Shown: one piece after another, positions 1-64,000 of the stretch
How positions within the stretch are numbered: the first letter of the stretch is position 1
Layout of the letters: the number at the start of each line of letters is the position of its first letter
Made by a program: the position numbers and the translations under genes
Sequence record: OM135583.1
Length of the DNA: 64,000 nt
Strand: one strand, 5' to 3'
Origin: Escherichia phage EP01
Notes under the pieces: generated by a model
Database searches by the model: none
Seen by the model: the letters and a program-made list of their open reading frames with translations, nothing else
Told to the model about the DNA's origin: nothing

Positions 1-49
1 CAAATATATTCATAATACCTCCTAAGTATTTATAGAAGGTATTTATAAA

Positions 50-505
50 TTAAAAGAGGTTGTTCATTATTCGGTAAAGTGAAGGACCCATCACATATTG
101 CCACTGAGTACGAGGAATAAGAGCAAAAGCATCCATCTCTGGAATCATAACGCCATCTTTATTTTCAAAATAAGACTCGCAATGGCAATTTCTAAACATC
201 TCATGCTCTACTGGAATCGTATAATAAAACAGATGTAAGTCTTTATTACTAGAATATTTAAATACACCTAGGTCTTCTAGAAGGTCTGGATTATAATTGT
301 TAAAACCAGTCTCTTCTAAACATTCTCTTCGTGCTGCATCTAGTGCGCTTAAATCAGAATTTTCTACGCGGCCCTTTGGGATATCCCAGCGATGTGCCAT
401 CATTCCAGGCTTACGAGAACCAGTAACCCGTCCCATGAATAAATCTTTATCTTCTGTCATAAAGATAATACCAGCTGATAATGTTTTCATTTTAATTTCC
501 TGCAT
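50..505 (-). CDS. nudE: Nudix hydrolase (T4 NudE / e.1-like)
   Basis: 151 aa; Nudix box G-x5-D-x7-RECLEETGF read in translation (GRVENSDLSALDAARRECLEETGF); position matches T4 e.1. Confidence 0.9.
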   Translation of the reverse strand: MQEIKMKTLSAGIIFMTEDKDLFMGRVTGSRKPGMMAHRWDIPKGRVENSDLSALDAARRECLEETGFNNYNPDLLEDLGVFKYSSNKDLHLFYYTIPVEHEMFRNCHCESYFENKDGVMIPEMDAFALIPRTQWQYVMGPSLYRIMNNLF

Positions 506-990
506 TCAGTGATAAAGTTATTTAAATTTTGAGTATATTTCTTTTCATCAAAAATCTTTTGTTGTCTGCGTAGCCGCCATGGCATTTCAATGAACGTGTA
601 CCATATCCCAGATAATATTGCTGCTGTAAAAATATTAACAAGTATGGTTAAAAGAATCCAATCTCCTATTCTGTCCATTGGATTTTTTATAAAAAAGTAA
701 AATACGAATGATGTCACAGGAAAACTAATAATATACCACAGAATCATAATTTTATCTGTGAACCAATCAGCGTTCGTTAACTTAGCGCGGCCATTTTGAA
801 TACATACAAACTTATCATCTGTTGCAGTAGATGGCTTAACTGGTTGATATCCCATTCTAAACTCCCTAATCAGCAAATTTTTCATATCTTCGGAACAGCC
901 ATTCCAGTCAACTCTATCAACTGAAATGCCATCATCCCCGTCATCTAAATCATACCAGCGAGTTTTTAAAATCATTTGATTTTCCTGCAA
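487..990 (-). CDS. hypothetical early membrane protein (T4 e.x region)
   Basis: 167 aa ORF; long hydrophobic segments (ILWYIISFPVTSFVFYFF, ILLTILVNIFTAAILSGIWY); overlaps neighbours (coupled translation). Confidence 0.6.
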   Translation of the reverse strand: MQENQMILKTRWYDLDDGDDGISVDRVDWNGCSEDMKNLLIREFRMGYQPVKPSTATDDKFVCIQNGRAKLTNADWFTDKIMILWYIISFPVTSFVFYFFIKNPMDRIGDWILLTILVNIFTAAILSGIWYTFIEMPWRLRRQQKIFDEKKYTQNLNNFITECRKLK

Positions 991-1346
991 TCACTCACAA
1001 ACTCTTTCATTGATTCATTTTCAATATAAGACATGTAGTTATTATATTCTTTTAATTGTATTTTGTAATCCTTTTTTCTTTGCCAATTTATTTTAAAATT
1101 ATCATAATGAAAATATAAAATGATACTAAAGAATGAAAATAATGAAATTGCTATAGTATAATGAAGTTCACTCCAAACTTCTATTATATCTACTATACCG
1201 CTGACGTTACTGCGGATGTTTAAAATAATACAGTCAATCATTAATCCAATAAGACTACCAGCAAGAGCTGCAGCCAACGCCACAGCAAAAATTAAAAATG
1301 ACTCAGAAAAAGAATATTTGACTTTATTTAGTTTTGGCTTTTGCAT
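972..1346 (-). CDS. hypothetical early membrane protein
   Basis: 124 aa; two hydrophobic helices (FLIFAVALAAALAGSLIGLMI, YTIAISLFSFFSIILYF); start overlaps upstream stop. Confidence 0.6.
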   Translation of the reverse strand: MQKPKLNKVKYSFSESFLIFAVALAAALAGSLIGLMIDCIILNIRSNVSGIVDIIEVWSELHYTIAISLFSFFSIILYFHYDNFKINWQRKKDYKIQLKEYNNYMSYIENESMKEFVSDCRKIK

Positions 1347-1741
1347 CGTGATTCCTTAACAAATTTCATAATTTCATTAAATTCATACATATTTAGTTTA
1401 AGCTGGTGTTCCTTTTTAATCTTTTTACACTGAGCTTTCCATTCACGTACACGTTTACGATAATGCCTTCCTTGATACCAATATCCTACCCAATTTACAG
1501 GTACCAATAAAAATGGAACTACTAATGGAAGAATTAATACTAACAAAAATATTACGCCAGATTCAATATCAGTCATAAAGTCTATAACCATTCCAACAAT
1601 CAATAGAATTACAAATGATATAGCTGTCACAGGACCTATTAATACATCAGTAGGAATTAGCTGGCGCTTTAATTCATACTTCAAAGGTTTACTTGGAAGG
1701 TATAGTGATGGCTTTGACATATTCTCTACATTCCTTAACAA
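1328..1741 (-). CDS. hypothetical early membrane protein
   Basis: 137 aa; hydrophobic core (VTAISFVILLIVGMVIDF, VIFLLVLILPLVVPFLLV); true start may be an internal Met because the 5' end overlaps the upstream ORF. Confidence 0.55.
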   Translation of the reverse strand: MLRNVENMSKPSLYLPSKPLKYELKRQLIPTDVLIGPVTAISFVILLIVGMVIDFMTDIESGVIFLLVLILPLVVPFLLVPVNWVGYWYQGRHYRKRVREWKAQCKKIKKEHQLKLNMYEFNEIMKFVKESRCKSQN

Positions 1742-2297
1742 ATTTTTCTAGTAATAAATCACTTTCAAAATTAGGATTTTCCACTAATTTATCAAAAAGA
1801 TCATCAACAATATTCAAGATATTTCTTTTACTAAGAATACGTTTATTTTCATGCTTCGTTTCAGAATCAACTATAAGAGTAAAGAAATATTTCTTTCCCT
1901 GAAATTTTACTGTAGTATCAATATAGAATAAATTTGACTTTTGTAAGTTACGTTTAAACCATGCGTCACTTAAACTATAAACACCGAGATAATCAAAATC
2001 GTCGTTTAAATAACATACTGTCCATTCAGGAGAAATGAAATCAGTAAATTCAACATCAAAATCACACGTCAATGAATGAATTGATTCAATACTGTTAATA
2101 AGTATTCCAGGACGTATTAAAGACTTTTTACCTCTGGAAAATCTTCCAGAAAGACTTTCATCAGTTTCATATGAAGAACCCCAATAATAATTACGTCCTT
2201 CTGCCATACGTTTAAGAGCATTTAGTAATTGGTCTGGAACATCAACCTGTCTTTGGAACTCTTCAAACATTGAATTGAAATCATTTTGCATTCTCAT
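1689..2297 (-). CDS. hypothetical early protein
   Basis: 202 aa ORF in minus-strand early operon; no recognisable motif. Confidence 0.6.
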   Translation of the reverse strand: MRMQNDFNSMFEEFQRQVDVPDQLLNALKRMAEGRNYYWGSSYETDESLSGRFSRGKKSLIRPGILINSIESIHSLTCDFDVEFTDFISPEWTVCYLNDDFDYLGVYSLSDAWFKRNLQKSNLFYIDTTVKFQGKKYFFTLIVDSETKHENKRILSKRNILNIVDDLFDKLVENPNFESDLLLEKFVKECREYVKAITIPSK

Positions 2298-2318
2298 TCC
2301 TATTTACTCCAAGTAATA

Positions 2319-2332
2319 GGGGCCGAAGCCCC
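2319..2332 (-). terminator. stable tetraloop hairpin GGGGC-UUCG-GCCCC (RNA stabiliser / weak terminator)
   Basis: Plus-strand GGGGCCGAAGCCCC; 5-bp GC stem with UUCG loop on the minus transcript; between two early ORFs. Confidence 0.5.
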
Positions 2333-2338
2333 TTATCA

Positions 2339-2932
2339 TTATTTCAGAGAATTAATGTATTCCTGAACATCGGCAGAGGTGGTTTCAACCCCGGAAATAT
2401 TACCGTTAAAGGTTTCAACTCGAGCAAGAGTATCTTCAATATCAACCTTAGTTAGCGCTGCGATTTCAACTACATCATCAGCAGTACTAATTCCAAGGGC
2501 ATTTGCCGCACGAGTTTCACGGATATATTCCAATTTAACTGCAAGTTCTTGGCGAGCATCATCTAACTCAACTACTTTCTTGGCGATTTCAATTCGCATT
2601 TCAGCATACCCATCAGCTTTAGTAGTCAGCTGTTCAGCTGTTCGACGATATAGCAAGCCAAGTTTAGCATGCATTGTTACATCTTGACCTTCGGAAAGAA
2701 GCTTGCGAATTTCACGCTCTTTTGATTCAGCCTGTTTATTCTTTTCAACAATAAGTTCACGAATACGTTTTTCTTCATTAATAGATTTAACAGAAGCAGT
2801 TTTTAGGTCTTTAATTTTATCAAGTAATTTTGCTGCTGCAGCGGTATACTGTTCTTCAACAGATAGATTTTTAGCCATAGCAGAACCAAGTTTAGTGCGA
2901 ATAAAATCAACAATTTTCTTCAGTGTGTTCAT
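2339..2932 (-). CDS. hypothetical coiled-coil early protein
   Basis: 197 aa; K/E-rich heptad-like sequence throughout; followed by GGGGC-UUCG-GCCCC hairpin. Confidence 0.6.
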
Positions 2933-2975
2933 AGTATTTCCTTAGGTTAATTAAGATTTAAAATCCATGAGAGTA

Positions 2976-3152
2976 TTATACTCCGGATAGTTTGTAAACT
3001 ATTTCAACATCGCCTTTTGCTGCTTTATAACCTTCAGCCCAAGATACAACCGAGTTTTTATCTGAAGATTCAAATTCTGGCATTGGACTTTCATCAATGT
3101 TCACACAGTATGTTTCTTCATTTTCGTCAAACCAAATAGTTAAAGTAGTCAT
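2976..3152 (-). CDS. small hypothetical ORF (about 58 aa), below the ORF-track cutoff
   Basis: Found by manual reverse-complement reading; ATG at 3152 preceded by GGAGAAATAA Shine-Dalgarno; degenerate promoter/stem-loop cassette copy upstream (3153-3221). Confidence 0.35.
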   Translation of the reverse strand: MTTLTIWFDENEETYCVNIDESPMPEFESSDKNSVVSWAEGYKAAKGDVEIVYKLSGV

Positions 3153-3221
3153 TTATTTCTCCGCTTCTGTGATTGTTTTGATAAGTCTATAATAACACCG
3201 TCCTTGGTGTTTGTACACCAC

Positions 3222-3539
3222 TTATTTCATATTATTGAAATATTCTTCTGCGATTTCATCGTTATCGTGGTAAACTTTAGAAGACAGTTTAACATAACCT
3301 TCAGCAGTGAACATATTAATCACAACTTTTACAGTATACCACTGACCGTCTTCATTACCCATTACTGCGTAAGTTTCAAACATCGGATGGTCAGGACCGA
3401 TGACTTTAATATCATTCACTGTACGACCGAAATCTTCTGAAACGCATTTCATAAAGAAGTTGAACAGTTCGCCGTAATTATCCATTTCATTCTCCAAGTT
3501 GTTTTTCTGTATCAGTAGTTGATAGTTGTATAGTACCAT
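3222..3539 (-). CDS. hypothetical early protein
   Basis: 105 aa ORF; early promoter cassette immediately upstream (3530-3559). Confidence 0.6.
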   Translation of the reverse strand: MVLYNYQLLIQKNNLENEMDNYGELFNFFMKCVSEDFGRTVNDIKVIGPDHPMFETYAVMGNEDGQWYTVKVVINMFTAEGYVKLSSKVYHDNDEIAEEYFNNMK

Positions 3540-3559
3540 GGAAGAACGGGGATGTAAAC
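3530..3559 (-). promoter_or_regulatory. early promoter (TTTACA -35, 17-18 bp spacer, TACTAT -10) inside promoter/stem-loop cassette
   Basis: Plus-strand GTAAAC at 3554-3559 and ATAGTA at 3530-3535; same architecture as the IP-locus cassettes. Confidence 0.6.
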
Positions 3560-3692
3560 AGTTTTGTGAAAAAAATTTTTTAAAAAGTTTTAGGGAATTC
3601 TAGGACAGGGAGGGGCAATTAAAGGATAGGATAATATATTATAAAGGGTAGAAACTAAATGATTCTTAGAGAGGTCCAGAAAGGCCTAGATA

Positions 3693-3719
3693 CCAAAAAG
3701 CCCTATCATTTAGATAGGG
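3693..3719 (-). terminator. rho-independent terminator
   Basis: Stem CCCTATC/GATAGGG followed on the minus transcript by CUUUUUGG. Confidence 0.6.
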
Positions 3720-3727
3720 ATTTAAAA

Positions 3728-4291
3728 TTATTTATCTAGTTTAGCTATTATAGCTTCTGCGGCAGCTTTTAGTTTAGATGCGGTGTTAATACGATTTTTA
3801 ATTTCAGTATACGCATCGCCAAGAACGTCAAGGCTATCAGAATAAACGCTTACACTATTGCGTTCGCTATTTGAAATAGAACCTTTAGTTTTACGATCAA
3901 AATCGATGTACACGTCTTGAAGATCACGGGCTGCCTTCTTTGCATCATCCAATGCATCAAGAGCTTTATTCAAAGCATTAACGTATTTTTTAGTGTCGAA
4001 CATATTCTTAGAAATTTTAACAGGCGCACGTTCAGGAGTAGCTAAGGCAGATTTAGGAACCTGAGCGCCAGATGCCAGTTTCTTAGAAATTTTGAAAAAT
4101 GCTTTATTGAATTTATTTTCTTGACTCATCGTAAAAGAACTATTATCAATGTTATACATTTCAATAGCTTTAGCTTTCCACTTAAGAAAATCGCCACGGT
4201 CTTTTGGGTCCAATTGGAAGAATACTTTAGTAAGTTCTGCTTCAGATGGTAATTTTGCTGCTTCGGTTAAAAATTCGGCATAAGTTTTCAT
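3728..4291 (-). CDS. internal-protein-like protein with N-terminal capsid targeting sequence
   Basis: 187 aa; N-terminus MKTYAEFLTEAA matches the T4 IP capsid-targeting consensus MKTYQEFIAEA with a predicted prohead-protease site after ..TE; followed by rho-independent terminator. Confidence 0.6.
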   Translation of the reverse strand: MKTYAEFLTEAAKLPSEAELTKVFFQLDPKDRGDFLKWKAKAIEMYNIDNSSFTMSQENKFNKAFFKISKKLASGAQVPKSALATPERAPVKISKNMFDTKKYVNALNKALDALDDAKKAARDLQDVYIDFDRKTKGSISNSERNSVSVYSDSLDVLGDAYTEIKNRINTASKLKAAAEAIIAKLDK

Positions 4292-4379
4292 TTAAAATCC
4301 TTGAAATAATCTATCGGTTGGTTATTAATTATTTATTACTTTGTTATTATCCGTAACAGCGTTATCCGAGTGATTCAAA

Positions 4380-4728
4380 CTAAAAAGCCCCAACCTTTCG
4401 GTCGGGGCTAAGCCTTGCGGCAACCTTGTCGGGGTTCCACCTGCTAAGGCAAGTGTTTGTACGAAACGCCGGGATTCGAACCCGGTTATTAAGCAGTTGA
4501 CGCTACTTAATATTTTTAAAAGGCCATATCTCGACCATATCCGAACGTTCCGTCAAAAACGCTACTCGGCTTACGGCAAAGATATTTCCTCGAATCGATA
4601 ATTCGGTGCGCCGTTTCTGCTGTGATGTAAGAGGGCATCAACAAATCATAAAGATTTATTAACACAATTCCTTACCCAGGGAACATCAGTCCGACGACTT
4701 ACCGGTAGCGACCCGGTTTCTTGTTTGG
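4380..4728 (-). ncRNA. candidate small stable RNA gene(s) (by position, T4 RNA species C/D-like)
   Basis: About 340 bp with no ORF, between tRNA-Arg and the next early gene; contains a tRNA-like T-arm (CCGGG-ATTCGAA-CCCGG at 4469-4485) and several stem-loops; boundaries not determined. Confidence 0.3.
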
Positions 4729-4802
4729 TCGAGGCAGAAGGATTCTAACCTTCAACCAACGGATTAGAAATCCGTTGCTCTATACAATTGAGCTATGCCT
4801 CG
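4729..4802 (-). tRNA. tRNA-Arg (anticodon UCU)
   Basis: Acceptor stem halves 4730-4736/4796-4802; T-arm 4737-4753; anticodon loop UUUCUAA. Confidence 0.8.
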
Positions 4803-5470
4803 TAGTTAAAATTCATTTTTCGACCTTTAAACCATCCTTCTGGAATTGGGTCAGTTTTCTTAATACGTTTAGAAACTTTTTCATCTAATGAATGAATCCA
4901 CATCATACCAAATTGGGAATTCTTTTCACCTTGTTGGTGTTTATTTCTGGCGTGAGATTCTTTCATTTTATTAATAGTTTCAGGAGTATGGGTCTTACCC
5001 AAGAAAGATTTAGTATTTAAAAATTTCTCTCTATACTTAGGATTATCCCAAAGCTGTTTAAACCTTTCTGAACCCATTTTACGGTATTTTTCTTTAAGGT
5101 CTGGGTCGTTCTCAAATCTGATTTTAAAAGCGGCAGCTCCTTTTAAGGAAGCTTCTTTCTTTTTATCCAAATATTCTTTAGTGTTTAAATGGCCCCAACC
5201 ACCTTCACCACCTAATTTCAAATTATAAACATCAGGGCGCTTTAAAAACTCTTCAGTCACAATATTCTTTTCTGACTCAAACATAGAGGTTTTATCGTCA
5301 AAGAACTCTAATATTTCTTTAGAAAAATTTTCTATACCATACTTGTCTTGGGCTCTTTTTAATAATTTACCAGAACCCATATATCCATCATCTAAATTTT
5401 CGGTAGAATGAGCGCCTATATAGATTTTATTATTAATTTTATTTGTTATTTTATAAATGTAATGGAACAT
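4793..5470 (-). CDS. segB: GIY-YIG homing endonuclease (SegB-like)
   Basis: 225 aa; N-terminal GIY-x10-YIG module (HYIYKITNKINNKIYIGAH); sits inside the tRNA cluster as in T4. Confidence 0.8.
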   Translation of the reverse strand: MFHYIYKITNKINNKIYIGAHSTENLDDGYMGSGKLLKRAQDKYGIENFSKEILEFFDDKTSMFESEKNIVTEEFLKRPDVYNLKLGGEGGWGHLNTKEYLDKKKEASLKGAAAFKIRFENDPDLKEKYRKMGSERFKQLWDNPKYREKFLNTKSFLGKTHTPETINKMKESHARNKHQQGEKNSQFGMMWIHSLDEKVSKRIKKTDPIPEGWFKGRKMNFNYEA

Positions 5471-5511
5471 AAATATCTCCTATTTCTAAGAGTATTTATG
5501 CTCCCAAAATA

Positions 5512-5583
5512 TGGCCCTGGGTGGAATTGAACCACCATCTGGCGATTATGAGTCGCTTGCTTGAACCTTCCAGCTACAGGGCC
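5512..5583 (-). tRNA. tRNA-Ile (anticodon CAU, Met-type anticodon presumably modified to read AUA)
   Basis: Acceptor halves 5513-5519/5577-5583; T-arm GGTGG-AATTGAA-CCACC; anticodon loop CUCAUAA. Confidence 0.8.
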
Positions 5584-5589
5584 TTGATA

Positions 5590-5662
5590 TGCTGATTGAC
5601 GGAATCGAACCGCCGACGTCCTCATTACAAGTGAGTTGCTCTACCTACTGAGCTAAATCAGC
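5590..5662 (-). tRNA. tRNA-Thr (anticodon UGU)
   Basis: Acceptor halves 5591-5597/5656-5662; anticodon loop CUUGUAA. Confidence 0.8.
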
Positions 5663-5669
5663 GAAATTA

Positions 5670-5756
5670 CGGAGGCGATAGGATTTGAACCTATGAGTCG
5701 CCGGAGCGACTGCCGGTTTTCAAGACCGGTGCATTAAACCACTCTGCCACGCCTCC
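5670..5756 (-). tRNA. tRNA-Ser (anticodon UGA)
   Basis: Acceptor halves 5671-5677/5750-5756; long variable arm; anticodon loop CUUGAAA. Confidence 0.8.
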
Positions 5757-5758
5757 AG

Positions 5759-5832
5759 TCTCCGCGGCAGGATTTGAACCTGCGACATTCTGCTCCCAAA
5801 GCAGACGCTCTACCAAACTGAGCTACACGGAG
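5759..5832 (-). tRNA. tRNA-Pro (anticodon UGG)
   Basis: Acceptor halves 5760-5766/5826-5832 (one G-U pair); T-arm GCAGG-ATTTGAA-CCTGC; anticodon loop UUUGGGA. Confidence 0.8.
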
Positions 5833-5844
5833 TAAATTAAATTT

Positions 5845-5916
<72 letters not shown>

Positions 5917-5925
5917 AAACTTTGG

Positions 5926-6009
5926 TACGAGAAGTGGGACTCGAACCCACAAGGAAATCATTCCGCAGCATTTTAAGTGCTGTGCCTTTACCAATTTGAC
6001 CATTCTCGC
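5926..6009 (-). tRNA. tRNA-Leu (anticodon UAA)
   Basis: Acceptor halves 5927-5933/6003-6009; long variable arm; T-arm GTGGG-ACTCGAA-CCCAC; anticodon loop CUUAAAA. Confidence 0.8.
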
Positions 6010-6010
6010 G

Positions 6011-6083
6011 CTGGGAATAAAGGACTCGAACCTTTGCATCCTGGAATCAAAATCCAGTGCCTTACCAACTTGGCTAATTCCCA
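6011..6083 (-). tRNA. tRNA-Gln (anticodon UUG)
   Basis: Acceptor halves 6012-6018/6077-6083; T-arm AAAGG-ACTCGAA-CCTTT; anticodon loop UUUUGAU. Confidence 0.8.
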
Positions 6084-6180
6084 ATTATTAACAAAGGCTC
6101 TCAGGAAAGAACCCTTGATGATAGAGGGTATTAATCAATGCGATATGAGTTAATAATAACAAATAATTCTTAAAGCATAT

Positions 6181-6468
6181 TTACCATTTATGATAATACA
6201 TATTTACGATACATTCAAGACCCAAAGGATTCTTGAAAATATCATATTCAAGAGGACCTTTTTCTGTTTCAATAAAGAAATCAAAATTTACTGTATTAAA
6301 TTTACGGTCTTCCTTCACTAATTTAACTTGAGAAGATGAACGGTCAATGTAAACCTTTTCAACTTCAAAACATGTTAAAATGCCATAATCATCAATCAAG
6401 GCTTTAGCCGCATCTTGATCATATTTATATCCATTTTCAATGGATGATACTTTAGCGTAAAGAATCAT
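6181..6468 (-). CDS. hypothetical early protein
   Basis: 95 aa ORF between tRNA cluster and IP array. Confidence 0.5.
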   Translation of the reverse strand: MILYAKVSSIENGYKYDQDAAKALIDDYGILTCFEVEKVYIDRSSSQVKLVKEDRKFNTVNFDFFIETEKGPLEYDIFKNPLGLECIVNMYYHKW

Positions 6469-6470
6469 TA

Positions 6471-6653
6471 TTAACCTTTAGAAATTTTATCCATAACAAT
6501 AGCGATTAAACCAATTAAAAATGCTACTACAAGTGAAAAAACATTTTCTGCTGTAGTCAATAATCCGCATATAAATCCAACAAACATTGAAAAACTAAAA
6601 GCGGAAGCAGAAATTGCAATAGCAACATTTCGAATTAATTCACAACGTTTCAT
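6471..6653 (-). CDS. small hydrophobic membrane protein
   Basis: 60 aa, almost entirely hydrophobic (two predicted TM helices); early promoter cassette immediately upstream. Confidence 0.5.
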   Translation of the reverse strand: MKRCELIRNVAIAISASAFSFSMFVGFICGLLTTAENVFSLVVAFLIGLIAIVMDKISKG

Positions 6654-6714
6654 TTTATTCTCCTCAGTAGTTGATAGGGTAATAGTATCACACTACTACC
6701 CAGAAGTAAACAAC
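6654..6714 (-). promoter_or_regulatory. promoter/stem-loop cassette (PeSL-like) with early promoter
   Basis: CATTTTATTCTCCTCAGTAGTTGATAGGGTAATAGTATCAC...GTAAAC; -10 ATAGTA 6682-6687, -35 GTAAAC 6706-6711 (plus-strand spelling). Confidence 0.65.
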
Positions 6715-6939
6715 TTATTCCGCTCCAGCAGCTTTCAAAAGCTTTTTAAGATTAGCAGTGCCACGAGCAGAAAACGTGACTTTACCATCCTTTTCACTAA
6801 TAGAGCCAGTTAACTTAGAAAGTTTATCGCTAGGAATTTTTTTAAAATCACTTAATGTACCATCAAAAGTTTTCGTAACAATTGGTAGTTCATCTTCATG
6901 TCTTTTAGCTTCAGCGATAAATTTTTGATAAGTTTTCAT
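6715..6939 (-). CDS. internal-protein-like (capsid targeting sequence)
   Basis: 74 aa; N-terminus MKTYQKFIAEA = T4 IP capsid-targeting motif; own promoter cassette. Confidence 0.65.
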   Translation of the reverse strand: MKTYQKFIAEAKRHEDELPIVTKTFDGTLSDFKKIPSDKLSKLTGSISEKDGKVTFSARGTANLKKLLKAAGAE

Positions 6940-7007
6940 TTTATTCTCCTCAGTAGTTGATAGGGTAATAATATCACTACCCTATCTAAAAGTAAACGGT
7001 TTATAAA
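6940..7007 (-). promoter_or_regulatory. promoter/stem-loop cassette (PeSL-like) with early promoter
   Basis: Near-identical repeat; inverted repeat GATAGGG/CCCTATC (6959-6965/6980-6986); -10 6968-6973, -35 6992-6997. Confidence 0.65.
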
Positions 7008-7316
7008 CTATTTTATTCCGCGTGATGCAATTGTGTTCTGCCGTTTAGCACCAGTTTGTTTAAAGTCATGATTGTCGATTTGATCGGTACGAGCAACTCC
7101 GAATGATGATTTGATTTTAGCTTTAGATCCTTTAGTTATAGAAATAAACATCTCGGAAGCCCCTTTCTTAAAGTCCGAGGCGATTACTTCAACGCCGTTC
7201 TTAGCAAGTGACCTCAGAATTGCTTCCGCATACTCATCATCAAGACCCGCTTGAGTATAAATAATGAATGTCTTTGGTGCAGCCGCTTCATTGATAAATT
7301 CTTGGTAAGTTTTCAT
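7008..7316 (-). CDS. internal-protein-like (capsid targeting sequence)
   Basis: 102 aa; N-terminus MKTYQEFINEA; own promoter cassette. Confidence 0.65.
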   Translation of the reverse strand: MKTYQEFINEAAAPKTFIIYTQAGLDDEYAEAILRSLAKNGVEVIASDFKKGASEMFISITKGSKAKIKSSFGVARTDQIDNHDFKQTGAKRQNTIASRGIK

Positions 7317-7376
7317 TTTATTTTCCTAATTAATTTTGATAAGGTAATAGTACCACAACCCTATTTAAAAGTAAAC
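7317..7376 (-). promoter_or_regulatory. promoter/stem-loop cassette (PeSL-like) with early promoter
   Basis: Variant repeat CATTTTATTTTCCTAATTAATTTTGATAAGGTAATAGTACC; -10 7347-7352, -35 7371-7376. Confidence 0.6.
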
Positions 7377-7649
7377 TCATTTTAAATAAATTGCGTATTT
7401 TTTATAACCCGCTGACTCATGACGAAGACCCTTATCATTAGCAAAACGCTCAATGTTGTTAATTTGATTCTGGTCAAGTTCAGAGATGTCAAACACGAAA
7501 TAGTTACGTTTGTTACCAACTGTTACATAGTCAGTTAAATCAATACCATATAGGTAATTGATGTTATCAATCATAGTCTTGACAGCTTTGCTAATTTTTA
7601 CTTTTTCGTTAAAAGTAGCTTCATTGATAAATTCTTTAAATGTTTTCAT
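7377..7649 (-). CDS. internal-protein-like (capsid targeting sequence)
   Basis: 90 aa; N-terminus MKTFKEFINEA; own promoter cassette. Confidence 0.65.
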   Translation of the reverse strand: MKTFKEFINEATFNEKVKISKAVKTMIDNINYLYGIDLTDYVTVGNKRNYFVFDISELDQNQINNIERFANDKGLRHESAGYKKYAIYLK

Positions 7650-7725
7650 TTTATTCTCCTCAGTAGTTGATAGGGTAATAGTATCACAACTAAAACCCTA
7701 TGTAAACAACTTTGTGAAATATTTA
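7650..7725 (-). promoter_or_regulatory. promoter/stem-loop cassette (PeSL-like) with early promoter
   Basis: Repeat copy; -10 7678-7683, -35 7702-7707; ATAGGG/CCCTAT inverted repeat; A/T-rich upstream element. Confidence 0.65.
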
Positions 7726-8013
7726 TTACAAAAGATTTTTAGCAATAATCTTGAGATGTGCCGCAGAAATGTGTTTAGCTTTAAACAACGCAGTTTCTTC
7801 AGCAGGAGAGATAATGATTGTAGCACCATCCTTTTTAGCAGACCACCCATCACCTAGGTAAACAGTACCTTTGATTTCTTCGCCATCAACCAAACTAATC
7901 ATTGGTTTACCTTCTCGTCCTTTATTTGCTTTAATAACTTCAGAAGTAAGAGTAGCTTCAGTAATAGTAGAAACCGGGATAGTTGTAGAAGTAAATTCTT
8001 TGAAAGTTTTCAT
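7726..8013 (-). CDS. ipI: internal protein I-like (IPI)
   Basis: 95 aa; MKTFKEF.. targeting sequence; predicted cleavage after ..ITE leaves 76 residues, the size of mature T4 IPI*; adjacent to 57B as in T4. Confidence 0.7.
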   Translation of the reverse strand: MKTFKEFTSTTIPVSTITEATLTSEVIKANKGREGKPMISLVDGEEIKGTVYLGDGWSAKKDGATIIISPAEETALFKAKHISAAHLKIIAKNLL

Positions 8014-8085
8014 TTTATTTTCCTAATTAATTTTGATGAGATAATAGTATCACTACCTCATCAGCGTGTAAACAACTTTGTGAAA
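8014..8085 (-). promoter_or_regulatory. promoter/stem-loop cassette (PeSL-like) with early promoter
   Basis: Repeat copy upstream of ipI; GATGAG/CTCATC inverted repeat; -10 8044-8049, -35 8068-8073. Confidence 0.65.
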
Positions 8086-8782
<697 letters not shown>

Positions 8783-8783
<1 letters not shown>

Positions 8784-9508
8784 TATAGTACCTTTAGTGT
8801 ATTTTTAATTTTAGAAAAAAGTTCTTCAAGAGAACCATCGTTTGTAATTACTAAATCACCATCACGAATTGGCAATCCAGCTTCTGTAATATGAGTATCA
8901 TTGGATTTTTGACCAGGACGAACTACATGAATTACTGTAGCACCCATCGCCCTAGCCGCATCCATTTCATGATCTTGACGAGTATCAGGAACGATATAAT
9001 AATCATAACCTGAGTTAAATTTATCAAGATAATCTAAAGCAAATAATTTTACCCAATACATGCGGTCGAAGTTATTAACAATCAAATCCGTACCTAGGGC
9101 TTGCATCAGACGACGGACTGACCATTGATCTTCAATATTATTTATAACGTCAGCAATCTTGTTAAATGCTACGAAAGTAACTGATTCCTTTCCTTCGTCA
9201 TCAAAAACAAACACACCTTTAATTGGGATTTTACTATTAAGATAGCAAAATGCTTGTTCCATAATCGTAATTACTTCTAATTTAGTCAGATTTAAATTAG
9301 TCTCACGATCATAGTCAATTCCTTCAAACTCTTTACGAGTTAAGCAAGGATAGTCAGTGTTTGCTGCAAATACGCCCCATGCATAAGCCAATGCATCCTT
9401 AATAGGACCAGCAAGTTGATATTTAACTGCAGAATAATTATTCATGATAAAATCTGCGGTAGTATCTTTTCCACTACGCTTTACACCACTTAAAAAGATT
9501 AGTTTCAT
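8783..9508 (-). CDS. 1: deoxynucleoside monophosphate kinase gp1
   Basis: 241 aa; P-loop GVKRSGKDT; T4 gene 1 length and position. Confidence 0.9.
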
Positions 9509-9557
9509 ATGTTTCTCCTCAAATTTAGTTAAGATTATAACACATGAAACTGAAGCA

Positions 9558-10088
9558 TTAAACTTCTGCTATAATTTTACCATCTTTTTCTACTTGAAAA
9601 TACGTATAAGGAATCGTTGCTGTACATACTAAAGCTGGGTCTGAATCTTCCGTGTAGCTAAATTCTACTTCAGACAGGTCAGAAACCCAAGGCTTATAAA
9701 AATTTATTGACATCACGATTTCAGTTTTACTATTATCTAAAATGTAAAGCGTAATGTATTCAGGACCTGTTTTTTGGGCAGTATTTTCACCCGTAAGATA
9801 GTTACTAGTTCCTAGCATCCATTCATACATTCCTATCCACGACTTAAGCTCTTCATCAACTATAAATCTCACAATGAGTGGGTCGTACTCAAATGTAACT
9901 CCTGGACGTTGCGCTCTGCCTAGTCCAAACGGCCCAGTCACGGTATCAGTAACAGGTATTCTAATTCCTGGAATAGGAACTGACTGAGCATTTAAAGTAA
10001 AAGCAGATGTAGTATTACTATGTGGTATTGATACTACAAAGTTAGTTGTATTTGCTTGGTTAAAAATTTGTTGTAGTGCTTGCGACAT
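9558..10088 (-). CDS. 3: tail completion / sheath stabiliser gp3
   Basis: ORF track gives 203 aa; internal Met (MSQALQQIF) gives 176 aa, the size I recall for T4 gp3; start choice is an inference. Confidence 0.75.
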   Translation of the reverse strand: MSQALQQIFNQANTTNFVVSIPHSNTTSAFTLNAQSVPIPGIRIPVTDTVTGPFGLGRAQRPGVTFEYDPLIVRFIVDEELKSWIGMYEWMLGTSNYLTGENTAQKTGPEYITLYILDNSKTEIVMSINFYKPWVSDLSEVEFSYTEDSDPALVCTATIPYTYFQVEKDGKIIAEV

Positions 10089-10194
10089 ATATTCCTCATA
10101 ATGCTTTATAAATGTTGGTGGTATAATGGGTCTAAGTCCCTTCCATTCAATTCCAATTAGAACAAACAATAGAAAAGAATGGAAGATAATAGAA

Positions 10195-11019
10195 TTAGAT
10201 ATTTGACCAGACTTTGTTTACAGAGAAACGTTTTCCTTTTGAAACGAACTGCTGAAGTGGCATCAACACAACGTTCGCCCAGTCTTTCGGGGCGATTTCA
10301 ACAAGACTACCCATGATATTACCAGGTATATATGCCTTAATCATTTGGTCTGCACCCCTAAATCCTTTCACTTGACTCCAATCAATTTTTAATTTCGTTT
10401 TATTAGTAATAGTAGGTGTATTTGAATATTGCTTTAAAAGCTCTTCTAGAAACTGTTGACGAGCTTTAGGTGGAATATAGTGCAAGTTCAATCCGTACAT
10501 TAAATTATGTTTACCTAAACCAAGGTAAATTATCAAAGGAAATTTATCCCAATAAGGAAGAGTTTCTTTGTGTTTAGCATCGTAAGCAAAAGCATATATT
10601 CGTCCCGGCTGCGGGCGAACAACTTTATGTCCTTTTACTTGCTTAATAGTTTCAGCAAACCACTTTCTGGTTTTATTATTAATTGCTGCACCTTCATTAC
10701 GAATTTTATCACGCAATGTTTGCCTGAATGAATTTATCATAAGCAGTTGTCTTTCTTGCTTATTGAGTTTATTCATTGGTTTTGATTCAAGCTTTTGAAT
10801 CTTTTCAGCCGTTTTAATTCCTGAAGCATATTTTGACATTGCCGAAGTAAACGTAGAGTATTTGATTCCTCTTTCTTCAGCAAATTGCTTTCCTGTCATT
10901 CCTTTTGCTTTGGCCTTTTTGTATTCAAGACCTATCTGAATCCATTTCTTTTCGTTTAATGATTGCTTAACCTTTGGAACTTGGGGAGTGCTTTCATTAA
11001 TTATTTGAAAAATAGCCAT
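10195..11019 (-). CDS. 2: DNA end-protector protein gp2
   Basis: 274 aa basic protein; T4 gene 2 length and position. Confidence 0.85.
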
Positions 11020-11471
11020 TATGCCCCCTTAAAGCCAAGAGCTCGTAATCCATCTTCTGTTAAAATTCTAAATTTTATTCCACGCTTTTCAGCTAAAGAT
11101 TGTGCTGCTTTCCATTTGTCAGTATTAACGGAATATGTATAAATTTCATTCATAAATCTTTTCTTCGCTGCAGTTGTTAGATGTGCTGGTTTAACTGGTG
11201 GTTGTGTTTCTTTTTTAGGTTTTATTTCAATAAAAAATTCTTGTCCAGAAGAATCTTTCATCCAAATATCCATGAAGTATCTACGTTTTTTCCCTTCTGC
11301 ATTACAAAAATAAGGAATTACTGCTGTTTCACTACCCCATGCAATAATTTCTGGATTTTTATCTAACCATTCAAAAAAGAATTTTTCCCAATTTGATCTA
11401 TACGTAATTTTTTTAGGGTCACCTCTATATTTTGATATATTTTTAGGAACCCATTTTCCAGAATATGCCAT
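11019..11471 (-). CDS. 4: head completion protein gp4
   Basis: 150 aa; T4 gene 4 length and position; late promoter upstream. Confidence 0.85.
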
Positions 11472-11482
11472 TGGATTCTCCT

Positions 11483-11490
11483 TATAAATA
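11483..11490 (+). promoter_or_regulatory. late promoter TATAAATA (gene 53)
   Basis: Exact TATAAATA 29 nt upstream of ATG. Confidence 0.7.
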
Positions 11491-11497
11491 GATAATA

Positions 11498-11505
11498 TAT
11501 TTATA
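11498..11505 (-). promoter_or_regulatory. late promoter TATAAATA (gene 4), divergent from the gene 53 promoter
   Basis: Plus-strand TATTTATA = TATAAATA on minus strand, about 27 nt upstream of gene 4 ATG. Confidence 0.65.
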
Positions 11506-11518
11506 AACAGGAGGGCCC

Positions 11519-12109
11519 ATGCTCTTTACATTTTTTGATCCGATTGAATATGCGGCCAAAACGGTGAATAAAAACGCGCCGACTATTCCTATGACAGATA
11601 TTTTTAGAAACTATAAAGACTATTTCAAACGTGCTCTTGCGGGATACCGCTTACGTACTTATTATATTAAAGGTTCACCACGCCCGGAAGAATTAGCAAA
11701 TGCTATATATGGAAATCCACAGTTGTATTGGGTTTTATTGATGTGTAATGATAATTATGATCCGTATTATGGATGGATTACTTCGCAAGAAGCTGCTTAT
11801 CAAGCATCTATACAAAAATACAAAAACGTAGGTGGAGACCAAATAGTATATCACGTGAATGAGAATGGTGAAAAATTTTATAATTTAATATCATACGATG
11901 ATAATCCATATGTTTGGTATGATAAAGGCGATAAAGCTAGAAAATATCCTCAATATGAAGGAGCACTTGCTGCTGTTGATACGTATGAAGCTGCTGTTCT
12001 TGAAAATGAAAAACTTCGTCAAATAAAAATAATAGCAAAATCAGACATCAATTCATTTATGAACGACCTTATACGTATAATGGAGAAATCTTATGGAAAT
12101 GATAAGTAA
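11519..12109 (+). CDS. 53: baseplate wedge protein gp53
   Basis: 196 aa; TATAAATA 29 nt upstream; position before gene 5. Confidence 0.88.
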   Translation: MLFTFFDPIEYAAKTVNKNAPTIPMTDIFRNYKDYFKRALAGYRLRTYYIKGSPRPEELANAIYGNPQLYWVLLMCNDNYDPYYGWITSQEAAYQASIQKYKNVGGDQIVYHVNENGEKFYNLISYDDNPYVWYDKGDKARKYPQYEGALAAVDTYEAAVLENEKLRQIKIIAKSDINSFMNDLIRIMEKSYGNDK

Positions 12110-13820
12110 TAACCTCAACTGGTTTGTTGGTGTTGTTGAAGATAGAATGGACCCATTAAAATTAGGTCGTGTTCGTGTTCGTGTGGTTGGTCTGCATCCA
12201 CCCCAAAGAGCGCAAGGCGACGTAATGGGTATTCCAACCGATAAATTGCCATGGATGTCAGTTATTCAACCTATAACTTCTGCAGCAATGTCTGGAATTG
12301 GAGGTTCTGTTACAGGGCCAGTAGAAGGAACTAGAGTTTATGGTCATTTTTTAGACAAATGGAAAACTAACGGAATTGTCCTTGGTACTTATGGCGGAAT
12401 AGTTCGCGAAAAACCTAATAGACTTGAAGGATTTTCTGACCCAACTGGACAGTATCCTAGACGTCTAGGAAATGATACTAACGTATTAAACCAAGGCGGA
12501 GAAGTAGGATATGATTCGTCTTCTAATATTATCCAAGATAGTAATCTAGACACTGCGATAAATCCCGATGATAGACCGCTATCAGAGATTCCAACTGATG
12601 ATAATCCAAATATGTCAATGGCTGAAATGCTTCGCCGTGATGAAGGATTAAGACTAAAAGTTTATTGGGATACTGAAGGATATCCGACAATTGGCATTGG
12701 TCATCTTATCATGAAGCAGCCAGTTCGTGATATGGCCCAAATTAATAAAGTTTTATCAAAACAGGTTGGTCGTGAAATTACCGGAAATCCAGGTTCTATT
12801 ACAATGGAAGAAGCGGTAACTTTATTTGAACGTGATTTAGCTGATATGCAACGTGACATTAAATCACATTCTAAAGTTGGCCCAGTTTGGCAAGCAGTTA
12901 ATCGTTCTCGTCAAATGGCATTAGAAAATATGGCATTTCAGATGGGTGTTGGCGGTGTAGCTAAATTTAACACAATGTTAACTGCTATGTTAGCCGGAGA
13001 TTGGGAAAAAGCATATAAAGCTGGTCGTGATTCATTGTGGTATCAACAAACAAAAGGCCGTGCATCCCGTGTTACCATGATTATTCTTACCGGTAATTTG
13101 GAATCATACGGTATTGAAGTGAAAACACCGGCTAGGTCTTTGTCTGCAATGGCTGCTACTGTAGCAAAGTCTTCTGACCCGGCTGACCCTCCTATTCCGA
13201 ATGATTCAAGAATTTTATTCAAAGAACCTGTTTCTTCATATAAAGGTGAATATCCGTATGTTCACACAATGGAAACTGAAAGCGGTCATATTCAGGAATT
13301 TGATGATACCCCTGGGCAAGAACGATACAGATTAGTTCATCCGACTGGAACGTATGAGGAAGTATCACCATCAGGAAGAAGAACAAGAAAAACTGTTGAT
13401 AATTTGTATGATATAACAAATGCTGATGGTAATTTTTTGGTAGCCGGCGATAAAAAGACTAACGTCGGTGGATCAGAAATTTATTACAACATGGATAATC
13501 GTCTTCACCAAATAGATGGAAGCAACACAATATTTGTGCGTGGCGATGAAACTAAGACAGTTGAAGGTAATGGAACTATCCTAGTCAAAGGTAATGTTAC
13601 TATTGTAGTTGAAGGTAATGCTGACATTACAGTTAAAGGAGATGCTACCACTTTAGTTGAAGGAAATCAAACTAACACAGTAAATGGAAACCTTTCTTGG
13701 AAAGTTGCTGGGACAGTTGATTGGGACGTTGGTGGTGATTGGACAGAAAAAATGGCATCTATGAGTTCTATTTCATCTGGTCAATACACAATTGATGGAT
13801 CGAGGATTGACATTGGCTAA
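12093..13820 (+). CDS. 5: baseplate hub / tail lysozyme gp5
   Basis: 575 aa; lysozyme module (LRLKVYWDTEGYPTIGIGHL) in the middle; C-terminal VxGxxxxx beta-helix repeats (VEGNGTILVKGNVTIVVEGNADITVKGDATTLVEGN). Confidence 0.95.
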   Translation: MEMISNNLNWFVGVVEDRMDPLKLGRVRVRVVGLHPPQRAQGDVMGIPTDKLPWMSVIQPITSAAMSGIGGSVTGPVEGTRVYGHFLDKWKTNGIVLGTYGGIVREKPNRLEGFSDPTGQYPRRLGNDTNVLNQGGEVGYDSSSNIIQDSNLDTAINPDDRPLSEIPTDDNPNMSMAEMLRRDEGLRLKVYWDTEGYPTIGIGHLIMKQPVRDMAQINKVLSKQVGREITGNPGSITMEEAVTLFERDLADMQRDIKSHSKVGPVWQAVNRSRQMALENMAFQMGVGGVAKFNTMLTAMLAGDWEKAYKAGRDSLWYQQTKGRASRVTMIILTGNLESYGIEVKTPARSLSAMAATVAKSSDPADPPIPNDSRILFKEPVSSYKGEYPYVHTMETESGHIQEFDDTPGQERYRLVHPTGTYEEVSPSGRRTRKTVDNLYDITNADGNFLVAGDKKTNVGGSEIYYNMDNRLHQIDGSNTIFVRGDETKTVEGNGTILVKGNVTIVVEGNADITVKGDATTLVEGNQTNTVNGNLSWKVAGTVDWDVGGDWTEKMASMSSISSGQYTIDGSRIDIG

Positions 13821-14349
13821 TATACTTCCAATGAGCGCTGATTTAGGAGAATCCATGGAAGGTTCTTCTATCGACGTCACCTTTACCGCTCAGTTAGAAA
13901 CAGGTGAAACGTTAGTATCTATAAATATAACTAGTTACGAAGAAACTCCTGGAGTTTTAGTAGAAGAAAATCGTTTATATGGAACGTATGAATCTGTGTT
14001 TGGATTTGGAAATGACGCATTAAAATATCGTTTAGATGATGAATTTAAAACTGCTGCTTCATGGGAAGACCTTCCAACTGATTCTAATACTCAGTTATAT
14101 TTGTGGAAAGCTCCTCAAAACCTCCAGAAGACATTCACTTACGAAGTAACATTAATATATGACTACCAAGAACAAAGCGAATCTGGAGGTTCTGGCAGTA
14201 ATTCTAGGTCATCTTCTGATACTACTGAACCAACGAATCCTCCAGCTCCAATAAGAAAAACTCTTGTTAAAAATTACACAAAAACTATAGTTGGAAATTG
14301 GAGTCGTTGGGCTAATAAATTGAGAAGCTATGTGTATGAGAGGCCATAA
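13792..14349 (+). CDS. 5.1: gp5.1-like protein
   Basis: 185 aa ORF directly after gene 5; 5' end overlaps gene 5, true start may be a downstream Met. Confidence 0.7.
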
Positions 14350-14643
14350 ATGTCAGGATTAAGCTATGATAAGTGTGTTACTGCTGGCCATGAAGCGTGG
14401 CCTCCAACAGTTGTGAATGCTACACAAAGTAAAGTATTCACTGGAGGAATTGCTGTTCTCGTAGCAGGTGATCCAATTACAGAACATACAGAAATTAAAA
14501 AGCCATATGAAACACATGGCGGAGTGACACAACCCAGAACTTCTAAGGTATATGTCACTGGAAAGAAAGCTGTTCAAATGGCTGATCCAATATCATGCGG
14601 TGATACTGTGGCTCAGGCATCATCTAAAGTATTCATTAAATAG
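14350..14643 (+). CDS. 5.4: gp5.4 spike-tip (PAAR-like) protein
   Basis: 97 aa; position and size of T4 gp5.4. Confidence 0.85.
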
Positions 14644-14651
14644 GATTTAAA

Positions 14652-16634
14652 ATGGCAAATACCCCTGTAAATTATCAATTAACAAGAACAGCAAATGCTA
14701 TTCCCGAGATATTCGTCGGGGGTACATTTGCTGAAATAAAACAAAACCTCATTGAATGGCTTAATGGTCAAAATGAATTTTTGGATTATGATTTTGAAGG
14801 CTCAAGATTAAACGTTCTGTGCGACCTTTTGGCTTATAATACATTATACATTCAGCAGTTTGGTAATGCTGCCGTGTATGAAAGCTTTATGCGTACTGCT
14901 AACTTACGTAGTTCAGTAGTTCAAGCTGCACAAGATAATGGATATTTACCTACTTCAAAATCAGCTGCTCAAACTGAAATTATGCTAACTTGTACAGACG
15001 CATTGAATAGAAATTACATTACTATTCCTCGTGGTACTCGCTTTTTAGCATATGCAAAGGATACTTCTGTTAATCCTTATAACTTTGTCTCTACCGAAGA
15101 TGTTATTGCTATTCGCGATAAAAATAACCAATATTTTCCGCGTTTAAAATTGGCCCAGGGACGTATAGTAAGAACTGAAATCATTTATGATAAATTAACA
15201 CCTATTATCATTTATGACAAAAATATAGATAGAAACCAAGTTAAGCTGTATGTTGATGGAGCAGAATGGATTAACTGGACAAGAAAGTCAATGGTTCATG
15301 CTGGTTCTACATCAACAATTTACTACATGCGTGAAACTATTGATGGAAATACTGAATTTTATTTTGGTGAAGGTGAGATTTCTGTTAACGCGGCAGAAGG
15401 AGCATTGACTGCTAATTATATTGGAGGTCTTAAGCCTACCCAAAACTCTACGATTGTTATTGAGTATATCAGTACTAACGGTGCAGATGCGAATGGTGCA
15501 GTCGGATTTTCATACGCAGATACATTAACAAATATAACTGTCATCAATATTAACGAAAATCCAAATGATGACCCAGATTTTGTTGGGGCAGATGGCGGCG
15601 GCGATCCAGAAGATATTGAGCGTATTCGCGAATTGGGTACTATTAAACGCGAAACCCAGCAACGCTGCGTAACTGCGACTGACTATGATACATTCGTTTC
15701 AGAGAGATTTGGTTCTATTATTCAAGCGGTTCAGACTTTCACTGATTCTACTAAACCTGGTTATGCATTTATTGCTGCTAAACCTAAATCAGGATTATAT
15801 TTAACTACTGTACAACGTGAAGATATTAAAAATTATCTCAAAGATTATAATTTAGCTCCTATTACGCCATCAATTATTTCTCCTAATTATCTTTTTATTA
15901 AGACTAATTTAAAAGTCACATATGCTTTAAATAAGCTGCAAGAATCCGAACAGTGGCTCGAAGGTCAAATAATTGATAAAATTGATCGTTATTATACCGA
16001 AGATGTAGAAATTTTTAACTCATCTTTCGCTAAATCTAAGATGTTGACATATGTAGATGATGCAGATCATTCTATCATTGGCTCATCAGCGACAATTCAA
16101 ATTGTTCGTGAAGTACAAAACTTCTATAAAACGCCTGAAGCAGGTATTAAATACAATAATCAAATAAAAGACCGTTCTATGGAATCTAATACGTTTTCAT
16201 TTAATTCTGGACGAAAGGTTGTAAATCCTGATACTGGTTTAGAAGAAGATGTATTATATGACGTTCGCATAGTATCAACAGACCGAGATTCTAAAGGAAT
16301 TGGTAAAGTTATTATTGGTCCATTTGCTTCTGGTGATGTTACAGAAAATGAAAACATTCAGCCATATACAGGCAATGATTTTAATAAATTAGCAAGTTCC
16401 GATGGACGTGACAAATACTATGTTATCGGTGAAATAAATTATCCAGCTGACATGATTTATTGGAATATCGCTAAAATTAATTTAACATCCGATAAATTTG
16501 AGGTTCAGACTATTGAGCTATATTCTGATCCAATAGACGATGTTATTTTCACACGCGATGGTTCACTGATTGTATTTGAAAATGATTTACGTCCACAATA
16601 CTTAACTATCGATTTGGAGCCTATATCACAATGA
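14652..16634 (+). CDS. 6: baseplate wedge protein gp6
   Basis: 660 aa, same as T4 gp6; synteny. Confidence 0.9.
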   Translation: MANTPVNYQLTRTANAIPEIFVGGTFAEIKQNLIEWLNGQNEFLDYDFEGSRLNVLCDLLAYNTLYIQQFGNAAVYESFMRTANLRSSVVQAAQDNGYLPTSKSAAQTEIMLTCTDALNRNYITIPRGTRFLAYAKDTSVNPYNFVSTEDVIAIRDKNNQYFPRLKLAQGRIVRTEIIYDKLTPIIIYDKNIDRNQVKLYVDGAEWINWTRKSMVHAGSTSTIYYMRETIDGNTEFYFGEGEISVNAAEGALTANYIGGLKPTQNSTIVIEYISTNGADANGAVGFSYADTLTNITVININENPNDDPDFVGADGGGDPEDIERIRELGTIKRETQQRCVTATDYDTFVSERFGSIIQAVQTFTDSTKPGYAFIAAKPKSGLYLTTVQREDIKNYLKDYNLAPITPSIISPNYLFIKTNLKVTYALNKLQESEQWLEGQIIDKIDRYYTEDVEIFNSSFAKSKMLTYVDDADHSIIGSSATIQIVREVQNFYKTPEAGIKYNNQIKDRSMESNTFSFNSGRKVVNPDTGLEEDVLYDVRIVSTDRDSKGIGKVIIGPFASGDVTENENIQPYTGNDFNKLASSDGRDKYYVIGEINYPADMIYWNIAKINLTSDKFEVQTIELYSDPIDDVIFTRDGSLIVFENDLRPQYLTIDLEPISQ

Positions 16635-19600
16635 CAGTAAAAGCACCTTCAGTCACTAGTCTCAGAATTTCCAAGTTATCCGCAAATCAGGTGCAAGTAC
16701 GCTGGGATGACGTTGGTGCTAATTTCTACTATTTTGTAGAAATCGCTGAGACAAAAACAGACTCGGGGGAAAATCTCCCGAGTAATCAATACAAATGGGT
16801 TAACTTAGGATATACTGCAAATAACAGCTTCTTTTTTGATGATGCCGACCCATTGACATCGTACATTATTAGAGTAGCTACAGCTGCGCAGGATTTTGAG
16901 CAGTCTGATTGGATTTATACTGAAGAGTTTGAAACTTTTGCTACAAATGCTTATACATTTCAAAACATGATTGAAATGCAATTAGCTAATAAATTCATTC
17001 AGGAAAAATTTACTCTTAATAATTCTGACTATGTTAATTTTAACAATGACACTATAATGGCTGCATTGATGAATGAATCGTTTCAATTCAGCCCGTCATA
17101 TGTTGATGTTTCATCAATAAGTAATTTTATTATTGGTGAAAATGAGTATCATGAAATACAAGGTTCTATTCAGCAAGTATGTAAGGATATTAACCGAGTT
17201 TATTTGATGGAATCAGAAGGGATTCTATATCTTTTTGAGCGTTATCAACCTGTAGTTAAAGTATCTAATGATAAAGGACAAACCTGGAAAGCTGTAAAGC
17301 TCTTCAATGACCGTGTAGGATATCCTTTATCTAAGACTGTATATTACCAATCTGCGAGCACAACATACGTTCTAGGATACGACAAGATTTTCTATGGCCG
17401 CAAATCTACTGATGTTAGATGGTCAGCTGATGATGTCAGATTTAGTTCGCAGGATATAACATTCGCTAAACTTGGTGATCAACTTCATTTGGGATTTGAT
17501 GTTGAAATCTTTGGTACTTATGCTACATTACCTGCAAATGTGTATCGTATAGCTGAAGCTATTACTTGCACCGATGATTACATTTACGTTGTCGCCAGAG
17601 ACAAAGTTAGATACATAAAAACGAGTAATGCACCTATAGATTCTGATCCATTATCTCCGACATATTCGGAAAGACTTTTTGAACCTGATACAATGACTAT
17701 AACCGGAAATCCTAAAGCAGTATGCTATAAAATGGATTCTGTCGGTGATAAAGTTTTTGCTCTTATTATTGGTGAAGTTGAAACATTAAATGCTAATCCT
17801 AGAACATCAAAAATAATTGATTCTGTTGATAAAGGAATATATGTTTTAAATCATGACACAAAAACGTGGAAAAGAGTTTTTGGCAACACTGAAGAAGAAA
17901 GAAGACGTATTCAACCGGGGTATGCGAATATGTCAACTGATGGTAAATTAGTTTCTTTATCATCGAGTAATTTTAAATTTTTAAGTGATAACGTTGTTAA
18001 TGACCCTGAAACTGTGGTGAAATATCAGTTAATCGGTGCTGTTAAATATGAATTTCCTCGTGAATGGTTAGCTGATAAGCATTATCATATGATGGCATTT
18101 ATAGCAGATGAAAAGTCTGATTGGGAAACTTTTACTCCTCAGCCGATGAAATACTACGCTGAACCATTCTTTAACTGGTCTAAAAAATCTAACACACGTT
18201 GTTGGATAAACAACTCTGATAGGGTTGTAGTAGTTTATGCTGATTTAAAATATACTAAAGTTATAGAAAACATTCCTGAAACATCACCAGATAGATTAGT
18301 TCATGAATACTGGGATGATGGCGATTGTACTATAGTAATGCCAAATGTTAAATTCACTGGATTTAAAAAATATGCATCTGGGATGCTTTTCTATAAAGCC
18401 TCTGGTGAAATAATTTCTTACTATGATTTTAACTATCGTGTTAGAGACACTGTCGAAATTATTTGGAAGCCAACTGAAGTATTTTTAAAAGCATTTTTAC
18501 AAAATCAAGAGCATGAAACTCCTTGGTCGCCTGAAGAAGAGCGTGGATTAGCTGACCCTGATTTAAGACCATTGATTGGCACAATGATGCCTGATTCTTA
18601 TTTGTTACAGGATTCGAATTTTGAAGCATTTTGCGAAGCATATATTCAATATCTTTCTGATGGATATGGAACTCAGTATAACAATTTACGAAATTTAATT
18701 CGTAACAAATATCCGCGAGAAGAGCACGCGTGGGAATATTTGTGGTCAGAGATATATAAAAGAAACATTTATTTAAATGCTGATAAACGTGATGCTGTTG
18801 CAAGATTTTTCGAATCACGCAGCTATGATTTTTATTCCACTAAAGGAATTGAAGCATCATACAAATTTCTTTTTAAAGTTCTTTATAATGAAGAAGTTGA
18901 AATTGAAATTGAATCTGGGGCTGGTACTGAATATGATATAATCGTTCAATCTGATTCTTTGACTGAAGACTTAGTAGGACAAACGATTTATACAGCTACA
19001 GGAAGATGTAATGTTACTTATATAGAAAGAAGCTATTCTAACGGTAAATTGCAATGGACCGTAACTATTCATAATCTTTTGGGAAGATTAATTGCTGGTC
19101 AAGAAGTTAAAGCAGAAAGACTCCCTAGTTTTGAAGGCGAAATTATTCGTGGGGTTAAAGGAAAGGATTTGCTTCAAAATAATATAGACTATATTAATAG
19201 AAGTCGATCATATTATGTAATGAAAATTAAATCCAATTTACCTTCTTCCCGCTGGAAATCTGACGTTATTCGTTTTGTTCATCCAGTAGGATTTGGATTT
19301 ATAGCAATTACCCTTTTAACGATGTTTATTAATGTTGGTTTAACTCTTAAACACACAGAGACTATAATTAATAAATACAAAAACTATAAATGGGATTCTG
19401 GATTGCCTACTGAATATGCTGATAGAGTAGCTAAATTGACTCCAACCGGTGAAATTGAGCATGATTCGGTAACAGGCGAAGCAATTTATGAACCTGGCCC
19501 AATGGCTGGTGTAAAATATCCTCTTCCTGATGACTATAATGCTGAAAATAATAATTCAATATTTCAAGGTCAATTGCCATCTGAACGACGTAAATTAATG

Positions 19601-19729
19601 AGTCCTCTATTTGATGCATCTGGAACAACATTTGCACAATTTAGGGATTTAGTTAATAAACGTCTAAAAGATAATATAGGAAATCCAAGAGACCCTGAAA
19701 ATCCAACACAGGTTAAAATAGATGAATGA
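16631..19729 (+). CDS. 7: baseplate wedge protein gp7
   Basis: 1032 aa, same as T4 gp7; synteny. Confidence 0.9.
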   Translation: MTVKAPSVTSLRISKLSANQVQVRWDDVGANFYYFVEIAETKTDSGENLPSNQYKWVNLGYTANNSFFFDDADPLTSYIIRVATAAQDFEQSDWIYTEEFETFATNAYTFQNMIEMQLANKFIQEKFTLNNSDYVNFNNDTIMAALMNESFQFSPSYVDVSSISNFIIGENEYHEIQGSIQQVCKDINRVYLMESEGILYLFERYQPVVKVSNDKGQTWKAVKLFNDRVGYPLSKTVYYQSASTTYVLGYDKIFYGRKSTDVRWSADDVRFSSQDITFAKLGDQLHLGFDVEIFGTYATLPANVYRIAEAITCTDDYIYVVARDKVRYIKTSNAPIDSDPLSPTYSERLFEPDTMTITGNPKAVCYKMDSVGDKVFALIIGEVETLNANPRTSKIIDSVDKGIYVLNHDTKTWKRVFGNTEEERRRIQPGYANMSTDGKLVSLSSSNFKFLSDNVVNDPETVVKYQLIGAVKYEFPREWLADKHYHMMAFIADEKSDWETFTPQPMKYYAEPFFNWSKKSNTRCWINNSDRVVVVYADLKYTKVIENIPETSPDRLVHEYWDDGDCTIVMPNVKFTGFKKYASGMLFYKASGEIISYYDFNYRVRDTVEIIWKPTEVFLKAFLQNQEHETPWSPEEERGLADPDLRPLIGTMMPDSYLLQDSNFEAFCEAYIQYLSDGYGTQYNNLRNLIRNKYPREEHAWEYLWSEIYKRNIYLNADKRDAVARFFESRSYDFYSTKGIEASYKFLFKVLYNEEVEIEIESGAGTEYDIIVQSDSLTEDLVGQTIYTATGRCNVTYIERSYSNGKLQWTVTIHNLLGRLIAGQEVKAERLPSFEGEIIRGVKGKDLLQNNIDYINRSRSYYVMKIKSNLPSSRWKSDVIRFVHPVGFGFIAITLLTMFINVGLTLKHTETIINKYKNYKWDSGLPTEYADRVAKLTPTGEIEHDSVTGEAIYEPGPMAGVKYPLPDDYNAENNNSIFQGQLPSERRKLMSPLFDASGTTFAQFRDLVNKRLKDNIGNPRDPENPTQVKIDE

Positions 19730-20726
19730 TTCAAGTGTTATCTATCGTGCGATAGTTACTTCAAAATTTAGAACAGAAAAAATGTTGAATTTTTATAATT
19801 CAATTGGAAGTGGTCCGGATAAAAACACTATCTTTATCACATTTGGAAGATCAGAACCGTGGTCATCAAATGAAAATGAGGTGGGATTTGCCCCACCTTA
19901 TCCCACCGATTCTGTATTAGGTGTAACTGACATGTGGACTCATATGATGGGAACCGTGAAGGTTCTTCCATCTATGCTTGATGCAGTTATTCCTCGTCGA
20001 GATTGGGGAGATACTAGATATCCGGATCCATACACATTTAGAATTAACGATATTGTAGTATGTAACTCAGCTCCTTACAATGCTACCGAATCAGGCGCAG
20101 GCTGGTTAGTATATCGTTGTTTAGATGTTCCTGATACCGGAATGTGTTCAATTGAGTCTTTAACTAATAAGGATGAATGCCTTAAGTTAGGTGGAAAATG
20201 GACTCCTTCCGCGAGGTCAATGACTCCTCCTGAAGGTCGAGGAGACGCAGAAGGAACAATCGAGCCTGGAGACGGATATGTTTGGGAATATCTTTTTGAG
20301 ATTCCGCCTGATGTGTCTATAAATAGATGCACGAATGAATATATCGTGGTTCCTTGGCCTGAGGAATTAAAAGAAGACCCGACTAGATGGGGATATGAAG
20401 ATAATCTCACATGGCAGCAAGATGATTTTGGATTAATTTATCGGGTTAAGGCAAATACTATCCGTTTTAAAGCATATTTAGATTCAGTTTATTTTCCTGA
20501 AGCTGCATTGCCGGGAAATAAAGGATTTAGGCAAATATCAATAATCACGAATCCTCTTGAAGCTAAAGCTCATCCAAATGACCCAAACGTTAAAGCTGAA
20601 AAGGATTATTATGATCCAGAAGATTTAATGAGGCATTCGGGCGAAATGATTTATATGGAAAATAGGCCACCTATTATTATGGCAATGGATCAAACAGAAG
20701 AAATCAATATTCTGTTTACATTTTAA
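19722..20726 (+). CDS. 8: baseplate wedge protein gp8
   Basis: 334 aa; synteny; terminator downstream. Confidence 0.9.
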   Translation: MNDSSVIYRAIVTSKFRTEKMLNFYNSIGSGPDKNTIFITFGRSEPWSSNENEVGFAPPYPTDSVLGVTDMWTHMMGTVKVLPSMLDAVIPRRDWGDTRYPDPYTFRINDIVVCNSAPYNATESGAGWLVYRCLDVPDTGMCSIESLTNKDECLKLGGKWTPSARSMTPPEGRGDAEGTIEPGDGYVWEYLFEIPPDVSINRCTNEYIVVPWPEELKEDPTRWGYEDNLTWQQDDFGLIYRVKANTIRFKAYLDSVYFPEAALPGNKGFRQISIITNPLEAKAHPNDPNVKAEKDYYDPEDLMRHSGEMIYMENRPPIIMAMDQTEEINILFTF

Positions 20727-20731
20727 CTTAA

Positions 20732-20757
20732 GGGAGCCCATGGGCTCCCTTTTTCTT
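20732..20757 (+). terminator. rho-independent terminator after gene 8
   Basis: GGGAGCCCA/TGGGCTCCC stem followed by TTTTTCTTT. Confidence 0.75.
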
Positions 20758-20765
20758 TATAAATA
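20758..20765 (+). promoter_or_regulatory. late promoter TATAAATA (gene 9)
   Basis: Exact box immediately after the gene 8 terminator. Confidence 0.7.
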
Positions 20766-20789
20766 CTATAAACTCATAAGGAAACCGCT

Positions 20790-21656
20790 ATGTTCATTCA
20801 AGAACCAAAGAAATTGATTGATACCGGCGAAATTGGTAACGCTTCTACTGGTGATATCTTATTCGACGGTGGTAATAAAATTAATAGTGATTTTAACGCA
20901 ATTTATAATGCGTTTGGCGATCAACGTAAAATGGCAGTAGCAAATGGCACTGGAGCAGATGGCCAAATTATCCATGCTACTGGATATTATCAAAAACACT
21001 CTATTGCAGAGTACGCAACTCCAGTGAAAGTTGGCACTAGGCATGATATTGATACCTCTACTGTAGGTGTTAAAGTTATCATTGAAAGAGGCGAACTTGG
21101 CGACTGCGTTGAATTTATTAACTCAAATGGATCAATATCAGTTACTAATCCTTTAACGATTCAAGCTATTGATTCAATTAAAGGCGTTTCAGGTAATTTG
21201 GTAGTAACTAGCCCATATAGTAAAGTAACTTTACGCTGTATTTCATCTGATAATTCTACATCTGTTTGGAATTATTCTATTGAAAGTATGTTTGGACAAA
21301 AGGAATCACCAGCTGAAGGTACATGGAATATTTCTACATCCGGATCAGTTGATATTCCACTATTTCATCGTATTGAATATAACATGGCTAAATTGTTAGT
21401 TACATGTCAATCGGTAGATGGAAGAAAAATTAAAACGGCAGAAATAAATATTCTTGTGGATACTGTTAATTCAGCGGTCATTTCTTCTGAATATGCTGTC
21501 ATGCGGGTTGGGAATGAAACCGAAGAAGACGAAATCGCTAATATTGCATTTAGTATTAAAGAAAATTATGTAACGGCGACTATAAGTTCTTCAACTGTCG
21601 GTATGAGAGCAGCAGTTAAAGTTATCGCTACGCAGAAAATCGGGGTGGCTCAATAA
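20790..21656 (+). CDS. 9: baseplate protein gp9 (long tail fibre socket)
   Basis: 288 aa; late promoter TATAAATA at 20758; synteny. Confidence 0.9.
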   Translation: MFIQEPKKLIDTGEIGNASTGDILFDGGNKINSDFNAIYNAFGDQRKMAVANGTGADGQIIHATGYYQKHSIAEYATPVKVGTRHDIDTSTVGVKVIIERGELGDCVEFINSNGSISVTNPLTIQAIDSIKGVSGNLVVTSPYSKVTLRCISSDNSTSVWNYSIESMFGQKESPAEGTWNISTSGSVDIPLFHRIEYNMAKLLVTCQSVDGRKIKTAEINILVDTVNSAVISSEYAVMRVGNETEEDEIANIAFSIKENYVTATISSSTVGMRAAVKVIATQKIGVAQ

Positions 21657-23461
21657 TGAAACAAAATATTAATATCGGTAATGTTGTTGATGATGGTACC
21701 GGTGACTACCTGCGTAAAGGTGGTATAAAAATAAATGAAAACTTTGATGAACTTTATTATGAACTTGGTGATGGAGATGTTCCATATTCAGCCGGTGCCT
21801 GGAAAACTTATAATGCTTCATCTGGACAAACACTAACGGCAGAATGGGGAAAATCATATGCCATTAATACTTCGTCTGGAAGAGTAACTCTACAACTTCC
21901 TAAAGGAACTGTTAATGATTACAACAAGGTAATTAGAGCTAGAGACGTATTCGCTACATGGAACATCAATCCAGTTACTTTAGTAGCTGCTTCCGGAGAT
22001 ACAATTAAAGGGTCGTCATCATCGGTTGAAATTAATGTTCAATTTAGTGATTTAGAGTTAGTTTATTGCGCTCCAGGACGTTGGGAATATGTCAAAAACA
22101 AACAAATTGACAAAATTGCTAGTTCAGATATTAGTAATGTAGCTCGCAAAGAATTTTTAGTTGAAGTTCAAGGACAAACTGACTTTTTAGATGTTTTCAA
22201 TGGAACTAGTTATAATGTCAATAACATCAGAGTAAAACATCGTGGTAACGAATTGTATTACGGTGATGTATTTAGCGAAAACAGTGACTTTGGCTCTCCG
22301 GGCGAAAATGAAGGCGAATTAGTTCCTCTTGATGGATTTAATATTAGGCTAAGACAGCCATGTAATATTGGTGACACCGTTCAAATTGAAACATTTATGG
22401 ATGGTGTATCACAATGGAGAAGTTCATATACAAGACGCCAAATAAAAGTACTAGATTCAAAACTAACATCAAAGACTTCTTTAGAAGGAAGCATTTATGT
22501 TACTGATTTATCGGCGATGAAATCAATTCCATTTTCTGCATTTGGATTAATTCCTGGTGAACCCATTAATCCTAACTCTCTTGAGGTTCGTTTTAATGGA
22601 ATTTTACAGCAGCAGGCTGGAACAGCTGGATATCCTCTGTTTTTGTGTGAAGGCGCTAATTCAGATACGCAAGAAGGATGTATATCTCTTGGTGGCGAAT
22701 GGAAAGAATCAAACACCGATTATTCTATAGAATATGAAGACGGAAAACCTATCAGTCTTTTATTTGATAGAAAATTTGAATCCGGTGACATTATCGTTAT
22801 AACATGGTTCAATAATGATTTAGGAACTCTTTTAGAAAAAGATGACATCATTGAATTGACTGATGACCGTTATGTTAGTAAAGGGTCAGCTACTGAAGTT
22901 ACCGGTGATGTGGCCTTAACAGATTTTGATAAAATCGGTTGGCCAAATGTTGAAAAAGTTGATTCTTATACTAGAACGTATAATTCAATATCATCTATTT
23001 TCGACAGCATTTATCCTGTTGGTTCAATTTATGAAAATGCTATAAACCCAAATAATCCGGTGACTTATATGGGATTTGGTTCATGGAAATTATTTGGTAA
23101 AGGACAAGTTTTAGTAGGATGGAATGATGATGTTACGGATCCAAACTTTGCTTTAAACAATAATGATTTAGATTCTAGCGGAAATCCTTCACATACTGCC
23201 GGTGGAACAGTTGGAACAACATCAGTAACGCTTGAAAACGCAAATCTTCCTGCGACTAAAACCGACGAAAGAGTTTTAATTGAAGACGAAAATGGATCGG
23301 TTATTATTGGAGGTTGCCAATATGATCCAGATGAAACTGGTCCTATATATACAAAATATCGTGAAGATTACGCAACAACAAACTCTTCACATACTCCTCC
23401 TGCTAATATTAGTAATATTCAACCGTCTATTACTGTATACCGTTGGATAAGGATTGCATAA
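21656..23461 (+). CDS. 10: baseplate wedge / short-fibre attachment protein gp10
   Basis: 601 aa; N-terminus [23 protein letters not shown] matches my recollection of T4 gp10. Confidence 0.9.
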
Positions 23462-24120
23462 TGAGTTTACTTAATAATAAAGCGGGAGTTATTTCCCGCT
23501 TAGCAGATTTTCTTGGTTTTAGAACTAAGAAAAATGATATTTCGGTTATGAATAATCAGCCAGTAGGCGCTGTAACAATTTCACAAATAGCAAAAGGTTT
23601 TTATGACCCAAATGTAGAATCTGCTATTAATGATGTTAGAAATATGGCAGAGCAACAGGTTGGAACTGTATTAGTTAATATAAGTGGCGTATCTCCTACT
23701 GGCGTGCAGCAAACAGACTACTGGTCATTTGAAGGAACTGTCAATGATACTTCAGCCAAACCAGGTGACCCAGTTATTGTTAACATGTTTGGCATTCCTG
23801 TTAAAGCTACTAATGGAATGACTTCAATCGAATTTACCAGTGCCGTTAGAATAGCTCTACAGGAAATGGTAGCAAAATTTATTGCAATTGATTCATTTGA
23901 AGACCATCCTACCATAGGAAATAAAATACAAGTTAAGTATTTAGATAACCAAGAACATATCTTAGAACAATACTCTGATAAAGGAATTACTTTCAAACAG
24001 GAAATAATTTCTCCTTCTAAACCTGGGTACGGAACTTGGCAATTATTAGGTGCGCAAACTGTTACGCTAGATAGCCACACACAACCTACAGTATTTTATT
24101 ATTTTGAGAGAGTAGCATGA
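23461..24120 (+). CDS. 11: baseplate wedge protein gp11
   Basis: 219 aa from ATG overlapping gene 10 stop (TAATG); ORF track extends 6 codons upstream. Confidence 0.85.
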
Positions 24121-25673
24121 GTAACAATACATATCAGCACGTATCAAATGAATCAAAATATGTTAAATTCGATCCTACTGGATCGAATTTTCCTAACACT
24201 GTTACGACAGTGCAGTCTGCATTATCAAAAATAAGTAATATCGGCGTAAATGGTATTCCTGATGCAACTATGGAAGTTAAAGGAATAGCAATGATTGCGT
24301 CAGAACAAGAGGTTTTAGATGGAACTAATAATTCTAAAATCGTTACGCCAGCTACATTAGCAACAAGGTTATTATACCCAAATGCTACTGAAACTAAATA
24401 TGGTTTAACGCGTTATTCAACAAATGAAGAAACGTTAGAAGGCTCAGATAATAATTCATCAATAACGCCGCAAAAACTGAAATACCATACTGACGATGTG
24501 TTCCAAAATAGATATTCGTCTGAGTCATCAAACGGGGTTATTAAAATATCATCTACACCTGCAGCTTTAGCTGGAGTTGATGATACTACGGCAATGACTC
24601 CATTAAAAACGCAAAAACTTGCAATAAAATTAATTTCACAAATAGCTCCTTCCGAAGATACTGCATCAGAATCTGTGAGAGGTGTAGTTCAATTATCTAC
24701 TGTTGCGCAAACTCGTCAAGGAACTCTCCGCGAAGGATATGCAATTTCTCCGTATACCTTTATGAATTCTGTTGCAACACAAGAATATAAGGGTGTTATA
24801 CGTTTAGGAACACAATCGGAAATTAACAGTAATTTGGGAGATGTTGCAGTAACGGGTGAAACACTAAATGGTCGAGGAGCTACTGGTTCTATGCGTGGAG
24901 TAGTTAAATTAACGACGCAAGCCGGTATTGCCCCTGAAGGTGATAGCTCTGGTGCATTAGCATGGAACGCAGATGTAATTAATACTCGTGGTGGACAAAC
25001 TATTAATGGTTCTTTAAATTTAGACCATCTTACAGCAAATGGAATTTGGTCACGCGGCGGTATGTGGAAAAATGGCGATCAACCTGTTGCCACTGAAAGA
25101 TATGCGTCCGAAAGGGTTCCAGTCGGAACTATTATGATGTTTGCGGGTGATTCAGCACCTCCTGGTTGGATTATGTGCCACGGTGGAACCGTCTCAGGTG
25201 CCCAATTTCCTGATTATAGAAACACAGTTGGAACAAGATTTGGTGGTGATTGGAATAATCCTGGTATTCCTGATATGCGAGGTCTTTTTGTTAGAGGAGC
25301 TGGCACAGGCAGTCATATTTTAAATCAACGCGGACAAAATGGTTATGGGAAGGATAGACTTGGTGTAGGATGCGACGGAATGCATGTTGGTGGTGTTCAG
25401 GCACAACAAATGTCATACCATAAACATGCTGGTGCCTGGGGGGAAAATGGAAATAACAGAGGTTATGCACCGTTTGGCGCATCTAATCGCAGTGGATATT
25501 TAGGCAATGGTAAAAGCGCCGACTGGGACAACCATTTGTTCTTTACTAACGACGGATTTGAAATGGGTGGTGCTCGTGACTCGTTTGGCACGTTAAACCG
25601 TGAAGGATTAATTGGTTATGAAACTAGACCATGGAATATATCATTAAACTATATTATTAAAGTTCATTACTAA
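24117..25673 (+). CDS. 12: short tail fibre protein gp12
   Basis: 518 aa (T4 about 527 from memory); C-terminal His-rich receptor-binding region ([15 protein letters not shown]); synteny. Confidence 0.88.
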
Positions 25674-25682
25674 GGATTACAA

Positions 25683-27140
25683 ATGATTGAATTAAAAGAG
25701 TTACCTTTTGTTGATAGCGTTCCTGGCGAAGGCCAGGAACGTATTTCATGGATTAAAAATGGTGAAGAAGTATTAGGAGCTAGTACTAAGTATGGAAATG
25801 ATGGATCAATGAATAGACCAATTGTTTCCGTGTTTAAAAACGTCGAAGTTCTTGATGAAAATGTGGGAATTCTTAAAACTGCCATTGAAACATCACAGAA
25901 AGATATTAAAACAATTCAAGGAGTTTTAGATGTATCTGGTGATATTGAAGCTTTGGCCCAAATAAGTATCAATAAAAAGGATATTTCTGACCTTAAAACG
26001 CTAACCAGTGAACATACAGAAATATTAAATGGGACTAATAGTACGGTTGACAGCATTCTTGCTGATATTGGTCCATTTAACTCCGAGGCCAACTCTGTAT
26101 ACAGAACGATCAGAAATGATTTACTATGGATAAAGCGTGAACTTGGACAATATACAGGCCAAGATATTAATGGTCTTCCTGTTGTAGGAAATCCTAGCAC
26201 AGGAATGAAGCATCGCATTATTAATAATACTGATGTCATTACTTCACAGGGAATACGTTTAAGCGAATTAGAAACAAAATTTATTGAATCTGATGTAGGT
26301 TCTTTAACTATTGAAGTTGGTAATCTTCGTGAAGAGCTTGGACCAAAACCACCATCATTTTCACAAACCGTTTACAGTCGCTTAAATGAAATTGACACTA
26401 AACAGACAACAGTTGAGTCTGACATTAGTGCTATTAAGACCTCAATAGGATATCCAGGAAATAATTCGATTATTACGAGTGTTAATACAAACACTGATAA
26501 TATTGCATCTATTAATTTAGAGCTAAATCAAAGTGGAGGTATTAAACAGCGTTTAACCGTTATTGAAACTTCTATTGGTTCAGATGATATTCCTTCGAGT
26601 ATTAAAGGCCAAATCAAAGATAATACAACTTCAATCGAAGCTCTAAATGGAATCGTCGGTGAAAACACTTCATCCGGTTTAAGAGCGAATGTTTCGTGGT
26701 TAAACCAAATTGTTGGAACTGATTCTAGCGGTGGACAACCTTCTCCTCCTGGGTCTCTTTTAAACCGAGTTTCTACAATTGAAACTTCTGTTTCAAGCTT
26801 GAACAACGATGTTCAAAACCTACAAGTAGAGATTGGTAATAACAGCACAGGAATTAAAGGACAAGTTGTAGCGTTAAATACTTTAGTAAATGGAACTAAT
26901 CCAAACGGTTCAACTGTCGAAGAACGTGGATTAACCAATTCAATAAAAGCTAACGAAACCAACCTTGCATCAGTTACACAAGAAGTGAATACAGCCAAAG
27001 GTAGTATATCTTCTCTGCAAGGTGATGTTCAAGCTCTACAAGAAGCAGGTTATATTCCTGAAGCTCCAAAAGATGGTCAAGCTTACGTTCGTAAAGACGG
27101 CGAATGGGTATTACTTTCTACCTTTTTATCACCAGCATAA
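25683..27140 (+). CDS. wac: fibritin (whisker antigen control)
   Basis: 485 aa coiled-coil protein; C-terminal foldon [27 protein letters not shown]. Confidence 0.95.
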
Positions 27141-27143
27141 CAT

Positions 27144-27159
27144 GGGGCCGCAAGGCCCC
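27144..27159 (+). terminator. GNRA tetraloop hairpin after wac
   Basis: GGGGCC-GCAA-GGCCCC; weak U-tract. Confidence 0.5.
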
Positions 27160-27172
27160 AAAGGATTTTTAA

Positions 27173-28874
<1,702 letters not shown>

Positions 28875-28915
28875 TAAATATTATAAACTAATTAAAGCCC
28901 AGATTAGGAGAAATC

Positions 28916-32056
<3,141 letters not shown>

Positions 32057-32084
32057 TATTAAAGCATATTAAAGAGGATTAAAA

Positions 32085-34064
32085 ATGACTTTATTATCTC
32101 CGGGCATTGAGCTCAAAGAAACTACGGTTCAAAGCACCGTGGTTAATAACTCTACTGGTACAGCAGCTTTGGCCGGTAAATTCCAGTGGGGTCCTGCTTT
32201 TCAGATCAAACAGGTTACAAATGAAGTAGATTTAGTTAATACTTTTGGTCAACCTACAGCTGAAACTGCTGACTATTTTATGTCTGCAATGAATTTCTTA
32301 CAATATGGAAATGATTTGCGAGTTGTGCGTGCTGTCGATAGAGATACCGCTAAAAACTCATCTCCGATTGCTGGTAATATTGAATACACTATTTCTACCC
32401 CAGGTAGTAACTACGCGGTTGGAGATAAAATCACAGTTAAGTATGTTTCAGAAGACATTGAAACGGAAGGTAAAATTACCGAAGTAGATGCTGATGGAAA
32501 AATTAAGAAAATTAATATTCCTACTGCAAAAATTATCGCTAAAGCGAAAGAAGTTGGTGAATATCCAGCATTAGGTTCTAACTGGACCGCGGAAATTTCT
32601 TCGTCTTCCTCTGGTTTAGCTGCAGTAATAACTCTTGGAAAAATTATTACTGATTCTGGTATTTTATTAGCTGAAATTGAAAATGCCGAAGCTGCTATGA
32701 CAGCGGTTGAATTTCAAACAAATCTCGAAAAATATGGAATTCCAGGAGTAGTAGCTCTTTATCCGGGCGAGTTGGGCGATAAAATCGAAATTGAAATCGT
32801 ATCTAAAGCTGACTACGCAAAAGGTGCTTCTGCATTACTCCCAATTTATCCAGGTGGCGGGACACGTGCATCTACTGCCAAAGCAGTGTTTGGATATGGA
32901 CCACAAACTGATTCGCAATACGCTATTATAGTTCGTCGTAATGATGCTATTGTTCAAAGCGTTGTTCTTTCAACAAAGCGTGGTGAAAAAGATATTTACG
33001 ATAGTAACATCTACATTGATGACTTTTTCGCAAAAGGCGGTTCAGAATATATTTTCGCAACTGCACAAAATTGGCCAGAAGGATTCTCTGGAATTTTAAC
33101 TCTGTCTGGTGGATTATCATCAAATGCTGAAGTAACAGCAGGAGATTTGATGGAAGCTTGGGACTTCTTTGCTGACCGCGAATCTGTTGACGTTCAGTTG
33201 TTTATTGCGGGTTCTTGTGCCGGTGAATCTTTAGAAACAGCATCTACTGTCCAAAAACACGTCGTTTCAATTGGGGATGCTCGTCAAGATTGCTTAGTAT
33301 TATGCTCACCACCACGTGAAACTGTAGTTGGAATTCCTGTAACTCGCGCTGTTGATAACTTAGTCAATTGGAGAACTGCAACAGGTTCATACACTGATAA
33401 TAACTTTAATATCAGTTCAACCTACGCAGCAATTGATGGTAACTACAAATATCAGTATGACAAATATAATGATGTCAATCGCTGGGTTCCATTAGCAGCT
33501 GATATTGCAGGTTTATGCGCAAGAACCGATAACGTTTCTCAGACTTGGATGTCTCCAGCTGGTTATAATCGTGGCCAGATTCTTAACGTTATTAAACTTG
33601 CTATTGAAACTCGCCAGGCGCAGCGCGACCGTTTATACCAAGAAGCTATCAACCCGGTAACCGGTACAGGTGGTGATGGTTACGTATTATATGGTGATAA
33701 AACAGCTACTTCTGTTCCTTCTCCATTTGATCGTATTAACGTTCGTCGTCTGTTTAATATGTTGAAAACGAATATCGGACGTAGTTCAAAATATCGTTTG
33801 TTCGAATTAAACAACGCGTTTACTCGTTCATCATTCCGCACAGAAACTGCCCAATACTTGCAGGGAATTAAAGCTCTCGGTGGAATTTATGAATATCGTG
33901 TAGTTTGCGATACAACAAATAACACTCCGTCAGTAATTGATAGAAATGAGTTTGTTGCAACATTCTACATCCAACCGGCTAGAAGCATTAACTACATTAC
34001 CTTGAACTTCGTAGCAACTGCTACAGGTGCAGATTTCGATGAGTTAACTGGTCTTGCAGGTTAA
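32085..34064 (+). CDS. 18: tail sheath protein gp18
   Basis: 659 aa; late promoter TATAAATA at 32049; synteny. Confidence 0.95.
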   Translation: MTLLSPGIELKETTVQSTVVNNSTGTAALAGKFQWGPAFQIKQVTNEVDLVNTFGQPTAETADYFMSAMNFLQYGNDLRVVRAVDRDTAKNSSPIAGNIEYTISTPGSNYAVGDKITVKYVSEDIETEGKITEVDADGKIKKINIPTAKIIAKAKEVGEYPALGSNWTAEISSSSSGLAAVITLGKIITDSGILLAEIENAEAAMTAVEFQTNLEKYGIPGVVALYPGELGDKIEIEIVSKADYAKGASALLPIYPGGGTRASTAKAVFGYGPQTDSQYAIIVRRNDAIVQSVVLSTKRGEKDIYDSNIYIDDFFAKGGSEYIFATAQNWPEGFSGILTLSGGLSSNAEVTAGDLMEAWDFFADRESVDVQLFIAGSCAGESLETASTVQKHVVSIGDARQDCLVLCSPPRETVVGIPVTRAVDNLVNWRTATGSYTDNNFNISSTYAAIDGNYKYQYDKYNDVNRWVPLAADIAGLCARTDNVSQTWMSPAGYNRGQILNVIKLAIETRQAQRDRLYQEAINPVTGTGGDGYVLYGDKTATSVPSPFDRINVRRLFNMLKTNIGRSSKYRLFELNNAFTRSSFRTETAQYLQGIKALGGIYEYRVVCDTTNNTPSVIDRNEFVATFYIQPARSINYITLNFVATATGADFDELTGLAG

Positions 34065-34080
34065 TACGGTGCATTCTAAA

Positions 34081-34098
34081 GGCCTGTTTCGGCAGGCC
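34081..34098 (+). terminator. hairpin after gene 18
   Basis: GGCCTG-TTTCGG-CAGGCC stem-loop preceding the gene 19 late promoters. Confidence 0.45.
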
Positions 34099-34099
34099 A

Positions 34100-34107
34100 T
34101 ATAAATA
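34100..34107 (+). promoter_or_regulatory. late promoter TATAAATA (gene 19, distal)
   Basis: Exact box. Confidence 0.6.
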
Positions 34108-34158
34108 CACTATATCCTTAATTCTTTAATTCTATATGCCCTAGGTTAAACATAGGGA

Positions 34159-34166
34159 TATAAATA
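34159..34166 (+). promoter_or_regulatory. late promoter TATAAATA (gene 19, proximal)
   Basis: Exact box 15 nt upstream of ATG. Confidence 0.7.
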
Positions 34167-34180
34167 CTACAGAGGCTAAT

Positions 34181-34672
34181 ATGTTTGTAGATGATGTAAC
34201 ACGAGCGTTTGAATCTGGTGATTTTGCTCGACCTAACTTATTCCAAGTAGAAATTTCTTATCTTGGACAAAATTTTACGTTTCAATGTAAAGCCACTGCT
34301 TTACCAGCTGGTATTGTAGAAAAAATTCCAGTCGGATTTATGAACCGTAAAATTAACGTAGCAGGCGATCGTACATTCGATGACTGGACTATTACAGTAA
34401 TGAATGATGAGGCGCATGATGCACGTCAGAAGTTTGTTGACTGGCAAAGCATTGCTGCTGGGCAAGGAAACGAAATTACTGGTGGAAAACCAGCAGAGTA
34501 TAAAAAGAGTGCTATTGTACGCCAATATGCTCGTGACGCTAAAACTGTAACAAAAGAAGTCGAAATTAAAGGCCTGTGGCCTACTAACGTGGGTGAACTT
34601 CAGTTAGATTGGGATTCAAACAATGAAATCCAAACCTTTGAAGTAACTCTCGCTCTCGATTATTGGGAATAA
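34181..34672 (+). CDS. 19: tail tube protein gp19
   Basis: 163 aa; two TATAAATA boxes upstream; synteny. Confidence 0.95.
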   Translation: MFVDDVTRAFESGDFARPNLFQVEISYLGQNFTFQCKATALPAGIVEKIPVGFMNRKINVAGDRTFDDWTITVMNDEAHDARQKFVDWQSIAAGQGNEITGGKPAEYKKSAIVRQYARDAKTVTKEVEIKGLWPTNVGELQLDWDSNNEIQTFEVTLALDYWE

Positions 34673-34704
34673 AATGAATGGGGAGAAATCCCCATCCTGC
34701 TTAA

Positions 34705-36329
<1,625 letters not shown>

Positions 36330-36330
<1 letters not shown>

Positions 36331-36572
36331 TGGAAGGTTTAATTGAAGCTATTAAATCAAACGACCTCGTAGCCGCTCGTAAATTATTTGCTGAAGCCAT
36401 GGCTGCAAGAACGATTGATTTAATTAAAGAAGAAAAAATCGCTATCGCCCGTAATTTCTTAATCGAAGGTGAAGAACCTGAAGACGAGGATGATGACGAA
36501 GATGGTGATGATAAAGACGACAAAAAAGACAAAGACTCTGACGAAGATGACGAAGACGAGGATGATGAATAA
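36330..36572 (+). CDS. 67: prohead core protein gp67
   Basis: 80 aa with extremely acidic C-terminal tail ([33 protein letters not shown]). Confidence 0.9.
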
Positions 36573-36997
36573 TGCTTCTGATCCCTGAAACTCATGAATT
36601 AGTTCTCGAGAATGTCGAAGCACTTATTCCTGAAGCACAGGGTCGCTTTGACGAATTGTCTTCTGCTTTAAATAAAGACGATATAAATACAATTATCGAG
36701 AATATGCTTGATGATGAAACTGATTTAGCAGTTGCATTAGCTTCTATTAATGAAAATATGCCGTTAAATGAATTCATTGTTAAGCATGTTTCAGCTCGTG
36801 GTGAAATTACACGTACTAAAGACCGCAAAACACGCGAACGTAATGCATTTCAAACCACCGGGCTGTCTAAAGCAAAACGTAGACAAATTGCTCGCAAAGC
36901 TACCAAAACGAAGATTGCCAATCCAGCAGGTCAATCTCGTGCTCAGCGTAAGCGTAAAAAAGCTCTTAAACGCCGTAAAGCATTAGGATTAAGCTAA
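36572..36997 (+). CDS. 68: prohead core protein gp68
   Basis: 141 aa; basic C-terminus; synteny. Confidence 0.88.
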
Positions 36998-37635
36998 TGA
37001 ATGAACCCCAATTACTAATTGAAACTTGGGGTCAACCTGGCGAAATTATTGATGGTGTGCCAATGCTTGAATCCCACGATGGAAAAGACTTAGGTTTAAA
37101 ACCGGGTTTATACATCGAAGGAATATTCATGCAAGCAGAAGTCGTCAATAGAAATAAACGTCTTTATCCAAAACGCATATTAGAAAAAGCGGTAAAAGAC
37201 TATATTAATGAGCAAGTTTTAACTAAACAGGCTCTCGGAGAATTAAATCATCCTCCACGCGCTAATGTTGACCCGATGCAAGCCGCTATCATTATAGAAG
37301 ATATGTGGTGGAAAGGAAATGACGTATACGGACGAGCTCGTGTTATTGAAGGTGACCACGGTCCTGGAGATAAATTAGCAGCTAATATTCGTGCCGGATG
37401 GATTCCAGGAGTTTCTTCTCGTGGATTAGGTTCATTGACTGACACAAATAAAGGTTATCGTATCGTAAACGAAGGATTCAAATTAACTGTAGGTGTTGAT
37501 GCAGTATGGGGTCCAAGTGCTCCAGATGCATGGGTAACTCCTAAGGAAATTACCGAATCACAGACGGCGGAAGCCGATACAAGTGCCGATGACGCCTATA
37601 TGGCTCTCGCAGAGGCCATGAAAAAAGCGTTATAA
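36997..37635 (+). CDS. 21: prohead core protease gp21
   Basis: 212 aa; synteny between 68 and 22. Confidence 0.92.
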   Translation: MNEPQLLIETWGQPGEIIDGVPMLESHDGKDLGLKPGLYIEGIFMQAEVVNRNKRLYPKRILEKAVKDYINEQVLTKQALGELNHPPRANVDPMQAAIIIEDMWWKGNDVYGRARVIEGDHGPGDKLAANIRAGWIPGVSSRGLGSLTDTNKGYRIVNEGFKLTVGVDAVWGPSAPDAWVTPKEITESQTAEADTSADDAYMALAEAMKKAL

Positions 37636-37639
37636 ATAT
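37632..37639 (+). promoter_or_regulatory. late promoter TATAAATA (gene 22)
   Basis: Exact box in the 21-22 intergenic region. Confidence 0.7.
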
Positions 37640-37665
37640 TATTATCTAAACAACAGGACTACAAA

Positions 37666-38475
37666 ATGCTTAAAGAACAACTGATTGCTGAAGCGCAAAA
37701 AATTGATGCTTCCGTTGCTCTTGATAGTATTTTCGAATCAGTTAATATTTCTCCGGAAGCAAAAGAAACTTTCGGCACTGTATTCGAAGCTACCGTCAAG
37801 CAGCACGCCGTTAAATTAGCTGAATCTCATATCGCTAAAATTGCTGAAAAAGCAGAAGAAGAAGTAGAAAAAAATAAAGAAGAAGCCGAAGAAAAAGCTG
37901 AGAAGAAAATCGCTGAGCAAGCTTCTAAATTCATCGACCATCTTGCGAAAGAATGGCTCGCTGAAAATAAATTAGCAGTTGATAAAGGCATCAAAGCCGA
38001 ACTGTTTGAATCCATGCTTGGTGGATTAAAAGAGCTCTTTGTTGAACACAACGTTGTTGTTCCAGAAGAATCAGTTGATGTTGTGGCTGAAATGGAAGAA
38101 GAGCTGCAAGAACATAAAGAAGAATCAGCTCGTCTGTTCGAAGAACTCAATATGCGCGACGCATATATCAATTATGTGCAGCGTGAAGTGGCATTGAGCG
38201 AAAGTACTAAAGATCTGACTGAGTCTCAAAAAGAAAAAGTCTCTGCTCTGGTCGAAGGTATGGATTATTCAGATGAATTCTCAAATAAATTGAGTGCCAT
38301 CGTAGAAATGGTGAAGAAGTCTAATAAAGATGAAAGCACTATTACTGAGGGTATAAATACTCCTGATACTGAAGCAGCCGGACTGAATTTCGTCACTGAA
38401 GCTGTAGAAGATAAAACTGCACCTGGTGCAGAAGATATTGTAAGTGTATATGCGAAAGTCGCATCTCGTTTCTAA
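37666..38475 (+). CDS. 22: prohead scaffold protein gp22
   Basis: 269 aa, E/K-rich helical scaffold; late promoter at 37632; contains the gene 23 late promoter near its 3' end. Confidence 0.92.
   Translation: MLKEQLIAEAQKIDASVALDSIFESVNISPEAKETFGTVFEATVKQHAVKLAESHIAKIAEKAEEEVEKNKEEAEEKAEKKIAEQASKFIDHLAKEWLAENKLAVDKGIKAELFESMLGGLKELFVEHNVVVPEESVDVVAEMEEELQEHKEESARLFEELNMRDAYINYVQREVALSESTKDLTESQKEKVSALVEGMDYSDEFSNKLSAIVEMVKKSNKDESTITEGINTPDTEAAGLNFVTEAVEDKTAPGAEDIVSVYAKVASRF
38352..38359 (+). promoter_or_regulatory. late promoter TATAAATA (gene 23), inside gene 22 coding sequence
   Basis: Exact box about 135 nt upstream of gene 23 ATG. Confidence 0.6.
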
Positions 38476-38493
38476 TTTTAAAGGTTAACACAA

Positions 38494-40059
38494 ATGACTA
38501 TCAAAACTAAAGCTGAACTTTTGAACAAATGGAAGCCATTACTGGAAGGTGAAGGTTTACCGGAAATTGCTAATAGCAAACAAGCGATTATCGCTAAAAT
38601 CTTTGAAAACCAGGAAAAAGATTTCCAGACAGCTCCAGAGTACAAAGACGAAAAAATCGCTCAGGCGTTCGGTTCTTTCTTAACAGAAGCTGAAATCGGT
38701 GGTGACCACGGTTACAATGCTACTAACATCGCTGCAGGTCAGACTTCTGGCGCAGTAACTCAGATTGGCCCAGCTGTTATGGGTATGGTACGTCGTGCTA
38801 TTCCTAACCTGATTGCTTTCGATATTTGCGGTGTTCAGCCGATGAATAGCCCGACCGGTCAGGTATTCGCACTGCGCGCAGTATATGGTAAAGACCCAAT
38901 CGCTTCCGGCGCTAAAGAAGCATTCCACCCAATGTATGGTCCAGATGCAATGTTCTCTGGTCAGGGTGCTGCTAAGAAATTCGCTGCTTTGAAAGCAAGT
39001 GATACTCTTGAAGTTGGAACTATTTACACCCACTTCTTCCAGGACACTGGTACTGTGTATCTGCAAGCTACAGAAGCTAAACAAATTGATTCCGCTGCAT
39101 CTGACGCAGACAAATTAGATGCTGAAATTAAGAAACAAATGGAAGCTGGTGTACTGGTAGAAATCGCTGAAGGTATGGCTACTTCTATCGCTGAACTTCA
39201 GGAAAGTTTCAACGGTTCTACCGATAACCCATGGAATGAAATGGGCTTCCGTATCGATAAACAAGTTATCGAAGCTAAATCTCGCCAGCTGAAAGCTGCT
39301 TACTCTATCGAATTAGCACAAGACCTCCGCGCTGTTCACGGTATGGATGCTGATGCTGAACTGTCTGGTATTCTGGCTACCGAAATCATGCTGGAAATTA
39401 ACCGTGAAGTTGTTGATTGGATTAACTACTCAGCTCAGGTTGGTAAATCTGGTATGACCCTGACTCCAGGTTCTAAAGCTGGTGTATTTGACTTCCAGGA
39501 TCCGATTGATATTCGTGGTGCTCGCTGGGCGGGTGAATCCTTTAAAGCTCTGCTGTTCCAGATTGACAAAGAAGCAGTTGAAATTGCTCGTCAGACCGGT
39601 CGTGGTGAAGGTAACTTCATTATCGCTTCCCGTAACGTAGTTAACGTTCTGGCTTCAGTTGATACTGGCATTTCTTATGCTGCACAGGGTCTGGCCACCG
39701 GCTTTAACACTGATACTACCAAGTCAGTATTTGCTGGTGTTCTGGGTGGTAAATACCGTGTATATATCGACCAGTATGCTAAACAGGATTATTTCACCGT
39801 AGGTTATAAAGGTCCGAACGAAATGGATGCAGGTATTTACTATGCTCCATATGTAGCTCTGACTCCGCTGCGTGGTTCCGATCCGAAGAACTTCCAACCA
39901 GTAATGGGATTCAAAACTCGTTACGGTATCGGTATCAACCCATTTGCAGAATCCGCTGCTCAGGCTCCGGCTTCTCGCATCCAGAGCGGTATGCCTTCTA
40001 TTCTGAATAGCCTTGGTAAAAACGCTTACTTCCGCCGTGTATATGTTAAAGGTATCTAA
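38494..40059 (+). CDS. 23: major capsid protein gp23
   Basis: 521 aa; N-terminus MTIKTKAELLNKWKPLLEGEG matches my recollection of T4 gp23. Confidence 0.97.
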   Translation: MTIKTKAELLNKWKPLLEGEGLPEIANSKQAIIAKIFENQEKDFQTAPEYKDEKIAQAFGSFLTEAEIGGDHGYNATNIAAGQTSGAVTQIGPAVMGMVRRAIPNLIAFDICGVQPMNSPTGQVFALRAVYGKDPIASGAKEAFHPMYGPDAMFSGQGAAKKFAALKASDTLEVGTIYTHFFQDTGTVYLQATEAKQIDSAASDADKLDAEIKKQMEAGVLVEIAEGMATSIAELQESFNGSTDNPWNEMGFRIDKQVIEAKSRQLKAAYSIELAQDLRAVHGMDADAELSGILATEIMLEINREVVDWINYSAQVGKSGMTLTPGSKAGVFDFQDPIDIRGARWAGESFKALLFQIDKEAVEIARQTGRGEGNFIIASRNVVNVLASVDTGISYAAQGLATGFNTDTTKSVFAGVLGGKYRVYIDQYAKQDYFTVGYKGPNEMDAGIYYAPYVALTPLRGSDPKNFQPVMGFKTRYGIGINPFAESAAQAPASRIQSGMPSILNSLGKNAYFRRVYVKGI

Positions 40060-40108
40060 GATATAACCTTATTATGGGAGACTTCGGTCTCCCATTCTTG
40101 TTTCTATA

Positions 40109-40390
40109 CTACGCAATCTTAACTCGACGGTTGATGATGTCACGGAAGTCAATACGATTTTCTTGGATTTTCAGCCAGTTACCAGATTTGTCTTTGGTAT
40201 GGGTAGAATATTCACCGTTCCACCAGAAGTCAGTAGCATAAGCCATGGTTTCATATTTCTTAACTAGGGCATTCACTGCATTACCGTTAGGATTGGAACC
40301 ATATTTTTCTACCAGGGCTTTGATGTCTTTATCAAGAGCGGACAGAGTAGTACGAATAAAGTTTAACTTGTTCATTTTTAATCTCCTCAT
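40109..40390 (-). CDS. hypothetical small early protein inserted between genes 23 and 24
   Basis: 93 aa ORF on the opposite strand to the flanking late genes; driven by its own copy of the early promoter/stem-loop cassette (40406-40435). Confidence 0.6.
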   Translation of the reverse strand: MRRLKMNKLNFIRTTLSALDKDIKALVEKYGSNPNGNAVNALVKKYETMAYATDFWWNGEYSTHTKDKSGNWLKIQENRIDFRDIINRRVKIA

Positions 40391-40405
40391 GTTTTTGATA
40401 GGTCT

Positions 40406-40435
40406 ATAGTAACATGTGATAACCTTGCTGTAAAC
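40406..40435 (-). promoter_or_regulatory. early promoter in a PeSL-like cassette driving the 93-aa ORF
   Basis: TTGATAGGTCTATAGTAAC...GTAAAC; -10 40406-40411, -35 40430-40435; lies between late genes 23 and 24. Confidence 0.6.
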
Positions 40436-40441
40436 AACTTT

Positions 40442-40449
40442 TATAAATA
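40442..40449 (+). promoter_or_regulatory. late promoter TATAAATA (gene 24)
   Basis: Exact box 29 nt upstream of ATG. Confidence 0.7.
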
Positions 40450-40477
40450 AACATATACTCTCAACAAGGAAAGCGCA

Positions 40478-41761
40478 ATGGCTAAAATCAACGAACTTCT
40501 GCGCGAATCAACCACAACGAATAGCAACTCAATCGGTCGCCCAAATCTCGTTGCTTTGACTCGCGCTACCACTAAATTAATATATTCTGACATTGTAGCA
40601 ACGCAAAGAACTAATCAACCTGTTGCTGCTTTTTATGGTATCAAATACCTTAACCCAGATAATGAATTTACATTTAAAACTGGTGCTACTTACGCTGGCG
40701 AAGCTGGATATGTAGACCGAGAACAAATCACAGAATTAACAGAAGAGTCTAAATTAACTCTCAATAAAGGCGATTTATTCAAATATAATAATATCGTTTA
40801 TAAAGTATTAGAAGATACACCATTTGCTACCATTGAAGAAAGCGATTTAGAATTAGCTCTTCAGATTGCAATTGTTCTTTTAAAGGTTCGCCTATTTTCT
40901 GACGCAGCGTCAACAAGCAAATTTGAAAGCTCTGATAGCGAAATTGCTGATGCTAGATTCCAGATTAATAAATGGCAAACCGCAGTTAAATCTCGTAAAC
41001 TTAAAACTGGTATCACAGTTGAATTAGCACAAGATTTAGAAGCAAATGGATTCGATGCTCCTAATTTCTTGGAAGATTTGCTTGCAACTGAAATGGCGGA
41101 TGAAATCAATAAAGATATTCTACAGTCTTTGATTACAGTATCAAAACGCTATAAAGTTACAGGAATTACTGATACCGGATTCATTGATTTGAGTTATGCA
41201 TCTGCACCTGAAGCTGGTCGTTCATTATACCGAATGGTATGTGAAATGGTTTCGCATATCCAAAAAGAATCAACTTATACAGCAACGTTCTGCGTTGCTT
41301 CAGCTCGTGCCGCTGCGATTCTTGCTGCATCAGGTTGGTTAAAACATAAACCAGAAGATGATAAATATCTTTCACAAAATGCCTACGGGTTCTTAGCTAA
41401 TGGTTTACCGCTTTATTGCGATACTAACAGCCCATTAGATTATGTAATCGTTGGCGTGGTAGAAAATATTGGCGAAAAAGAAATTGTTGGATCAATTTTC
41501 TATGCCCCGTATACAGAAGGTCTGGACTTAGATGACCCTGAACATGTAGGTGCATTTAAAGTTGTAGTTGATCCAGAAAGTTTGCAGCCATCTATTGGTT
41601 TATTAGTTAGATATGCTTTATCTGCAAATCCTTACACTGTAGCAAAAGATGAAAAAGAAGCAAGAATAATTGATGGTGGAGACATGGATAAAATGGCGGG
41701 TCGTTCAGATTTGTCTGTTTTATTAGGTGTTAAGCTACCAAAAATTATCGTTGATGAATAA
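40478..41761 (+). CDS. 24: capsid vertex protein gp24
   Basis: 427 aa; late promoter TATAAATA at 40442; terminator downstream. Confidence 0.93.
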   Translation: MAKINELLRESTTTNSNSIGRPNLVALTRATTKLIYSDIVATQRTNQPVAAFYGIKYLNPDNEFTFKTGATYAGEAGYVDREQITELTEESKLTLNKGDLFKYNNIVYKVLEDTPFATIEESDLELALQIAIVLLKVRLFSDAASTSKFESSDSEIADARFQINKWQTAVKSRKLKTGITVELAQDLEANGFDAPNFLEDLLATEMADEINKDILQSLITVSKRYKVTGITDTGFIDLSYASAPEAGRSLYRMVCEMVSHIQKESTYTATFCVASARAAAILAASGWLKHKPEDDKYLSQNAYGFLANGLPLYCDTNSPLDYVIVGVVENIGEKEIVGSIFYAPYTEGLDLDDPEHVGAFKVVVDPESLQPSIGLLVRYALSANPYTVAKDEKEARIIDGGDMDKMAGRSDLSVLLGVKLPKIIVDE

Positions 41762-41767
41762 AACAAA

Positions 41768-41790
41768 GGGACCGAAAGGTCCCTTTTTAT
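41768..41790. terminator. bidirectional rho-independent terminator between gene 24 and rnlB
   Basis: GGGACC-GAAA-GGTCCC followed by TTTTTATTT; U-rich on both flanks. Confidence 0.75.
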
Positions 41791-42795
41791 TTAACTTACC
41801 AATTCAATCCAAGCCGGACGAAGTACATCTTGTACCATTTTAACTAATTCCTTTTTAATCAAAGAAGGATTATCAGCTTGAGTTAGAGTAATACCTTCAC
41901 GAGAAGTTTCTTCCAAAATATCTTGCACAGTTAGTCCCATCACCTTTCCAAAATCCTTCGGACCAATTTCGCCAATTTTAGAAATAACGTTATTTACTCG
42001 GTTCAGTGTAACGTAGCAAGCTAAAATTCCCAGCAATTTATTATCAGCTTCTGACAGCTCAACTTTAGCTTTAATAGGCTTATCAGACTTTTTCTTTTCA
42101 CTAAATTTAGAGTTCTTGCATTTAATCGCTACGCGATTGCCATTAGGCATCCAAGAAGGATAACAAGGTTTCAATACATAACCTTCAGCGGTAAATACTT
42201 CGCCTTTTGCTTCAGCATTCCAAACGCATTTATTTGCATCAACTAATCCAGCATGGTCTACTGTAAAATTATAATCCTGGACGACAGAATCTAAATCATT
42301 TGGCAATTTAATAAGTTCTTCAAATTTACCACGACCCAAAAGTGGAGCCATTTTAAATTTGAATGTATTACAGAATGATTCCATCATATAATCATCGACA
42401 TAAGTCACATCACCACTTTCTGTAGTAACAATAATGTCAAATACATAAAAATCTTTATCACCATAATCGACATTCTTCTGAATGCCAGGTCCAGCGAATT
42501 CGCCGAAGACTTGATAAGATACAACTGCTGAAGTTTCCATAATATCTTGTACTGCTTTAATGGAATCAGCGTAATTCTTTAGAATAATTTCATACCCAAA
42601 GAAATCTTCAGCAGGAAGAATCGGTCCAGTACGTTTAGCACAAGTTGCTTTATCGCGTTCAATAATCAGTGAGAAATTTGTACCATGAATCTTTTCACGA
42701 GCTACCCATTCGCCGCCAGTCAATCCTAAACTATAAAGTTTTTCAATGAATTTAGAATTATAATGATTTTCAAGACTGCTATACTTTTTAAACAT
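41791..42795 (-). CDS. rnlB: RNA ligase 2 (Rnl2)
   Basis: 334 aa; nucleotidyltransferase motif I around EKIHGTNFS; T4 rnlB length and position. Confidence 0.9.
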
Positions 42796-42804
42796 AATTA
42801 ATCC

Positions 42805-43083
42805 TCAAAATGTAATTTCTAACCAATCACCATCACGCTGGTCACTATTGACTTTAAAGCTAAATCCTTCTTTTCTCAGCCAATCACCAATTTCTTCAGT
42901 AATCAATTTATCACGAGCAGTACAATAATAACTAAAATATGTTTTACCTTGTTCAGCTGCTTTATTAGCAAGTTCCGAAAAATCTTTAATAAAACACTCT
43001 AGTTTAAACTGTTTACTTTTAAGTGCTTTTTCGCGTAATTGATTAGCAAAAGATTCATTTTCATAAAGATCATACTGTTCCAT
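42805..43083 (-). CDS. hypothetical protein (T4 24.2 position)
   Basis: 92 aa ORF; synteny. Confidence 0.6.
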   Translation of the reverse strand: MEQYDLYENESFANQLREKALKSKQFKLECFIKDFSELANKAAEQGKTYFSYYCTARDKLITEEIGDWLRKEGFSFKVNSDQRDGDWLEITF

Positions 43084-43285
43084 TTTTCACCTTTTTATTA
43101 ATATGTCTTTTTCTATAGACAACTTTTTCTCGAGTCTCAAATTTATTCTTAGCAGTCATAGCTCGAGCCCATAATACAGCCACTTCTTTTGCCTGTAAGT
43201 TCAATTCACGAGCAATTTCAATGAATGACTTTCCAGACTCATGGAGTGTAAACACCACAACCTCAGTTCTCATAATCAATCTCAT
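43070..43285 (-). CDS. hypothetical small protein, possible helix-turn-helix (T4 24.3 position)
   Basis: 71 aa; segment SFIEIARELNLQAKEVAVLWARA resembles an HTH. Confidence 0.55.
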   Translation of the reverse strand: MRLIMRTEVVVFTLHESGKSFIEIARELNLQAKEVAVLWARAMTAKNKFETREKVVYRKRHINKKVKNGTV

Positions 43286-43354
43286 GTTATCGAGTTGGTG
43301 CCATTATATACATCGTTTTCTGATTGTGTTTTGTGTGCTTTCAAAATGAAGAAA

Positions 43355-43368
43355 GGGGCCGAAGCCCC
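43355..43368 (-). terminator. stable tetraloop hairpin GGGGC-UUCG-GCCCC downstream of hoc
   Basis: Plus-strand GGGGCCGAAGCCCC, identical to the hairpin at 2319-2332. Confidence 0.5.
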
Positions 43369-43373
43369 TAAGA

Positions 43374-44225
43374 TTATGGATAGGTATAGATGATACCAGT
43401 TTCTAAAGCAGTTTTATGAATGATGTATCCATTGCGCGATTCTTGAACATCAACTTCTGGATAGTCTTTCATCATCTTCTGAAGAGTGTAACGATGCAAG
43501 TAATATTTACTATCTGGGTCGTCAGTTTTCCAATCTTTACCTTCTTCGGTCATTTTTTGGATTTCATCCATAACCCACCAACCGCACCAGATATAAGCTG
43601 AAGTACGATGTGGAAGAGGATGAACATAAGGTAATTCACCTTCTGGTTCTTGAGCAACTTTATCATTCACAGTCAGTGATACTTCATTCGAAGTAACTTC
43701 CTTTGCATCATAATCTGTCGCGGTTACTTGAGCCACACACTTAATTGTTTTAACTCCGCTTGTGGAAGGAGTGTAATTAAATGTAGCGGAAGTTGCTTCA
43801 CTAACAGGAGAATCATCTACATACCATTGATATGTAGCAGATGCGCCTGATGGTTGAGAAGCTAAGGCAGCAGTAAATTGAACTGGGGTTCCAATTACTC
43901 CAGCAGCAGGACTAGCAGGAGTTACAGCTAAGGTAGTTGTCTGTGTCTTATTTTGAACTGTGATAGTTGTAGAAGCTTCTGCTGTTTCAGCATCAGAATC
44001 AGGAATAGTATTTGTTGCAACTACTTTAATAGTCTTTTGACCGGCAGGTCCTTTTAATACATAATCAAAAGTTGCTTCAGCTCCATCTTGTGGAACATTA
44101 TCTACAGTCCAAGCATAGGTAATAGTTCCACCTCCAGTTTCACCACTGGGTGTAGCAGTAAACTGCTGAGTCTGATCTATAACTCCAGTAGGTGTTTTAG
44201 GAGTTATATCAACTGTAAAAGCCAT
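43374..44225 (-). CDS. hoc: highly immunogenic outer capsid protein Hoc (short form)
   Basis: 283 aa; two tandem Ig-like repeats plus conserved C-terminal capsid-binding domain (PYVHPLPHR...GIIYTYP). Confidence 0.85.
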   Translation of the reverse strand: MAFTVDITPKTPTGVIDQTQQFTATPSGETGGGTITYAWTVDNVPQDGAEATFDYVLKGPAGQKTIKVVATNTIPDSDAETAEASTTITVQNKTQTTTLAVTPASPAAGVIGTPVQFTAALASQPSGASATYQWYVDDSPVSEATSATFNYTPSTSGVKTIKCVAQVTATDYDAKEVTSNEVSLTVNDKVAQEPEGELPYVHPLPHRTSAYIWCGWWVMDEIQKMTEEGKDWKTDDPDSKYYLHRYTLQKMMKDYPEVDVQESRNGYIIHKTALETGIIYTYP

Positions 44226-44234
44226 AAGTTATCC

Positions 44235-44915
44235 TTATTTTAATGTTACGAAAGAAGAGTTGCGTGTTTCACGAATTAAAACTGATCCGTCACGGTTAAT
44301 GTAGTAAATTAAGCTAAATAAAGTTTGGTGTGCTGACGCGTGTTCAAAACTAGTTGGGTGAGATTTCCAATCCGGAGTTTCAGCAATCCATTGATAAATC
44401 CACCAAGGAACAGTACAGAATCCTGGATTTTTTCCAATCAACTGAAGATTCGGGCTAAAGTTTTCCGGAAGAGTAAATACAGACGGCTTTTCAGATTCAA
44501 TAATCTCAGCTACAGCCTGCTCAAATTTTTCTTCAACAAAAGGAGTATCTTCAATCAAAACATCGATATTTTCAGGAATTTTATCCGTTTCTACCACTTC
44601 AATTTTAATGTCAGATTTAACCGGAGAATCAATTAGAAGTGCTGCTTCTGGATTGACCTCTTCATCGTCATATTTTAATCCCTCTGCAGCATCAGCAGCA
44701 TTAATTAAGTCTTTAATAGATAACCCATCAGTCTCTGGCATAGGTTCACTAGCGAGCTTCTGGAGGGCTTCTTCAATATCAACAACGATATTATCAAAAG
44801 ATTTATTCTTTTTGACCTTTATACCAAACTGTTCAGCATATTCAGTTAATTTAGCTTTAGCTTCTTTATTATCATCAAGAGCCTTCAGCTCTGCAATATA
44901 ATCTTTATCTATCAT
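44235..44915 (-). CDS. inh: Inh-like protein (inhibitor of prohead protease)
   Basis: 226 aa acidic protein at the T4 inh position. Confidence 0.6.
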   Translation of the reverse strand: MIDKDYIAELKALDDNKEAKAKLTEYAEQFGIKVKKNKSFDNIVVDIEEALQKLASEPMPETDGLSIKDLINAADAAEGLKYDDEEVNPEAALLIDSPVKSDIKIEVVETDKIPENIDVLIEDTPFVEEKFEQAVAEIIESEKPSVFTLPENFSPNLQLIGKNPGFCTVPWWIYQWIAETPDWKSHPTSFEHASAHQTLFSLIYYINRDGSVLIRETRNSSFVTLK

Positions 44916-44918
44916 AAT

Positions 44919-44926
44919 ATTTCCTC
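44919..44926 (+). promoter_or_regulatory. TATAAATA late-promoter-like box upstream of segE
   Basis: Exact box 39 nt upstream of segE ATG. Confidence 0.4.
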
Positions 44927-44964
44927 AGTATAAATATAGATATATTTATTACTCGGAAAATAGT

Positions 44965-45582
44965 ATGTATCACTTTGTATATGAAACGACAAATCTAATA
45001 AATGGTAAAAAGTATATAGGAAAACACTCTACTGATGACTTGAATGATGGCTACCTTGGTTCCGGTAAGGCAATTCAGCAGGCTATAAAGAAATATGGTG
45101 AAAAGAATTTCTCTAGAACAATACTAAAAGAGTTTAAAACTTCCGAAGAAGCGTACATGTATGAAGAAGAAATTATAACTCCTGAACTAATAAAAAGCAA
45201 AAATTATTATAATATGAAACCTGGTGGAATTGGTGGAATTGTTATGACTGCAGAGGTTATAGCAAAGATGAAAGAATCTTCCGCTAAGAGATTTGAAAAC
45301 TCACCGGGCACGGTATTAGGTACAACTTGTTACACCAATGGAACTAAAAATATTTTTATTAAACCCGGAGAACTTGTTCCAGAAGGATTTGTAAAAGGGA
45401 TGGTTCATCTTAATAGAAAGTCCAGAAAAGGATGTAAAGTCAAACCGACTACCACAGGAACTTTTTGGGTCAATAATGGAGCAATAAATAAATTAATACA
45501 ACCAGACGGTATTATTCCCGATGGATTTATTAAAGGTCGTCTCATGAAAAGAGACTCTAAAGGCAAATTTAGTAAGGCATAA
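44965..45582 (+). CDS. segE: GIY-YIG homing endonuclease (SegE-like)
   Basis: 205 aa; GIY-YIG module (YHFVYETTNLINGKKYIGKH); position upstream of uvsW. Confidence 0.8.
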   Translation: MYHFVYETTNLINGKKYIGKHSTDDLNDGYLGSGKAIQQAIKKYGEKNFSRTILKEFKTSEEAYMYEEEIITPELIKSKNYYNMKPGGIGGIVMTAEVIAKMKESSAKRFENSPGTVLGTTCYTNGTKNIFIKPGELVPEGFVKGMVHLNRKSRKGCKVKPTTTGTFWVNNGAINKLIQPDGIIPDGFIKGRLMKRDSKGKFSKA

Positions 45583-45584
45583 TT

Positions 45585-47093
45585 ATGGATATTAAAGTAC
45601 ATTTTCACGACTTCAGTCATGTACGCATCGATTGTGAAGAGAGCACGTTCCACGAATTAAGAGATTTCTTTTCGTTTGAGGCCGATGGATATAGGTTTAA
45701 TCCTCGCTTCAGATATGGCAACTGGGATGGACGAATCCGTCTTTTAGATTATAATCGCCTTCTTCCGTTTGGTTTAGTCGGGCAAATTAAAAAGTTCTGC
45801 GATAACTTTGGCTATAAAGCCTGGATTGACCCACAAATTAACGAAAAAGAAGAATTATCAAGAAAAGATTTTGATGAATGGCTTTCTAAATTAGAAATCT
45901 ATTCAGGAAATAAAAGAATTGAACCGCATTGGTATCAAAAAGATGCAGTGTTCGAAGGATTAGTTAATCGTCGTAGAATTCTTAATCTTCCAACATCCGC
46001 AGGTAAATCCTTAATTCAAGCTTTGCTTGCACGTTATTATTTGGAAAATTATGAAGGTAAAATTCTTATCATTGTTCCAACAACTGCTTTAACAACTCAG
46101 ATGGCTGATGACTTTGTTGATTATCGTTTATTCAGTCATGCAATGATAAAGAAAATTGGCGGTGGAGCATCAAAAGATGATAAATATAAAAATGATGCAC
46201 CGGTAATTGTTGGTACATGGCAAACTGTAGTAAAACAACCAAAAGAATGGTTCTCACAGTTTGGAATGATGATGAATGATGAATGCCATCTTGCCACAGG
46301 AAAAAGTATTTCATCTATCATATCAGGTTTAAATAACTGCATGTTCAAATTTGGTCTATCGGGTTCATTGCGTGATGGCAAAGCTAATATCATGCAGTAT
46401 GTTGGAATGTTTGGTGAAATATTTAAGCCAGTAACGACTTCTAAATTAATGGAAGATGGACAAGTAACTGAGTTAAAAATTAATAGTATTTTTCTTCGCT
46501 ATCCTGATGAGTTCACTACTAAATTAAAGGGAAAAACTTACCAAGAAGAAATAAAAATTATTACTGGGCTCAGTAAAAGAAATAAATGGATCGCTAAATT
46601 AGCTATTAAACTTGCACAAAAAGATGAAAACGCTTTTGTCATGTTTAAACATGTATCACATGGTAAAGCTATTTTCGATTTAATTAAAAATGAATACGAT
46701 AAAGTTTATTACGTATCAGGAGAAGTTGATACTGAAACCCGTAATGTAATGAAAACTTTAGCTGAAAACGGTAAAGGAATAATTATAGTAGCTAGTTATG
46801 GTGTATTTTCTACTGGTATTTCAGTTAAAAATCTGCATCACGTTGTTTTAGCGCACGGCGTTAAATCTAAAATTATTGTATTGCAAACAATAGGTCGCGT
46901 ATTACGTAAACATGGTTCTAAAACAATCGCAACGGTCTGGGACCTCATTGATGATTGCGGTGTTAAGCCAAAATCTGCTAATACGAAAAAGAAATACGTT
47001 CATTTGAACTATCTTTTAAAACACGGCATTGATCGTATTCAGCGATACGCAGATGAAAAATTTAATTACGTAATGAAAACAGTTAATTTATAA
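45585..47093 (+). CDS. uvsW: UvsW DNA/RNA helicase (SF2)
   Basis: 502 aa; Walker A LPTSAGKS; DECH box (MMNDECHL); synteny. Confidence 0.93.
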   Translation: MDIKVHFHDFSHVRIDCEESTFHELRDFFSFEADGYRFNPRFRYGNWDGRIRLLDYNRLLPFGLVGQIKKFCDNFGYKAWIDPQINEKEELSRKDFDEWLSKLEIYSGNKRIEPHWYQKDAVFEGLVNRRRILNLPTSAGKSLIQALLARYYLENYEGKILIIVPTTALTTQMADDFVDYRLFSHAMIKKIGGGASKDDKYKNDAPVIVGTWQTVVKQPKEWFSQFGMMMNDECHLATGKSISSIISGLNNCMFKFGLSGSLRDGKANIMQYVGMFGEIFKPVTTSKLMEDGQVTELKINSIFLRYPDEFTTKLKGKTYQEEIKIITGLSKRNKWIAKLAIKLAQKDENAFVMFKHVSHGKAIFDLIKNEYDKVYYVSGEVDTETRNVMKTLAENGKGIIIVASYGVFSTGISVKNLHHVVLAHGVKSKIIVLQTIGRVLRKHGSKTIATVWDLIDDCGVKPKSANTKKKYVHLNYLLKHGIDRIQRYADEKFNYVMKTVNL

Positions 47094-47108
47094 GGGCTTC
47101 GGCCCTTT
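47094..47108 (+). terminator. UUCG tetraloop hairpin after uvsW
   Basis: GGGC-TTCG-GCCC followed by TTTGG. Confidence 0.5.
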
Positions 47109-47349
47109 GGAGAAAAAGATGTTACTAGAATTTAAACAATTTCTTTATGAAGCTTCTATTGATGAATTTATGGGTAAAATTGCCTCTTGTCAAACATTAG
47201 AAGGTCTAGAAGAACTTGAAGCTTATTATAAGAAAAGAGTTAAAGAAACTGAATTAAAAGATACTGATGACATCTCTGTGAGAGATGCTTTGGCAGGAAA
47301 AAGAGCTGAATTAGAAGATTCAGACGATGAAGTAGAAGAAAGCTTTTAA
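47107..47349 (+). CDS. uvsW.1: UvsW.1 small acidic protein
   Basis: 80 aa directly downstream of uvsW after a UUCG hairpin. Confidence 0.75.
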   Translation: MEKKMLLEFKQFLYEASIDEFMGKIASCQTLEGLEELEAYYKKRVKETELKDTDDISVRDALAGKRAELEDSDDEVEESF

Positions 47350-47404
47350 ATTAAAAAAGGCCCAACCAAAAAGGAAGGGCCAAAACTATAGACTAAAGGT
47401 CACA

Positions 47405-47572
47405 CTATAGCAAAAGTTGTGTTTCATTTAATTGTTCTTCCGAACTTTCTGAAACTGGTAGTTCTTTAATGTAATTATAGCAAGGCCCAGGATGTACAGG
47501 ACCTTTGTCTGTTTCAACAACCAATGCAGAATCGATTGGAGTTTTACAGACAACACAAATCTTATCTGACAT
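47405..47572 (-). CDS. small Cys-containing ORF (55 aa), below the ORF-track cutoff
   Basis: Manual translation MSDKICVVCKTPIDSALVVETDKGPVHPGPCYNY...; CxxC plus a third Cys; downstream of the uvsY operon on the same strand. Confidence 0.4.
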   Translation of the reverse strand: MSDKICVVCKTPIDSALVVETDKGPVHPGPCYNYIKELPVSESSEEQLNETQLLL

Positions 47573-47600
47573 GATTGTCTCCTCTAAATTATATATCTAT

Positions 47601-47825
47601 TTATATAACTCTCATATGCATATCAATGCCCATATCTTTAGAATAAAAATATTCATCAAGATATCCGGCAAATTTTCCTTTAATATAAAGTACATCTTCA
47701 CCGCATGGGTGGTCGGCCAGGATACGAATATCCTGACGCTTGAGATTATACTTTTTCATTAAGAATTGAATTTCCGTTTCGAATTCTTCTTCATAATTAA
47801 AAGCATCATCAATGCTATATTTCAT
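47601..47825 (-). CDS. hypothetical protein downstream of uvsY (uvsY.-1 position)
   Basis: 74 aa; start overlaps uvsY stop. Confidence 0.6.
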   Translation of the reverse strand: MKYSIDDAFNYEEEFETEIQFLMKKYNLKRQDIRILADHPCGEDVLYIKGKFAGYLDEYFYSKDMGIDMHMRVI

Positions 47826-48238
47826 TATTTTCCAGCCTCAAATGCTCGCATGTCTTGAATATGCTTAATAGCAAATCCACGTGATTTAATAGCATCAAGA
47901 GCTCCGCTACAGAAATCCAATAAAATTCCCCAATATTGTAATGAAGTATCAACTTTTAAAACATCCTTATCAGCTGATAGAACTGTCTTCATTTCTGATT
48001 TCTCATAACGGTCCATACTAAATTCATCACCATCTCCTCGTCCCGAGTAGTAGTCTAATTTAGCTTTAAGAGCAACTTTTTTCTGTGCATCAATTCTAAG
48101 CATTTCCTTTTTAATACTTGAATGCTTATTAAGCCATTTACTATATAACATCACATTATTAGCTGCTTCATACTGTAATTTAGTCGAATCTATAAACACA
48201 TCTTTCTTCAATTCTTCTTGAAGATCTTCTAATCTCAT
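47825..48238 (-). CDS. uvsY: UvsY recombination mediator
   Basis: 137 aa; N-terminus MRLEDLQEELKKDVFIDSTKLQYEAANNVMLY matches my recollection of T4 UvsY; MotA-type middle promoter upstream. Confidence 0.95.
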   Translation of the reverse strand: MRLEDLQEELKKDVFIDSTKLQYEAANNVMLYSKWLNKHSSIKKEMLRIDAQKKVALKAKLDYYSGRGDGDEFSMDRYEKSEMKTVLSADKDVLKVDTSLQYWGILLDFCSGALDAIKSRGFAIKHIQDMRAFEAGK

Positions 48239-48268
48239 ATTGTTCTCTATTCAATTGTTATTGGATGG

Positions 48269-48294
48269 ACTTAGATTCATTATACCACGTTTAC
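48269..48294 (-). promoter_or_regulatory. MotA-dependent middle promoter for uvsY
   Basis: Minus-strand reading AATGCTTCA (MotA box) about 13 nt upstream of TATAAT. Confidence 0.55.
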
Positions 48295-48304
48295 ACGTGA
48301 AGCA

Positions 48305-48703
48305 TTATACTCTATTACTGGAAGCCAGTTGTAGTTTTATCTGTTCAATATCATCAGGGTTATCGATGACCGAAAAGCGTATTTCTACTATCAGAGTATA
48401 ATCATCATAAACTGGTATTACATTAACTGCTAATTTATCAATACGTGGCTCGTAGTTTCTTACTGCGCTTTCGATGTTACGCTCAACTGTATCAGCAGTA
48501 AGAGGAGTCATATTCTCAAAAAGTTGATCAGATAAATCACATCCAAATTCTGGGTCAAAAGGTCTCGACCCCTTTCTGGTTGTAATAATTCCTAAAAGAC
48601 TGTTTTTAATTGACCTTAATCCAAGAGATCTGGAAACGTCTTTGTCCCAATCCATTTTCATTTCTGGGTCAATGTCAGAATAAAGCTTATTAATATTTGC
48701 CAT
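48305..48703 (-). CDS. 25: baseplate wedge protein gp25
   Basis: 132 aa; overlaps gene 26 stop; synteny. Confidence 0.9.
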   Translation of the reverse strand: MANINKLYSDIDPEMKMDWDKDVSRSLGLRSIKNSLLGIITTRKGSRPFDPEFGCDLSDQLFENMTPLTADTVERNIESAVRNYEPRIDKLAVNVIPVYDDYTLIVEIRFSVIDNPDDIEQIKLQLASSNRV

Positions 48704-49329
48704 TACAATAGCTCAAAGAATTCTTTGAGTCCTCTTATTACATGAGCGTGAGATTTTCCACACTCTGGACATTTAATTGGAACAGCCAAATAAACAGTAG
48801 GCTTTAAAAGCATATCTTTTATAGCTACAATATCTGACTCTGTGATGATAGAATATAAATCTTCCAACTCTTTTTCATTTAAGTCTTCAACTGGAATGCT
48901 TTCACCGTTAGCATGAATCGTTTCTATACATGATACTATCATGTGGGCTATATTTTTATCATCAAAAATTTTAGGGTAATGGAACTTAATTTTAATGTCA
49001 CCCAGTGTATACCAGAGGTCTTCTGGTGCATCTATTTGTGTATGTAATAGATTTATATGGGTTGGTATTTCAGTTCCACAGGTGCACTTCCAGGAGTTTT
49101 CGTGATTAACTTCTCCAAGAGAATGTGCCCATAAATGAATCAGCAGTAGTTCTGATTCTTGGCGGTTTAAATCTTTTGCATTTGTGCAGTCTTTGATTAG
49201 CTTTTTAACAATCTCTTCGACTGAACCGTTCTTTTTAGCAGTAATAAGTTCTAGATATTCTTTAAGAGTAAATGCGCGACAGTTGATTATTTTAGAACCA
49301 ACTCTCACGTCAAATTTGTATTTATACAT
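48703..49329 (-). CDS. 26: baseplate hub protein gp26
   Basis: 208 aa; late promoter immediately upstream; synteny. Confidence 0.88.
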
Positions 49330-49349
49330 ATTTAGCTCCTTTATTTATC

Positions 49350-49357
49350 ATATTTAT
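49350..49357 (-). promoter_or_regulatory. late promoter TATAAATA (gene 26), overlapping the gene 51 promoter
   Basis: Palindromic TATTTATAAATA; minus-strand box at 49350-49357. Confidence 0.65.
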
Positions 49358-49361
49358 AAAT
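49354..49361 (+). promoter_or_regulatory. late promoter TATAAATA (gene 51)
   Basis: Exact box 19 nt upstream of ATG. Confidence 0.7.
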
Positions 49362-49379
49362 AGAATAAAAGGAGCATCT

Positions 49380-50129
49380 ATGGCAAACATTATTCGTTGT
49401 AAATTACCAGATGGTGTTCATCGTTTTAAACCATTTACGGTAGAAGATTATCGAGATTTTTTGTTAGTTCGAAACGATATAGAACATCGGTCACCACAAG
49501 AACAAAAAGAAATAATTGCTGATTTAATTGCCGATTATTTTGGAGACTATCCGAAGACTTGGCAGCCATTTATATTTTTGCAGGTATTTGTAGGGTCAAT
49601 AGGTAAAACTAAAGTACCGGTCACATTTGTATGTCCAAAATGTAAAAAAGAAAAGACAGTTCCATTTGAAATATATCAAAAAGAACTAAAGGAACCTGTT
49701 TTTGATGTAGCTAATGTTAAAATTAAATTAAAGTTTCCTTCTGAGTTTTATGAAAATAAAGCAAAGATGATTACTGAAAATATTCATTCTGTTCAAGTAG
49801 ATGAAACATGGTATGATTGGAAGGAAATTAGCGAATCAAGTCAAATAGAACTTGTTGACGCCATCGAGATAGAAACATTAGAAAAAATTCTCGATGCAAT
49901 GAATCCTATTAATTTAACATTGCATATGTCGTGTTGTAATAAGTATGTAAAAAAATACACTGATATAGTAGATGTGTTTAAGCTATTAGTTAACCCAGAT
50001 GAGATATTTACTTTTTATCAAATTAATCACACACTCGTAAAAAGTAATTATAGTTTAAATTCAATAATGAAAATGATTCCTGCCGAGCGCGGATTCGTAT
50101 TAAAACTGATTGAGAAGGATAAACAATAA
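49380..50129 (+). CDS. 51: baseplate hub assembly protein gp51
   Basis: 249 aa; late promoter TATAAATA at 49354; divergent from 26. Confidence 0.88.
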
Positions 50130-51304
50130 TGAGTATGTTGCAACGCCCAGGATATCCAAATCTCAGCGTTAAATTGTTTGATAGCTACGACGCTTGGAGT
50201 AATAATAGATTTGTTGAATTAGCTGCTACTATTACCACATTAACTATGCGGGATTCTCTTTATGGCCGAAATGAAGGAATGCTGCAGTTTTATGATTCTA
50301 AAAATATCCATACAAAAATGGATGGAAATGAAATAATTCAGATTTCTGTAGCTAATGCAAACGATATTAATAATGTTAAAACAAGAATTTATGGATGTAA
50401 GCATTTTTCAGTGTCAGTAGATTCAAAAGGTGATAACATCATTGCTATTGAATTGGGAACTATTCATTCTATAGAAAATCTTAAATTTGGCAGACCGTTT
50501 TTCCCTGATGCAGGTGAATCTATAAAAGAAATGCTTGGCGTCATTTATCAAGACCGTACGCTATTGACTCCACCTATAAATGCTATAAATGCTTATGTTC
50601 CTGATATTCCGTGGACTAGTACATTTGAAAACTATTTGTCATATGTCAGAGAAGTTGCTCTAGCTGTAGGAAGTGACAAATTTGTGTTTGTGTGGCAAGA
50701 CATCATGGGAGTTAACATGATGGACTATGATATGATGATAAATCAAGAACCGTATCCAATGATTGTCGGTGAGCCATCTTTAATAGGTCAATTCATCCAA
50801 GAATTAAAATATCCATTAGCGTATGATTTCGTTTGGTTGACTAAATCGAATCCTCACAAACGCGACCCAATGAAAAACGCTACTATCTATGCTCATTCAT
50901 TTTTGGATTCTTCATTGCCAATGATTACTACAGGAAAAGGCGAAAACTCTATTGTAGTGTCAAGGTCAGGTGCTTATTCTGAAATGACTTATAGGAATGG
51001 ATATGAAGAGGCTATTCGTCTTCAAACTATGGCACAATACGATGGCTATGCTAAATGTTCTACTGTCGGTAATTTTAACTTGACACCTGGCGTTAAAATT
51101 ATTTTTAATGATAGTAAAAACCAATTTAAAACAGAATTTTACGTTGATGAAGTTATCCACGAATTATCCAATAATAATTCAGTAACTCATCTATATATGT
51201 TCACTAATGCAACGAAACTGGAAACAATAGACCCAGTTAAGGTTAAAAATGAATTTAAATCTGATACTACCACTGAAGAAAGTAGTTCTTCCAATAAGCA
51301 ATAA
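50129..51304 (+). CDS. 27: baseplate hub protein gp27
   Basis: 391 aa; synteny. Confidence 0.92.
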
Positions 51305-51782
51305 AGAAGTTTCTATTCCTAAAATGGGTCTTAAACATTATAACATTTTAAAAGATGTTAAAGGTCCTGATGAAAATTTAAAACTTCTTATTGATTCTAT
51401 TTGTCCGAATTTATCACCGGCAGAAGTTGATTTCGTTTCTATTCATTTATTGGAATTTAATGGAAAGATTAAATCTCGTAAAGAAATAGATGGTTATACT
51501 TATGACATTAATGATGTTTATGTATGCCAAAGATTGGAATTTCAATACCAAGGAAATACATTTTATTTTAGACCGCCTGGAAAATTTGAACAATTTTCAA
51601 CTGTGAGCGATATGTTATCCAAATGCTTGCTTAAGGTCAATGATGAAGTTAAAGAAATTAATTTTCTTGAGATGCCAGCATTCGTTTTAAAATGGGCAAA
51701 TGATATTTTTACAACTTTAGCAATTCCTGGCCCTAATGGTCCAATAACCGGAATTGGCAATATTATTGGATTATTTGAATGA
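51249..51782 (+). CDS. 28: baseplate hub distal protein gp28
   Basis: 177 aa; 5' end overlaps gene 27. Confidence 0.8.
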
Positions 51783-53551
51783 AAAAGCCACAAGAAATGC
51801 AAACGATGCGTAGAAAAGTTATTTCAGATAATAAACCAACACAGGAAGCGGCTAAATCCGCTTCTAACACTTTATCTGGACTTAACGATATATCTACGAA
51901 ATTGGATGATGCTCAAGCTGCTTCTGAATTAATTGCTCAAACTGTCGAAGAAAAATCGAATGAAATAATTGGAGCAATTGACAGTGTAGAAAGCGCAGTG
52001 AGTGATACTACTGCTGGTTCTGAGTTAATTGCTGAAACTGTCGAAATTGGCAATAATATTAATAAAGAAATCGGTGAATCACTCGGGAGCAAATTAGATA
52101 AATTAACAAGTTTACTAGAGCAAAAAATTCAGACAGCTGGAATTCAACAGACTGGAACTAGTTTAGCCACAGTTGAAAGCGCTATTCCTGTTAAAGTTGT
52201 TGAGGACGATACAGCTGAATCTGTGGGTCCTTTATTACCAGCTCCTGAAGCAGTTAATAATGATCCTGATGCTGATTTTTTCCCTACCCCTCAGCCAGTT
52301 GAGCCCAAACAAGAATCGCCAGAAGAAAAACAGAAAAAAGACGCATTTAACTTAAAATTATCTCAAGCTTTAGATAAATTAACGAAGACTGTTGATTTTG
52401 GATTTAAGAAATCCATTTCAATTACTGATAAAATATCAAGCATGCTATTTAAGTATACCGTCAGTGCTGCTATTGAAGCTGCTAAAATGACTGCAATGAT
52501 ATTGGCTGTTGTTGTCGGAATAGACCTGCTGATGGTTCACTTTAAATATTGGTCAGATAAATTTTCACAGGCTTGGGATTTGTTCAGTACAGACTTTACT
52601 AAATTCTCTAGCGAAACCGGAACATGGGGTCCTTTATTACAGAGCATCTTTAGTTCTATTGATGAAATTAAAAAATTCTGGGAAGAGGGAGATTGGGGCG
52701 GTTTGACGGTAGCTATTGTAGAAGGGCTTGGAAAGGTTCTTTATAATTTAGGAGAACTTATTCAATTAGGTATGGCTAAATTATCTGCGGCAATTCTTCG
52801 AGTCATTCCTGGTATGAAGGATACTGCTGATGAAGTAGAAGGAAGAGCACTAGAAAATTTCCAAAATTCTACTGGAGCATCTCTCAATAAAGAAGACCAG
52901 GAAAAAGTTGCAAATTATCAAGATAAACGAATGAACGGAGACCTTGGTCCGATAGCAAAAGGATTAGATAAAATTGCTAATTGGAAAACTCGTGCATCTA
53001 ACTGGATTCGTGGCGTTGATAATAAAGAAGCACTAACTACCGACGAAGAACGTGCAGCGGAAGAAGAAAAATTAAAGCAACTTTCACCTGAAGAAAGAAA
53101 AAATGCTTTAATGAAGGCTAATGAAGCCCGTGCCGCAATGATTCGCTTTGAAAAATATGCTGATTCAGCTGATATGAGTAAAGACTCAACGGTTAAATCA
53201 GTTGAAGCTGCCTATGAAGACCTTAAAAAACGGATGGATGACCCGGATTTAAATAATTCACCGGCAGTTAAAAAAGAACTTGCTGCTAGATTTTCTAAAA
53301 TTGATGCTACTTATCAAGAGCTCAAGAAAAATCAGCCTAATGCCAAACCTGAAACTTCTGCTAAATCGCCAGAAGCAAAACAAGTCCAGGTAATAGAAAA
53401 GAACAAAGCACAGCAAGCTCCTGTTCAACAAGCATCTCCTTCGATCAATAATACTAATAATGTTGTTAAGAAAAATACTGTCGTTCATAATATGACACCC
53501 GTAACGAGCACGACTGCTCCTGGTGTATTTGATGCGACTGGAGTTAATTAA
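51779..53551 (+). CDS. 29: tail tape-measure / baseplate hub protein gp29
   Basis: 590 aa; long helical regions; synteny. Confidence 0.92.
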   Translation: MKKPQEMQTMRRKVISDNKPTQEAAKSASNTLSGLNDISTKLDDAQAASELIAQTVEEKSNEIIGAIDSVESAVSDTTAGSELIAETVEIGNNINKEIGESLGSKLDKLTSLLEQKIQTAGIQQTGTSLATVESAIPVKVVEDDTAESVGPLLPAPEAVNNDPDADFFPTPQPVEPKQESPEEKQKKDAFNLKLSQALDKLTKTVDFGFKKSISITDKISSMLFKYTVSAAIEAAKMTAMILAVVVGIDLLMVHFKYWSDKFSQAWDLFSTDFTKFSSETGTWGPLLQSIFSSIDEIKKFWEEGDWGGLTVAIVEGLGKVLYNLGELIQLGMAKLSAAILRVIPGMKDTADEVEGRALENFQNSTGASLNKEDQEKVANYQDKRMNGDLGPIAKGLDKIANWKTRASNWIRGVDNKEALTTDEERAAEEEKLKQLSPEERKNALMKANEARAAMIRFEKYADSADMSKDSTVKSVEAAYEDLKKRMDDPDLNNSPAVKKELAARFSKIDATYQELKKNQPNAKPETSAKSPEAKQVQVIEKNKAQQAPVQQASPSINNTNNVVKKNTVVHNMTPVTSTTAPGVFDATGVN

Positions 53552-53559
53552 GGAATAAT

Positions 53560-54654
53560 ATGGCAATTGTTAAAGAAATAACTGCTGATTTAATTAAAAA
53601 GTCCGGTGAGAAAATTTCAGCCGGACAGAGTACTAAATCAGAAGTAGCAACTAAAACATACACTGCCCAGTTTCCAACTGGGCGTGCTAGTGGTAATGAC
53701 ACTACAGGGGACTTCCAGGTAACAGATCTATATAAGAATGGATTATTATTTACTGCATACAATATGTCATCTAGGGATTCTGGAAGTCTTAGATCGATGA
53801 GATCTAACTACTCTTCTTCATCTTCGAGTATTTTACGTACAGCCAGAAACACTATTAGTAGTACAGTATCAAAACTATCAAATGGATTAATATCAGATAA
53901 TAATTCAGGAACAATAAGTAAAGCACCTGTTGCAAATATTCTTTTACCAAGATCTAAATCCGATGTTGATACATCATCACATAGATTTAATGATGTTCAA
54001 GAAAGTCTTATCAGCAGAGGTGGAGGTACTGCCACTGGTGTGCTAAGTAATATTGCTTCAACTGCAGTATTTGGTGCGCTAGAAAGTATAACGCAAGGTA
54101 TAATGGCTGATAATAATGAACAGATTTATACGACAGCCAGAAGTATGTATGGTGGTGCTGAAAATAGAACTAAAGTGTTTACATGGGATTTGACTCCACG
54201 TTCAACAGAAGATTTGATGGCTATTATTAATATCTATCAATATTTTAACTATTTTTCTTATGGTGAAACGGGCAAATCTCAATATGCTGCTGAAATAAAG
54301 GGGTATTTAGATGATTGGTATCGTTCTACATTAATTGAACCTTTATCTCCGGAAGACGCGGCTAAAAATAAAACACTATTTGAGAAAATGACATCGAGTT
54401 TAACTAACGTTCTAGTAGTTTCAAACCCGACAATTTGGATGGTGAAAAACTTTGGTGCAACATCTAAGTTTGATGGAAAAACGGAAATATTTGGCCCATG
54501 CCAAATACAAAGCATCAGATTTGATAAAACACCTAATGGTAACTTTAACGGATTAGCTATTGCTCCAAACCTCCCTAGTACATTTACTCTTGAGATTACT
54601 ATGAGAGAAATTATCACGTTAAACCGTGCTTCTTTATATGCGGGGACTTTTTAA
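53560..54654 (+). CDS. 48: baseplate-tail tube junction protein gp48
   Basis: 364 aa; synteny. Confidence 0.9.
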   Translation: MAIVKEITADLIKKSGEKISAGQSTKSEVATKTYTAQFPTGRASGNDTTGDFQVTDLYKNGLLFTAYNMSSRDSGSLRSMRSNYSSSSSSILRTARNTISSTVSKLSNGLISDNNSGTISKAPVANILLPRSKSDVDTSSHRFNDVQESLISRGGGTATGVLSNIASTAVFGALESITQGIMADNNEQIYTTARSMYGGAENRTKVFTWDLTPRSTEDLMAIINIYQYFNYFSYGETGKSQYAAEIKGYLDDWYRSTLIEPLSPEDAAKNKTLFEKMTSSLTNVLVVSNPTIWMVKNFGATSKFDGKTEIFGPCQIQSIRFDKTPNGNFNGLAIAPNLPSTFTLEITMREIITLNRASLYAGTF

Positions 54655-55619
54655 TGTATTCTTTAGAGGAATTTAATAATCAAGCAATAAACGCAGATTT
54701 CCAACGTAATAATATGTTTAGCTGCGTTTTTGCGACAACTCCATCAACTAAAAGCTCTTCGTTGATAAGTTCAATTAGCAACTTTTCTTATAATAACTTG
54801 GGCCTAAATTCAGATTGGTTAGGATTAACTCAAGGCGATATTAATCAGGGAATTACCACGCTAATTACTGCTGGCACACAAAAACTGATAAGAAAATCAG
54901 GGGTTAGTAAATATCTTATTGGTGCCATGAGTCAACGTACAGTTCAAAGTTTATTGGGCTCATTTACAGTTGGTACATATTTAATTGACTTCTTTAACAT
55001 GGCATATAACTCATCTGGATTGATGATATATTCTGTAAAAATGCCAGAGAATAGATTATCCTATGAAACTGACTGGAACTATAATTCTCCTAATATTCGT
55101 ATAACTGGGAGAGAATTAGACCCTTTGGTTATTTCATTTAGAATGGATTCAGAAGCATGTAATTATCGTGCAATGCAAGACTGGGTTAACGCTGTTCAAG
55201 ACCCAGTAACTGGATTGCGTGCTTTGCCACAAGATGTCGAGGCAGATATTCAGGTTAATCTTCATGCTCGTAATGGATTACCTCATACTGCGGTGATGTT
55301 CACTGGATGCATTCCAGTGTCAGTGAGCGCTCCTGAGTTATCATATGATGGAGATAACCAAATAACTACATTTGATGTTACTTTTGCGTATAGAGTCATG
55401 CAGGCTGGATCGGTTGATAGACAAGCTGCGCTTGAGTGGCTTGAATCTGCTGCTATAAACGGTATTCAAAGCGTTCTCGGAAATAGTGGAGGTGTTACTG
55501 GACTATCTAATTCGCTTTCACGACTTAGTAGATTAGGAGGAACTGCGGGAAGCATTTCAAACATTAATACTATGACGGGAATTGTCAACTCGCAAAGTAA
55601 AATATTAGGAGCAATATAA
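54654..55619 (+). CDS. 54: baseplate-tail tube initiator gp54
   Basis: 321 aa; synteny; terminator downstream. Confidence 0.9.
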   Translation: MYSLEEFNNQAINADFQRNNMFSCVFATTPSTKSSSLISSISNFSYNNLGLNSDWLGLTQGDINQGITTLITAGTQKLIRKSGVSKYLIGAMSQRTVQSLLGSFTVGTYLIDFFNMAYNSSGLMIYSVKMPENRLSYETDWNYNSPNIRITGRELDPLVISFRMDSEACNYRAMQDWVNAVQDPVTGLRALPQDVEADIQVNLHARNGLPHTAVMFTGCIPVSVSAPELSYDGDNQITTFDVTFAYRVMQAGSVDRQAALEWLESAAINGIQSVLGNSGGVTGLSNSLSRLSRLGGTAGSISNINTMTGIVNSQSKILGAI

Positions 55620-55623
55620 CAAT

Positions 55624-55652
55624 GGGGACCTTTCGGTCCCCATATTTTTATT
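55624..55652. terminator. bidirectional terminator after gene 54
   Basis: GGGGACC-TTTC-GGTCCCC followed by ATATTTTTATTT. Confidence 0.7.
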
Positions 55653-55938
55653 TACGGAATGAAATAAAAGCAGCAACTGAAGCAACTAAACTGTCTTCAA
55701 TATAAACTTCAATTTTTACCGGAGCTTCTGATTCAAATTTACCTGTTACTACACCATGGAAAATGCTTTCAGTCTGTTCTGGCTTTGAAAAATTTTCAGA
55801 AGGAAAAATTCCGAACTTTTTATCTGTTCCAAAAATTTTGATAAATTCATCGTAAACTGCTTCATTAAAAGCGTTATCAGCAGGAATAACGCCTTCAACT
55901 ACAAGTTCTTGACCTAAAAAGCGTAAAGAAGATTTCAT
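55648..55938 (-). CDS. hypothetical protein downstream of alt genes
   Basis: 96 aa ORF. Confidence 0.55.
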   Translation of the reverse strand: MKSSLRFLGQELVVEGVIPADNAFNEAVYDEFIKIFGTDKKFGIFPSENFSKPEQTESIFHGVVTGKFESEAPVKIEVYIEDSLVASVAAFISFRK

Positions 55939-55998
55939 TTTGTGTTCCTCATGTTATGTCAGTAAGATTATTATAACACAACACGAGGGACTTGTAAA

Positions 55999-58056
55999 CT
56001 ACATTTTGAACTTTTTAGACATTCCGTTGATGTTAATCAAAGAAGCCAAGATTTGAGAAACTTCGTTTTCCTCTTCTTTTGATTCTTCTACAAGGAATTG
56101 ATTAAATCCAGCCATTGGACGAACTTCACCAGTTTCCATCAGGTGGTCGCCATCATATACCGATTCTTCTAATTGTTCAGAAGGAGGAACGATTGTGCCT
56201 TCGATTAGATACTTGTTATAAGCAGTTTCTTTCATCATGTACGTACTCACTTTATTAATCTTCAGCAAAATTCCACGTGGTAAAATAACTTCAGCTTCTG
56301 ATGGAAATCCTGATAAATGACCCGGAACGATAACTTTGATTCGCTCAGCTCCTTTAATTACCATACCCACGCTAGTTTCAGCATCTTCATTCGCATAAGC
56401 AGAGTGACTGCCCATATGCATCAAATCTTCTGCGTCAACTGAACCTTCTCCTTCACCAGAAAATACTGCACCGGAATCATCTAGAGCCATATAGTTTTTA
56501 CCATACTCACCGAAGATATTTGGTTTAAGCGATGTTGATACGAAGTTCTTGAAATAGAACATTCTATTTTCAATATTATGACGTAAAGTTTTAAAGGTAA
56601 CTTCTTGTCCACGGTAAAGTGTAGTTCCTGGAGGAAGAACTGATCCTTTGGCAAAGGCAGAATCCATTGTCTCGATGTGTTTAATAGCTCGTTCCATATA
56701 TTCTTCACGGGTAGAATCTGGTTTACCTAAAAGGAACGAGTTCATTTCAACATATGAATCTGCACAATAATCTTCAATTACATCAGACTCAGCCTGAGTT
56801 AATCCTTTTGGGGGTACTTCAGTACTTGCATATTCATACGCTTGAGAAGCAGACTCATTAATCAATTTATAAATGCCATTCATGACAAATTGAACAATAG
56901 CTACCTTTTCATCTGGCGTGGCTTTAGAACCTTTAACTAAATCATTGACGATTTTCTTAATAACATCAAAGCTATTAGAAATATTAATGTCAGCAAGATC
57001 GCTTAAAATTTTATCAGTTTTATAATCAAAAAATTCTTTATTCTTTAAATATTCTTGAGAACCTTGATATGTTATATCGCTCTGTAACTTGATAGATGGA
57101 TCACGTAAACGTGCATGAGCCAATGCAATATGATTTCGGAAGCTTTCTAGTTCATAATCATTAGATTTAAAACGAGAAGCACTTCTCATACCACCGATAG
57201 CTCCTTTGCTGAAGTTTGAACCAACCTGAATAACGCCAGAGTTCATTGGTCCTTCTGCTTTATATACTGGAACTTTAGATTCAAACTCTTGATATTTCTT
57301 AGCAGCGAAGCTATCACCCTGAAGTGAAGCATCGACAGTAGAATATTGAGCTTGTGCTGCTAATCGACGACTAATTTTAGTTTTCTGAATTACAGCTTGA
57401 TCCGTGCGCTTATCATTTTCTAAAGCAATAGAAGCAGCAACAGCAACAGCTTTAGGAACAGCATTACCTGTTTTAACGTCTACATAAACATCACCAACCT
57501 TTGATTCAACTTTTGTGAATAACTCAGTTGAAATAGGAGGTACACCTGGAATGTCTTCTAAATTGGCATTTTTACGGTAAACCATAATATATGCATATTT
57601 CTTATCATAGTCCCAGATTTCCTTTAAAAGAACATATCGACCTGCTCCTTTAGTACGCACTAAACGGTCGGCAATAACTTGCATTTGACGAGCAGCGCCA
57701 TTTGTTTTACTCTTTAATACGCGGAATAGGCATGCGTCAATTTTGTACTGTTTCATTGTTTGAAGAGCAGTATCAAAAACCGCATTAATGACACCAATTG
57801 GATTTCCACCCAAGTTTTTAAGTTTAACTAATGATAGTTTCTCGTTGACACCTATCATTACGATATGCATCATTTTATCGCCTGGCTTAACGTTTTTATT
57901 TGTATCACCACCAGAGGTGTATGTACAAAATCTAAATCCAGGAAGCACGCTTTCTTCACCGGCTTGAATAGCAAAAATTTGAGGTATTTTATGCTTAGGA
58001 TTTAAGTTAACAACCGGCGCCGAAGCGCCGTCAAATAATTCTGTAATAAGTTCCAT
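55999..58056 (-). CDS. Alt-family ADP-ribosyltransferase paralog
   Basis: 685 aa; first ~230 residues closely parallel the upstream alt gene (MELITELFD..., KMMHIV, QYKIDAC, RYVLLKE.WDYDKKYAYI); C-terminal R...STS...E-x-E motifs (YRGQE, FVSTSL, SEAEVILPRG). Confidence 0.8.
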   Translation of the reverse strand: MELITELFDGASAPVVNLNPKHKIPQIFAIQAGEESVLPGFRFCTYTSGGDTNKNVKPGDKMMHIVMIGVNEKLSLVKLKNLGGNPIGVINAVFDTALQTMKQYKIDACLFRVLKSKTNGAARQMQVIADRLVRTKGAGRYVLLKEIWDYDKKYAYIMVYRKNANLEDIPGVPPISTELFTKVESKVGDVYVDVKTGNAVPKAVAVAASIALENDKRTDQAVIQKTKISRRLAAQAQYSTVDASLQGDSFAAKKYQEFESKVPVYKAEGPMNSGVIQVGSNFSKGAIGGMRSASRFKSNDYELESFRNHIALAHARLRDPSIKLQSDITYQGSQEYLKNKEFFDYKTDKILSDLADINISNSFDVIKKIVNDLVKGSKATPDEKVAIVQFVMNGIYKLINESASQAYEYASTEVPPKGLTQAESDVIEDYCADSYVEMNSFLLGKPDSTREEYMERAIKHIETMDSAFAKGSVLPPGTTLYRGQEVTFKTLRHNIENRMFYFKNFVSTSLKPNIFGEYGKNYMALDDSGAVFSGEGEGSVDAEDLMHMGSHSAYANEDAETSVGMVIKGAERIKVIVPGHLSGFPSEAEVILPRGILLKINKVSTYMMKETAYNKYLIEGTIVPPSEQLEESVYDGDHLMETGEVRPMAGFNQFLVEESKEEENEVSQILASLININGMSKKFKM

Positions 58057-58059
58057 GAT

Positions 58060-60153
58060 TTATCCTTGAACGAACTTGTAAGGCATGTTTGTAATATCTA
58101 TGCAAGACGCAATAATTCCGAGAGATGATTCTGCTTTCTGTTTAACATTTGATGAAACAAATGATGCAAAGTCAACTCTGTCTTCTATTTCAATATCACC
58201 TGTCATTGCAACTACTTCACCGGTTTCCATTAGACGGTCACCGTCATAAATGACTGATTCGGTGAGTTCTTCCGTAGTCATAACTTCAGCTTGAATGAGT
58301 TTTGTGTTATTAGATGTTGTTCCGTCATTATTAGAAGCATCAGTTATTTTATTAACTTTGACCATCAATCCGCGTGGTAGAATTACTTCAGCTTCTGTTG
58401 CTATTCCGAGACTCCCTGGATATACAACATTAACTTTATGAGCTCCATCAATTGCCCATCCTATTTGAACTTTAACGTATTCAGGATTTTCTTTATACGC
58501 TCTTATTTCGTTCGGATTAATAGTTATTCCTTCTTCATTTTTATCAACTGTTAATTCATTACGAGCTTCTGGTTCTAAAAGACCGATACCAGCATGTGTA
58601 ATTCCAAAACGTCCAAAAATGATAGGAGTTAAAGAAGTAGATACAAAATTTCTGAAATAGAACACTTTATTTTTAACTAGTGCTTCGTATATAGGAGCAG
58701 TCATACTTTGAGCACGATAAACTGTAATGCCTTCTGGTATACGGTCACCATTTTCAAAAGCTGAATCTAAATTATTTATCGCAGATTCAATTTCTTTTTC
58801 ACTCATTACATCATATCGTTCTGGATTGTAGCGGCCTAAAAGAAGATTATTGATGTCAGTATATCCTGATCCACAATATTCTCTAATGCCGCGCTTTTGC
58901 GATGGAGTATATTTAGAACCATCACGTGCAATGGTAATATCAATCATTGGACCTGCACCAATTCCAGAAAAGCTGTAAATCATTCTTTTGAGGAATTTAG
59001 TTTTTGCTGCGTTCCAGGAATTTTTAGTTATTTCTTCCCAGACTTCATCTGGCTGTCCTTTACGGGTTTTATTATGTTTATCAAGCCAAGTATCTTTATA
59101 TTCTTCAAAGAATTTATTAATAGCTGCTGCATACTTCTCTAAACATTTTATTGAAGTAGTTGGTTCATTTTTAATCGCATTAAGAATTACATCTTTAATT
59201 TTTTCAGAAACTTCATTAACCTCACTTTTTGAAAAGAATTTATAATCATAGTGAAGTTCATCTGCAGTTCCTTCGGCAATAATTTTTGCTGCTTTAGTTT
59301 TAGAAGCTAATGAATTAATTCCAAGTTTCATTTCTTCTGCTTCAGGAATTAAAGGAGCTGTAGCAGGTTTATTGAAATTAGCTGCGGTAGATTCATACTT
59401 CTGAAATAATTCATTTTCAAATCTAGAAGATTCTAATGATTGACTTTGCGCAATTGCTCTACGGGAAATTTTAACTTTAACGATTACAGCTTGGTCAGAA
59501 CGTTTATCATTTTCTTGCGCAATAGATGCTGCAATTGCCTCATTTTTAGTTACTTGGGCTCCAGTATCTTTATTGATATAAACATCGCCGACCTTCGATT
59601 CAACTTTAGTAAAGAGCTCGGTACTAATTTCCGGAACTCCTGGAATGTCTTCTAGTGATACATTTTTGCGATGTATAAGAATATATGCATACTTTTTATC
59701 GTAATCCCAGAGTTCCTTAAGAAGGACGTATCTGCCACCTGAACGACTACGGATAAGTCTATCAGCAATAACTTGAATTTGTCGAGCTTGGCCAGCAGTT
59801 TTAGACTTAAGAATACGAAGCATGCAGGCATCAATTTTATACTGACGCATCGTTTGCATCGCAACAGTAAAAACTGAATTGATGTAATTAATTGGGCTTG
59901 GACCGAGACCTTTCAATTTAGCAATTGAACCTTTAGCAGTTAATGTAAAAGGAACAATGTGCATCATTTTATCGCCCATCTTTAGATCACGGTTAGTATC
60001 ACCTCCAGATGTATAGGTACATAAACGAAAGCCTGGTTGTTCAATTGCGTCATCAACATGAACTGAAAAAATTTGCGGTATTTTCTTCTTTGGATTTAAG
60101 TTTGTAATCGGAAGAGTAGTATCTTCGTCAAATAATTCTGTAATGAGTTCCAT
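58060..60153 (-). CDS. alt: Alt ADP-ribosyltransferase (virion-packaged, injected)
   Basis: 697 aa from second Met; R-S-E motifs (VYRAQS, FVSTSL, TEAEVILPRG); TATAAATA late promoter about 20 nt upstream on the minus strand. Confidence 0.8.
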   Translation of the reverse strand: MELITELFDEDTTLPITNLNPKKKIPQIFSVHVDDAIEQPGFRLCTYTSGGDTNRDLKMGDKMMHIVPFTLTAKGSIAKLKGLGPSPINYINSVFTVAMQTMRQYKIDACMLRILKSKTAGQARQIQVIADRLIRSRSGGRYVLLKELWDYDKKYAYILIHRKNVSLEDIPGVPEISTELFTKVESKVGDVYINKDTGAQVTKNEAIAASIAQENDKRSDQAVIVKVKISRRAIAQSQSLESSRFENELFQKYESTAANFNKPATAPLIPEAEEMKLGINSLASKTKAAKIIAEGTADELHYDYKFFSKSEVNEVSEKIKDVILNAIKNEPTTSIKCLEKYAAAINKFFEEYKDTWLDKHNKTRKGQPDEVWEEITKNSWNAAKTKFLKRMIYSFSGIGAGPMIDITIARDGSKYTPSQKRGIREYCGSGYTDINNLLLGRYNPERYDVMSEKEIESAINNLDSAFENGDRIPEGITVYRAQSMTAPIYEALVKNKVFYFRNFVSTSLTPIIFGRFGITHAGIGLLEPEARNELTVDKNEEGITINPNEIRAYKENPEYVKVQIGWAIDGAHKVNVVYPGSLGIATEAEVILPRGLMVKVNKITDASNNDGTTSNNTKLIQAEVMTTEELTESVIYDGDRLMETGEVVAMTGDIEIEDRVDFASFVSSNVKQKAESSLGIIASCIDITNMPYKFVQG

Positions 60154-60176
60154 CATATCCTCTCTAGTGTTTATTC

Positions 60177-60184
60177 TATTTATA
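60177..60184 (-). promoter_or_regulatory. late promoter TATAAATA (alt)
   Basis: Plus-strand TATTTATA, about 20 nt upstream of alt ATG on minus strand. Confidence 0.65.
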
Positions 60185-60189
60185 AAATT

Positions 60190-60207
60190 AAAGGCCCGAA
60201 GGCCTTT
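60190..60207 (-). terminator. UUCG tetraloop hairpin between the 62-aa ORF and the alt promoter
   Basis: Plus-strand AAAGGCC-CGAA-GGCCTTT. Confidence 0.5.
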
Positions 60208-60394
60208 AATAATCTAATGGTAAGAGAGTACGATATATTTCAAACTTTGGACCTTTTTCATAGGCATCAAATGTTTCTGTGAATTTATTATAAGCATATG
60301 CATCTACAAATTCGAGAATGACTTGTGATACAGAAGTAGAAACATCTCCACCTTCTTTTTGAGCAATGACAATTGTTTCTAAGTAAGCTTTCAT
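60206..60394 (-). CDS. hypothetical small protein
   Basis: 62 aa ORF between gene 30 and alt; start overlaps gene 30 stop. Confidence 0.5.
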   Translation of the reverse strand: MKAYLETIVIAQKEGGDVSTSVSQVILEFVDAYAYNKFTETFDAYEKGPKFEIYRTLLPLDY

Positions 60395-61854
60395 AGACCA
60401 GTTACCTCATGAAAATCACCAAATACATCCTCGAATGTATTAGCTTTAGTTTTATCTTCACGTAAACGAATCGCAATCGGAAGAAATAATTTAACGTAAT
60501 CAGTGCGGCCATCAGATTTTAACCAACCGTTGCATTCGCACTCTAGAATTTTTCCAATATAATAATTTTGGTTTTCCATAATGCGAGTACGGTCAAGTTC
60601 ATGTGATTTTACACCGGCTTTATCTTTTAAGCCTGAACCAGCATTTACTTTAATTTTTCCACATTCTGATTCAAGAATAAATCCACCCGCTTTAGTAGGG
60701 TCTTTACGGTGAGGATAAATTCCTACAATTTTTAAATCAACATCAATTACTTCTTTAAATTTATAGAGATTTTTTGAACGAGCATTTTCCCACAATCCAT
60801 CGGTATTTTTGAGAATAATACCTTCAAGACCTTGGTCAATATATTTTTTATAAATTACCTTAGCTTCATCTAGGTTATTTACTACCTGGTTTTCAATTAA
60901 AATTACTTTATCATATACTGATGTCATTTGTTCTAGTTTAGAAAAACGTACATCATATTTTAAACGAAACGCCGGAAGACCGTATATTTCTACCAACGGG
61001 ACATAATCCCAGACCTGAAACTTCATGCATTGAGCTTCTTTTTCAGAAATGGTTCCTTTTAAGGATTTATTGGCGATTCCATTAGAAGTAGTACGAGATT
61101 CCGCTACTTCGGCGAATTCATTAGCTTTACTAATTTCAGGATAAGCATCAAAAAGAAAATCTAGGCCTTCTGGTTCCTTTTTAACTTGCTCATGGTATAC
61201 CAATTCACCATCGATTAACACACCTTCTGGATGAATCTGGCGGGCTTCAGCAGTCATTTTGATTAACTCTTCCTTAAGAAGATCTAATCCTAGATATTCA
61301 TTACCAGCTCGTGATAAAAGACGAACATCATCTAATTCATCTCCTCGGACTTCAGCAAAACACCGAGCTCCATCTGCTTTTAACTGCGCAAAAGCTGGAA
61401 ACTTGATATTCTTACTAATGCCTTTTTCATCATAAGAACTTGCCAGCATTTGAGGTTGTTCAGGAATTAAACCTGGCCAAACTTTGTTTGCAATAGATAC
61501 TGAAGCACCGCATTCAAGGTCTCGCATCATCACTCGACGTAAAACTTCAACATCATCCTTTTTACCATCAGTGATATATCCAGTTAATTCCTCAATTGCT
61601 GCATTTCCAGTCAATTTCCGAGTAGCTAACGTGAATTCAATGAAGTCAAGCATATCGGTAATAGTCAGCATTCCAAAACTCTGGGTAGCAATACCAGGTT
61701 TAGGCCATTTCTTGATATAATACTGTAACCCACGAGAATAAGTCAGACGATATACTCGTTTAAGCAATTCATTATTTTTATTCTTTTCAAGAATTGCTTG
61801 CTTCTGTTTAGTTGATCCAATAGATGCTATTTCATTCAGAATTTTAAGAATCAT
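60391..61854 (-). CDS. 30: ATP-dependent DNA ligase gp30
   Basis: 487 aa; adenylation motif KADG (FAQLKADGARCF); matches my recollection of T4 DNA ligase. Confidence 0.97.
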   Translation of the reverse strand: MILKILNEIASIGSTKQKQAILEKNKNNELLKRVYRLTYSRGLQYYIKKWPKPGIATQSFGMLTITDMLDFIEFTLATRKLTGNAAIEELTGYITDGKKDDVEVLRRVMMRDLECGASVSIANKVWPGLIPEQPQMLASSYDEKGISKNIKFPAFAQLKADGARCFAEVRGDELDDVRLLSRAGNEYLGLDLLKEELIKMTAEARQIHPEGVLIDGELVYHEQVKKEPEGLDFLFDAYPEISKANEFAEVAESRTTSNGIANKSLKGTISEKEAQCMKFQVWDYVPLVEIYGLPAFRLKYDVRFSKLEQMTSVYDKVILIENQVVNNLDEAKVIYKKYIDQGLEGIILKNTDGLWENARSKNLYKFKEVIDVDLKIVGIYPHRKDPTKAGGFILESECGKIKVNAGSGLKDKAGVKSHELDRTRIMENQNYYIGKILECECNGWLKSDGRTDYVKLFLPIAIRLREDKTKANTFEDVFGDFHEVTGL

Positions 61855-62120
61855 TGTTCATCCTTCAGAGTTTGATTTACATCTCTATTATAAATCAATT
61901 CATCATTAAGCTCAGGCAAAGACTTATGATATGTCGTTCTAACTTTATTTCCTTGCATCCAGTGCTTGACGTAAATGAAACCTTGCTCTACACATTTTTT
62001 AAAAATTCGTTCATCCTTTTGAGCACGGAACTCTGGATTGCATCTAAAAAATTGATTTACGTGACCATAATCACGTGTAGTATTACCTTCATTTTCATAA
62101 ATAGTATGAACAACAAACAT
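61851..62120 (-). CDS. hypothetical protein (T4 30.1 position)
   Basis: 89 aa; start overlaps upstream stop. Confidence 0.6.
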   Translation of the reverse strand: MFVVHTIYENEGNTTRDYGHVNQFFRCNPEFRAQKDERIFKKCVEQGFIYVKHWMQGNKVRTTYHKSLPELNDELIYNRDVNQTLKDEQ

Positions 62121-62959
62121 TAGAATGCTCCTTGAAAAATATTATCACCACTAGTAGGTCTATTATACAAATACTCTATGCCACCAGGTTTAATATAGTT
62201 CCATGTCTGAAACGGATGTGTCTGATATGGATGATATAGATGATTATAAGGATTTAATCCAGGCGTTCTCCAGGTAGTGTTCCAAGGAAAAGAATCGTTT
62301 TTAACCATCTTCTCAATTAAATCTTTTATAGCTTTTTCACTATCAAAACTTTCTTTATTTTCCTTCGGCGAAAAAAGCTTATTTTCTACATCATTCCATG
62401 TATAAACTCGCTGCGCAGTTTTTGGAATATTGTCACGCTCTCCTCGAGCCATCCAATAAACTGGAACATTTAATATTTCACTCGCATGATCGCAGTGATG
62501 AGCGAGATCGTCAATATAACAAATTACGTTATATTTCTCTTTTGCCTTTTTGAACAGCTCTTCTTTTGAAGAATCATGACCACACATCATTACTTCTGAG
62601 AAGGCACCAGGAAAAAGAGCGTTCAAATTAAATTGACGATTCAACAGAGCGTCAATAGAATCACCCAATGCTGTAACAGCTACAAAATTATAATCTTCTT
62701 TTAATTTGTTAATTACACACAGGGCATCTTTATACGGAGACAAGTAACGAATAAAATCTGAACGATTGTATTTTTCAATTAACTTGACGCCAAGTTCTTC
62801 GTCACAATTAAAGAGTTTACCTGGAGAAATAAATTTCTCATCTTGGATCATTTTTAAAATATGTTCTAATGGAAGATTATATTTCTGAGCAAAATAAGGA
62901 AGGCCTGATTGCCAGCTTAAACATACTCCATCAATATCAGTCAAAATAGTTGGCTTCAT
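62120..62959 (-). CDS. HAD-superfamily phosphatase/nucleotidase-like protein (T4 30.2 position)
   Basis: 279 aa; HAD motif I ILTDIDGVCL at N-terminus. Confidence 0.7.
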   Translation of the reverse strand: MKPTILTDIDGVCLSWQSGLPYFAQKYNLPLEHILKMIQDEKFISPGKLFNCDEELGVKLIEKYNRSDFIRYLSPYKDALCVINKLKEDYNFVAVTALGDSIDALLNRQFNLNALFPGAFSEVMMCGHDSSKEELFKKAKEKYNVICYIDDLAHHCDHASEILNVPVYWMARGERDNIPKTAQRVYTWNDVENKLFSPKENKESFDSEKAIKDLIEKMVKNDSFPWNTTWRTPGLNPYNHLYHPYQTHPFQTWNYIKPGGIEYLYNRPTSGDNIFQGAF

Positions 62960-63420
62960 AGAGAGTCTCTTAATAGGTTTAACACATCAATAAATTCAGC
63001 TTCGGTTAGTATTGTATCATCTTTTGTTAGACCATTAGCCATGCTGTGCTTCAAAACTTTTCCTTTCGAGGCTTGTAATGCATCACGAAAACCCCTGTTT
63101 TGGATCGCTGCTTCAAAATATGCATTTGTGTATAATTCTTTCCATGCTTCGGAATATCTTGAAAACGGAGTTCCAAGCCAGAACAACGTGCCACGGTCCT
63201 GAGCTCTAGCATAAGACCTTCCAGCTTGTTGGGCGGCAAGCCCGGATAACCCAAATATACGTCTTTGCTGTTCAACATTTTTCACCTTACATCCTTGGAG
63301 GAATCCTTCGAGACCTCCAAATTGGATACCATCCATAACGAAAGGCCATTGGGCGAAATTGCTTAATGCACATGATGGCCATCTAAAATTGCTTCTTATC
63401 TCTAGCTCAGACATTTTCAA
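62956..63420 (-). CDS. NADAR / YbiA-like (DUF1768) protein (T4 30.3 position)
   Basis: 154 aa; resembles YbiA/NADAR-family N-glycosidases (WPSCALSNF, GIQF..LEGFLQ..K, E motifs); family assignment by eye. Confidence 0.6.
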   Translation of the reverse strand: MKMSELEIRSNFRWPSCALSNFAQWPFVMDGIQFGGLEGFLQGCKVKNVEQQRRIFGLSGLAAQQAGRSYARAQDRGTLFWLGTPFSRYSEAWKELYTNAYFEAAIQNRGFRDALQASKGKVLKHSMANGLTKDDTILTEAEFIDVLNLLRDSL

Positions 63421-63613
63421 TACTTATAATTTCAACATCAGCCCAATGACCATAGCAAGGAAGACGAAATTCAACTGGCCAGTTAGGGTCCTTTTCTAAT
63501 ATAATAGACTGAACTTGTGGCTCTTCATATTCATCGGTATACGGACCTTTATACGTTACTTTATATGTGACCTTAATGTACTGAATTCCAAAAATCTTAT
63601 TAATTATATTCAT
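63407..63613 (-). CDS. hypothetical small protein
   Basis: 68 aa; overlapping starts and stops in the 30.x operon. Confidence 0.5.
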   Translation of the reverse strand: MNIINKIFGIQYIKVTYKVTYKGPYTDEYEEPQVQSIILEKDPNWPVEFRLPCYGHWADVEIISIENV

Positions 63614-63807
63614 ACTAATTCCTTTAATCCGTAAATAGGAGATAATTCATCACCCATACGAAGGTCTTCATTTCCATCTACCCAAGAAACAATATAAGCT
63701 TCTTTTATTTGAACGTCTCTCCATTTAAATGCAGGCAAAACCTTAGAAATTAATCCAGGTATACCGACTCCCTTTAATTCAACAGTTTGACCTAAAAAGA
63801 ATTTCAT
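63610..63807 (-). CDS. hypothetical small protein
   Basis: 65 aa ORF. Confidence 0.5.
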   Translation of the reverse strand: MKFFLGQTVELKGVGIPGLISKVLPAFKWRDVQIKEAYIVSWVDGNEDLRMGDELSPIYGLKELV

Positions 63808-64000
63808 TAGAACCTCATCTGAAAACCGTGCGATTTAACATTACCGCCGTCAATATCAGAAATGTTAATTTCACGCGCAATTGAAGGGTCAATGTCAATT
63901 TCACGATTGAGTTTAGCGATAGCTAGAGTATCACGCCCATTTACAGTACGGAACTCTAAAGGGCAGACTGTATTAACATAGTTTTTAATCGATTCACTGG

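Follow-up and report, generated by a model that had tools for sequence, protein, structure and literature searches.

Three consecutive ORFs at positions 487–1741 of a 64,000-nucleotide stretch of Escherichia phage EP01 (sequence record OM135583.1; this whole stretch is called the window) are, by gene order and protein identity, the orthologues of genes e.2, e.3 and e.4 of phage T4, and by profile comparison they are distant paralogues of one another. Their products are predicted to be two-helix hairpins of the inner membrane whose two ends are cytoplasmic. Judged from alignments, a C-terminal motif, aromatic-[IV]-x-x-C/S-[RK], is common to the three and to the soluble protein e.5 encoded upstream. 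The hairpin genes, 0–3 in number, follow e.6 and e.5 as the variable-copy end of a conserved string. The best explanation, and a tentative one, is that the hairpins may tether e.5, e.6 or a common partner to the membrane, with docking through the tails. Since e.2–e.4 are already catalogued T4 genes, this is a rediscovery and not a new find; they are among the many early genes of T4 that after 60 years still lack a known function. New are the paralogy, the shared tail motif, the range of copy numbers, the conserved tails as against the variable core and the resemblance of e.6 to PspA/Vipp1, by which three anonymous ORFs become one testable unit of paralogous hairpins with a common tail motif, tied to the e.6–e.5 pair.

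Genome comparison identifies the window as Tequatrovirus, with 95–98% identity to T4 relatives, and the order e / nudE / e.2–e.8 / tRNAs / segB is that of Tequatrovirus genomes. The three consecutive, overlapping ORFs described in an earlier note on this DNA are real; all are on the minus strand, between nudE and e.5, and their boundaries overlap. Of the lengths given there, 124 aa stands, whereas 167 and 137 aa stem from the first upstream TTG and must be shortened. Because the homologues start at downstream ATG codons, each with AGGAAA or AAGGAA just 5′, e.2, e.3 and e.4 have 162, 124 and 130 aa. The genes and their parts are located as follows.

50–490, minus strand: nudE (e.1), which encodes a Nudix hydrolase and closes the string of overlapping genes
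487–975, minus strand: e.2, 162 aa, with an acidic, predicted cytoplasmic N-terminal domain (aa 1–75)
688–750 and 592–660, minus strand: predicted helices of e.2, TM1 (aa 76–96) and TM2 (aa 106–128)
496–516, minus strand: motif in the basic tail of e.2, which ends NFITECRKLK
972–1346, minus strand: e.3, 124 aa, with N-tail MQKPKL...
1233–1301 and 1107–1166, minus strand: predicted helices of e.3, TM1 (aa 16–38) and TM2 (aa 61–80)
981–1001, minus strand: motif in the basic tail of e.3, which ends EFVSDCRKIK
1328–1720, minus strand: e.4, 130 aa, with N-tail MSKPSLYLPSKP
1583–1639 and 1490–1558, minus strand: predicted helices of e.4, TM1 (aa 28–46) and TM2 (aa 55–77)
1421–1441 and 1343–1363, minus strand: internal EWKAQCKK and terminal FVKESRC in the basic tail of e.4
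1689–2297, minus strand: e.5, a 202-aa soluble protein, with KFVKECRE in its tail (1722–1742)
2339–2932, minus strand: e.6, a 197-aa helical-hairpin protein, the conserved upstream neighbour

Genes e.5 and e.4 overlap by 32 nt and e.4 and e.3 by 19 nt, while e.3/e.2 and e.2/nudE are joined by 4-nt ATGA overlaps; from these overlaps we infer that translation of e.2–e.4 is coupled.

The e.3 and e.4 proteins are 83–91% identical to their T4 counterparts, and close homologues of e.2–e.4 are found at 80–98% identity (85–96% for 162-aa homologues of e.2). Matches over the full profile are obtained with PHROG 2203 for e.2 (E 4.6e-80), PHROG 2330 for e.3 (E 1.6e-61) and PHROG 2604 for e.4 (E 3e-71), and orthologues of e.2 belong to PHROG 2203/35263. 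The PHROGs labels say 'membrane protein' or 'unknown function' and nothing more, the T4 entries (NP_049738-40) read 'conserved hypothetical, predicted membrane protein', and the precomputed labels PF26896 and PF26873 occur among the records of e.4/e.2 homologues. The GenBank names 'Sulfurtransferase', 'host specificity protein' and 'DNA primase' carried by homologues have no search support and were set aside as annotation noise. Pfam and NCBIfam scans of e.2–e.6 gave chance-level matches only, and sequence searches of Pfam, NCBIfam and the PDB gave no link to Imm, to holin/antiholin or to another characterised family. The hairpin genes were found in Tevenvirinae genera only. When 1.84 billion representatives were searched with the e.4 profile, seven clusters were returned, the identifiable ones being T4-like variants or fragments, and no bacterial homologue was suggested; function therefore cannot be transferred by homology. 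In the literature, no functional study or published function of e.2–e.4 was found.

The three belong to the accessory genes of T4-like phages and are transcribed early and dispensable. In T4, the RNAs of e.2–e.5 fall in the early class and the e.2, e.3 and e.4 proteins have all been detected (PMC9697503, supplements). This, together with a candidate early promoter in the window, supports the earlier description of the genes as early, while a generic sigma-70 scan stayed at chance level (31 sites vs 26.5 expected). Gene e has late promoters of its own.

About 3558–3530, minus strand: candidate early promoter of T4 type ahead of e.8 (TTTACA-N17-TACTAT, preceded by an A/T-rich tract), a match to the consensus and, by eye, the only such site in the scan
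40–47 and 27–34, minus strand: late promoters of gene e, TATAAATA

All three genes were non-essential in two genome-wide screens of T4, one by CRISPRi-ART and one by transposon sequencing, where 27/27, 37/37 and 42/43 of their TA sites were hit.

Each of the three proteins has two Kyte–Doolittle peaks, with values of 1.76–3.08 in a 19-residue window, so that the 'two or three' hydrophobic helices of the earlier note become exactly two. Lysine and arginine are concentrated in the tails and few in the loop, the counts for N-tail/loop/C-tail being 5/0/15 in e.4, 4/1/10 in e.3 and 11/2/9 in e.2, and by the positive-inside rule this predicts N-in/C-in hairpins. The topology prediction that had been proposed as a check thus gives two helices per protein, and the membrane location is upheld as a prediction by the two hydrophobic segments and the charge distribution together. 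Among the 69 ATG-initiated ORFs in the window with 90 aa or more, only e.2, e.3 and e.4 have two separate hydrophobic peaks, and these three lie side by side, which is more than chance. An AF2 monomer model of e.2, built on a shallow alignment, was poor (pLDDT 55) and did not suffice for a fold search.

The paralogy emerges when the profiles span several genera. In hhalign comparisons of such profiles, whose scores take in the hydrophobic segments and can be inflated by them, e.4 matches e.3 with a probability of 93% (E 3e-7, 82 columns) and e.2 matches e.3 with a probability of 90% (E 1.6e-6), while the direct comparison of e.2 with e.4 is without significance. With alignments restricted to close homologues (Neff about 1.2–1.6) hhalign gave no paralogy, and the signal came with the addition of orthologues from other genera. 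P0143 has a natural in-frame e.4::e.2 fusion, made at a PVT shared by the two within TM1, and it retains a two-helix protein.

Consider then the tails. The pattern F[IV]x[ED][CS]R has four matches in the 45,785 aa of six-frame ORFs in the window, and these lie at the ends of e.5, e.4, e.3 and e.2; in e.4 there is a second, internal copy of the motif (EWxxxC). The Mosig-, Gapriver-, Jiaoda-, Kanagawa- and Winklervirus orthologues have kept the motif. Orthologues of e.5 with less than 20% identity still keep it, even where no gene overlaps: in the e.5 of an Aeromonas phage the motif is followed by an 85-nt gap, and the e.5 of RB43 has it without an overlapping gene. Across genera only nine columns of e.5 are invariant, F186, C190, R191 and E192 among them. 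The repeats at the gene junctions are these.

1351–1366, minus strand: junction cassette A, copy 1 (e.4/e.3), the 16-nt AAATTTGTTAAGGAAT, identical to 1730–1745
1730–1745, minus strand: junction cassette A, copy 2 (e.5/e.4)
487–516, minus strand: junction cassette B, copy 1 (e.2/nudE), a 30-nt repeat, 80% identical to 972–1001
972–1001, minus strand: junction cassette B, copy 2 (e.3/e.2)

The K-E of the motif is encoded by AAGGAR, which is also the Shine–Dalgarno sequence of the next gene, and the terminal K is the AAA before TGA, within the ATGA overlap. From this coincidence follows that part of the motif's conservation is dual coding. From its retention without overlap, and internally in e.4, follows on the other hand that the constraint acts on the peptide and not on a ribosome-binding site alone.

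From the alignments, the predicted cytoplasmic tails are conserved and the membrane cores variable, with a mean pairwise identity of 86–95% for the tails versus 45–83% for the helices and loop. The membrane/periplasmic core of e.4 is the most variable (45–67%). Between the window and T4, e.3 has a dN/dS of 0.27 and e.4 one of 0.44, both from small counts, and in the cores the ratio is below 1 (0.39–0.64). A variable core beside conserved tails fits a role in an arms race and fits relaxed constraint too. Across genera, hairpin orthologues are kept at 25–55% identity, and the residues of e.4 that are invariant there are L6, Y7, P9, P12, R88, W94, C98, F120, K122, E123 and R125.

The e.6–e.5 pair is conserved across the Straboviridae examined and is followed by 0, 1, 2 or 3 hairpin genes. 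The two members of the pair are separated by a stem-loop, and e.6 is not translationally coupled to e.5; in PhAPEC2 a terminator is annotated at the same e.6/e.5 position.

2318–2333, minus strand: G+C-rich stem-loop between e.6 and e.5, AGGGGCTTCGGCCCCT on the coding strand, with a terminator-like scan call on the plus strand

In a Foldseek search with e.6 the top ten PDB matches are all Vipp1/PspA, over the full length, and its BFVD matches include a phage protein annotated PspA/IM30. A profile search with e.6 aligned Vipp1 collinearly (residues 3–142 to 3–144) at a weak E of 0.13–0.2, and hhalign of e.6 against an approximate E. coli PspA sequence was without significance; PDB sequence searches with e.5 and e.6 gave nothing meaningful. 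The resemblance of e.6 to PspA/Vipp1 is thus a weak one and the assignment itself uncertain, and one member of the e.6–e.5 pair may be a phage PspA/Vipp1.

These observations can be joined in a model in which the hairpins would be inner-membrane anchors or receptors and their conserved cytoplasmic tails would serve as docking peptides. Early in infection the hairpins would draw a partner to the membrane surface that faces the cytoplasm, be it e.5, e.6 with its likeness to PspA/Vipp1, or one host factor by which the shared motif is recognised; the part within the membrane and on its periplasmic side, which varies more, would become adapted to the host envelope. Probably the membrane of the infected cell would in this way be maintained or modified, and such a role would account for dispensability on laboratory hosts. 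We regard this explanation as a tentative one, with the poor model of e.2, the dual coding, the hydrophobic share in the hhalign scores, the stem-loop between e.6 and e.5 and the missing sequence similarity to PspB, PspC or LiaI weighing against it; the genomic context favours it at least as strongly as the roles that the earlier note proposed by analogy, namely superinfection exclusion, lysis inhibition and resistance to membrane-acting host defences. A bolder form, which we regard as rather unlikely, is that T4-like phages own a Psp/ESCRT-III-like module composed of e.5, one to three paralogous hairpin anchors and, as a divergent PspA/Vipp1, e.6; these would dock on each other or on one host target through F[IV]xxC[RK], and the module would keep the inner membrane energised during infection. 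If the anchor model is true, T-even phages manage the integrity of the host inner membrane with a Psp-like system of their own, and a new short docking motif is defined.

Among the alternatives, the hairpins might, by analogy with Imm and Sp, alter the inner membrane or periplasm and so bar the DNA of later T-even phages. The genes are small, early, predicted to encode inner-membrane proteins and dispensable in single infection, and a most variable part in the membrane/periplasmic core is what is expected of contact with a rapidly evolving phage component. However, a periplasmic or entry-blocking role leaves unexplained why the best-conserved parts are cytoplasmic tails common to the soluble e.5. 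Moreover, the core dN/dS is below one, there is no match to the Pfam superinfection-immunity families (nothing but chance-level at E ≤ 1) and no NCBIfam match above cut-off, and T4 already has Imm and Sp, encoded at other sites. We consider exclusion quite improbable. Counter-defence, against membrane-acting abortive infection or host envelope variation, like RIIA/RIIB against RexAB, and needed on particular hosts only, is by our estimate improbable too. It would agree with genes that are non-essential on K-12, yet under purifying selection across genera, with copy numbers and alleles that vary among phages, as those of host-range and anti-defence loci typically do, and with the disruption of e.2 in laboratory T4. 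Against it, the HIDEN-SEQ text names no e.x gene as conditionally essential against RexAB, RnlAB, CBASS, DarTG1/2 or Mokosh hosts or on uropathogenic and clinical isolates, and one conditional table of the T4 transposon data gives q = 1.0 for e.2 to e.6.

The position of the genes, directly upstream of nudE and of the lysozyme gene e and transcribed in the same direction, might point to small membrane proteins that modulate lysis or its timing, as holin/antiholin partners or lysis-inhibition factors. This role is very improbable: gene e is served by its own late promoters while the hairpin genes are early, no Pfam match to the holin T, RI or RIII families was found, and the hairpins lie apart from e and nudE in Mosigvirus and Gaprivervirus, so that the linkage does not hold across genera. 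Finally, the hairpins might have no common function, being independent accessory ORFs spread by duplication or recombination at a reusable 'gene-end plus ribosome-binding-site' cassette, the motif then being a by-product of the cassette and of dual coding. This is what the junction repeats would suggest (the identical 16 nt of cassette A and the 30 nt of cassette B, 80% alike), as would the placing of K-E and terminal K on Shine–Dalgarno and ATGA, the deletions and fusions at short repeats, as in P0143, and the varying hairpin copy number. But the motif is kept without overlap in the Aeromonas and RB43 e.5 and internally in e.4, its copies use different codons, the tails that are 90–95% identical are 35–50 aa long, far longer than the overlaps, and orthologues are maintained across genera at 25–55% identity. 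We regard this reading as rather unlikely.

Compared with T4, the window has e.2–e.4 in the same order between nudE and e.5. Its e.2 is intact, with 162 aa and an overlap with nudE, unlike that of the T4 reference, in which a −1 change in an A6 run introduces a stop, so that the product has 102 aa and a single TM helix, a +1 change following 80 nt later. In T4-type genomes, repeated short sequences at gene boundaries (PeSLs) flank variable accessory ORFs (PMC2839356), and repeated junction cassettes flank the hairpin genes in a similar manner. PeSLs are, however, early-promoter stem-loops between genes, whereas the repeats in the window are inside coding sequence, where they comprise gene end, Shine–Dalgarno and start and encode a conserved peptide. 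Imm and Sp of T4 are, like e.2–e.4, small, early and dispensable, and they are located in the membrane, as is predicted for e.2–e.4; e.2–e.4 differ from them in locus, have no sequence relationship to them detectable with Pfam, and have as their conserved parts predicted cytoplasmic tails common to a soluble protein.

The closest parallel to the anchor model is found in bacteria, where LiaI of B. subtilis anchors LiaH and where PspB and PspC of E. coli and Yersinia partner PspA, in each case small membrane proteins that are encoded beside a helical-hairpin protein of PspA/Vipp1 type and recruit it to the membrane (PMC9239133). In the window the soluble e.5 and a stem-loop intervene between e.6 and the hairpins, and e.2–e.4 have no Pfam or NCBIfam match to the PspB, PspC or LiaI families. 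The feature that would be common to both is a set of small membrane proteins, here of 124–162 aa with two predicted TM helices each, encoded downstream of e.6 as a candidate PspA/Vipp1-like protein.

Three overlapping genes on the minus strand, already known from T4 as e.2, e.3 and e.4 and there without an assigned function, encode small proteins that are predicted to form membrane hairpins. The earlier note had described them as ORFs of 167, 124 and 137 aa with two or three helices each, and with corrections the observation of three ORFs is confirmed. The 124-aa length is right, while 167 and 137 aa derive from upstream TTG starts of e.2 and e.4 in a mechanical ORF list and become 162 and 130 aa with the starts used by homologues, i.e., ATG preceded by AGGAAA or AAGGAA. 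The features of the region are as follows.

27-34 and 40-47, minus strand: two T4 late-promoter consensus boxes (TATAAATA), just upstream of lysozyme gene e
487-975, minus strand: e.2, 162 aa, ATG start
972-1346, minus strand: e.3, 124 aa, ATG start
1328-1720, minus strand: e.4, 130 aa, ATG start
About 3558-3530, minus strand: match to the T4-type early promoter consensus, upstream of e.8
3701-3719: terminator-like hairpin after the 187-aa ORF
3728-4291, minus strand: 187-aa ORF between e.8 and the tRNA/stable-RNA region
4729-6083, minus strand: cluster of eight tRNA genes (Rfam matches)
4793-5470, minus strand: GIY-YIG-type ORF of 225 aa at the position of T4 segB (222 aa)

Matches to bases 1-3600 occur in 671 phage records, at 95-98% identity in the best of them (KIT06, ECO07P1, RB14 and others), and annotations on the matching records read lysozyme / nudix hydrolase / e.2 / e.4 / e.5 / e.6. 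Judged by its sequence, the window is from a T4-like phage of the genus Tequatrovirus. The gene order, set against the T4 reference record, is e, nudE, e.2, e.3, e.4, e.5, e.6, e.7, e.8, stable RNAs/tRNAs and segB, all on a single strand, which in the window is the minus strand. The ORF at the segB position separates the first tRNA from the remaining seven, as in T4, and at the place equivalent to the 187-aa ORF the T4 reference has no annotated CDS. Gene e starts with ATG at 13-11 (minus) and continues past the window edge; dual early/late transcription of e is known, and the two late-promoter boxes are consistent with it.

The boundaries overlap, as had been claimed: by 32 nt for e.5/e.4, by 19 nt for e.4/e.3, and as ATGA for e.3/e.2 and e.2/nudE. 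Each protein has two hydrophobic peaks and never three, a pattern found in only 3 of the 69 window ORFs that start with ATG and are 90 aa or longer, namely e.2, e.3 and e.4. The Lys+Arg counts of the two tails versus the loop (5+15 versus 0 in e.4, 4+10 versus 1 in e.3, 11+9 versus 2 in e.2) predict hairpins whose N- and C-termini are both cytoplasmic. From dN/dS between window and T4 (0.27 for e.3 and 0.44 for e.4, both from small counts) follows that these genes evolve as coding sequence.

When alignments including other genera are used, the e.4 and e.3 family profiles match along 82 columns, TM1 through tail, with 93% probability (E 3e-7), and those of e.2 and e.3 along the end of TM2 plus the tail with 90% probability (E 1.6e-6); a direct e.2 versus e.4 profile match is not significant. 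By these profiles the three genes are distant paralogues. In Escherichia phage vB_EcoM-UFV05, a 106-aa protein is a natural in-frame e.4::e.2 fusion, in which e.3 is deleted, most of e.4 and e.2 is lost and two helices are retained. Its joint lies within TM1 at a Pro-Val-Thr common to both proteins, each of the two sites reading CCTGTGACA in the window, and this shows that short-repeat deletions reshape the array.

Close homologues are confined to T4-like phages. A search of 1.84 billion representative proteins with the e.4 profile gave 7 clusters, the identifiable ones being T4-like variants or fragments. By tblastn, e.4 has counterparts in Mosigvirus (about 55% identity) and in Gaprivervirus, Jiaodavirus and a Yersinia phage (25-32%). 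Neither Pfam, NCBIfam nor PHROGs gives e.2-e.4 a functional name. The product names "sulfurtransferase", "host specificity protein", "DNA primase", "head outer capsid protein" and "serine decarboxylase", carried in GenBank/NCBI by homologues of e.3, e.4 and e.6, have no support from these databases and look like propagated mis-annotations. In the T4 reference, an A6 run in e.2 (2153-2461) carries a −1 change, so that translation stops after 102 aa; 80 nt further on, a +1 change compensates and leaves the downstream frame and its tail motif intact, though unannotated. The window (487-975) and most relatives have e.2 intact at 162 aa.

Six-frame translation of the window gives 45,785 aa of ORFs, with four instances of the motif F[IV]x[ED][CS]R, each at the C-terminus of one gene in the consecutive run e.5, e.4, e.3 and e.2. 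The junction DNA is itself repeated, with 16 identical bases common to e.5/e.4 and e.4/e.3, and 30 bases of 80% identity between e.3/e.2 and e.2/nudE. Read at these junctions, part of the motif doubles as the signal for translating the gene that follows: AAGGAR, the Shine-Dalgarno, encodes K-E, and AAA ahead of the TGA in the ATGA overlap encodes the terminal K. Such a signal cannot be the whole account, on four grounds. In e.3 and e.2 of the window, the Shine-Dalgarno lies within C-R-K, and F-[VI]-x-[DE] upstream is retained nonetheless. An internal copy in e.4, EWKAQCKK, aligned by BLAST to the C-terminal ends of e.3 and e.2, is away from any junction, and its W94 and C98 are invariant across genera. 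Among e.5 orthologues down to 18-20% identity, F, C, R and E are still among only nine invariant columns, and [LIF]xxF[IV]xxC[RK] at the C-terminus of e.5 (1689-2297, minus) is invariant across orthologues that diverge to below 20% identity, including those of loci L003-L010. Finally, the motif persists without overlap: the e.5 gene of an Aeromonas phage is followed by an 85-nt gap and that of RB43 by no hairpin gene, yet both keep it. It is somewhat unlikely that the hairpins share no function and that the motif is a by-product of a duplicating gene-end/RBS cassette, an explanation for which the junction repeats speak.

The e.6-e.5 pair is conserved across the Straboviridae examined (e.6 in 1106 phage records), and the number of hairpin genes with the motif that come after it varies: none in Aeromonas Biquartavirus and RB43, one in Kanagawavirus and Winklervirus, two in Mosigvirus and Gaprivervirus, and three in Tequatrovirus and Jiaodavirus. 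Comparison within Tequatrovirus shows conservation in the predicted cytoplasmic tails, at 86-95% mean pairwise identity, and variation in the TM helices and periplasmic loop, in e.4 with 45-67% identity, indels and distinct allelic types. In the genera examined other than Tequatrovirus and Jiaodavirus, 2-5 small soluble paralogues follow the hairpin genes (L003 3231-4025; L004 3191-4457; L006 3191-4212; L007 4711-5790; L008 4832-5391). They form the RB69ORF139c/137c/136c family, each terminating in W[VI]SSSxxC or WxPSSC, and so are a second tandem family whose C-terminal Cys motif is conserved; the family is absent from the window.

The single-sequence AF2 model of e.6 (pLDDT 75, above 85 at residues 30-135) has a long helical hairpin and a third helix. 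Its top Foldseek matches in the PDB are ten Vipp1/PspA chains, full length, with E from 4e-4 to 1e-2 and 15-20% identity, and in BFVD it matches a phage protein annotated PspA/IM30 (TM-score 0.61). A profile of eight e.6 orthologues matches Vipp1 weakly (E 0.13-0.86) and collinearly, residues 3-142 to 3-144. On balance e.6 is treated as a candidate PspA/Vipp1-like protein, somewhat more probably one than not.

The assignment to an early operon agrees with T4, where e.2-e.5 transcripts are of the early class and where mass spectrometry detected all three membrane proteins, e.4 early, e.2 middle and e.3 late (PMC9697503 supplements). The e.6/e.5 interval holds a G+C-rich stem-loop. In CRISPRi-ART, T4 e.2-e.6 scored "Not Fit", i.e., without fitness effect (PMC11879866). 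Transposon insertions occur at 27/27 TA sites of e.2, 37/37 of e.3, 42/43 of e.4, 52/53 of e.5 and 43/43 of e.6, so that all five are non-essential; in the text of the same study, none of the conditionally essential genes named is an e.x gene (bioRxiv 10.1101/2025.11.20.689424). The literature search found no paper assigning a function to e.2, e.3 or e.4.

The functions proposed in the earlier note are each given a low probability: host-specific counter-defence is unlikely, superinfection exclusion distinctly unlikely, and modulation of lysis very improbable. The favoured, though tentative, reading is that the hairpins may be inner-membrane anchors, whose conserved tails would serve as docking sites for e.5, for e.6 or for some host factor common to them. 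As far as searches show, it is undescribed that the hairpin genes are paralogous and end in the same motif as e.5, that their number varies behind a conserved e.6-e.5 pair, and that e.6 may be PspA-like; together these points make up a concrete, testable hypothesis. Such anchors would resemble LiaI, which anchors LiaH, and PspB/PspC, which partner PspA (PMC9239133).

Follow-up and report, generated by a model that had tools for sequence, protein, structure and literature searches.

The window, by which we mean the whole 64-kb stretch of DNA that was analysed, is affiliated by its sequence matches with Tequatrovirus (T4-like coliphage), and its genes, in the order 1-57A-57B-ipI...trna.4-trna.2-tRNAs, are colinear with those of T4. 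The minus strand carries a 57B homologue (8086..8541) and a membrane-like trna.4 homologue of 60 aa (6471..6653; phrog_1692), the conserved left-hand and right-hand anchors of a variable locus. Between them lie ipI (7726..8013, 95 aa; phrog_4363 internal virion protein, E 1.6e-47), the T4 ipI homologue with 97.5% nucleotide identity, and three genes that T4 does not have. These are ip9 (7377..7649, 90 aa; phrog_7673, E 3.6e-54), ip7 (7008..7316, 102 aa; phrog_2667, E 3.6e-41) and ip8 (6715..6939, 74 aa; phrog_8765, E 1.4e-26), whose products show 87%, 93% and 85% identity with RB15 Ip9, Ip7 and Ip8, respectively. Judged by these matches, the stretch from 57B to trna.4, holding ipI, ip9, ip7 and ip8, represents the hyperplastic ipI locus known from the T-even phages.

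Internal proteins (IPs) are packaged into the head by means of a 10-residue N-terminal capsid-targeting leader and are injected with the DNA; each of the three T4 IPs blocks its own GmrSD-type restriction enzyme. The capsid-targeting sequence spans residues 1-10, of which 4 and 7 matter for targeting and 8 and 10 for processing (PMC9026906; PMC3012670). The leaders of the four ip genes agree with this experimentally defined sequence: MKTFKEFINE in Ip9, MKTYQEFINE in Ip7, MKTYQKFIAE in Ip8 and a leader of 19 residues, MKTFKEFTSTTIPVSTITE, in IpI. trna.4 has no such leader, and its family (F0) is present in nearly all loci that we compared. The preliminary description of this DNA had spoken of accessory genes flanked by a repeated promoter element; the flanked genes are real, but that they encode internal proteins, and that their leader codons belong to the repeat, had gone unrecognised.

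A promoter cassette before each gene

One tight copy of a cassette stands directly 5' of each of ipI, ip9, ip7, ip8 and trna.4, always on the minus strand. Its parts are an AT-rich upstream stretch, an early promoter of T4 type (GTTTAC and TAYTAT separated by 18 nt, with TG upstream), an inverted repeat, a Shine-Dalgarno sequence, the ATG and, in the IP genes, the leader codons, so that the 10-residue leader follows the ATG in four of the five cassettes. Copy 1, between 57B and ipI (8014..8090), has its -35 box GTTTAC at 8073-8068, its -10 box TACTAT at 8049-8044 and a ribosome site of type B (TAGGAAAATAAAATG, GGAA). Copy 2, 5' of ip9 (7650..7725; -35 at 7707-7702, -10 at 7683-7678), has a type A site with an exact RegB target, GGAGAATAAAA, at 7649-7659, and it is nearly identical to the single cassette of T4, which precedes trna.4. 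Copy 3, 5' of ip7 (7317..7392; -35 at 7376-7371, -10 TACTAT), is again of type B (GGAA). Copy 4, 5' of ip8 (6940..7012; -35 at 6997-6992, -10 TATTAT), and copy 5, 5' of trna.4 and thus of the tRNA cluster (6654..6726; -35 at 6711-6706), are of type A, with exact RegB targets at 6939-6949 and 6653-6663.

Repeat grouping placed 6671-6724, 6957-7010, 7336-7389, 7667-7720 and 8033-8086 together (63-100% identity) and also gave longer families, of 66-92 nt. The 21-mer TTGATAGGGTAATAGTATCAC, allowed up to 3 mismatches, found exactly the five cassette sites (expected 0.00 from 100 shuffles), and GTTTAC-N18-TAYTATTA matched all five with 0 mismatches. The copies are direct repeats spaced 286-379 nt apart and share exact runs of 45 nt (7650/6654), 39 nt (7650/6940), 37 nt (6940/6654) and 34 nt (8014/7317). 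The 60-75 bp first given for the unit is too short, as the composite unit is about 110 bp and homology reaches about 33 nt past the ATG, across the leader codons. The minus-strand anatomy first proposed was borne out: the copies read TTTACA or TTTACT, N17, TACTAT or TATTAT with TG upstream, then Shine-Dalgarno and ATG, and all five fit TTTACW-N17-TAYWAT. The cassette sites are candidate early promoters that would give each gene its own early transcription unit; the T4 records carry no annotated promoter features, and the literature searched yielded no 5'-end map of T4.

At least seven copies had originally been counted, of which five are clear; one of the others is a distant relative and two are unrelated promoters. 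The first, an early-promoter-like site 5' of the e.8 homologue (3486..3575, minus strand; listed as 3480-3560), is kept in T4. It has only two ends in common with the cassette (TTTCACAAA..TGTTTACAT and CTATCAACTACTGA; 65%, nhmmer 18.6 bits) and shows no inverted repeat (fold z +0.17), and it belongs to a separate repeated promoter family with the T4 e.8 and imm.1 promoters. We dropped it as a tight copy and regard it as part of a sister promoter family without a hairpin. The minus-strand sites at 3153..3221 and 40374..40440 (listed as 40391-40440) were rejected, since only the invariant promoter and ribosome-site positions are alike (26-47% ungapped identity). The former, GTGTAC-N-TATTAT with a small palindrome of its own (z -1.39), comes with a 58-aa ORF that replaces T4 e.7. 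The latter matches the promoter pattern with 2 mismatches, shows no hairpin (fold z +0.35) and lies 5' of an 88-93-aa ORF between genes 23 and 24, an interval occupied in T4 by segD.

Direct repeats at this spacing with similar leaders, before genes whose products are all small and have the leader in common, could also stem from a single ancestral IP gene duplicated in tandem along with its promoter, the gene bodies having diverged while gene conversion kept the cassettes alike. We regard this as very improbable. Each of IpI, Ip9, Ip7 and Ip8 belongs to a PHROG 'internal head/virion protein' family of its own, and blastp detected no similarity among them past the first 10-26 residues. Moreover, other phages have the same genes in other orders and combinations and with other partners, which requires that genes passed from genome to genome and were not simply duplicated in place.

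Breakpoints and proposed module exchange

T4 lacks the block 6717-7643 of the window (ip9-ip7-ip8), and each of the two junctions is within a cassette. The statement that the genes differing from T4 are exactly those bounded by cassettes is right for this block but not for three other differences: a 187-aa insertion (3720-4378) is flanked by terminator-like hairpins instead of cassettes, trna.3 is lost without a cassette, and the replacement of e.7 carries its own promoter, unrelated to the cassette. In the RB15 record (GenBank Z35082) the order is 57B-ip5-ip9-ip7-ip8-tRNA.4, so that only the first module differs, ip5 standing for ipI; homology breaks past the leader and resumes at the next cassette. 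Among 37 related loci, counting leader-bearing genes, each locus has 0-5 IP genes; taken together these come from at least 18 families, and their identity and order vary. The search for cassette-bounded swaps in relatives was thus positive on three counts, the T4 junctions, the ip5/ipI swap and the variable IP content.

The cassettes themselves point the same way. Their left halves go with the upstream gene and their right halves with the downstream gene, and chimeric cassettes and one slipped duplication are present among the compared loci. Copy 3 is itself a chimera, with a 5' arm, AATAGGGT, that goes with ip9 and a 3' arm, ACCTTAT, that goes with ip7. One related locus (L034) equals another (L003) minus ip5, with the junction inside a common 24-nt stretch, ATAATTTCACAAAGTTGTTTACAT. 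All five unique breakpoints in the window fall in cassette-plus-leader intervals, as do 27 of 42 internal homology endpoints where 9.1 were expected; the binomial test on these breakpoints, like the shuffle statistics given below for the hairpin, overstates independence because the sequences are related.

We consider it highly likely that this is an ipI locus of injected IP genes, each with an early-promoter/hairpin/ribosome-site cassette that enables module exchange. The cassettes would supply exact homologies of 34-45 nt in direct orientation, at which the T4 recombination machinery may delete, insert or replace whole promoter-plus-gene modules while leaving the neighbours undisturbed. Such exchange would account for the differences in IP content between closely related phages. 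Recombination at the cassettes is what we infer from comparing the sequences, and the cassettes are not required for plasticity, since in the distant relatives L010-L018 IP genes adjoin without a cassette between them and still vary. Leader codons alone may serve as recombination homology.

The same likeness could reflect purifying or convergent selection for promoter, ribosome site and leader, with gene turnover due to some other cause, such as illegitimate recombination or co-conversion around the homing endonuclease gene nearby. Every conserved block is a functional element, IP content varies in those distant relatives even where cassettes are missing between genes, a seg-type GIY-YIG homing endonuclease gene (4793-5470) lies 1.2 kb away, and homing-endonuclease transfer is a parallel mechanism (Comeau 2014, PMC4122927). 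However, identity also covers positions on which no constraint is known, the 5'UTR spacer being one example (AACTACTGA versus AAAATTAATTA), and it takes the form of two discrete haplotypes instead of a graded consensus. The two halves of the cassette re-assort, breakpoints relative to T4, RB15 and the related loci cluster in cassettes, and the cassette sequence was not found at other T4 early promoters. Selection with unrelated turnover therefore seems improbable to us, and we favour exchange at the cassettes.

The hairpin and the ribosome site

The 5' arm of the hairpin lies in the promoter spacer and the 3' arm directly past the -10 box. The arms are GATGAGGTA / TATCTCATC with one G.U pair in copy 1 (8034-8063), ATAGGGT / ACCCTAT with the 5' arm displaced upstream in copy 2 (7670-7701), the perfect pair GATAGGGTA / TACCCTATC in copy 4 (6959-6986) and GGGTAGTAGTG / TACTATTACCC in copy 5 (6677-6701), all on the minus strand; copy 3 (7339-7364), with its chimeric arms, is weak. 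The claim that the -10 region sits inside an inverted repeat stands for the four cassettes that fold better than shuffles (z -4.35 at 8014, -2.55 at 7650, -4.35 at 6940 and -2.64 at 6654) but not for 7317 (z -0.20) or the 3480 site. Among the 37 loci, 27 of 34 distinct IP-locus promoters beat a null in which both hexamers were held fixed (p <= 0.033). As one of the five window cassettes and 7 of the 34 promoters of relatives fold poorly, the hairpin is dispensable, at least transiently.

The arms diverge among variants but remain complementary (GATAGGGTA/TACCCTATC, GATGAGGTA/TACCTCATC, GAGGGCTAT/ATAGCCCT, GTGTAGG/CCTACAC, GGGATAA/TTATCCC and GATGATGG/TCATCC), which is a small addition to what is known of the element. 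In a fixed register, 27 double-sided changes were counted where shuffles gave 17.4 (2/500), and 70% of cells were paired, compared with 30-61% in slid registers; the register shifts by up to 4 nt among variants, so fixed-register covariation is only modest. The palindrome overlaps the -10 box, where repressors classically bind, and might serve a dimeric DNA-binding protein as the operator through which the early promoters are turned off. We give this hardly any credence, as there are at least six unrelated arm sequences with complementarity alone conserved, which argues for a structure in the nucleic acid and against a site that a protein recognises by its sequence.

Quasi-palindrome templated mutation, in which imperfect inverted repeats are 'corrected' by strand switching and which was first described in T4 rII, offers another origin for the complementarity, which would then be unselected, a by-product of that process or of repeated recombination. 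The variable registers with modest covariation, the persistence in nature of chimeric cassettes with poor hairpins and the lack of a terminator U-tract would all fit. Against this, a stable hairpin is found in 27 of 34 IP-locus promoters and a comparable one at just 2 of 12 other T4 early-promoter-like sites. In copy 3 the 3' arm reads CCTTATC where relatives have CCTCATC, restoring an A-T pair with the foreign 5' arm, and one related locus (L026) pairs ATGGGGT with ACCTCAT; these two patterns fit templated correction as well as they fit selection. We think an unselected origin unlikely, though with a real chance of being right, and prefer a maintained structure.

No U-tract follows the cassette hairpins and a terminator scan gave no call at the cassettes, which makes intrinsic termination of the classical kind unlikely. 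The 5' arm precedes the transcription start, so that only read-through RNA or single-stranded DNA can fold into the hairpin. Most likely it would attenuate read-through transcripts from the upstream gene, or give them a stable 3' end.

The Shine-Dalgarno sequence comes in two forms, A, GGAGAAUAAAA (ip9, ip8 and trna.4), and B, GGAA (ipI and ip7). Exact matches to GGAGAAUAAAA number just 3 in 64 kb (expected 0.1), all in cassettes. According to Durand et al. (2006, PMC1702504), whose text as consulted mentions no cleavage at the cassette sites, this 11-nt sequence is the optimal target of the RegB/S1 endoribonuclease in T4 early mRNAs, and GGAA sites are very poorly cut. Form A being the optimal target, the messages of ip9, ip8 and trna.4 would probably lose activity once the early period is over, and the form-B messages of ipI and ip7 should escape. 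The cassette sites, identified by sequence match, resemble known RegB/S1 sites in having the exact consensus as Shine-Dalgarno in an intergenic early context, and differ in that two cassettes have GGAA. This split of three exact targets against two GGAA sites is a second small addition.

Relation to known phage elements

Repoila, Tetart, Bouet and Krisch reportedly described a conserved motif at T-even IP loci in 1994 (EMBO J 13:4181); the RB15 record Z35082 is one of theirs. The locus, 57B to tRNA.4, is the same, as is its reading as a hyperplastic region encoding injected proteins, and ip9, ip7 and ip8 show 85-93% protein identity. The RB15 cassettes are homologous to those of the window (about 90% nucleotide identity, one 5' of each gene), with ip5 instead of ipI as first module. 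The element is thus the known PeSL-like shuffling cassette of T-even phages (1994, 2010-2014), real but ordinary.

The published PeSLs of PST/T4 consist of an AT-rich upstream region, a TTTACW-N17-TAYWAT promoter, a stem-loop, a Shine-Dalgarno sequence and an ATG (Comeau 2014, PMC4122927), and the original ones have the stem-loop mostly between -35 and -10 or overlapping -10 (Arbiol 2010, PMC2839356). The cassettes agree with this description: they have the composite order of the PeSLs of RB49/phi1, PST/T4 and nt-1/KVP40, the stem-loop placement of the commonest RB49 class and the PST/T4 promoter consensus, and like PeSLs they cluster in hyperplastic regions and adjoin indels between close relatives. 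Arbiol 2010 (PMC2839356) wrote that Repoila 1994 saw 'PeSL-like sequences' at T-even IP loci and took these as analogs of the RB49 PeSLs rather than homologs, which makes 'PeSL-like', the term first applied to this DNA, the right wording. The T-even IP elements differ from RB49 PeSLs in resting on T4-type early promoters and in having weaker, AT-richer stems without polyG/polyC (PMC2839356). PST stem-loops stand directly upstream of the promoter (figure, PMC4122927), whereas those here enclose the -10 box. The repeat here also runs into coding sequence, across the leader codons, and RB49/phi1 is the only case in which terminator activity and mini-circles have been demonstrated.

Integron arrays also consist of single-gene modules with short imperfect palindromes (attC) between them, conserved in structure more than in sequence. 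The likeness to palindrome-separated single-gene modules that vary between close relatives is a resemblance only and the locus is not a member, as there is no integrase here, every module brings a promoter with it and exchange presumably goes by general homologous recombination. The cassettes with their genes are like lambdoid morons (Hendrix et al. 2000; discussed in PMC2839356) in being autonomous promoter-gene units on a conserved backbone. Morons, however, have no conserved flanking repeats and are thought to be moved by illegitimate recombination, whereas here the regulatory repeat is itself the proposed vehicle.

Gene identities at the internal-protein locus

The window is Tequatrovirus DNA, and a 5.4-kb stretch of it matches more than 1,100 T4-like phage records. 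On the minus strand, the gene order is colinear with that of T4 from gene 1 through the e.6 homologue. Gene 1 (8783-9508) is followed by 57A (8541-8783) and 57B (8086-8541), by small open reading frames (ORFs), the internal protein (IP) genes, between 57B and trna.4 (6471-6653), and by trna.2 (6181-6468); seven tRNAs, a seg-type endonuclease, tRNA-Arg, the rnaD/rnaC region, and the e.8 and e.6 homologues then follow. The four genes flanked by cassettes belong to four different PHROG families, all of which are labelled internal head or internal virion protein. The 95-amino-acid (aa) protein is IpI, with 97.5% nucleotide identity to T4 ipI. The other three have counterparts in phage RB15, whose record Z35082 is annotated 57B-ip5-ip9-ip7-ip8-tRNA.4: the 90-aa protein is 87% identical to Ip9, the 102-aa protein 93% to Ip7, and the 74-aa protein 85% to Ip8. 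The accession and the gene names suggest that Z35082 is the deposition that accompanied Repoila et al. 1994. The four-gene arrangement is already public in KIT06 (99.9% identity over 6600-8100) and in UFV-AREG1 (94%).

Ip9, Ip7, and Ip8 start with the leaders MKTFKEFINE, MKTYQEFINE, and MKTYQKFIAE, respectively, and the 19-residue leader of IpI ends in ITE. These leaders fit the T4 internal-protein type, in which some 10 residues close with (I/L)-x-E, a predicted site for the gp21 protease. The first 10 residues form the experimentally defined capsid-targeting sequence, in which positions 4 and 7 serve targeting and positions 8 and 10 serve processing (PMC9026906, PMC3012670). Another leader of the capsid-targeting type, MKTYAEFLTE, opens a 187-aa minus-strand ORF (3728-4291; insert 3720-4378) that sits between rnaC and e.8, outside both classical IP loci, and has no counterpart in T4. 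This ORF (phrog_2280, unknown function) is found at 95 to 100% identity, as "hypothetical protein," in 163 of the 164 matching phage records. Its insert is edged by two terminator-like hairpins (3692-3719 and 4379-4406) sharing AC(C/T)AAAAAGCCC, with no promoter cassette. We consider its product a candidate for an extra injected protein at a third locus. Most database records also name ip7, ip8, and ip9, like the 187-aa leader-bearing gene, "hypothetical protein." For annotation, injected-protein genes can be reliably recognized by the combination of cassette and leader.

The surrounding region differs among relatives as well. Downstream of the IP locus, KIT06 (OQ349392) carries trna.3 and ten tRNAs, including Asn and Tyr, and has neither the seg gene nor the 187-aa gene. 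The window as a whole is thus a mosaic, as KIT06 becomes sharply different within a few kilobases, in the tRNA region. T4 trna.3 is absent from the window, and the two blocks of homology to T4 have 25 nt in common where trna.4 meets trna.2 (6456-6480), which suggests deletion or insertion via a short repeat at stop/start overlaps. At 5512-5583, ARAGORN predicts tRNA-Met (CAT anticodon) where T4 is annotated with tRNA-Ile; this is probably the usual ambiguity of CAU-anticodon tRNA-Ile and no real difference.

Copies and anatomy of the cassette

The cassette is present before ipI (8014), ip9 (7650), ip7 (7317), ip8 (6940), and trna.4 (6654). Repeat families of 54, 66, and 92 nt span 6620-6724, 6906-7010, 7295-7389, 7616-7720, and 7992-8086, and pairs of copies have exact runs of 34 to 45 nt in common. 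With up to 3 mismatches allowed, a core 21-mer matches exactly these five sites, where zero matches are expected. The preliminary description had counted at least seven copies. It was mostly right: the repeat search, the 21-mer, and the promoter motif agree on five true copies, not seven, and the sites at 3480, 3153, and 40391 are different. Site 3480 has only its two ends in common with the cassette, is without the inverted repeat, and is the e.8 member of a separate repeated promoter family that T4 carries before e.8 and imm.1. The two T4 promoters, at about 70649-70696 and 27033-27080 of the genome, share an identical 36-nt block (GTTCTTCCATGGTACTATACAACTATCAACTACTGA; window, 3486-3575) and make up a second, hairpin-less family of repeated early promoters. 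Sites 3153 and 40391 have only invariant promoter and ribosome-binding-site positions in common with the cassette and were ruled out as copies by identity and folding. The former lies in a stretch (2949-3219) where T4 e.7 and its promoter have given way to a 58-aa ORF (2976-3152, phrog_5461) and a promoter-like site (3153-3221) that is unrelated and has its -35 box covered by a small palindrome; a whole promoter-plus-gene module has been exchanged here, with the flanks conserved. Between gene 23 (38494-40059), the major capsid gene, and gene 24 (40478-41761), a minus-strand ORF of 88 to 93 aa and its own early-promoter-like site (together 40109-40440) occupy the place of segD, a homing endonuclease gene, in T4.

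Read on the minus strand, each cassette runs from an upstream stretch through GTTTAC, 18 nt, and TACTAT or TATTAT with TG ahead of the -10 box, a predicted early promoter of the sigma70 type. The 16 to 20 nt before GTTTAC are AT rich in four of the five copies (for example, taaaataatttcacaaagtt, about 80% A+T); the corresponding stretch of copy 6654, which follows ip8, is more G+C rich. The 5' arm of an inverted repeat lies in the promoter spacer, and the 3' arm begins directly after the -10 box. A leader RNA of about 10 to 12 nt is predicted between the 3' arm and the Shine-Dalgarno sequence, which together with the start of the downstream gene (GAGGAGAATAAAATG or TAGGAAAATAAAATG) ends all five copies; in four of them, some 30 nt encoding MKT(Y/F)(Q/K)(E/K)F(I/T)xE follow the ATG. 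The proposed order of promoter, -10 box within an inverted repeat, Shine-Dalgarno sequence, and ATG is borne out: GTTTAC-N18-TAYTATTA occurs without mismatch in every copy, and the hairpin is found in four of the five. All five promoters also fit TTTACW-N17-TAYWAT, the consensus published for PST/T4 promoter-early stem-loops (PeSLs) (Comeau 2014, PMC4122927). The T4 records NC_000866 and AF158101 carry no annotated regulatory features, a literature search for a T4 5'-end map found none, and the ip genes go unmentioned in a time-resolved T4 omics paper.

The right half of the cassette comes as two haplotypes: copies 7650, 6940, and 6654 are of type A (CCCTATCAACTACTGAGGAGAATAAAATG), and copies 8014 and 7317 are of type B (C(C/T)T(C/T)ATCAAAATTAATTAGGAAAATAAAATG). 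They differ at the ribosome site. Durand 2006 (PMC1702504) gives GGAGAAUAAAA, a single-stranded GGAG with an A-rich 7-mer, as the optimal target of the RegB/S1 endoribonuclease and describes GGAA sites as very poorly cut even with a perfect A-rich tail. The exact target GGAGAATAAAA occurs only three times in the 64-kb window, where 0.1 matches are expected: at 6653-6663, 6939-6949, and 7649-7659, the type A ribosome sites before trna.4, ip8, and ip9. All three are intergenic and lie outside the predicted hairpins. In its place, the ipI and ip7 copies have GGAAAATAAAA (GGAA) at 8013-8027 and 7316-7330, and in relatives each of the two forms travels with the downstream gene. T4 regB itself is located just beyond the region that the window covers. 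From these sites, we infer that RegB may shut off the ip9, ip8, and trna.4 messages after the early period and spare those of ipI and ip7.

Cassette-bounded differences in gene content

Compared with T4, window 6717-7643 (ip9-ip7-ip8) has no counterpart, and T4 has one cassette only between ipI and trna.4. Copy 7650 corresponds to this T4 cassette up to a few bases inside the ORF, and copy 6654 corresponds to it from just before the -35 box onward. Compared with RB15, homology extends over 8094-7980 (the end of 57B, the first cassette, and the leader codons), is lost over the ipI/ip5 body, and returns at 7724, where the second cassette starts. We mapped cassettes and ORF families downstream of 57B in 36 loci anchored on that gene. 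The interval from 57B to trna.4 holds 0 to 5 leader-bearing genes; they belong to no fewer than 18 protein families, and their order varies. With C for a cassette, T4 reads C-ipI-C and the window C-ipI-C-ip9-C-ip7-C-ip8-C, and four related loci read C-ip5-C-F12-C (L003; F12 is a protein family), C-F12-C (L034), C-ip7-C (L033), and C-ip9-C-ip7-C (L026). Recombination between PeSL copies is expected to produce deletions and mini-circles; L034, which equals L003 without ip5, may be a comparative footprint of such an event, as may chimeric cassettes and one slipped duplication.

Pairwise BLAST among eight T4-like loci placed 27 of 42 internal homology endpoints inside cassette-plus-leader intervals, compared to 9.1 expected. 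As these endpoints depend on one another, the p-value serves only as an indication; the test is conservative for the IP locus because the count includes, in four loci, endpoints located downstream of trna.4. Each of the five unique breakpoints of the window falls inside such an interval. When cassettes are cut at the conserved core GTGATACTATTA, the left half tracks the upstream gene and the right half tracks the downstream gene. Mismatched halves exist: the window, L026, and a further related locus, L019, combine a post-ip9 left half with a pre-ip7 right half. The comparisons with T4 and RB15, the maps of the 36 loci, and the enrichment of breakpoints together uphold the claim that cassette-bounded modules are swapped among related T-even genomes. 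In one cassette of L019 (IMGVR_UViG_2706796299_000001, 735-800), GATACTATTACCTCATCAA, the -10 box and 3' arm, is duplicated in tandem; this resembles the "recombinational slippage" known from degraded PeSLs.

The -10 hairpin and known PeSL elements

Four copies have hairpins more stable than dinucleotide shuffles (z, -4.35, -2.55, -4.35, and -2.64), and the hairpin of copy 7317 is weak (z, -0.20). In 27 of 34 distinct IP-locus promoters, folding surpasses a null in which both hexamers were fixed and the spacer and downstream segment were shuffled (p <= 0.033); the poor folders are mostly chimeras. In the chimera of the window (copy 7317), the 3' arm is CCTTATC compared to CCTCATC in relatives, which restores pairing with the foreign 5' arm, and in L026, ATGGGGT is paired with ACCTCAT. 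At least six unrelated arm sequences are in use, which favors a nucleic acid structure over a protein operator. In a fixed register, 70% of the cells are paired compared to 30 to 61% in slid registers, and double-sided changes number 27, a value reached in 2 of 500 shuffles, versus 17.4 in the controls. This covariation exceeds the controls only modestly because variants differ in register by as much as 4 nt, and we therefore rely on the folding of each sequence against the hexamer-preserving null. Such a hairpin is no consequence of the promoter consensus, as only 2 of 12 non-IP early-promoter-like sites from T4 genome positions 1 to 50 kb and 63 to 78 kb have one. Both are near motB, at T4 positions of about 7168-7215 and 8171-8218 (motB/motB.2), where hairpins of -19.7 and -18.0 kcal/mol enclose the -10 box; these are probably PeSLs of the motB hyperplastic region.

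Transcription is expected to start downstream of the 5' arm, so that the hairpin can form only in single-stranded DNA or in RNA reading through from the upstream gene. An effective terminator, as for RB49, was not adopted, since the stems have no U-tract behind them and a terminator scan returned nothing at the cassettes. An Rfam search (E <= 1) returned tRNAs and chance matches only, none of them at the cassette hairpins. Our best guess is an attenuator or a 3'-end stabilizer of the upstream message. Alternatively, the hairpin may be a DNA structure connected with recombination, or it may be a by-product of the correction of quasi-palindromes. A stronger form of the former, in which the hairpin is mainly a structure-specific recombination site, extruded as a hairpin or cruciform in replicating or recombining DNA and recognized by a structure-specific T4 nuclease such as endonuclease VII or gp46/47, would account for the retention of complementarity despite drift in arm sequence and register and for crossovers clustering around the -10 core. 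The IP locus would then resemble an integron without integrase, with "attC-like" sites set by shape rather than sequence. We regard this form as very unlikely and prefer a role in the upstream message.

Internal proteins are packaged in the head and injected with the DNA, and T4 Ip1, Ip2, and Ip3 inhibit three different GmrSD type IV restriction enzymes, one each, so that the set of IPs carried by a Tequatrovirus, whether therapeutic or environmental, bears on host range. It is established biology that such a cassette array gives T-even phages a means to rapidly change their set of injected anti-restriction proteins. An ipI hyperplastic region was reportedly described by Repoila et al. in 1994, and the locus in the window is that region: it lies between 57B and tRNA.4 and carries homologues of named ip genes. 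The cassette is an already known element and not a new kind, and the preliminary description interpreted it correctly. It has every PeSL feature at the sequence level (AT-rich stretch, early promoter, stem-loop, Shine-Dalgarno sequence and start codon) and lies in a hyperplastic region, adjoining indels and replacements between close relatives. To this we add modest, testable refinements: predicted RegB-sensitive and -resistant forms of the ribosome site that travel with the downstream gene, chimeric cassettes as footprints of crossovers, and a hairpin that is enriched compared to other early promoters. A stem-loop overlapping the -10 box, as found here, is one of the two commonest classes in RB49, and the elements of the T-even IP loci are classed as analogs rather than homologs of the RB49/phi1 PeSLs (Arbiol 2010, PMC2839356).

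Follow-up and report, generated by a model that had tools for sequence, protein, structure and literature searches.

The 187-residue protein encoded on the minus strand at positions 3728..4291 of the window, by which is meant the whole 64-kb stretch of DNA analysed here, a portion of a T4-like (Tequatrovirus) genome, is probably an unannotated internal head protein of the T4 type. On balance, its sequence also favours packaging of the product into the head and its processing there. The site that it occupies between rnaC and e.8 is a gene slot not earlier counted among the internal protein (IP) loci, the product of which would probably be injected with the DNA. In the proposed course of events, the 187-aa protein would be made late in infection and built into the prohead through binding of its leader to the gp22-based scaffolding core. 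The gp21 protease would then cut after Glu10 to leave a Lys-rich, basic protein of 177 residues and 19.7 kDa with the new N-terminus AAKLPSEAELTK, and this protein would stay in the head with the DNA until its ejection into the next host.

The gene, its cassette and its expression signals

The reading frame opens with an ATG codon, begins MKTYAEFLTEAAKLPSEAE / MKTYAEFLTEAA in the ORF list of the window, and encodes a precursor with a mass of 20.9 kDa. It is accompanied by the following features.

50-505, minus strand: nudE
Up to 3539, minus strand: e.2 to e.8
3695..4381, minus strand: 687-bp unit of late-promoter box, ORF and terminator, missing from T4
3695-3703: right GGGCTTTTT repeat, at the end of the gene's own terminator
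3701..3719, minus strand: the gene's own intrinsic terminator, a hairpin and T-run 3' of the stop codon
3731..4261, minus strand: predicted mature protein, residues 11-187 (177 aa, 19.7 kDa, pI 9.46, 14.7% Lys)
4262..4291, minus strand: leader MKTYAEFLTE, codons 1-10, resembling a capsid targeting sequence (CTS), with predicted gp21 cleavage after Glu10 (L8-T9-E10/A11)
4298..4302, minus strand: Shine-Dalgarno sequence AAGGA, 6 nt 5' of the ATG, by direct reading
4330..4337, minus strand: AATAAATA, a variant form of the T4 late promoter with A at -13; it begins 46 nt 5' of the ATG, and A/T-rich DNA follows it
4382-4390: left GGGCTTTTT repeat, at the 3' end of the upstream terminator
4386..4409, minus strand: upstream intrinsic terminator, which closes the tRNA/rnaD/rnaC transcription unit
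4386-6083, minus strand: rnaC/rnaD region, tRNA-Arg, a segB-like GIY-YIG gene and seven more tRNAs
After the tRNA block, minus strand: two small tRNA-region ORFs, four IP genes, then genes 57B, 57A and 1
6715..8013, minus strand: IP array of four leader genes (74, 102, 90 and 95 aa), the 95-aa IPI being matched by Pfam IPI_T4 (E = 2e-53)

The gene is flanked on one side by e.8 (3222-3539) and on the other by the rnaC/rnaD-tRNA-Arg-segB-tRNA block (4386-6083), with the IP array (6715-8013) located on the opposite flank of the tRNA cluster. The original prediction of a 187-aa ORF with its own terminator, placed among the e.x genes on the far side of the tRNA cluster, is borne out by the ORF itself, by the hairpin and T-run found at 3719-3701 and by the position of the gene next to e.8 and opposite the IP array. 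Its description as lying outside the IP array is true of the location, but the situation is not an unusual one, as ipII and ipIII of T4 also lie apart from the ipI locus, between denV and e. The rnaC/e.8 slot differs from this denV-e slot and is empty in T4. The phage-collection records closest to the window over 12 kb are mosaics, 95-97% identical to it, and a search of the gene's region against Rfam returned tRNAs only.

Some neighbouring features deserve mention in their own right. The mechanical ORF of e.8 (3222-3539, minus strand) comprises 105 aa, of which the PHROG profile and the annotated orthologs begin at residue 19 (87 aa); since the e.8 early promoter at 3558-3530 would initiate within the 105-aa ORF, the shorter start is the real one. 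The segment at 5512-5583 (minus strand) is called as tRNA-Met (CAT) by ARAGORN, and T4 annotates a tRNA-Ile at the corresponding position. A 225-aa ORF at 4793-5470 (minus strand) aligns with the T4 segB region, which encodes a GIY-YIG homing endonuclease, and is situated between tRNA-Arg and the remaining tRNAs, as it is in T4; phage ECO07P1 has tRNA-Asn and tRNA-Tyr at this position.

T4 aligns with the window up to 3719 and resumes at 4379, with an overlap of 28 bp, and its junction, GGGGCTTTTT/GGTATCTA, corresponds to the two GGGCTTTTT repeats collapsed into one. T4 therefore differs by a clean terminator-to-terminator indel between two GGGCTTTTT terminator ends, in keeping with the cassette-type gain or loss that had been proposed for the gene. 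Four states of the slot are displayed among the phages compared: empty (T4), the 187-aa gene alone (the window and ECO07P1), a 157-aa gene alone (fD1), and the 157- and 187-aa genes in tandem (SA21RB and most relatives). In its sequence the unit resembles the PeSL cassettes of RB49/phi1 (PMC2839356), with a presumably non-essential and transcriptionally insulated ORF between repeated stem-loops or terminators and a presence/absence polymorphism at the repeats. Such repeats account for the clean insertion and deletion of PeSL cassettes between related phages (PMC2839356), and those of the 187-aa unit may do likewise. The promoter carried in the PeSL repeat element is of the early sigma-70 type, however, whereas the element of the 187-aa unit is of the late type.

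Of the variants of the T4 late promoter, the AATAAATA box is the one most often seen; among 50 such sites in T4, 32 carry TATAAATA and 9 carry A at -13 (PMC2988020). The late-promoter call for the 187-aa gene is of an 8-bp motif that has one mismatch. On the minus strand at 4292-4420, from the rnaC terminator to the ATG, a search for sigma-70-type promoters found none, whereas each IP-array gene in the window does have an early-type promoter of the form TTTAC(A/T)-17-TA(C/T)TAT. A MotA-type middle promoter was sought by eye and rejected, as GCTGTTA does not match the TGCTT box. Upstream of the homologs in JQD51, KMB19, 15882-6 and ValerieMcCarty04 a perfect TATAAATA starts at -33 to -43, and a GATAAATA box precedes the homologs in CHI14 and in the metagenomic contig L004; the boxes of these distant homologs each come directly after a terminator. 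Judged by these signals, the family looks like a monocistronic late unit inside an early region, as would be expected for a virion component.

The leader and the processing machinery

According to a review of the work of Lindsay Black (PMC9026906), the first 10 residues of IPIII are enough for encapsidation, and within this leader targeting is a function mainly of residues 4 and 7 and processing of residues 8 and 10. The 187-aa protein bears all four of these IPIII determinants, namely Y4 and F7 for targeting and L8 and E10 for processing, and its P1' residue is A11, as in IPII and IPIII. The L8-T9-E10 sequence is the sole [LI]xE site in the protein, and gp21 would thus remove the leader only.

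The leader match is not a product of chance. In a six-frame translation of the 64 kb, the pattern MKT[YF]x[EK]F has five matches, which are the 187-aa ORF and the four IP-array genes, against a chance expectation of ~0.0014 (at Met positions opening at least 40 codons), and the looser pattern M-x-x-[FYW]-x-[EQDK]-[FILMY]-[LIVTM]-x-E was observed four times where 0.046 were expected. Over all loci examined, this looser pattern matched only annotated IP genes, members of the 187-aa family and one neighbour of a family member. An [LI]xE site with its Glu at position 9 or 10 is present in 37 of 40 family members, the bodies of which are at about 20-30% identity. A 38th member has FTSE at positions 7-10 (Thr for Leu/Ile) together with ITE at position 17, as in IPI, and the remaining two begin at internal Mets and look like truncated calls. 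The codons used for the leader vary among family members and genera (TTT/TTC, TTA/TTG/ATC, GAA/GAG), a feature that implies selection on the peptide rather than on the DNA. That the leader represents a true CTS-type sequence is supported by these comparisons, and the IP-type N-terminal targeting motif originally predicted is upheld, with the IPIII determinants all present and the motif confined in the window to the IP genes and this ORF.

The machinery that would act on this leader is encoded elsewhere in the window.

36330-36925, plus strand: genes 67/68
36997..37632, plus strand: gene 21, prohead protease, 99.5% identical to T4 gp21
37666-38472, plus strand: gene 22, scaffold, 97.8% identical to T4 gp22

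The gp68 protein is 99% identical to that of T4, and gp67 is 100% identical over the aligned 45 of 80 residues. As gp21 and gp22 are near-identical to their T4 counterparts, the T4 leader rules should hold here.

The family, its predicted structure and the virion data

The predicted mature product lies within the size and charge range of IPI*, IPII and IPIII, being small, basic and Lys-rich; mature T4 IPIII comprises 183 aa with a pI of 9.65 and 13.7% Lys. AlphaFold2 returned a pLDDT of 79 from a 40-sequence alignment and of 59 from a shallow one. In the model, three helices form the N-domain (~17-73) and a further three the C-domain (101-185), the latter predicted with confidence, and the two are joined by a disordered linker rich in Pro, Ala and Lys (~74-100). 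Across the family it is the N-domain that is conserved, and the C-domain occurs in at least three unrelated versions. Foldseek searches returned nothing at E <=0.001 from the PDB and only uncharacterised family members from BFVD, and the modelled fold is a generic helical bundle without functional clue.

Sequence searches of Pfam, NCBIfam and the PDB, whether with the single protein or with the 40-sequence profile, gave sub-threshold noise only, as exemplified by cytochrome b562, which scored 17 bits where the cut-off was 30. The protein does match PHROG 2280 ('unknown function'; E = 3.4e-53, residues 1-181 against profile positions 1-178 of 178), as do its homologs in other genera. By tblastn the 187-aa gene is present in 164 phage records, 163 of them at least 95% identical and one 83%, and among the 60 matches listed the annotation reads 'hypothetical protein' or 'Phage protein' or is missing altogether. 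The flanking DNA matches ~729 records, so that roughly one fifth carry the gene. HMMER over 1.84 billion representatives yielded one true distant relative (P0013, 32% identity), and profile searches seeded with it recovered ~45 clusters, with proteins 186-218 aa long and contigs of 165-175 kb. A tblastn search with this relative matched 350 phage records, comprising phages of Escherichia, Klebsiella, Enterobacter, Serratia, Yersinia, Raoultella, Erwinia and Kosakonia. No match to the locus tags or PHROG number of the family was found in the literature.

Homologs at 20-30% identity occupy the same slot, immediately 3' of the tRNA block and 5' of the e.x genes, in Mosigvirus JQD51, Karamvirus KMB19, Winklervirus CHI14 and the Jiaodavirus phages 15882-6 and ValerieMcCarty04, and both the N-domain and the genomic slot are kept across at least five genera. 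As the slot is shared by distant genera, the gene is an old resident rather than a recent relocation, and the relocation suggested earlier is not supported.

Damaged and rearranged copies also occur. The RB69 copy, which is of the Tequatrovirus type (L008 11429-11991, minus strand), is split into ORF149c and ORF148c by a 1-nt deletion after codon 122, and the copies in G29 and OE5505 are frameshifted as well; these splits reflect either real pseudogenisation or old sequencing errors. Chimeric or truncated versions are found in public assemblies (P0010, P0011, P0012 and P0015). In one chimera the C-terminal 65 residues follow an unrelated N-terminus without leader, and in another residues 97-122 are joined to the C-terminus of NudE; the chimeras suggest deletion or recombination events spanning the e.x region.

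The gene has a distribution of the dispensable type, as IPs do, being present in 164 of ~729 records, frameshifted in RB69, G29 and OE5505 and absent from T4. In T4, Ip1, Ip2 and Ip3 block one GmrSD-type restriction enzyme each, a different one in every case (PMC12373910), and by analogy an anti-defence role after injection may be offered as a first guess. A role in head assembly or DNA packing, as for IPIII, is no less plausible, because the N-domain is unusually conserved across genera and the C-domain is swappable.

A related reading holds that the protein would be packaged and would have its main job inside the head, as a scaffold-core accessory or as a DNA-condensing protein of the kind proposed for IPIII, and would not be an injected anti-defence factor. 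The predicted all-helical, basic and Lys-rich character of the protein, with its long helical C-domain, is consistent with such a task, as is its IPIII-like size and charge, the loss of IPIII being known to slow head assembly (PMC9026906). The N-domain and slot are, moreover, kept in at least five genera, unlike the hypervariable IPs of the arms race. Yet the gene is missing from T4 and most related records and frameshifted in several phages, and its absence from these genomes argues that it is not needed for head assembly; further, the existence of at least three unrelated C-domain versions would fit target-driven diversification better. A main function inside the head is considered doubtful.

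The virion data that bear on the preferred reading, that of a T4-type internal head protein, concern in the first place the 157-aa protein g140 of Yersinia phage fD1. This protein displays the leader MKSYTQFLNE/A, and its gene, with a perfect TATAAATA box, occupies the same slot and immediately follows the rnaC terminator. Among the PHROGs, the 157-aa protein is assigned to PHROG 2280 (E = 1e-59). It was classed as a phage-particle-associated protein (PPAP) by LC-MS/MS of purified particles (Table S3, Skurnik et al. 2021). [quoted passage not shown] Together with its orthologs (e.g. SA21RB_137), fD1 g140 resembles the 187-aa protein in its leader, helical N-domain, KPAPK-type linker and helical C-domain, but when compared directly the 157- and 187-aa proteins are alike only in the leader and, weakly, in the C-domain (hhalign, 75% probability). 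Because the two genes occur in tandem in many phages, they are paralogs at most and not alleles, and g140 would, judged by its sequence, be at most a remote paralog of the 187-aa protein.

The 157-aa gene is absent from the window and present in most relatives (L003 2514-2987, minus strand; L012 5943-6416, minus strand). In these it is placed between the rnaC terminator and the 187-aa gene. It has the leader MKSYAQFLNE/A and a perfect TATAAATA box, and the 30-bp rnaC terminator is found in two copies, one on each side of it.

A second virion dataset is that of the Jiaodavirus ValerieMcCarty04, in which the family is represented by the intact protein WKM80661.1; its leader is shorter by one residue, and its gene is preceded by a perfect TATAAATA box. 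In the accessible portion of the virion LC-MS/MS table of this phage there is no row for WKM80661.1, and there are rows for its neighbours WKM80662, WKM80663 and WKM80664 and many for an IPII-like protein. For a known IP, the same study counted 1 spectrum in one phage and 26 in its sister. The literature yielded no virion proteome of any phage with a 187-aa ortholog; the 'proteomics' of UFV13 consisted of four gel bands only, and the fPS-65/90 paper is without proteomics.

According to a third reading, the product would be a late cytoplasmic protein outside the virion, the CTS resemblance of which goes back to a 5' gene module held in common and has ceased to direct packaging. The Jiaodavirus homolog did indeed go undetected, in the part of the table available, by a virion LC-MS/MS analysis that detected IPII-like and Alt-like proteins, and the first ~30 nt of the IP genes in the window are alike at the DNA level. 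Nevertheless, the leader is found in 37 of 40 homologs despite ~75% divergence elsewhere and is written in differing codons, and a decaying relic would not keep exactly the four functional positions. Moreover, the fD1 member of PHROG 2280 is virion-associated, and the negative dataset is an erratic one, as the 1 and 26 spectra of a known IP in the sister phages attest. This alternative is regarded as unlikely.

Relation to known internal proteins and significance

IPIII of T4 is packaged, processed and injected, and inhibits the GmrSD system of ECOR17 (PMC12373910). Its leader, MKTYQEFIAE, has three differences from the MKTYAEFLTE of the 187-aa protein, with positions 4 and 7 the same and a conservative I-to-L replacement at position 8, and the two proteins also share the E/A cleavage context, near-equal mature size and charge, and a non-essential character. 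There is, however, no detectable homology past residue 12 of the 187-aa protein, and the genes differ in both place and promoter, ipIII being situated between denV and e with an early-type -35/-10 promoter (GTTTAC...TAGTAT), whereas the 187-aa gene is located between rnaC and e.8 with a late-type box. The origin first suggested for the gene, as an IPIII-type paralog moved by cassette recombination, can draw on the likeness in length, charge and leader and on the repeated terminator ends that bound the unit and could mediate recombination, but is highly improbable, given that BLASTP against T4 IPIII aligns residues 1-12 only, that hhalign extends to just 25 columns at 6.8% probability, that the 187-aa protein belongs to PHROG 2280 and two of the array proteins and an IP-like protein of ECO07P1 to PHROGs 2667, 7673 and 3499, that the slot is syntenic in distant genera, and that ECO07P1, a related phage, has a separate ipIII, annotated as such, at the canonical place.

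The preferred reading, an internal head protein of the T4 type, finds its parallel in IPI, IPII and the T-even IP array as a whole (Repoila et al. 1994, as summarised in PMC12373910). From that summary, these are unrelated small basic proteins with a CTS-type leader alone in common, patchy in their occurrence among T-even phages, and each gene is self-contained with its own signals; the 187-aa gene is alike in these respects. It differs from the array genes of the window in that these have early-type promoters and it does not, and its product is twice the size of most array members. The 187-aa family is, in addition, kept across genera, whereas the array members are highly phage-specific. The PHROGs matched by the 74-, 102- and 90-aa array proteins carry the annotation internal head protein or internal virion protein; PHROGs 2667, 7673 and 3499 ('internal head protein') are those matched by the 102- and 90-aa proteins and by an IP-like protein of ECO07P1.

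Two further leader-bearing sequences were observed elsewhere. Between ipIII and denV, ECO07P1 has a 40-aa remnant with an IP leader, MKMYQEFIAEAD (L002 248-370, minus strand), at the place of which RB69 has a full 86-aa version, and this remnant is a decayed IP cassette. Directly 3' of the distant family member on the metagenomic contig SRR28624380_555336 is a 144-aa ORF (L004 2092-2526, plus strand) with the leader MITFKQFLNE/S, a CATAAATA box at -31 and matches to Pfam ART-PolyVal and DUF3990, which looks like a leader-tagged ADP-ribosyltransferase-like protein reminiscent of the packaged Alt.

A broader interpretation can be put forward tentatively, as possible rather than probable. In it, the rnaC/e.8 slot would be a third, unrecognised IP locus of the Tevenvirinae, made up of late-promoter cassettes that all bear a head-targeting leader. 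PHROG 2280 would constitute a modular family of injected effectors, in which a conserved N-domain, acting as a delivery or DNA-binding adaptor, is followed by a flexible linker and by interchangeable C-domains, each able to neutralise a host defence of its own, and the ART-PolyVal protein of the metagenomic contig would be another cargo of the same locus.

Since Ip1-3 of T4 each disarm a GmrSD enzyme (PMC12373910), any further leader-tagged protein is a candidate for a new injected anti-defence factor. The gene is present in at least 164 Tequatrovirus-type genomes and its family in ~350 phage records from several genera. Recognition of the 187-aa protein as an internal head protein would correct annotation at that scale and place one more conserved locus on the map of packaged proteins, and would offer those who engineer phages for therapy or T4 nanoparticles another natural cargo slot and leader variant.

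Follow-up and report, generated by a model that had tools for sequence, protein, structure and literature searches.

Bacteriophage T4 injects the protein IPI* (PF11634; PDB 2JUB), which inhibits GmrSD, a type IV restriction enzyme of E. coli CT596. What is said here of how the T4 internal proteins (IPs) are packaged, processed and injected, and of which restriction enzymes IpI, IpII, IpIII and Bas37_0260 act on, comes from the literature. IpI, IpII and IpIII each inhibit one distinct GmrSD enzyme (PMC12373910), and Bas37_0260, a protein with a capsid-targeting sequence (CTS) at the ipI locus of another phage, is a McrBC inhibitor (bioRxiv 10.1101/2025.11.20.689424); all four IPs with established targets inhibit type IV restriction enzymes. 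In the CTS of IPIII, residues 4 and 7 function in targeting and residues 8 and 10 in processing, and the motif of the prohead protease gp21 is L/I-x-E (PMC9026906). Later papers (PMC2839356, PMC4122927, PMC3012670, PMC12373910) credit Repoila, Tetart, Bouet and Krisch (1994, EMBO J 13:4181) with describing the variability of the locus, its conserved leader and its promoter repeats.

Here we analyze a 64,000-nucleotide window (the whole stretch under study) from Escherichia phage EP01 (OM135583.1), in which a first-pass annotation had singled out an array of CTS-tagged genes as the likeliest site of undescribed biology. The four-gene minus-strand array is genuine, yet it is already described and annotated: later papers credit the 1994 study, the names Ip7 and Ip9 exist, and the array is annotated in NC_031030. 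That the array is a hyperplastic Tequatrovirus ipI locus, with four tandem injected IP genes and cassette-mediated exchange of modules, is in our judgment very probable.

Results

By its sequence, the EP01 window belongs to a Tequatrovirus (T4-like phage), and the array is the polymorphic ipI locus that extends from 57B to trna.4 (Table 1). The gene order 3-1-57A-57B-[IPs]-trna.4-trna.2-tRNA cluster agrees with that of T4, T2, RB14 and UFV-AREG1, and the position of 57B, equal to that of T4 57B, fixes the locus. All four CTS genes sit in this one of the two IP loci, the other being next to gene e. The first-pass annotation was right that T4 has only ipI at this position; the interval that it gave for the array does hold the four IP genes but also takes in trna.4 (6471-6653), which has no CTS. 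The array members recur in identical gene order in RefSeq NC_031030 (UFV-AREG1), whose annotation calls each of the four an internal head or virion protein, and the trna.4 homologue of EP01 is annotated as Trna.4 in both T2 and UFV-AREG1.

Table 1. Features of the EP01 ipI locus and of the CTS-like ORF outside it (positions in the window; a slash marks the cleavage site).
Feature	Positions	Strand	Details
57B (Acb1 anti-CBASS phosphodiesterase family)	8086..8541	-	left boundary, outside the array; Pfam PF23474 Acb1, E 2.6e-60
Cassette 1	8014..8085	-	promoter GTTTAC-N18-TACTAT 8044-8073; hairpin 8034-8063 around the -10 box; SD type AGGAAAATAAA
ipI, 95-aa precursor	7726..8013	-	19-residue propeptide, cut after ITE19, mature 76-aa IPI*
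Cassette 2	7650..7725	-	promoter 7678-7707; hairpin 7670-7701; SD GAGGAG (contains GGAG)
ip9-like, 90 aa	7377..7649	-	CTS MKTFKEFINE/A, mature 80 aa
Cassette 3	7317..7376	-	promoter 7347-7376; degenerate hairpin 7339-7364; SD type AGGAAAATAAA
ip7-like, 102 aa	7008..7316	-	CTS MKTYQEFINE/A, mature 92 aa
Cassette 4	6940..7007	-	promoter 6968-6997; hairpin 6959-6986; SD GAGGAG
Unnamed internal protein, 74 aa	6715..6939	-	CTS MKTYQKFIAE/A, mature 64 aa, 17% Lys
Cassette 5	6654..6714	-	promoter 6682-6711; hairpin 6677-6701; SD GAGGAG; upstream of the non-IP gene trna.4
trna.4-like predicted membrane protein, 60 aa	6471..6653	-	phrog_1692, 2.6e-34; no CTS; not an internal protein
CTS-like ORF, 187 aa	3728..4291	-	MKTYAEFLTE/A; downstream of the tRNA cluster; no cassette; phrog_2280 'unknown function'

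A search against T-even phage proteins, which the first-pass annotation had recommended, recovered IpI, RB15 Ip9, T2 Ip7 and an 'internal virion protein' family, such that the tandem genes are ipI, ip9-like, ip7-like and a gene for an unnamed 74-aa IP. The 95-aa protein matches the Pfam family IPI_T4 (PF11634) at 2e-53, with 178.7 bits against a gathering cut-off of 25; it is identical to mature IPI* (PDB 2JUB) at 75 of 76 positions and 98% identical to T4 IpI, and by this measure its gene is IpI itself and no divergent relative. The Pfam search gave no PF11634 match for the 90-, 102- and 74-aa proteins. The 90-aa protein is 87% identical to Ip9 of RB15 (UniProt Q38376) and falls in phrog_7673 'internal head protein' (3.6e-54). 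The 102-aa protein (phrog_2667, 3.6e-41) is 92% identical to the 'Ip7 protein' of WG01, and its body is 94.5% identical to T2 Ip7. Names from the 1994 era, Ip9 and Ip7, apply on these similarities to two of the three extra genes. The 74-aa protein, assigned to phrog_8765 'internal virion protein' (1.4e-26), is annotated as 'hypothetical protein' in phage EP01 (100% identical); its family is present in 107 phage records, many of them from Klebsiella and Mosigvirus-type phages, and we found no Ip number for it.

For the function of the three extra proteins, Pfam returned nothing above threshold and PHROGs gave just the labels 'internal head protein' or 'internal virion protein'. Text searches of the literature retrieved nothing on the phage proteins under the names Ip7 and Ip9, and nothing on RB69ORF148c/ncORF136c. 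Compact folded domains are predicted for the Ip9 and Ip7 families, within each of which identity is 70-95%. The AF2 model of the mature Ip9-like protein (pLDDT 85.5) has an alpha-beta-beta-alpha-beta-beta order and had no fold match in the PDB at E<1e-3 (Foldseek); that of the mature Ip7-like protein (pLDDT 80) has a ferredoxin/ACT-like beta-alpha-beta-beta-alpha-beta core and a disordered basic tail, and Foldseek matched it in the PDB to generic folds only, at E>=3e-3. The best Foldseek matches of the two models are generic two-layer alpha/beta or ACT/ferredoxin-like folds, and 2JUB is absent among the best matches listed for either.

The mature forms of the four IPs are alike in size (64-92 aa), pI (8.85-9.65) and lysine content (11-17%), a range that is the same as that of T4 IPI, IPII and IPIII. 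Their bodies are unrelated, as the first-pass annotation had stated: Pairwise comparison of the window bodies gave no similarity even at E<=10, and clustering placed them in four separate families. When profiles of the 90- and 102-aa families were aligned, the N-terminal leader region alone (27 columns) was matched. Common ancestry of the four IP bodies was rejected on this evidence.

That four consecutive minus-strand ORFs (74, 102, 90 and 95 aa) begin with a CTS and a protease site, the central observation of the first-pass annotation, was borne out. Alignment of the four N-termini (95 aa, MKTFKEFTSTT...ITE/A; 90 aa, MKTFKEFINE/A; 102 aa, MKTYQEFINE/A; 74 aa, MKTYQKFIAE/A), also suggested there, left M1, K2, T3 and F7 invariant and residue 4 aromatic (Y/F). 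An I-x-E site occurs in all four proteins, at residues 8-10 in three but at residues 17-19 in the 95-aa protein, where it coincides with the experimentally known N-terminus of mature IPI* (2JUB starts ATLTSE). In each case the motif is followed by Ala: INE/A in the 90- and 102-aa proteins, IAE/A in the 74-aa protein and ITE19/A in the 95-aa protein. All of the CTS residues defined in IPIII, together with the gp21 motif, are found in the four window proteins. The pattern MK[TS][YF]xxF has five matches in a six-frame translation of the 64-kb window, each of them opening a minus-strand ORF; the array genes account for four of the five.

The codons of the leader vary synonymously among the four copies (ACT/ACA, TTC/TTT, TAC/TAT, GCT/GCG), and the leader is retained in 54 of 72 CTS ORFs of related loci that have no cassette, some of them overlapping the 57B stop codon. 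Because of these synonymous differences and cassette-less ORFs, the leader peptide itself is taken to be under selection, beyond any conservation of a DNA repeat.

The repeat cassette occurs in five in-register copies of 54-92 nt (roughly 70 nt), which, when the spacers were aligned as the first-pass annotation had further suggested, showed a mean column identity of 75%; each combines a T4 early-type promoter, a hairpin and a Shine-Dalgarno/ribosome-binding site. The claim that each array gene has its own promoter cassette holds insofar as all five spacers carry the motif, but there are five cassettes and not four, the fifth lying before trna.4. The early-type promoter consists of GTTTAC, a spacer of ~17-18 nt and an extended -10 box, TGnTAYTAT. 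The pattern GTTTAC-N16-19-GnTAYTAT was observed seven times in the 64-kb window against 0.02 expected, with five of the occurrences inside 1.4 kb at the array. A sigma-70 scan passed three of the five cassettes, in each of which TG precedes the -10 box. The coding strand of the array has no canonical late promoter (TATAAATA), and there are no intrinsic terminators between the array genes; the T4 omics paper offered no usable data on the timing of ipI. Since the array has no late promoter, the supply of IPs at prohead assembly is unexplained by sequence alone.

Strong hairpins are predicted in four of the five cassettes: -14.8 kcal/mol (z -4.2) in cassette 1, -16.6 (z -4.3) in cassette 2, -16.4 (z -4.7) in cassette 4 and -15.8 (z -3.1) in cassette 5; that of cassette 3 is weak (-6.2, z 0.0) and degenerate. 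The stems vary in sequence while complementarity is kept, both within the window and across loci. Strong hairpins were also predicted in nine of 16 distinct cassettes of related loci, and all of the predicted structures span the -10 box. In two repeat families, D2 and D3, the repeated sequence runs on past the promoter and takes in ~10 codons of the ORF, reaching into the CTS. The cassette is not specific to IPs: it also stands before trna.4, a non-IP gene. Since trna.4 has the cassette without the leader, the two elements are separable.

We compared 37 loci over the interval from 57B to the first tRNA. The number of CTS genes per locus ranges from zero to four, EP01 having the largest array among the loci sampled; by their bodies, the 72 CTS ORFs form 22 families, gene order varies among phages, and the presence or absence of IPs differs among near-identical phages. 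In F13076 and ECO07P1, the Ip9-Ip7-74aa genes are present and ipI is absent, and the single 57B-ip9 spacer is a hybrid, its 5' part from cassette 1 and its 3' part from cassette 2, which points to cassette-mediated gain or loss. This spacer is the one clear natural case of probable cassette recombination, as read from the junction itself. Cassettes with mismatched arms were found in L020 and L030.

Outside the array, a fifth CTS-like ORF (187 aa) encodes a protein whose mature form would have a pI of 9.46 and 15% Lys. Its family comprises 164 phage records and is called 'hypothetical protein' among all the matches listed. This ORF may encode an unrecognised internal protein, and there is the possibility of a third locus for CTS head proteins downstream of the tRNA cluster, to which both a 153-205-aa family and the 187-aa family (window 3728-4291) would belong. 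The 153-205-aa family is driven by late promoters in related phages.

Discussion

The explanation that best accounts for the EP01 array is that of an expanded ipI locus whose products are packaged and injected. The 10-residue CTS (19 residues in IpI) would bring each precursor into the prohead's scaffolding core, where gp21 would cut after the Glu of I-x-E to release a small, basic, folded mature protein. Hundreds of copies of the mature IP would be kept in the DNA-filled head and, on ejection, would enter the cell together with the DNA, acting there ahead of any phage gene expression. Glucosyl-hmC DNA is attacked by a type IV restriction nuclease of the GmrSD type, which IpI* blocks. Each gene would have, in its cassette, signals of its own for transcription and translation, and the cassettes, as sites of homologous recombination, would allow IP modules to be gained, lost and reordered between co-infecting relatives.

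For the three proteins other than IpI, we infer both packaging and an anti-defence function. The first-pass annotation had proposed the divergent proteins of the array as candidate injected anti-defence effectors with new targets; injected anti-defence action is the accepted working hypothesis for the class, but one of the four is IpI itself. Type IV inhibition by the window proteins can be assigned, through near-identity, to IpI alone; in a panel of GmrSD variants, Ip4-10 (Ip7 included) showed no reproducible interaction (PMC12373910 supplement). By analogy with the characterised IPs, the most likely role of the Ip9-like, Ip7-like and 74-aa proteins would be to block modification-dependent nucleases or other first-line defences, with a different target for each. 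It may be that each of the three acts on a separate host defence, either a type IV nuclease beyond the screened GmrSD variants or a non-restriction system.

In Kagunavirus and Seuratvirus siphophages, a CTS-less form of the Ip9 body is encoded by a small gene amid other small hypothetical ones, which argues that the function of the body is independent of head structure. Neither Pfam nor contig context was informative about an 861-aa protein that has an Ip9-like domain. A broader reading, in which the three IPs hit new defences, the Ip9 body is a portable inhibitor and a third CTS locus lies past the tRNA cluster, is one that we hold tentatively, and its parts taken together are somewhat doubtful. 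If it were true, the Ip9 body would be an ordinary early gene in siphophages, a portable inhibitor that T-even phages have put behind a CTS cassette and so turned into a pre-loaded, injected weapon.

It could instead be that the extra IPs serve chiefly to fill the head or to condense DNA, as structural proteins with roles in charge neutralisation, core assembly or packaging and no specific host target, and that IP diversity stems from weak constraint rather than from an arms race. Every mature form is small, basic and Lys-rich, and the Ip7 model ends in its disordered basic C-terminal tail; but Ip9 and Ip7 are predicted to have compact folds, are conserved at 70-95% within each family and are not low-complexity polycations. 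There are ~360 copies of each T4 IP per head, IPIII mutants are slower in head assembly (PMC9026906), and IP lysines touch DNA phosphates (PMC3012670), whereas a CTS-less Ip9 body in siphophages cannot be filler of a T4 head. Although Ip4-10 gave no reproducible GmrSD inhibition, specific inhibition of type IV restriction is found in every IP of established function, and presence or absence among near-identical phages is the pattern typical of accessory host-range genes. We consider this explanation improbable.

Still harder to credit is the idea that the shared N-terminus is a by-product of the DNA cassette, which reaches ~30 nt into the ORF and would be kept for translation initiation or recombination; the leader would then be no packaging signal, and some of the proteins would therefore be early cytoplasmic ones that are never packaged. 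Repeats D2 and D3 do run from the promoter to about codon 10, the promoters in the cassettes are of early type with no late promoter in the array, trna.4, whose product is a membrane protein that is not packaged, is driven by the same cassette, and the CTS-less Ip9 homologues presumably work as expressed early genes in other phages; but the amino-acid leader is conserved across synonymous changes and in the 54 of 72 CTS ORFs that have no cassette, its conserved residues are the experimentally important ones (4, 7, 8 and 10), trna.4 has the cassette yet lacks the leader, and IpI of this same array is a proven packaged and processed protein, which makes a mere by-product very unlikely.

As injected proteins, IPs act in the cell before any other phage molecule, and because each characterised IP disarms a specific type IV enzyme, they shape the host range of T4-like phages, therapeutic candidates included. 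The practical value of the locus lies in the candidates that it offers to anti-defence screens: Ip9, Ip7, the 74-aa protein and the unannotated 187-aa CTS ORF.

Among individual IPs, T4 IPI* has the leader alone in common with the other three window proteins, with no sequence similarity beyond it. Bas37_0260 (phage KarlGJung, MZ501089; 77 aa) is directly upstream of trna.4, as is the 74-aa gene, and has the same locus, the same leader and a similar size, but its body is not homologous to any window IP. Only 10 leader residues align between Bas37_0260 and the 74-aa protein. A relationship between Bas37_0260 and Ip7 was considered and rejected: The full-length comparison gave a BLASTP E of 1e-7 and an hhalign probability of 93%, which fell to 0.4% (E 0.22) with the leader removed, so that the apparent 42% identity to Ip7 is due to the leader.

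In the RB49/phi1-type phages, PeSL (promoter-early stem-loop) cassettes likewise combine an early promoter with a stem-loop repeat, flank small accessory ORFs (PMC2839356, PMC4122927) and have been proposed to allow modular shuffling by recombination (Arbiol et al. 2010, PMC2839356; Comeau et al. 2014, PMC4122927). According to the authors who described PeSLs, the IP-associated elements of T-even phages are analogues and not homologues of them (PMC4122927). The T-even elements differ in having T4-type early promoters, rather than sigma-70-like ones, and AT-richer stems without polyG/polyC, and in the EP01 cassettes the -10 box is enclosed by the stem.

The closest counterparts are the T-even IP loci (Ip4-Ip10 and later variants), which, as portrayed in later papers, occupy the same 57B-trna.4 site, encode a ~10-residue leader ahead of unrelated bodies, vary as EP01 does in the number, order and identity of their genes, and have early-promoter repeats between the genes (PMC2839356, PMC4122927, PMC12373910). 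Compared through these papers, EP01 shows no difference of kind, its particulars being the four genes and a 74-aa family that has no Ip number. The window contains no new principle; it is a compact natural case in which one phage carries four different IPs and its relatives preserve a clean recombinant junction.

The internal-protein locus

The four consecutive minus-strand ORFs claimed in the first-pass annotation were found exactly so, and reading them as internal-protein (IP) genes tagged with a capsid-targeting sequence (CTS) is the correct and standard interpretation. Gene order runs gene 3, gene 1 (dNMP kinase), 57A, 57B, the array, trna.4, trna.2 and an eight-tRNA cluster; the same order surrounds the IP locus of T4, T2, RB14 and UFV-AREG1, and the array region belongs to a Tequatrovirus genome. 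Megablast of positions 6100-8600 matched 891 phage records, the closest being KIT06 (99.6% over 85% of the query) and UFV-AREG1 (95.3% over 100%). The gene directly upstream of the array, 57B, carries the label 'RNA ligase' in RefSeq and PHROGs; its Pfam match is to Acb1 (anti-CBASS phosphodiesterase; E 2.6e-60), so the array has an anti-defence gene as its immediate upstream neighbour.

Coordinates of features in the window and in related phages
Feature	Location	Strand	Remarks
57B	8086-8541	minus
ipI	7726-8013	minus	95 aa
ip9-like	7377-7649	minus	90 aa
ip7-like	7008-7316	minus	102 aa
Unnamed IP gene	6715-6939	minus	74 aa
trna.4	6471-6653		60-aa predicted membrane protein without targeting leader; within the stretch first annotated as the array
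trna.4-trna.2	6181-6653	minus	trna.2 directly after trna.4
225-aa ORF	4793-5470	minus	between tRNA-Arg and tRNA-Met(CAT)
tRNA-Arg	4726-4802
187-aa ORF	3728-4291	minus	fifth CTS-like ORF; start MKTYAEFLTE/A
Spacers with GAGGAG	6654-6714, 6940-7007, 7650-7725		before trna.4, 74-aa gene, ip9
Spacers with TTAGGAAAA	7317-7376, 8014-8085		before ip7, ipI; without GGAG
153-205-aa family	related loci L005:9866-10339, L012:8809, L014:9947, L035:9967, L036:9566 and others		none in window
Leaderless Ip9 body	UTEC10 L041:2504-2722; KS_A3 L042:2492-2716		~50% identity; among small hypothetical genes, 44-58-kb siphophages
Chimeric ORF	OLB35 (MH992122) L046:2501-2734		77 aa, annotated 'ip7 protein'

We identify the 95-aa protein as IpI: it matches Pfam IPI_T4 at E 2e-53, is 98% identical to T4 IpI, and agrees at 75/76 positions with the solved chain of mature IPI*, which starts exactly after ITE19. 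RB15 Ip9 (UniProt Q38376) is 87% identical to the 90-aa protein, and matches to T2 ip7 and to the 'Ip7 protein' of WG01 identify the 102-aa protein as Ip7. The 74-aa protein has the sequence of a phage EP01 'hypothetical protein' (100% identity) and is assigned to phrog_8765 ('internal virion protein'); it is found in 107 phage records. That the four bodies are mutually unrelated, as had been proposed, was borne out: BLASTP among them gave no match even at E<=10, they split into four separate clusters, and the Ip9 and Ip7 family profiles aligned only at the N-terminal leader region.

Several observations concern the adjoining tRNA region. The gene trna.3, present in T4, RB14 and UFV-AREG1, is missing from the window, F13076 and ECO07P1. 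The 225-aa ORF, whose N-terminus is GIY-YIG-like in appearance (YIYKITN...KIYIGAH), occupies the position of the T4 homing endonuclease segB, and shares 10 nt at its 3' end with tRNA-Arg. What is called tRNA-Met(CAT) here is probably the tRNA-Ile of T4 (anticodon CAU), the annotation it carries in RB14.

Possible functions of the array proteins

By induction from four characterised IPs, the most likely function of Ip9, Ip7 and the 74-aa protein is a specific one against host defence, with modification-dependent nucleases the most probable targets. Ip1, Ip2 and Ip3 each inhibit one distinct GmrSD enzyme; ip4-10 gave no reproducible interaction with GmrSD variants, an apparent ip7 x CLS_011 signal being unconfirmed (Silas et al. 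2025, PMC12373910). Bas37_0260 of KarlGJung (MZ501089), a leader-bearing 77-aa protein from the same locus, inhibits McrBC (2025 preprint, bioRxiv 10.1101/2025.11.20.689424); its homology to the window proteins was considered and rejected, being absent after the leader is removed. The mature array proteins are basic and Lys-rich (pI 8.85-9.65, 11-17% Lys), as are T4 IPI, IPII and IPIII, and a mainly structural, DNA-condensing role for Ip9, Ip7 and the 74-aa protein seems unlikely next to the inhibitory activities of the characterised IPs.

AlphaFold2 confidently predicts an alpha-beta-beta-alpha-beta-beta arrangement for mature Ip9 (pLDDT 85.5) and a ferredoxin/ACT-like core with a disordered basic tail for mature Ip7 (pLDDT 80); Foldseek searches of both models against the PDB returned no match at E<1e-3. 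The Ip9 body also exists without a leader, as 66-74-aa proteins in the siphophages UTEC10 (Kagunavirus) and KS_A3 (Seuratvirus), and it makes up residues 663-735 of a metagenomic 861-aa protein whose contig carries phage-like genes. This distribution suggests a self-contained module to which T-even phages have added the leader. In UTEC10 its gene is the first in a series of small ORFs that diverge from the replication genes. Other matches carry the variant CTS-like leaders MKFNEFLTEA and MKSFKEYLTES.

The capsid-targeting leader

All four array proteins share M1, K2, T3 and F7 and have an aromatic residue, Tyr or Phe, at position 4. An I-x-E motif spans residues 8-10 in the 90-, 102- and 74-aa proteins; in the 95-aa protein it is I-T-E, at 17-19. 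Ala comes next in each case. These conserved residues are positions mapped experimentally on T4 IPIII, where residues 4 and 7 serve targeting and 8 and 10 processing, the prohead protease motif being L/I-x-E (PMC9026906). Across six frames of the window MK[TS][YF]xxF has only five matches, each of which opens a minus-strand ORF. Because the four copies in the array vary at synonymous sites, and 54 of 72 leader-bearing ORFs in related loci retain the leader with no cassette upstream, the leader is conserved as a peptide and not as DNA alone; that it is only a side effect of the DNA repeat preceding each array gene is highly improbable.

Many relatives outside Tequatrovirus lack a cassette before the first IP gene, whose ATG overlaps the 57B stop codon (..TAAATG..; position 6453 in loci L006, L011, L016, L019, L020, L022, L024, L025, L027-L029, L031, L032, L037, L038 and L040). 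This arrangement points to translation coupled to that of 57B/Acb1 and not to a separate promoter for the gene.

The promoter cassettes

Five copies of an intergenic cassette of ~70 nt, in register, precede ipI, ip9, ip7, the 74-aa gene and trna.4 (cassettes 1-5). Each contains GTTTAC, a spacer of ~18 nt and a TG-extended TAYTAT, which we take to be the T4 early-promoter pattern; this motif occurs seven times in the window (0.02 expected), five of them within 1.4 kb, and three of the five cassettes pass a generic sigma-70 scan. Arbiol et al. described IP-associated elements in the same early-promoter terms (PMC2839356). Around the -10 box, four of the five form a 10-13-bp hairpin (-14.8 to -16.6 kcal/mol; z -3.1 to -4.7), that before ip7 being degenerate. 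Stems vary in sequence with complementarity kept (GATGAGG/CCTCATC, TAGGGT/ACCCTA; in other phages GGTCTATAG/CTATAGACC), and 9/16 distinct cassettes from related loci fold strongly. No U-runs follow the cassette hairpins, and the scan gave no intrinsic terminators.

The 3' part of the cassette is of two types, GAGGAGAATAAA and TTAGGAAAATAAA, and the Shine-Dalgarno sequence GAGGAG of three spacers contains GGAG. The T4 endoribonuclease RegB cuts at GGAG, as the regB note in the T4 record also states. The two types could confer differing mRNA lifetimes on the genes behind them.

Leader-like genes beyond the tRNA cluster

The 187-aa ORF, with its leader-like start, may encode an unrecognised internal protein. 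The product is basic (mature pI 9.46, 15% Lys). With tRNA-Arg and a terminator-like hairpin upstream of it, the ORF falls in neither of the two classical IP loci, and no promoter cassette precedes it. Its PHROG match is phrog_2280 ('unknown function'), and it is present in 164 phage records, labelled 'hypothetical protein' throughout the matches listed (RB14ncORF136c, bas37_0243); T4 lacks it. In relatives this gene adjoins a leader-bearing family of 153-205 aa (start MK[TS]Y[AN][EQ]FL[NT]E), preceded by a GC-rich terminator hairpin and the canonical T4 late promoter TATAAATA. The family occurs in 512 phage records, all 'hypothetical protein' or 'Phage protein' among the matches listed; the window has kept the terminator and lost the gene with its late promoter.

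Variation between phages and earlier knowledge

We counted leader-bearing ORFs from 57B to the first tRNA in the window and in 36 loci encoding 57B relatives (IMG/VR). Five of these 37 loci have none, 16 have one, 13 two and two three; only the window has four. Given this range, the 22 body families into which the 72 leader-bearing ORFs fall, and a gene order that varies between phages, 'expanded' is a fair term for the array.

F13076 and ECO07P1 carry ip9, ip7 and the 74-aa gene, ipI being missing, and their single 57B-ip9 spacer joins the 5' end of window cassette 1 to the rest of cassette 2, just what crossing over from one cassette to another should yield. In two related loci (L020, L030) the hairpin arms of cassettes are mismatched, which looks like similar recombination scars. 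The OLB35 ORF is a chimera, its N-terminal part 93% identical to Ip7 and its C-terminal part 80% to Ip9; in its annotated form it begins within the Ip7 body and has no CTS. Recombination inside the IP bodies, not at cassettes, seems to have produced it.

The claim of novelty does not hold: locus, leader, cassettes, two gene names and an identical array are already in the literature or RefSeq. Later papers credit Repoila et al. 1994 with discovering two highly polymorphic IP loci and the conserved leader, and with promoter-containing elements proposed to drive shuffling (PMC2839356, PMC4122927, PMC3012670, PMC12373910), and Arbiol et al. cite >30 IP variants (PMC2839356). Nor is the array unique to the window: the genes are also present in KIT06, where the 74-aa one is disrupted, and UFV-AREG1 has all four in the same order, labelled in RefSeq as internal virion or head proteins.

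Follow-up and report, generated by a model that had tools for sequence, protein, structure and literature searches.

We analysed a stretch of 64,000 nucleotides from Escherichia phage EP01 (record OM135583.1), referred to below as the window, with positions counted from its first letter. The window belongs to Tequatrovirus, the genus in which G28, identical to it around the locus described here, is classified. Genes 23 and 24, for the major capsid protein and the capsid vertex protein, are separated here by a spacer of 418 bases (40060-40477). The 701 bases around this locus were 100% identical to those of vB_EcoM-G28, GEP001, KIT06 and HZ_ZJUN4, and the mosaic of the window recurs at 99.9-100% identity in at least seven isolates (eight records if the RefSeq entry of G28 is included). 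The following features were found in and beside the spacer:

38494-40059, plus strand: gene 23, major capsid protein, 521 aa (Pfam Gp23, E 1.4e-121)
40074-40095, plus strand: GC-rich hairpin GGGAGAC-UUCG-GUCUCCC, the terminator of gene 23 (terminator scan)
40109-40375, minus strand: gene for an 88-aa protein (MNKLNF...RRVKIA) with its stop codon at 40109-40111 (ORF list, PHROG 6003)
40376-40390, minus strand: translation initiation region, with Shine-Dalgarno sequence GAGGAG at 40388-40383 and a 7-nt spacer to the ATG at 40375
40406-40435, minus strand: T4-type early (sigma-70) promoter, with G-TTTACA at 40435-40429, a 17-nt spacer, TG at 40414-40413 and TACTAT at 40411-40406 (promoter scan)
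40442-40449, plus strand: late promoter of gene 24, TATAAATA, recognised by sequence and unchanged in every phage aligned, T2 and T4 among them
40478-41761, plus strand: gene 24, capsid vertex protein, 427 aa (Pfam Gp23 family, E 2.4e-97)

An earlier note on this DNA had described a minus-strand ORF of 93 aa between genes 23 and 24. An open frame was indeed found there, at 40109-40390, but its length had to be corrected to 88 aa. The in-frame ATG at 40390, which gives the 93-aa version (MRRLKMNKLNF...), overlaps the GAGGAG Shine-Dalgarno sequence and is only ~9 nt away from the transcription start, which is predicted near 40399 with a leader of ~24 nt. In all homologous loci GGAG was found 7-9 nt ahead of the ATG, every homologue starts with the Met equivalent to ATG 40375, and GenBank records carry a 267-nt version of the ORF. 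Because of this Shine-Dalgarno spacing, the homologue starts and the 267-nt annotations, translation almost certainly begins at ATG 40375 and not at ATG 40390.

The encoded protein has a mass of 10.3 kDa and a pI of 9.6, a value that is approximately kept in all alleles. It matches PHROG 6003 along its whole length (hmmscan E 5.8e-50, residues 1-88 on profile positions 1-88 of 90), and is 98.9% identical to JS98 orf173 (tblastn) and 34-38% identical to the Mosigvirus-type homologue. Using tblastn we found the protein in 237 phage records, and more than 200 genomes of related phages already list the family as a hypothetical protein. The dN/dS ratio was 0.03 against JS98, 0.09 against SQ17 and 0.13 against VR26, and residues M1, K3, F6, G31, N32, N35 and Q71 are invariant in family members down to 30% identity. 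AlphaFold2 returned a model with pLDDT 94.1 and pTM 0.80, from an alignment of only 16 sequences, in which helix 3-25 and helix 31-48 are followed by a beta hairpin (52-61/67-71) and a final helix (77-87). A BFVD model of a 40%-identical homologue, computed independently, superposed on it at TM 0.90. Low dN/dS, the confident fold and a conserved promoter and Shine-Dalgarno sequence together mark the ORF as a bona fide protein gene under purifying selection. An apparent swap of the C-terminal 16 residues in many carriers (tblastn coverage 1-72) was traced to BLAST filtering; the translated loci show intact C-termini.

The early-type promoter claimed previously was found as TTTACA-17-TACTAT with TG. 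It has the marks of T4-type early promoters, namely the -35 hexamer, the 17-nt spacing, a TAnnAT -10 with TGn and an AT-rich upstream region; the late promoter TATAAATA lies back-to-back with it and provides the AT-rich stretch upstream of its -35. We aligned the upstream regions of ten loci (the window, JS98, IME08, SQ17, VR26, Yersinia phage P8, JS09, two metagenomic contigs and T4 segD). The -35 was kept in all ten, as TTTACA in nine and as TGTACA in one contig, and so were the exact 17-nt spacing and a -10 of the form TAYTAT or CATAAT, with the TGn extension present in 8/10. The sequence of the spacer was free to vary. Constant hexamers and spacing around a variable spacer are the footprint expected of a working sigma-70 promoter. 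Within the window the pattern TTTACA-N17-TAYWAT occurred five times, always on the minus strand and always with TGn. The chance expectation is 0.23, which makes for a ~20-fold enrichment, and none of 100 shuffles reached five, suggesting that this pattern is the early-promoter class of the phage. In the window the promoter spacer is GCAAGGTTATCACATGT, which contains only a 6-nt palindrome, and no stem-loop was found in or adjoining the promoter. The allele of SQ17 and JK45 has a short inverted repeat within the promoter spacer.

The same promoter bears on segD, the gene that the earlier note had placed between genes 23 and 24 of T4. We confirmed that segD occupies this slot, also on the minus strand, and found that it lies behind a homologous promoter (TTTACA-17-TATTAT with TGn). 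The antisense position within a late operon, which had been pointed out for the window ORF, is thus real but no peculiarity of the ORF. T4 segD RNA has been classed as early and SegD protein has been detected by mass spectrometry (PMC9697503 supplement). A review from 2010 found no segD-specific promoter and supposed read-through from promoters upstream of rnlB/24.2 (PMC2988022). Such upstream read-through could alternatively be the source of the early class of segD RNA. Judged by its sequence, the conserved early promoter can account for early expression of T4 segD, and would be a simple explanation for it.

The occupants of the slot in related phages were as follows:

T4: segD alone, on the minus strand
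T2 and most Tequatroviruses: 83 bp of spacer containing nothing but the hairpin and late promoter, without an early promoter
Dhakaviruses (JS98), Gapriverviruses (VR26), Mosigviruses (JS09), Yersinia phage P8 and metagenomic T4-like contigs: the PHROG 6003 ORF in the same place and orientation
IME08, and JK45 on a Mosigvirus-type backbone: the ORF, 3 nt, then segD
Erwinia phage Gravdalen: segD immediately downstream of the homologous early promoter, with the ORF absent

SQ17 and two metagenome contigs share the slot and the antisense orientation as well. The earlier note had staked its reading on T4 and its relatives lacking the ORF: T4 does lack it, but it occurs in this slot in relatives from three sister genera and in at least seven isolates of Tequatrovirus. 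Several copies are truncated or frameshifted, with products of 41 aa in RB69, 51 aa in mogra and 64 aa in 310Ecol104PP, the last being a frameshifted copy at 95.5% identity. Because T2 and T4 lack the gene and the copies of RB69, 310Ecol104PP and mogra are broken, we infer that it is dispensable.

We then compared the origins of the spacer and its flanks by sliding identity and informative sites. Gene 23 was 95-100% identical in DNA to T2/T4 and 60-93% to JS98, and gene 24 was 91-100% identical to T2/T4. Both are of Tequatrovirus type, except for the final ~28 nt of gene 23. The stretch from 40074 to 40424 is 92-100% identical to JS98, while its flanks are 95-100% T2/T4-like and 51-93% JS98-like. 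Informative sites put the left junction at approximately 40026-40032, within the ten codons that close gene 23, and the right junction at approximately 40459-40466, between the late promoter and the ribosome-binding site of gene 24. This defined one further feature:

40032-40459, no strand assigned: apparently imported Dhakavirus (JS98)-type patch of ~430 bp, which takes in the final codons of gene 23, its terminator hairpin, the ORF with its early promoter, and the gene 24 late promoter

A JS98-like patch between T2/T4-like flanks argues for import from another genus. Its probable donor is a Dhakavirus without segD, homologous recombination having run through the conserved ends of the two genes. 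For the slot as a whole, the gene may have entered an empty site, or it may have been kept in its carriers and lost from other phages; in the window it is the mosaic identity that argues for import. Replacements of this kind were also seen elsewhere. In the Mosigvirus SQ17 a resident 34%-identical allele has been replaced, a second time and independently, by a Dhaka-type allele, and in JK45 a Dhaka-type allele together with segD has likewise replaced the resident Mosigvirus allele.

The window ORF itself is unrelated to segD, as the earlier note had held. BLASTP against T4 SegD gave E 2.8, and no Pfam GIY-YIG domain was detected in the ORF, whereas a segE-like ORF of the window, used as a positive control, did match GIY-YIG. 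The description of the locus as an endonuclease-free allele with its own small gene is supported. In IME08 and JK45 segD lacks a ribosome-binding site of its own and starts 3 nt past the ORF stop, so it is apparently translationally coupled to the ORF. The SegD of these phages is 56% identical to that of T4, and ~38 records hold a SegD at least 80% identical to that of IME08.

This arrangement raises the possibility that the ORF is the cargo of a segD homing cassette, which arrived by SegD-initiated gene conversion (co-conversion), segD then being lost or not co-converted. IME08 and ~38 other records, with segD on the same strand and immediately behind the ORF, speak for it. So does JK45, whose flanks are 97-100% identical to JS09 while its ORF+segD unit is 89-99% identical to IME08; Mosigvirus flanks around a Dhaka-type pair imply that ORF and segD move between genera as one block. 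SQ17, moreover, has the JK45-type ORF allele and promoter without segD. For the window, however, the suggestion that a segD cassette had brought the module found no support: the DNA from the ORF stop to the hairpin matches segD-less JS98 at 34/34 positions and contains no remnant of segD. segD is missing from most of the 237 carriers, and T4 and Erwinia phage Gravdalen carry segD without the ORF. T4 SegD reportedly does not drive homing of its own gene, as Sokolov et al. are said to have found in 2018. By analogy, ORF plus segD would be the usual layout in which a free-standing endonuclease gene has lodged behind a resident gene, which fits segD parasitising the expression of the ORF and not the reverse. 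On balance we consider transport by segD improbable. The distribution points instead to the ORF and segD being independent tenants of one conserved antisense early transcription unit.

We next considered the transcript. The ORF stop is 13 nt short of the hairpin at 40074-40095, which is also annotated as a terminator in phage G28. Read on the minus strand, the same hairpin is the 3' end structure of the ORF transcript, but no U-tract follows it there. Termination of the ORF transcript is therefore uncertain, and early minus-strand transcription probably continues in part past the hairpin into antisense gene 23. The antisense early RNA might then be the functional product, modulating late capsid expression by read-through past a weak hairpin, with the ORF incidental. 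The unit is antisense to genes 23 and 24, its hairpin has no U-tract on this strand, and the same promoter is kept with the ORF, with ORF and segD, or with segD alone, all of which would suit such a role. It is hard to reconcile with strong purifying selection on the protein and its confident compact fold, with homologues that are sense-oriented in arrays of unrelated phages with no capsid gene near, and with T2-type phages that are without the promoter altogether. The minus-strand transcript folded no better than ordinary (z -0.85), with the hairpin as its only stable element and no Rfam match, and a structured RNA was rejected. We regard a regulatory RNA as very unlikely.

A role in head morphogenesis, for instance in tuning gp23/gp24 assembly, would explain the strict synteny of the ORF between genes 23 and 24 in four T-even genera, and the Dhaka- and Gapriverviruses that carry the ORF also have duplicated gp24 genes. 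Yet the ORF is found in single-gp24 Mosigviruses and in the Tequatrovirus of the window too, and it is absent from T2 and T4, which build the same heads. It lies on the opposite strand, behind an early and not a late promoter, with no TATAAATA on its own strand, and its distant homologues are not beside head genes; we give this role a very small probability. Finally, although the ORF is short, antisense to a late gene cluster and of no function known to the databases, the idea that it is a chance open frame in an AT-rich spacer and no real gene deserves practically no credence and is refuted by the comparative data (dN/dS 0.03-0.13, invariant residues kept in homologues down to 30-38% identity, AF2 pLDDT 94, conserved promoter and Shine-Dalgarno sequence).

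Searches for function returned little. Pfam gave DUF5380 alone, below the cut-off (E 0.085, 5/16 members), and NCBIfam a chance match alone (E 0.019, 13 bits against a cut-off of 600). PADLOC had no match among defence systems, and neither PADLOC nor NCBIfam matched the protein to a described defence or anti-defence family. The best E value was 0.75 in a PDB profile search, Foldseek against PDB gave nothing under E 1.7, and a literature search for RB69ORF188c found no match. A profile search of 1.84 billion representatives produced 9-11 weak repeat matches in each of two large proteins, P0022 (1347 aa) and P0024 (3916 aa). The repeats of P0022 are tandem copies of ~95 residues, rich in Thr, Ala and Val, whereas the part of the model that they matched is a helix plus a beta hairpin. 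We judged these matches to be compositional and spurious.

Distant homologues outside T4-type phages (E 1e-12 to 1e-34) were more informative. Several were found in long same-strand arrays of small unannotated ORFs, on contigs of 35-141 kb from unrelated myoviruses. One such array includes a T7 gp0.6-like gene, and one homologue contig resembles 145-kb Serratia/Acinetobacter myoviruses. Another homologue is found in a siphovirus related to Serratia phages, with the tail-tip gene on one side and the replication genes on the other. By analogy, small-ORF arrays would be a habitat of early host-takeover or counter-defence genes, not of capsid genes. From this setting, together with its dispensability, its early-type promoter and its uniformly basic pI, we rate a host-directed accessory factor as an even prospect. 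Counter-defence specifically is possible, though rather unlikely, and that the protein binds a host protein or nucleic acid stoichiometrically is our best guess.

Taken together, these results make it reasonably probable that the locus is a self-contained early 'moron'-type cassette, imported into the variable 23/24 slot, whose product may be a dispensable early host-directed factor. The cassette would consist of the early promoter, the 88-aa gene and the hairpin common to gene 23, and it would have entered when the genome recombined with a Dhakavirus lacking segD, with homology arms provided by the conserved gene 23 3' end and the gene 24 leader. At the start of infection host sigma-70 RNA polymerase would fire GTTTACA-17-TGtTACTAT, giving a short mRNA with a leader of ~24 nt, antisense to the head genes. 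The protein would be translated from ATG 40375, and the transcript would be stabilised or partly terminated at the hairpin common to gene 23. Late transcription of genes 23 and 24 would take over later. Much more tentatively, the basic 10-kDa protein, with its predicted helix-helix-beta hairpin-helix fold, might bind a host macromolecule for host takeover or counter-defence, and might serve early infection as a dispensable accessory factor, as opposed to forming part of the capsid or working with SegD.

We compared this imported cassette with known systems. It is close to JS98 orf173 (EpJS98_gp173)/RB69ORF188c/PHROG 6003, with which the window ORF shares the family, the slot, the antisense orientation and the promoter architecture. 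Unlike in JS98 and RB69, the backbone around the window copy is that of a Tequatrovirus, and members of this genus normally leave the slot empty or fill it with segD; at 88 aa the window copy also contrasts with the 41-aa fragment that is RB69's own copy. T4 segD likewise occupies this slot on the minus strand, back-to-back with the gene 24 late promoter and behind the homologous promoter at a similar distance from the start codon. The window ORF differs from it in having 88 aa instead of 223 aa, no similarity and no GIY-YIG. As phages of the IME08/JK45 type hold the ORF and segD in tandem, the two are not alternatives of one gene.

The PeSL and ORFan cassettes of RB49 and phi1, the source of the PeSL definition (Arbiol et al. 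2010, PMC2839356), resemble the window unit in several respects: an ORFan of small size under a strong sigma-70-like early promoter of its own, AT-rich sequence upstream, patchy occurrence among close relatives and transcriptional insulation by a stem-loop. The window has, in contrast, a single promoter and only the hairpin at the 3' end, which is common to gene 23, and its exchange points lie in conserved gene 23/24 coding and leader sequence, not in promoter repeats. The term 'PeSL-like' used earlier holds loosely, for the early promoter and its AT-rich upstream region; it does not extend to a promoter stem-loop or a flanking PeSL pair, both absent here, nor to the junctions, which fall among the final codons of gene 23 and within the gene 24 leader. 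Lambdoid morons offer a further parallel, as an autonomous promoter, gene and stem-loop between two late structural genes, dispensable and patchy. The differences are that the phage here is virulent, that expression is predicted to be early lytic and not from a prophage, that the unit is antisense to its neighbours, and that it appears to have been gained by homologous patch recombination, not illegitimate insertion.

The gene is thus real, conserved and already annotated, an uncharacterised early ORFan in a slot known as variable, and the locus appears to be fairly ordinary phage accessory-gene shuffling. We are doubtful of a bolder version, in which a new-fold early effector for counter-defence or host takeover, its Dhakavirus allele positively selected, is spreading across T-even genera, filling a vacant Tequatrovirus slot in the window and ousting the 34%-identical resident in the Mosigviruses SQ17 and JK45, with segD sometimes as a passenger, and the 23/24 slot is a conserved 'antisense early expression site' whose promoter explains T4 segD expression. 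Should the protein prove to act on the host, the T-even accessory factors would gain a family with a new fold, and a natural series of phages (T2 empty, T4 with segD, G28 with the ORF, IME08 with both) would serve as isogenic-like controls; otherwise it is one more ORFan among hundreds in T4-type genomes. The inter-genus patch, bounded by the ends of the two capsid genes, matters for the use of genes 23 and 24 as phylogenetic markers.

We found that segD, the homing endonuclease gene that fills the slot between genes 23 and 24 in T4, is itself preceded, at a distance of roughly 20-29 nt from the start codons, by a well-formed early-type promoter:

L005 (T4, NC_000866) 4735-4800, about 107234-107299 of the record, minus strand: segD early-type promoter, TTTACA-17 nt-TGa-TATTAT.

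This promoter and that of the window ORF, the early-type gene in the same slot, occupy homologous positions. Erwinia phage Gravdalen has kept the T4 segD-type promoter as well. According to a review from 2010, a segD-specific promoter could not be found (PMC2988022); in omics data, segD RNA was classed as early and SegD protein was detected (PMC9697503 supplement). Elsewhere in the window, four further perfect matches to TTTACA-N17-TAYWAT, the pattern of the early-promoter class, were located, which presumably serve as early promoters for the adjoining minus-strand genes:

3530-3558, minus strand: perfect match with TGn extended -10.
7678-7706, minus strand: perfect match with TGn extended -10.
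8044-8072, minus strand: perfect match with TGn extended -10.
55970-55998, minus strand: perfect match with TGn extended -10.

The allele of the ORF found in phages SQ17 (L009) and JK45 (L021) holds a short inverted repeat in the 17-nt promoter spacer, which in SQ17 reads CACAA...TTGTG and gives a small stem-loop between -35 and -10. The SQ17/JK45 promoter is thus nearer to a true PeSL, an early promoter with a stem-loop within, overlapping or adjoining it, than is the promoter in the window. Shigella phage JK45 (NC_054940) is labelled Tequatrovirus in the NCBI taxonomy. Its genes 23 and 24 shared 97-100% identity with those of Mosigvirus JS09, against only 82-98% with those of T4. Gene 23 of JK45 includes a single short T4-like tract, at positions 448-747 when counted along the aligned segment, and the 23/24 slot contains a Dhakavirus-type pair of ORF and segD. 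JK45 is either mosaic or mislabelled.

Downstream of the slot, two tandem gp24 paralogues (24a and 24b, about 426 aa each) were found in Dhaka-type, Gapriver-type and metagenomic T4-like loci (L001, L004, L008, L010, L013 and L015), whereas Tequatro- and Mosigviruses have a single gp24. One of these loci, L013, a 173-kb metagenomic T4-like contig, encodes a 90-aa member of the window-ORF family (P0017, 3501-3773), whose JGI name, 'NADPH-dependent curcumin reductase CurA', is clearly a mis-annotation. Two giant repeat proteins in the representative library, P0022 (1347 aa) and P0024 (3916 aa), matched the family profile with E values of 1e-15 and 9e-8. These scores arise from 9-11 weak repeat matches, and both proteins were judged spurious, compositional hits; the repeats were read in P0022 alone, where units of about 95 residues, with a high content of Thr, Ala and Val, follow one another in tandem.

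Two other genes in the window were examined:

43374-44225, minus strand: 283-aa ORF in the place of hoc, giving a single weak PKD-domain match.
44965-45582, plus strand: segE-like GIY-YIG homing endonuclease gene between inh and uvsW.

Since Hoc is 376 aa in T4 and 472 aa in phage G28, which is otherwise near-identical to the window, the sequence is distinct from that of G28, and the head-decoration protein encoded here appears to have fewer Ig-like domains. The segE-like gene is placed as segE is in T4, so the phage carries seg genes despite having no segD.
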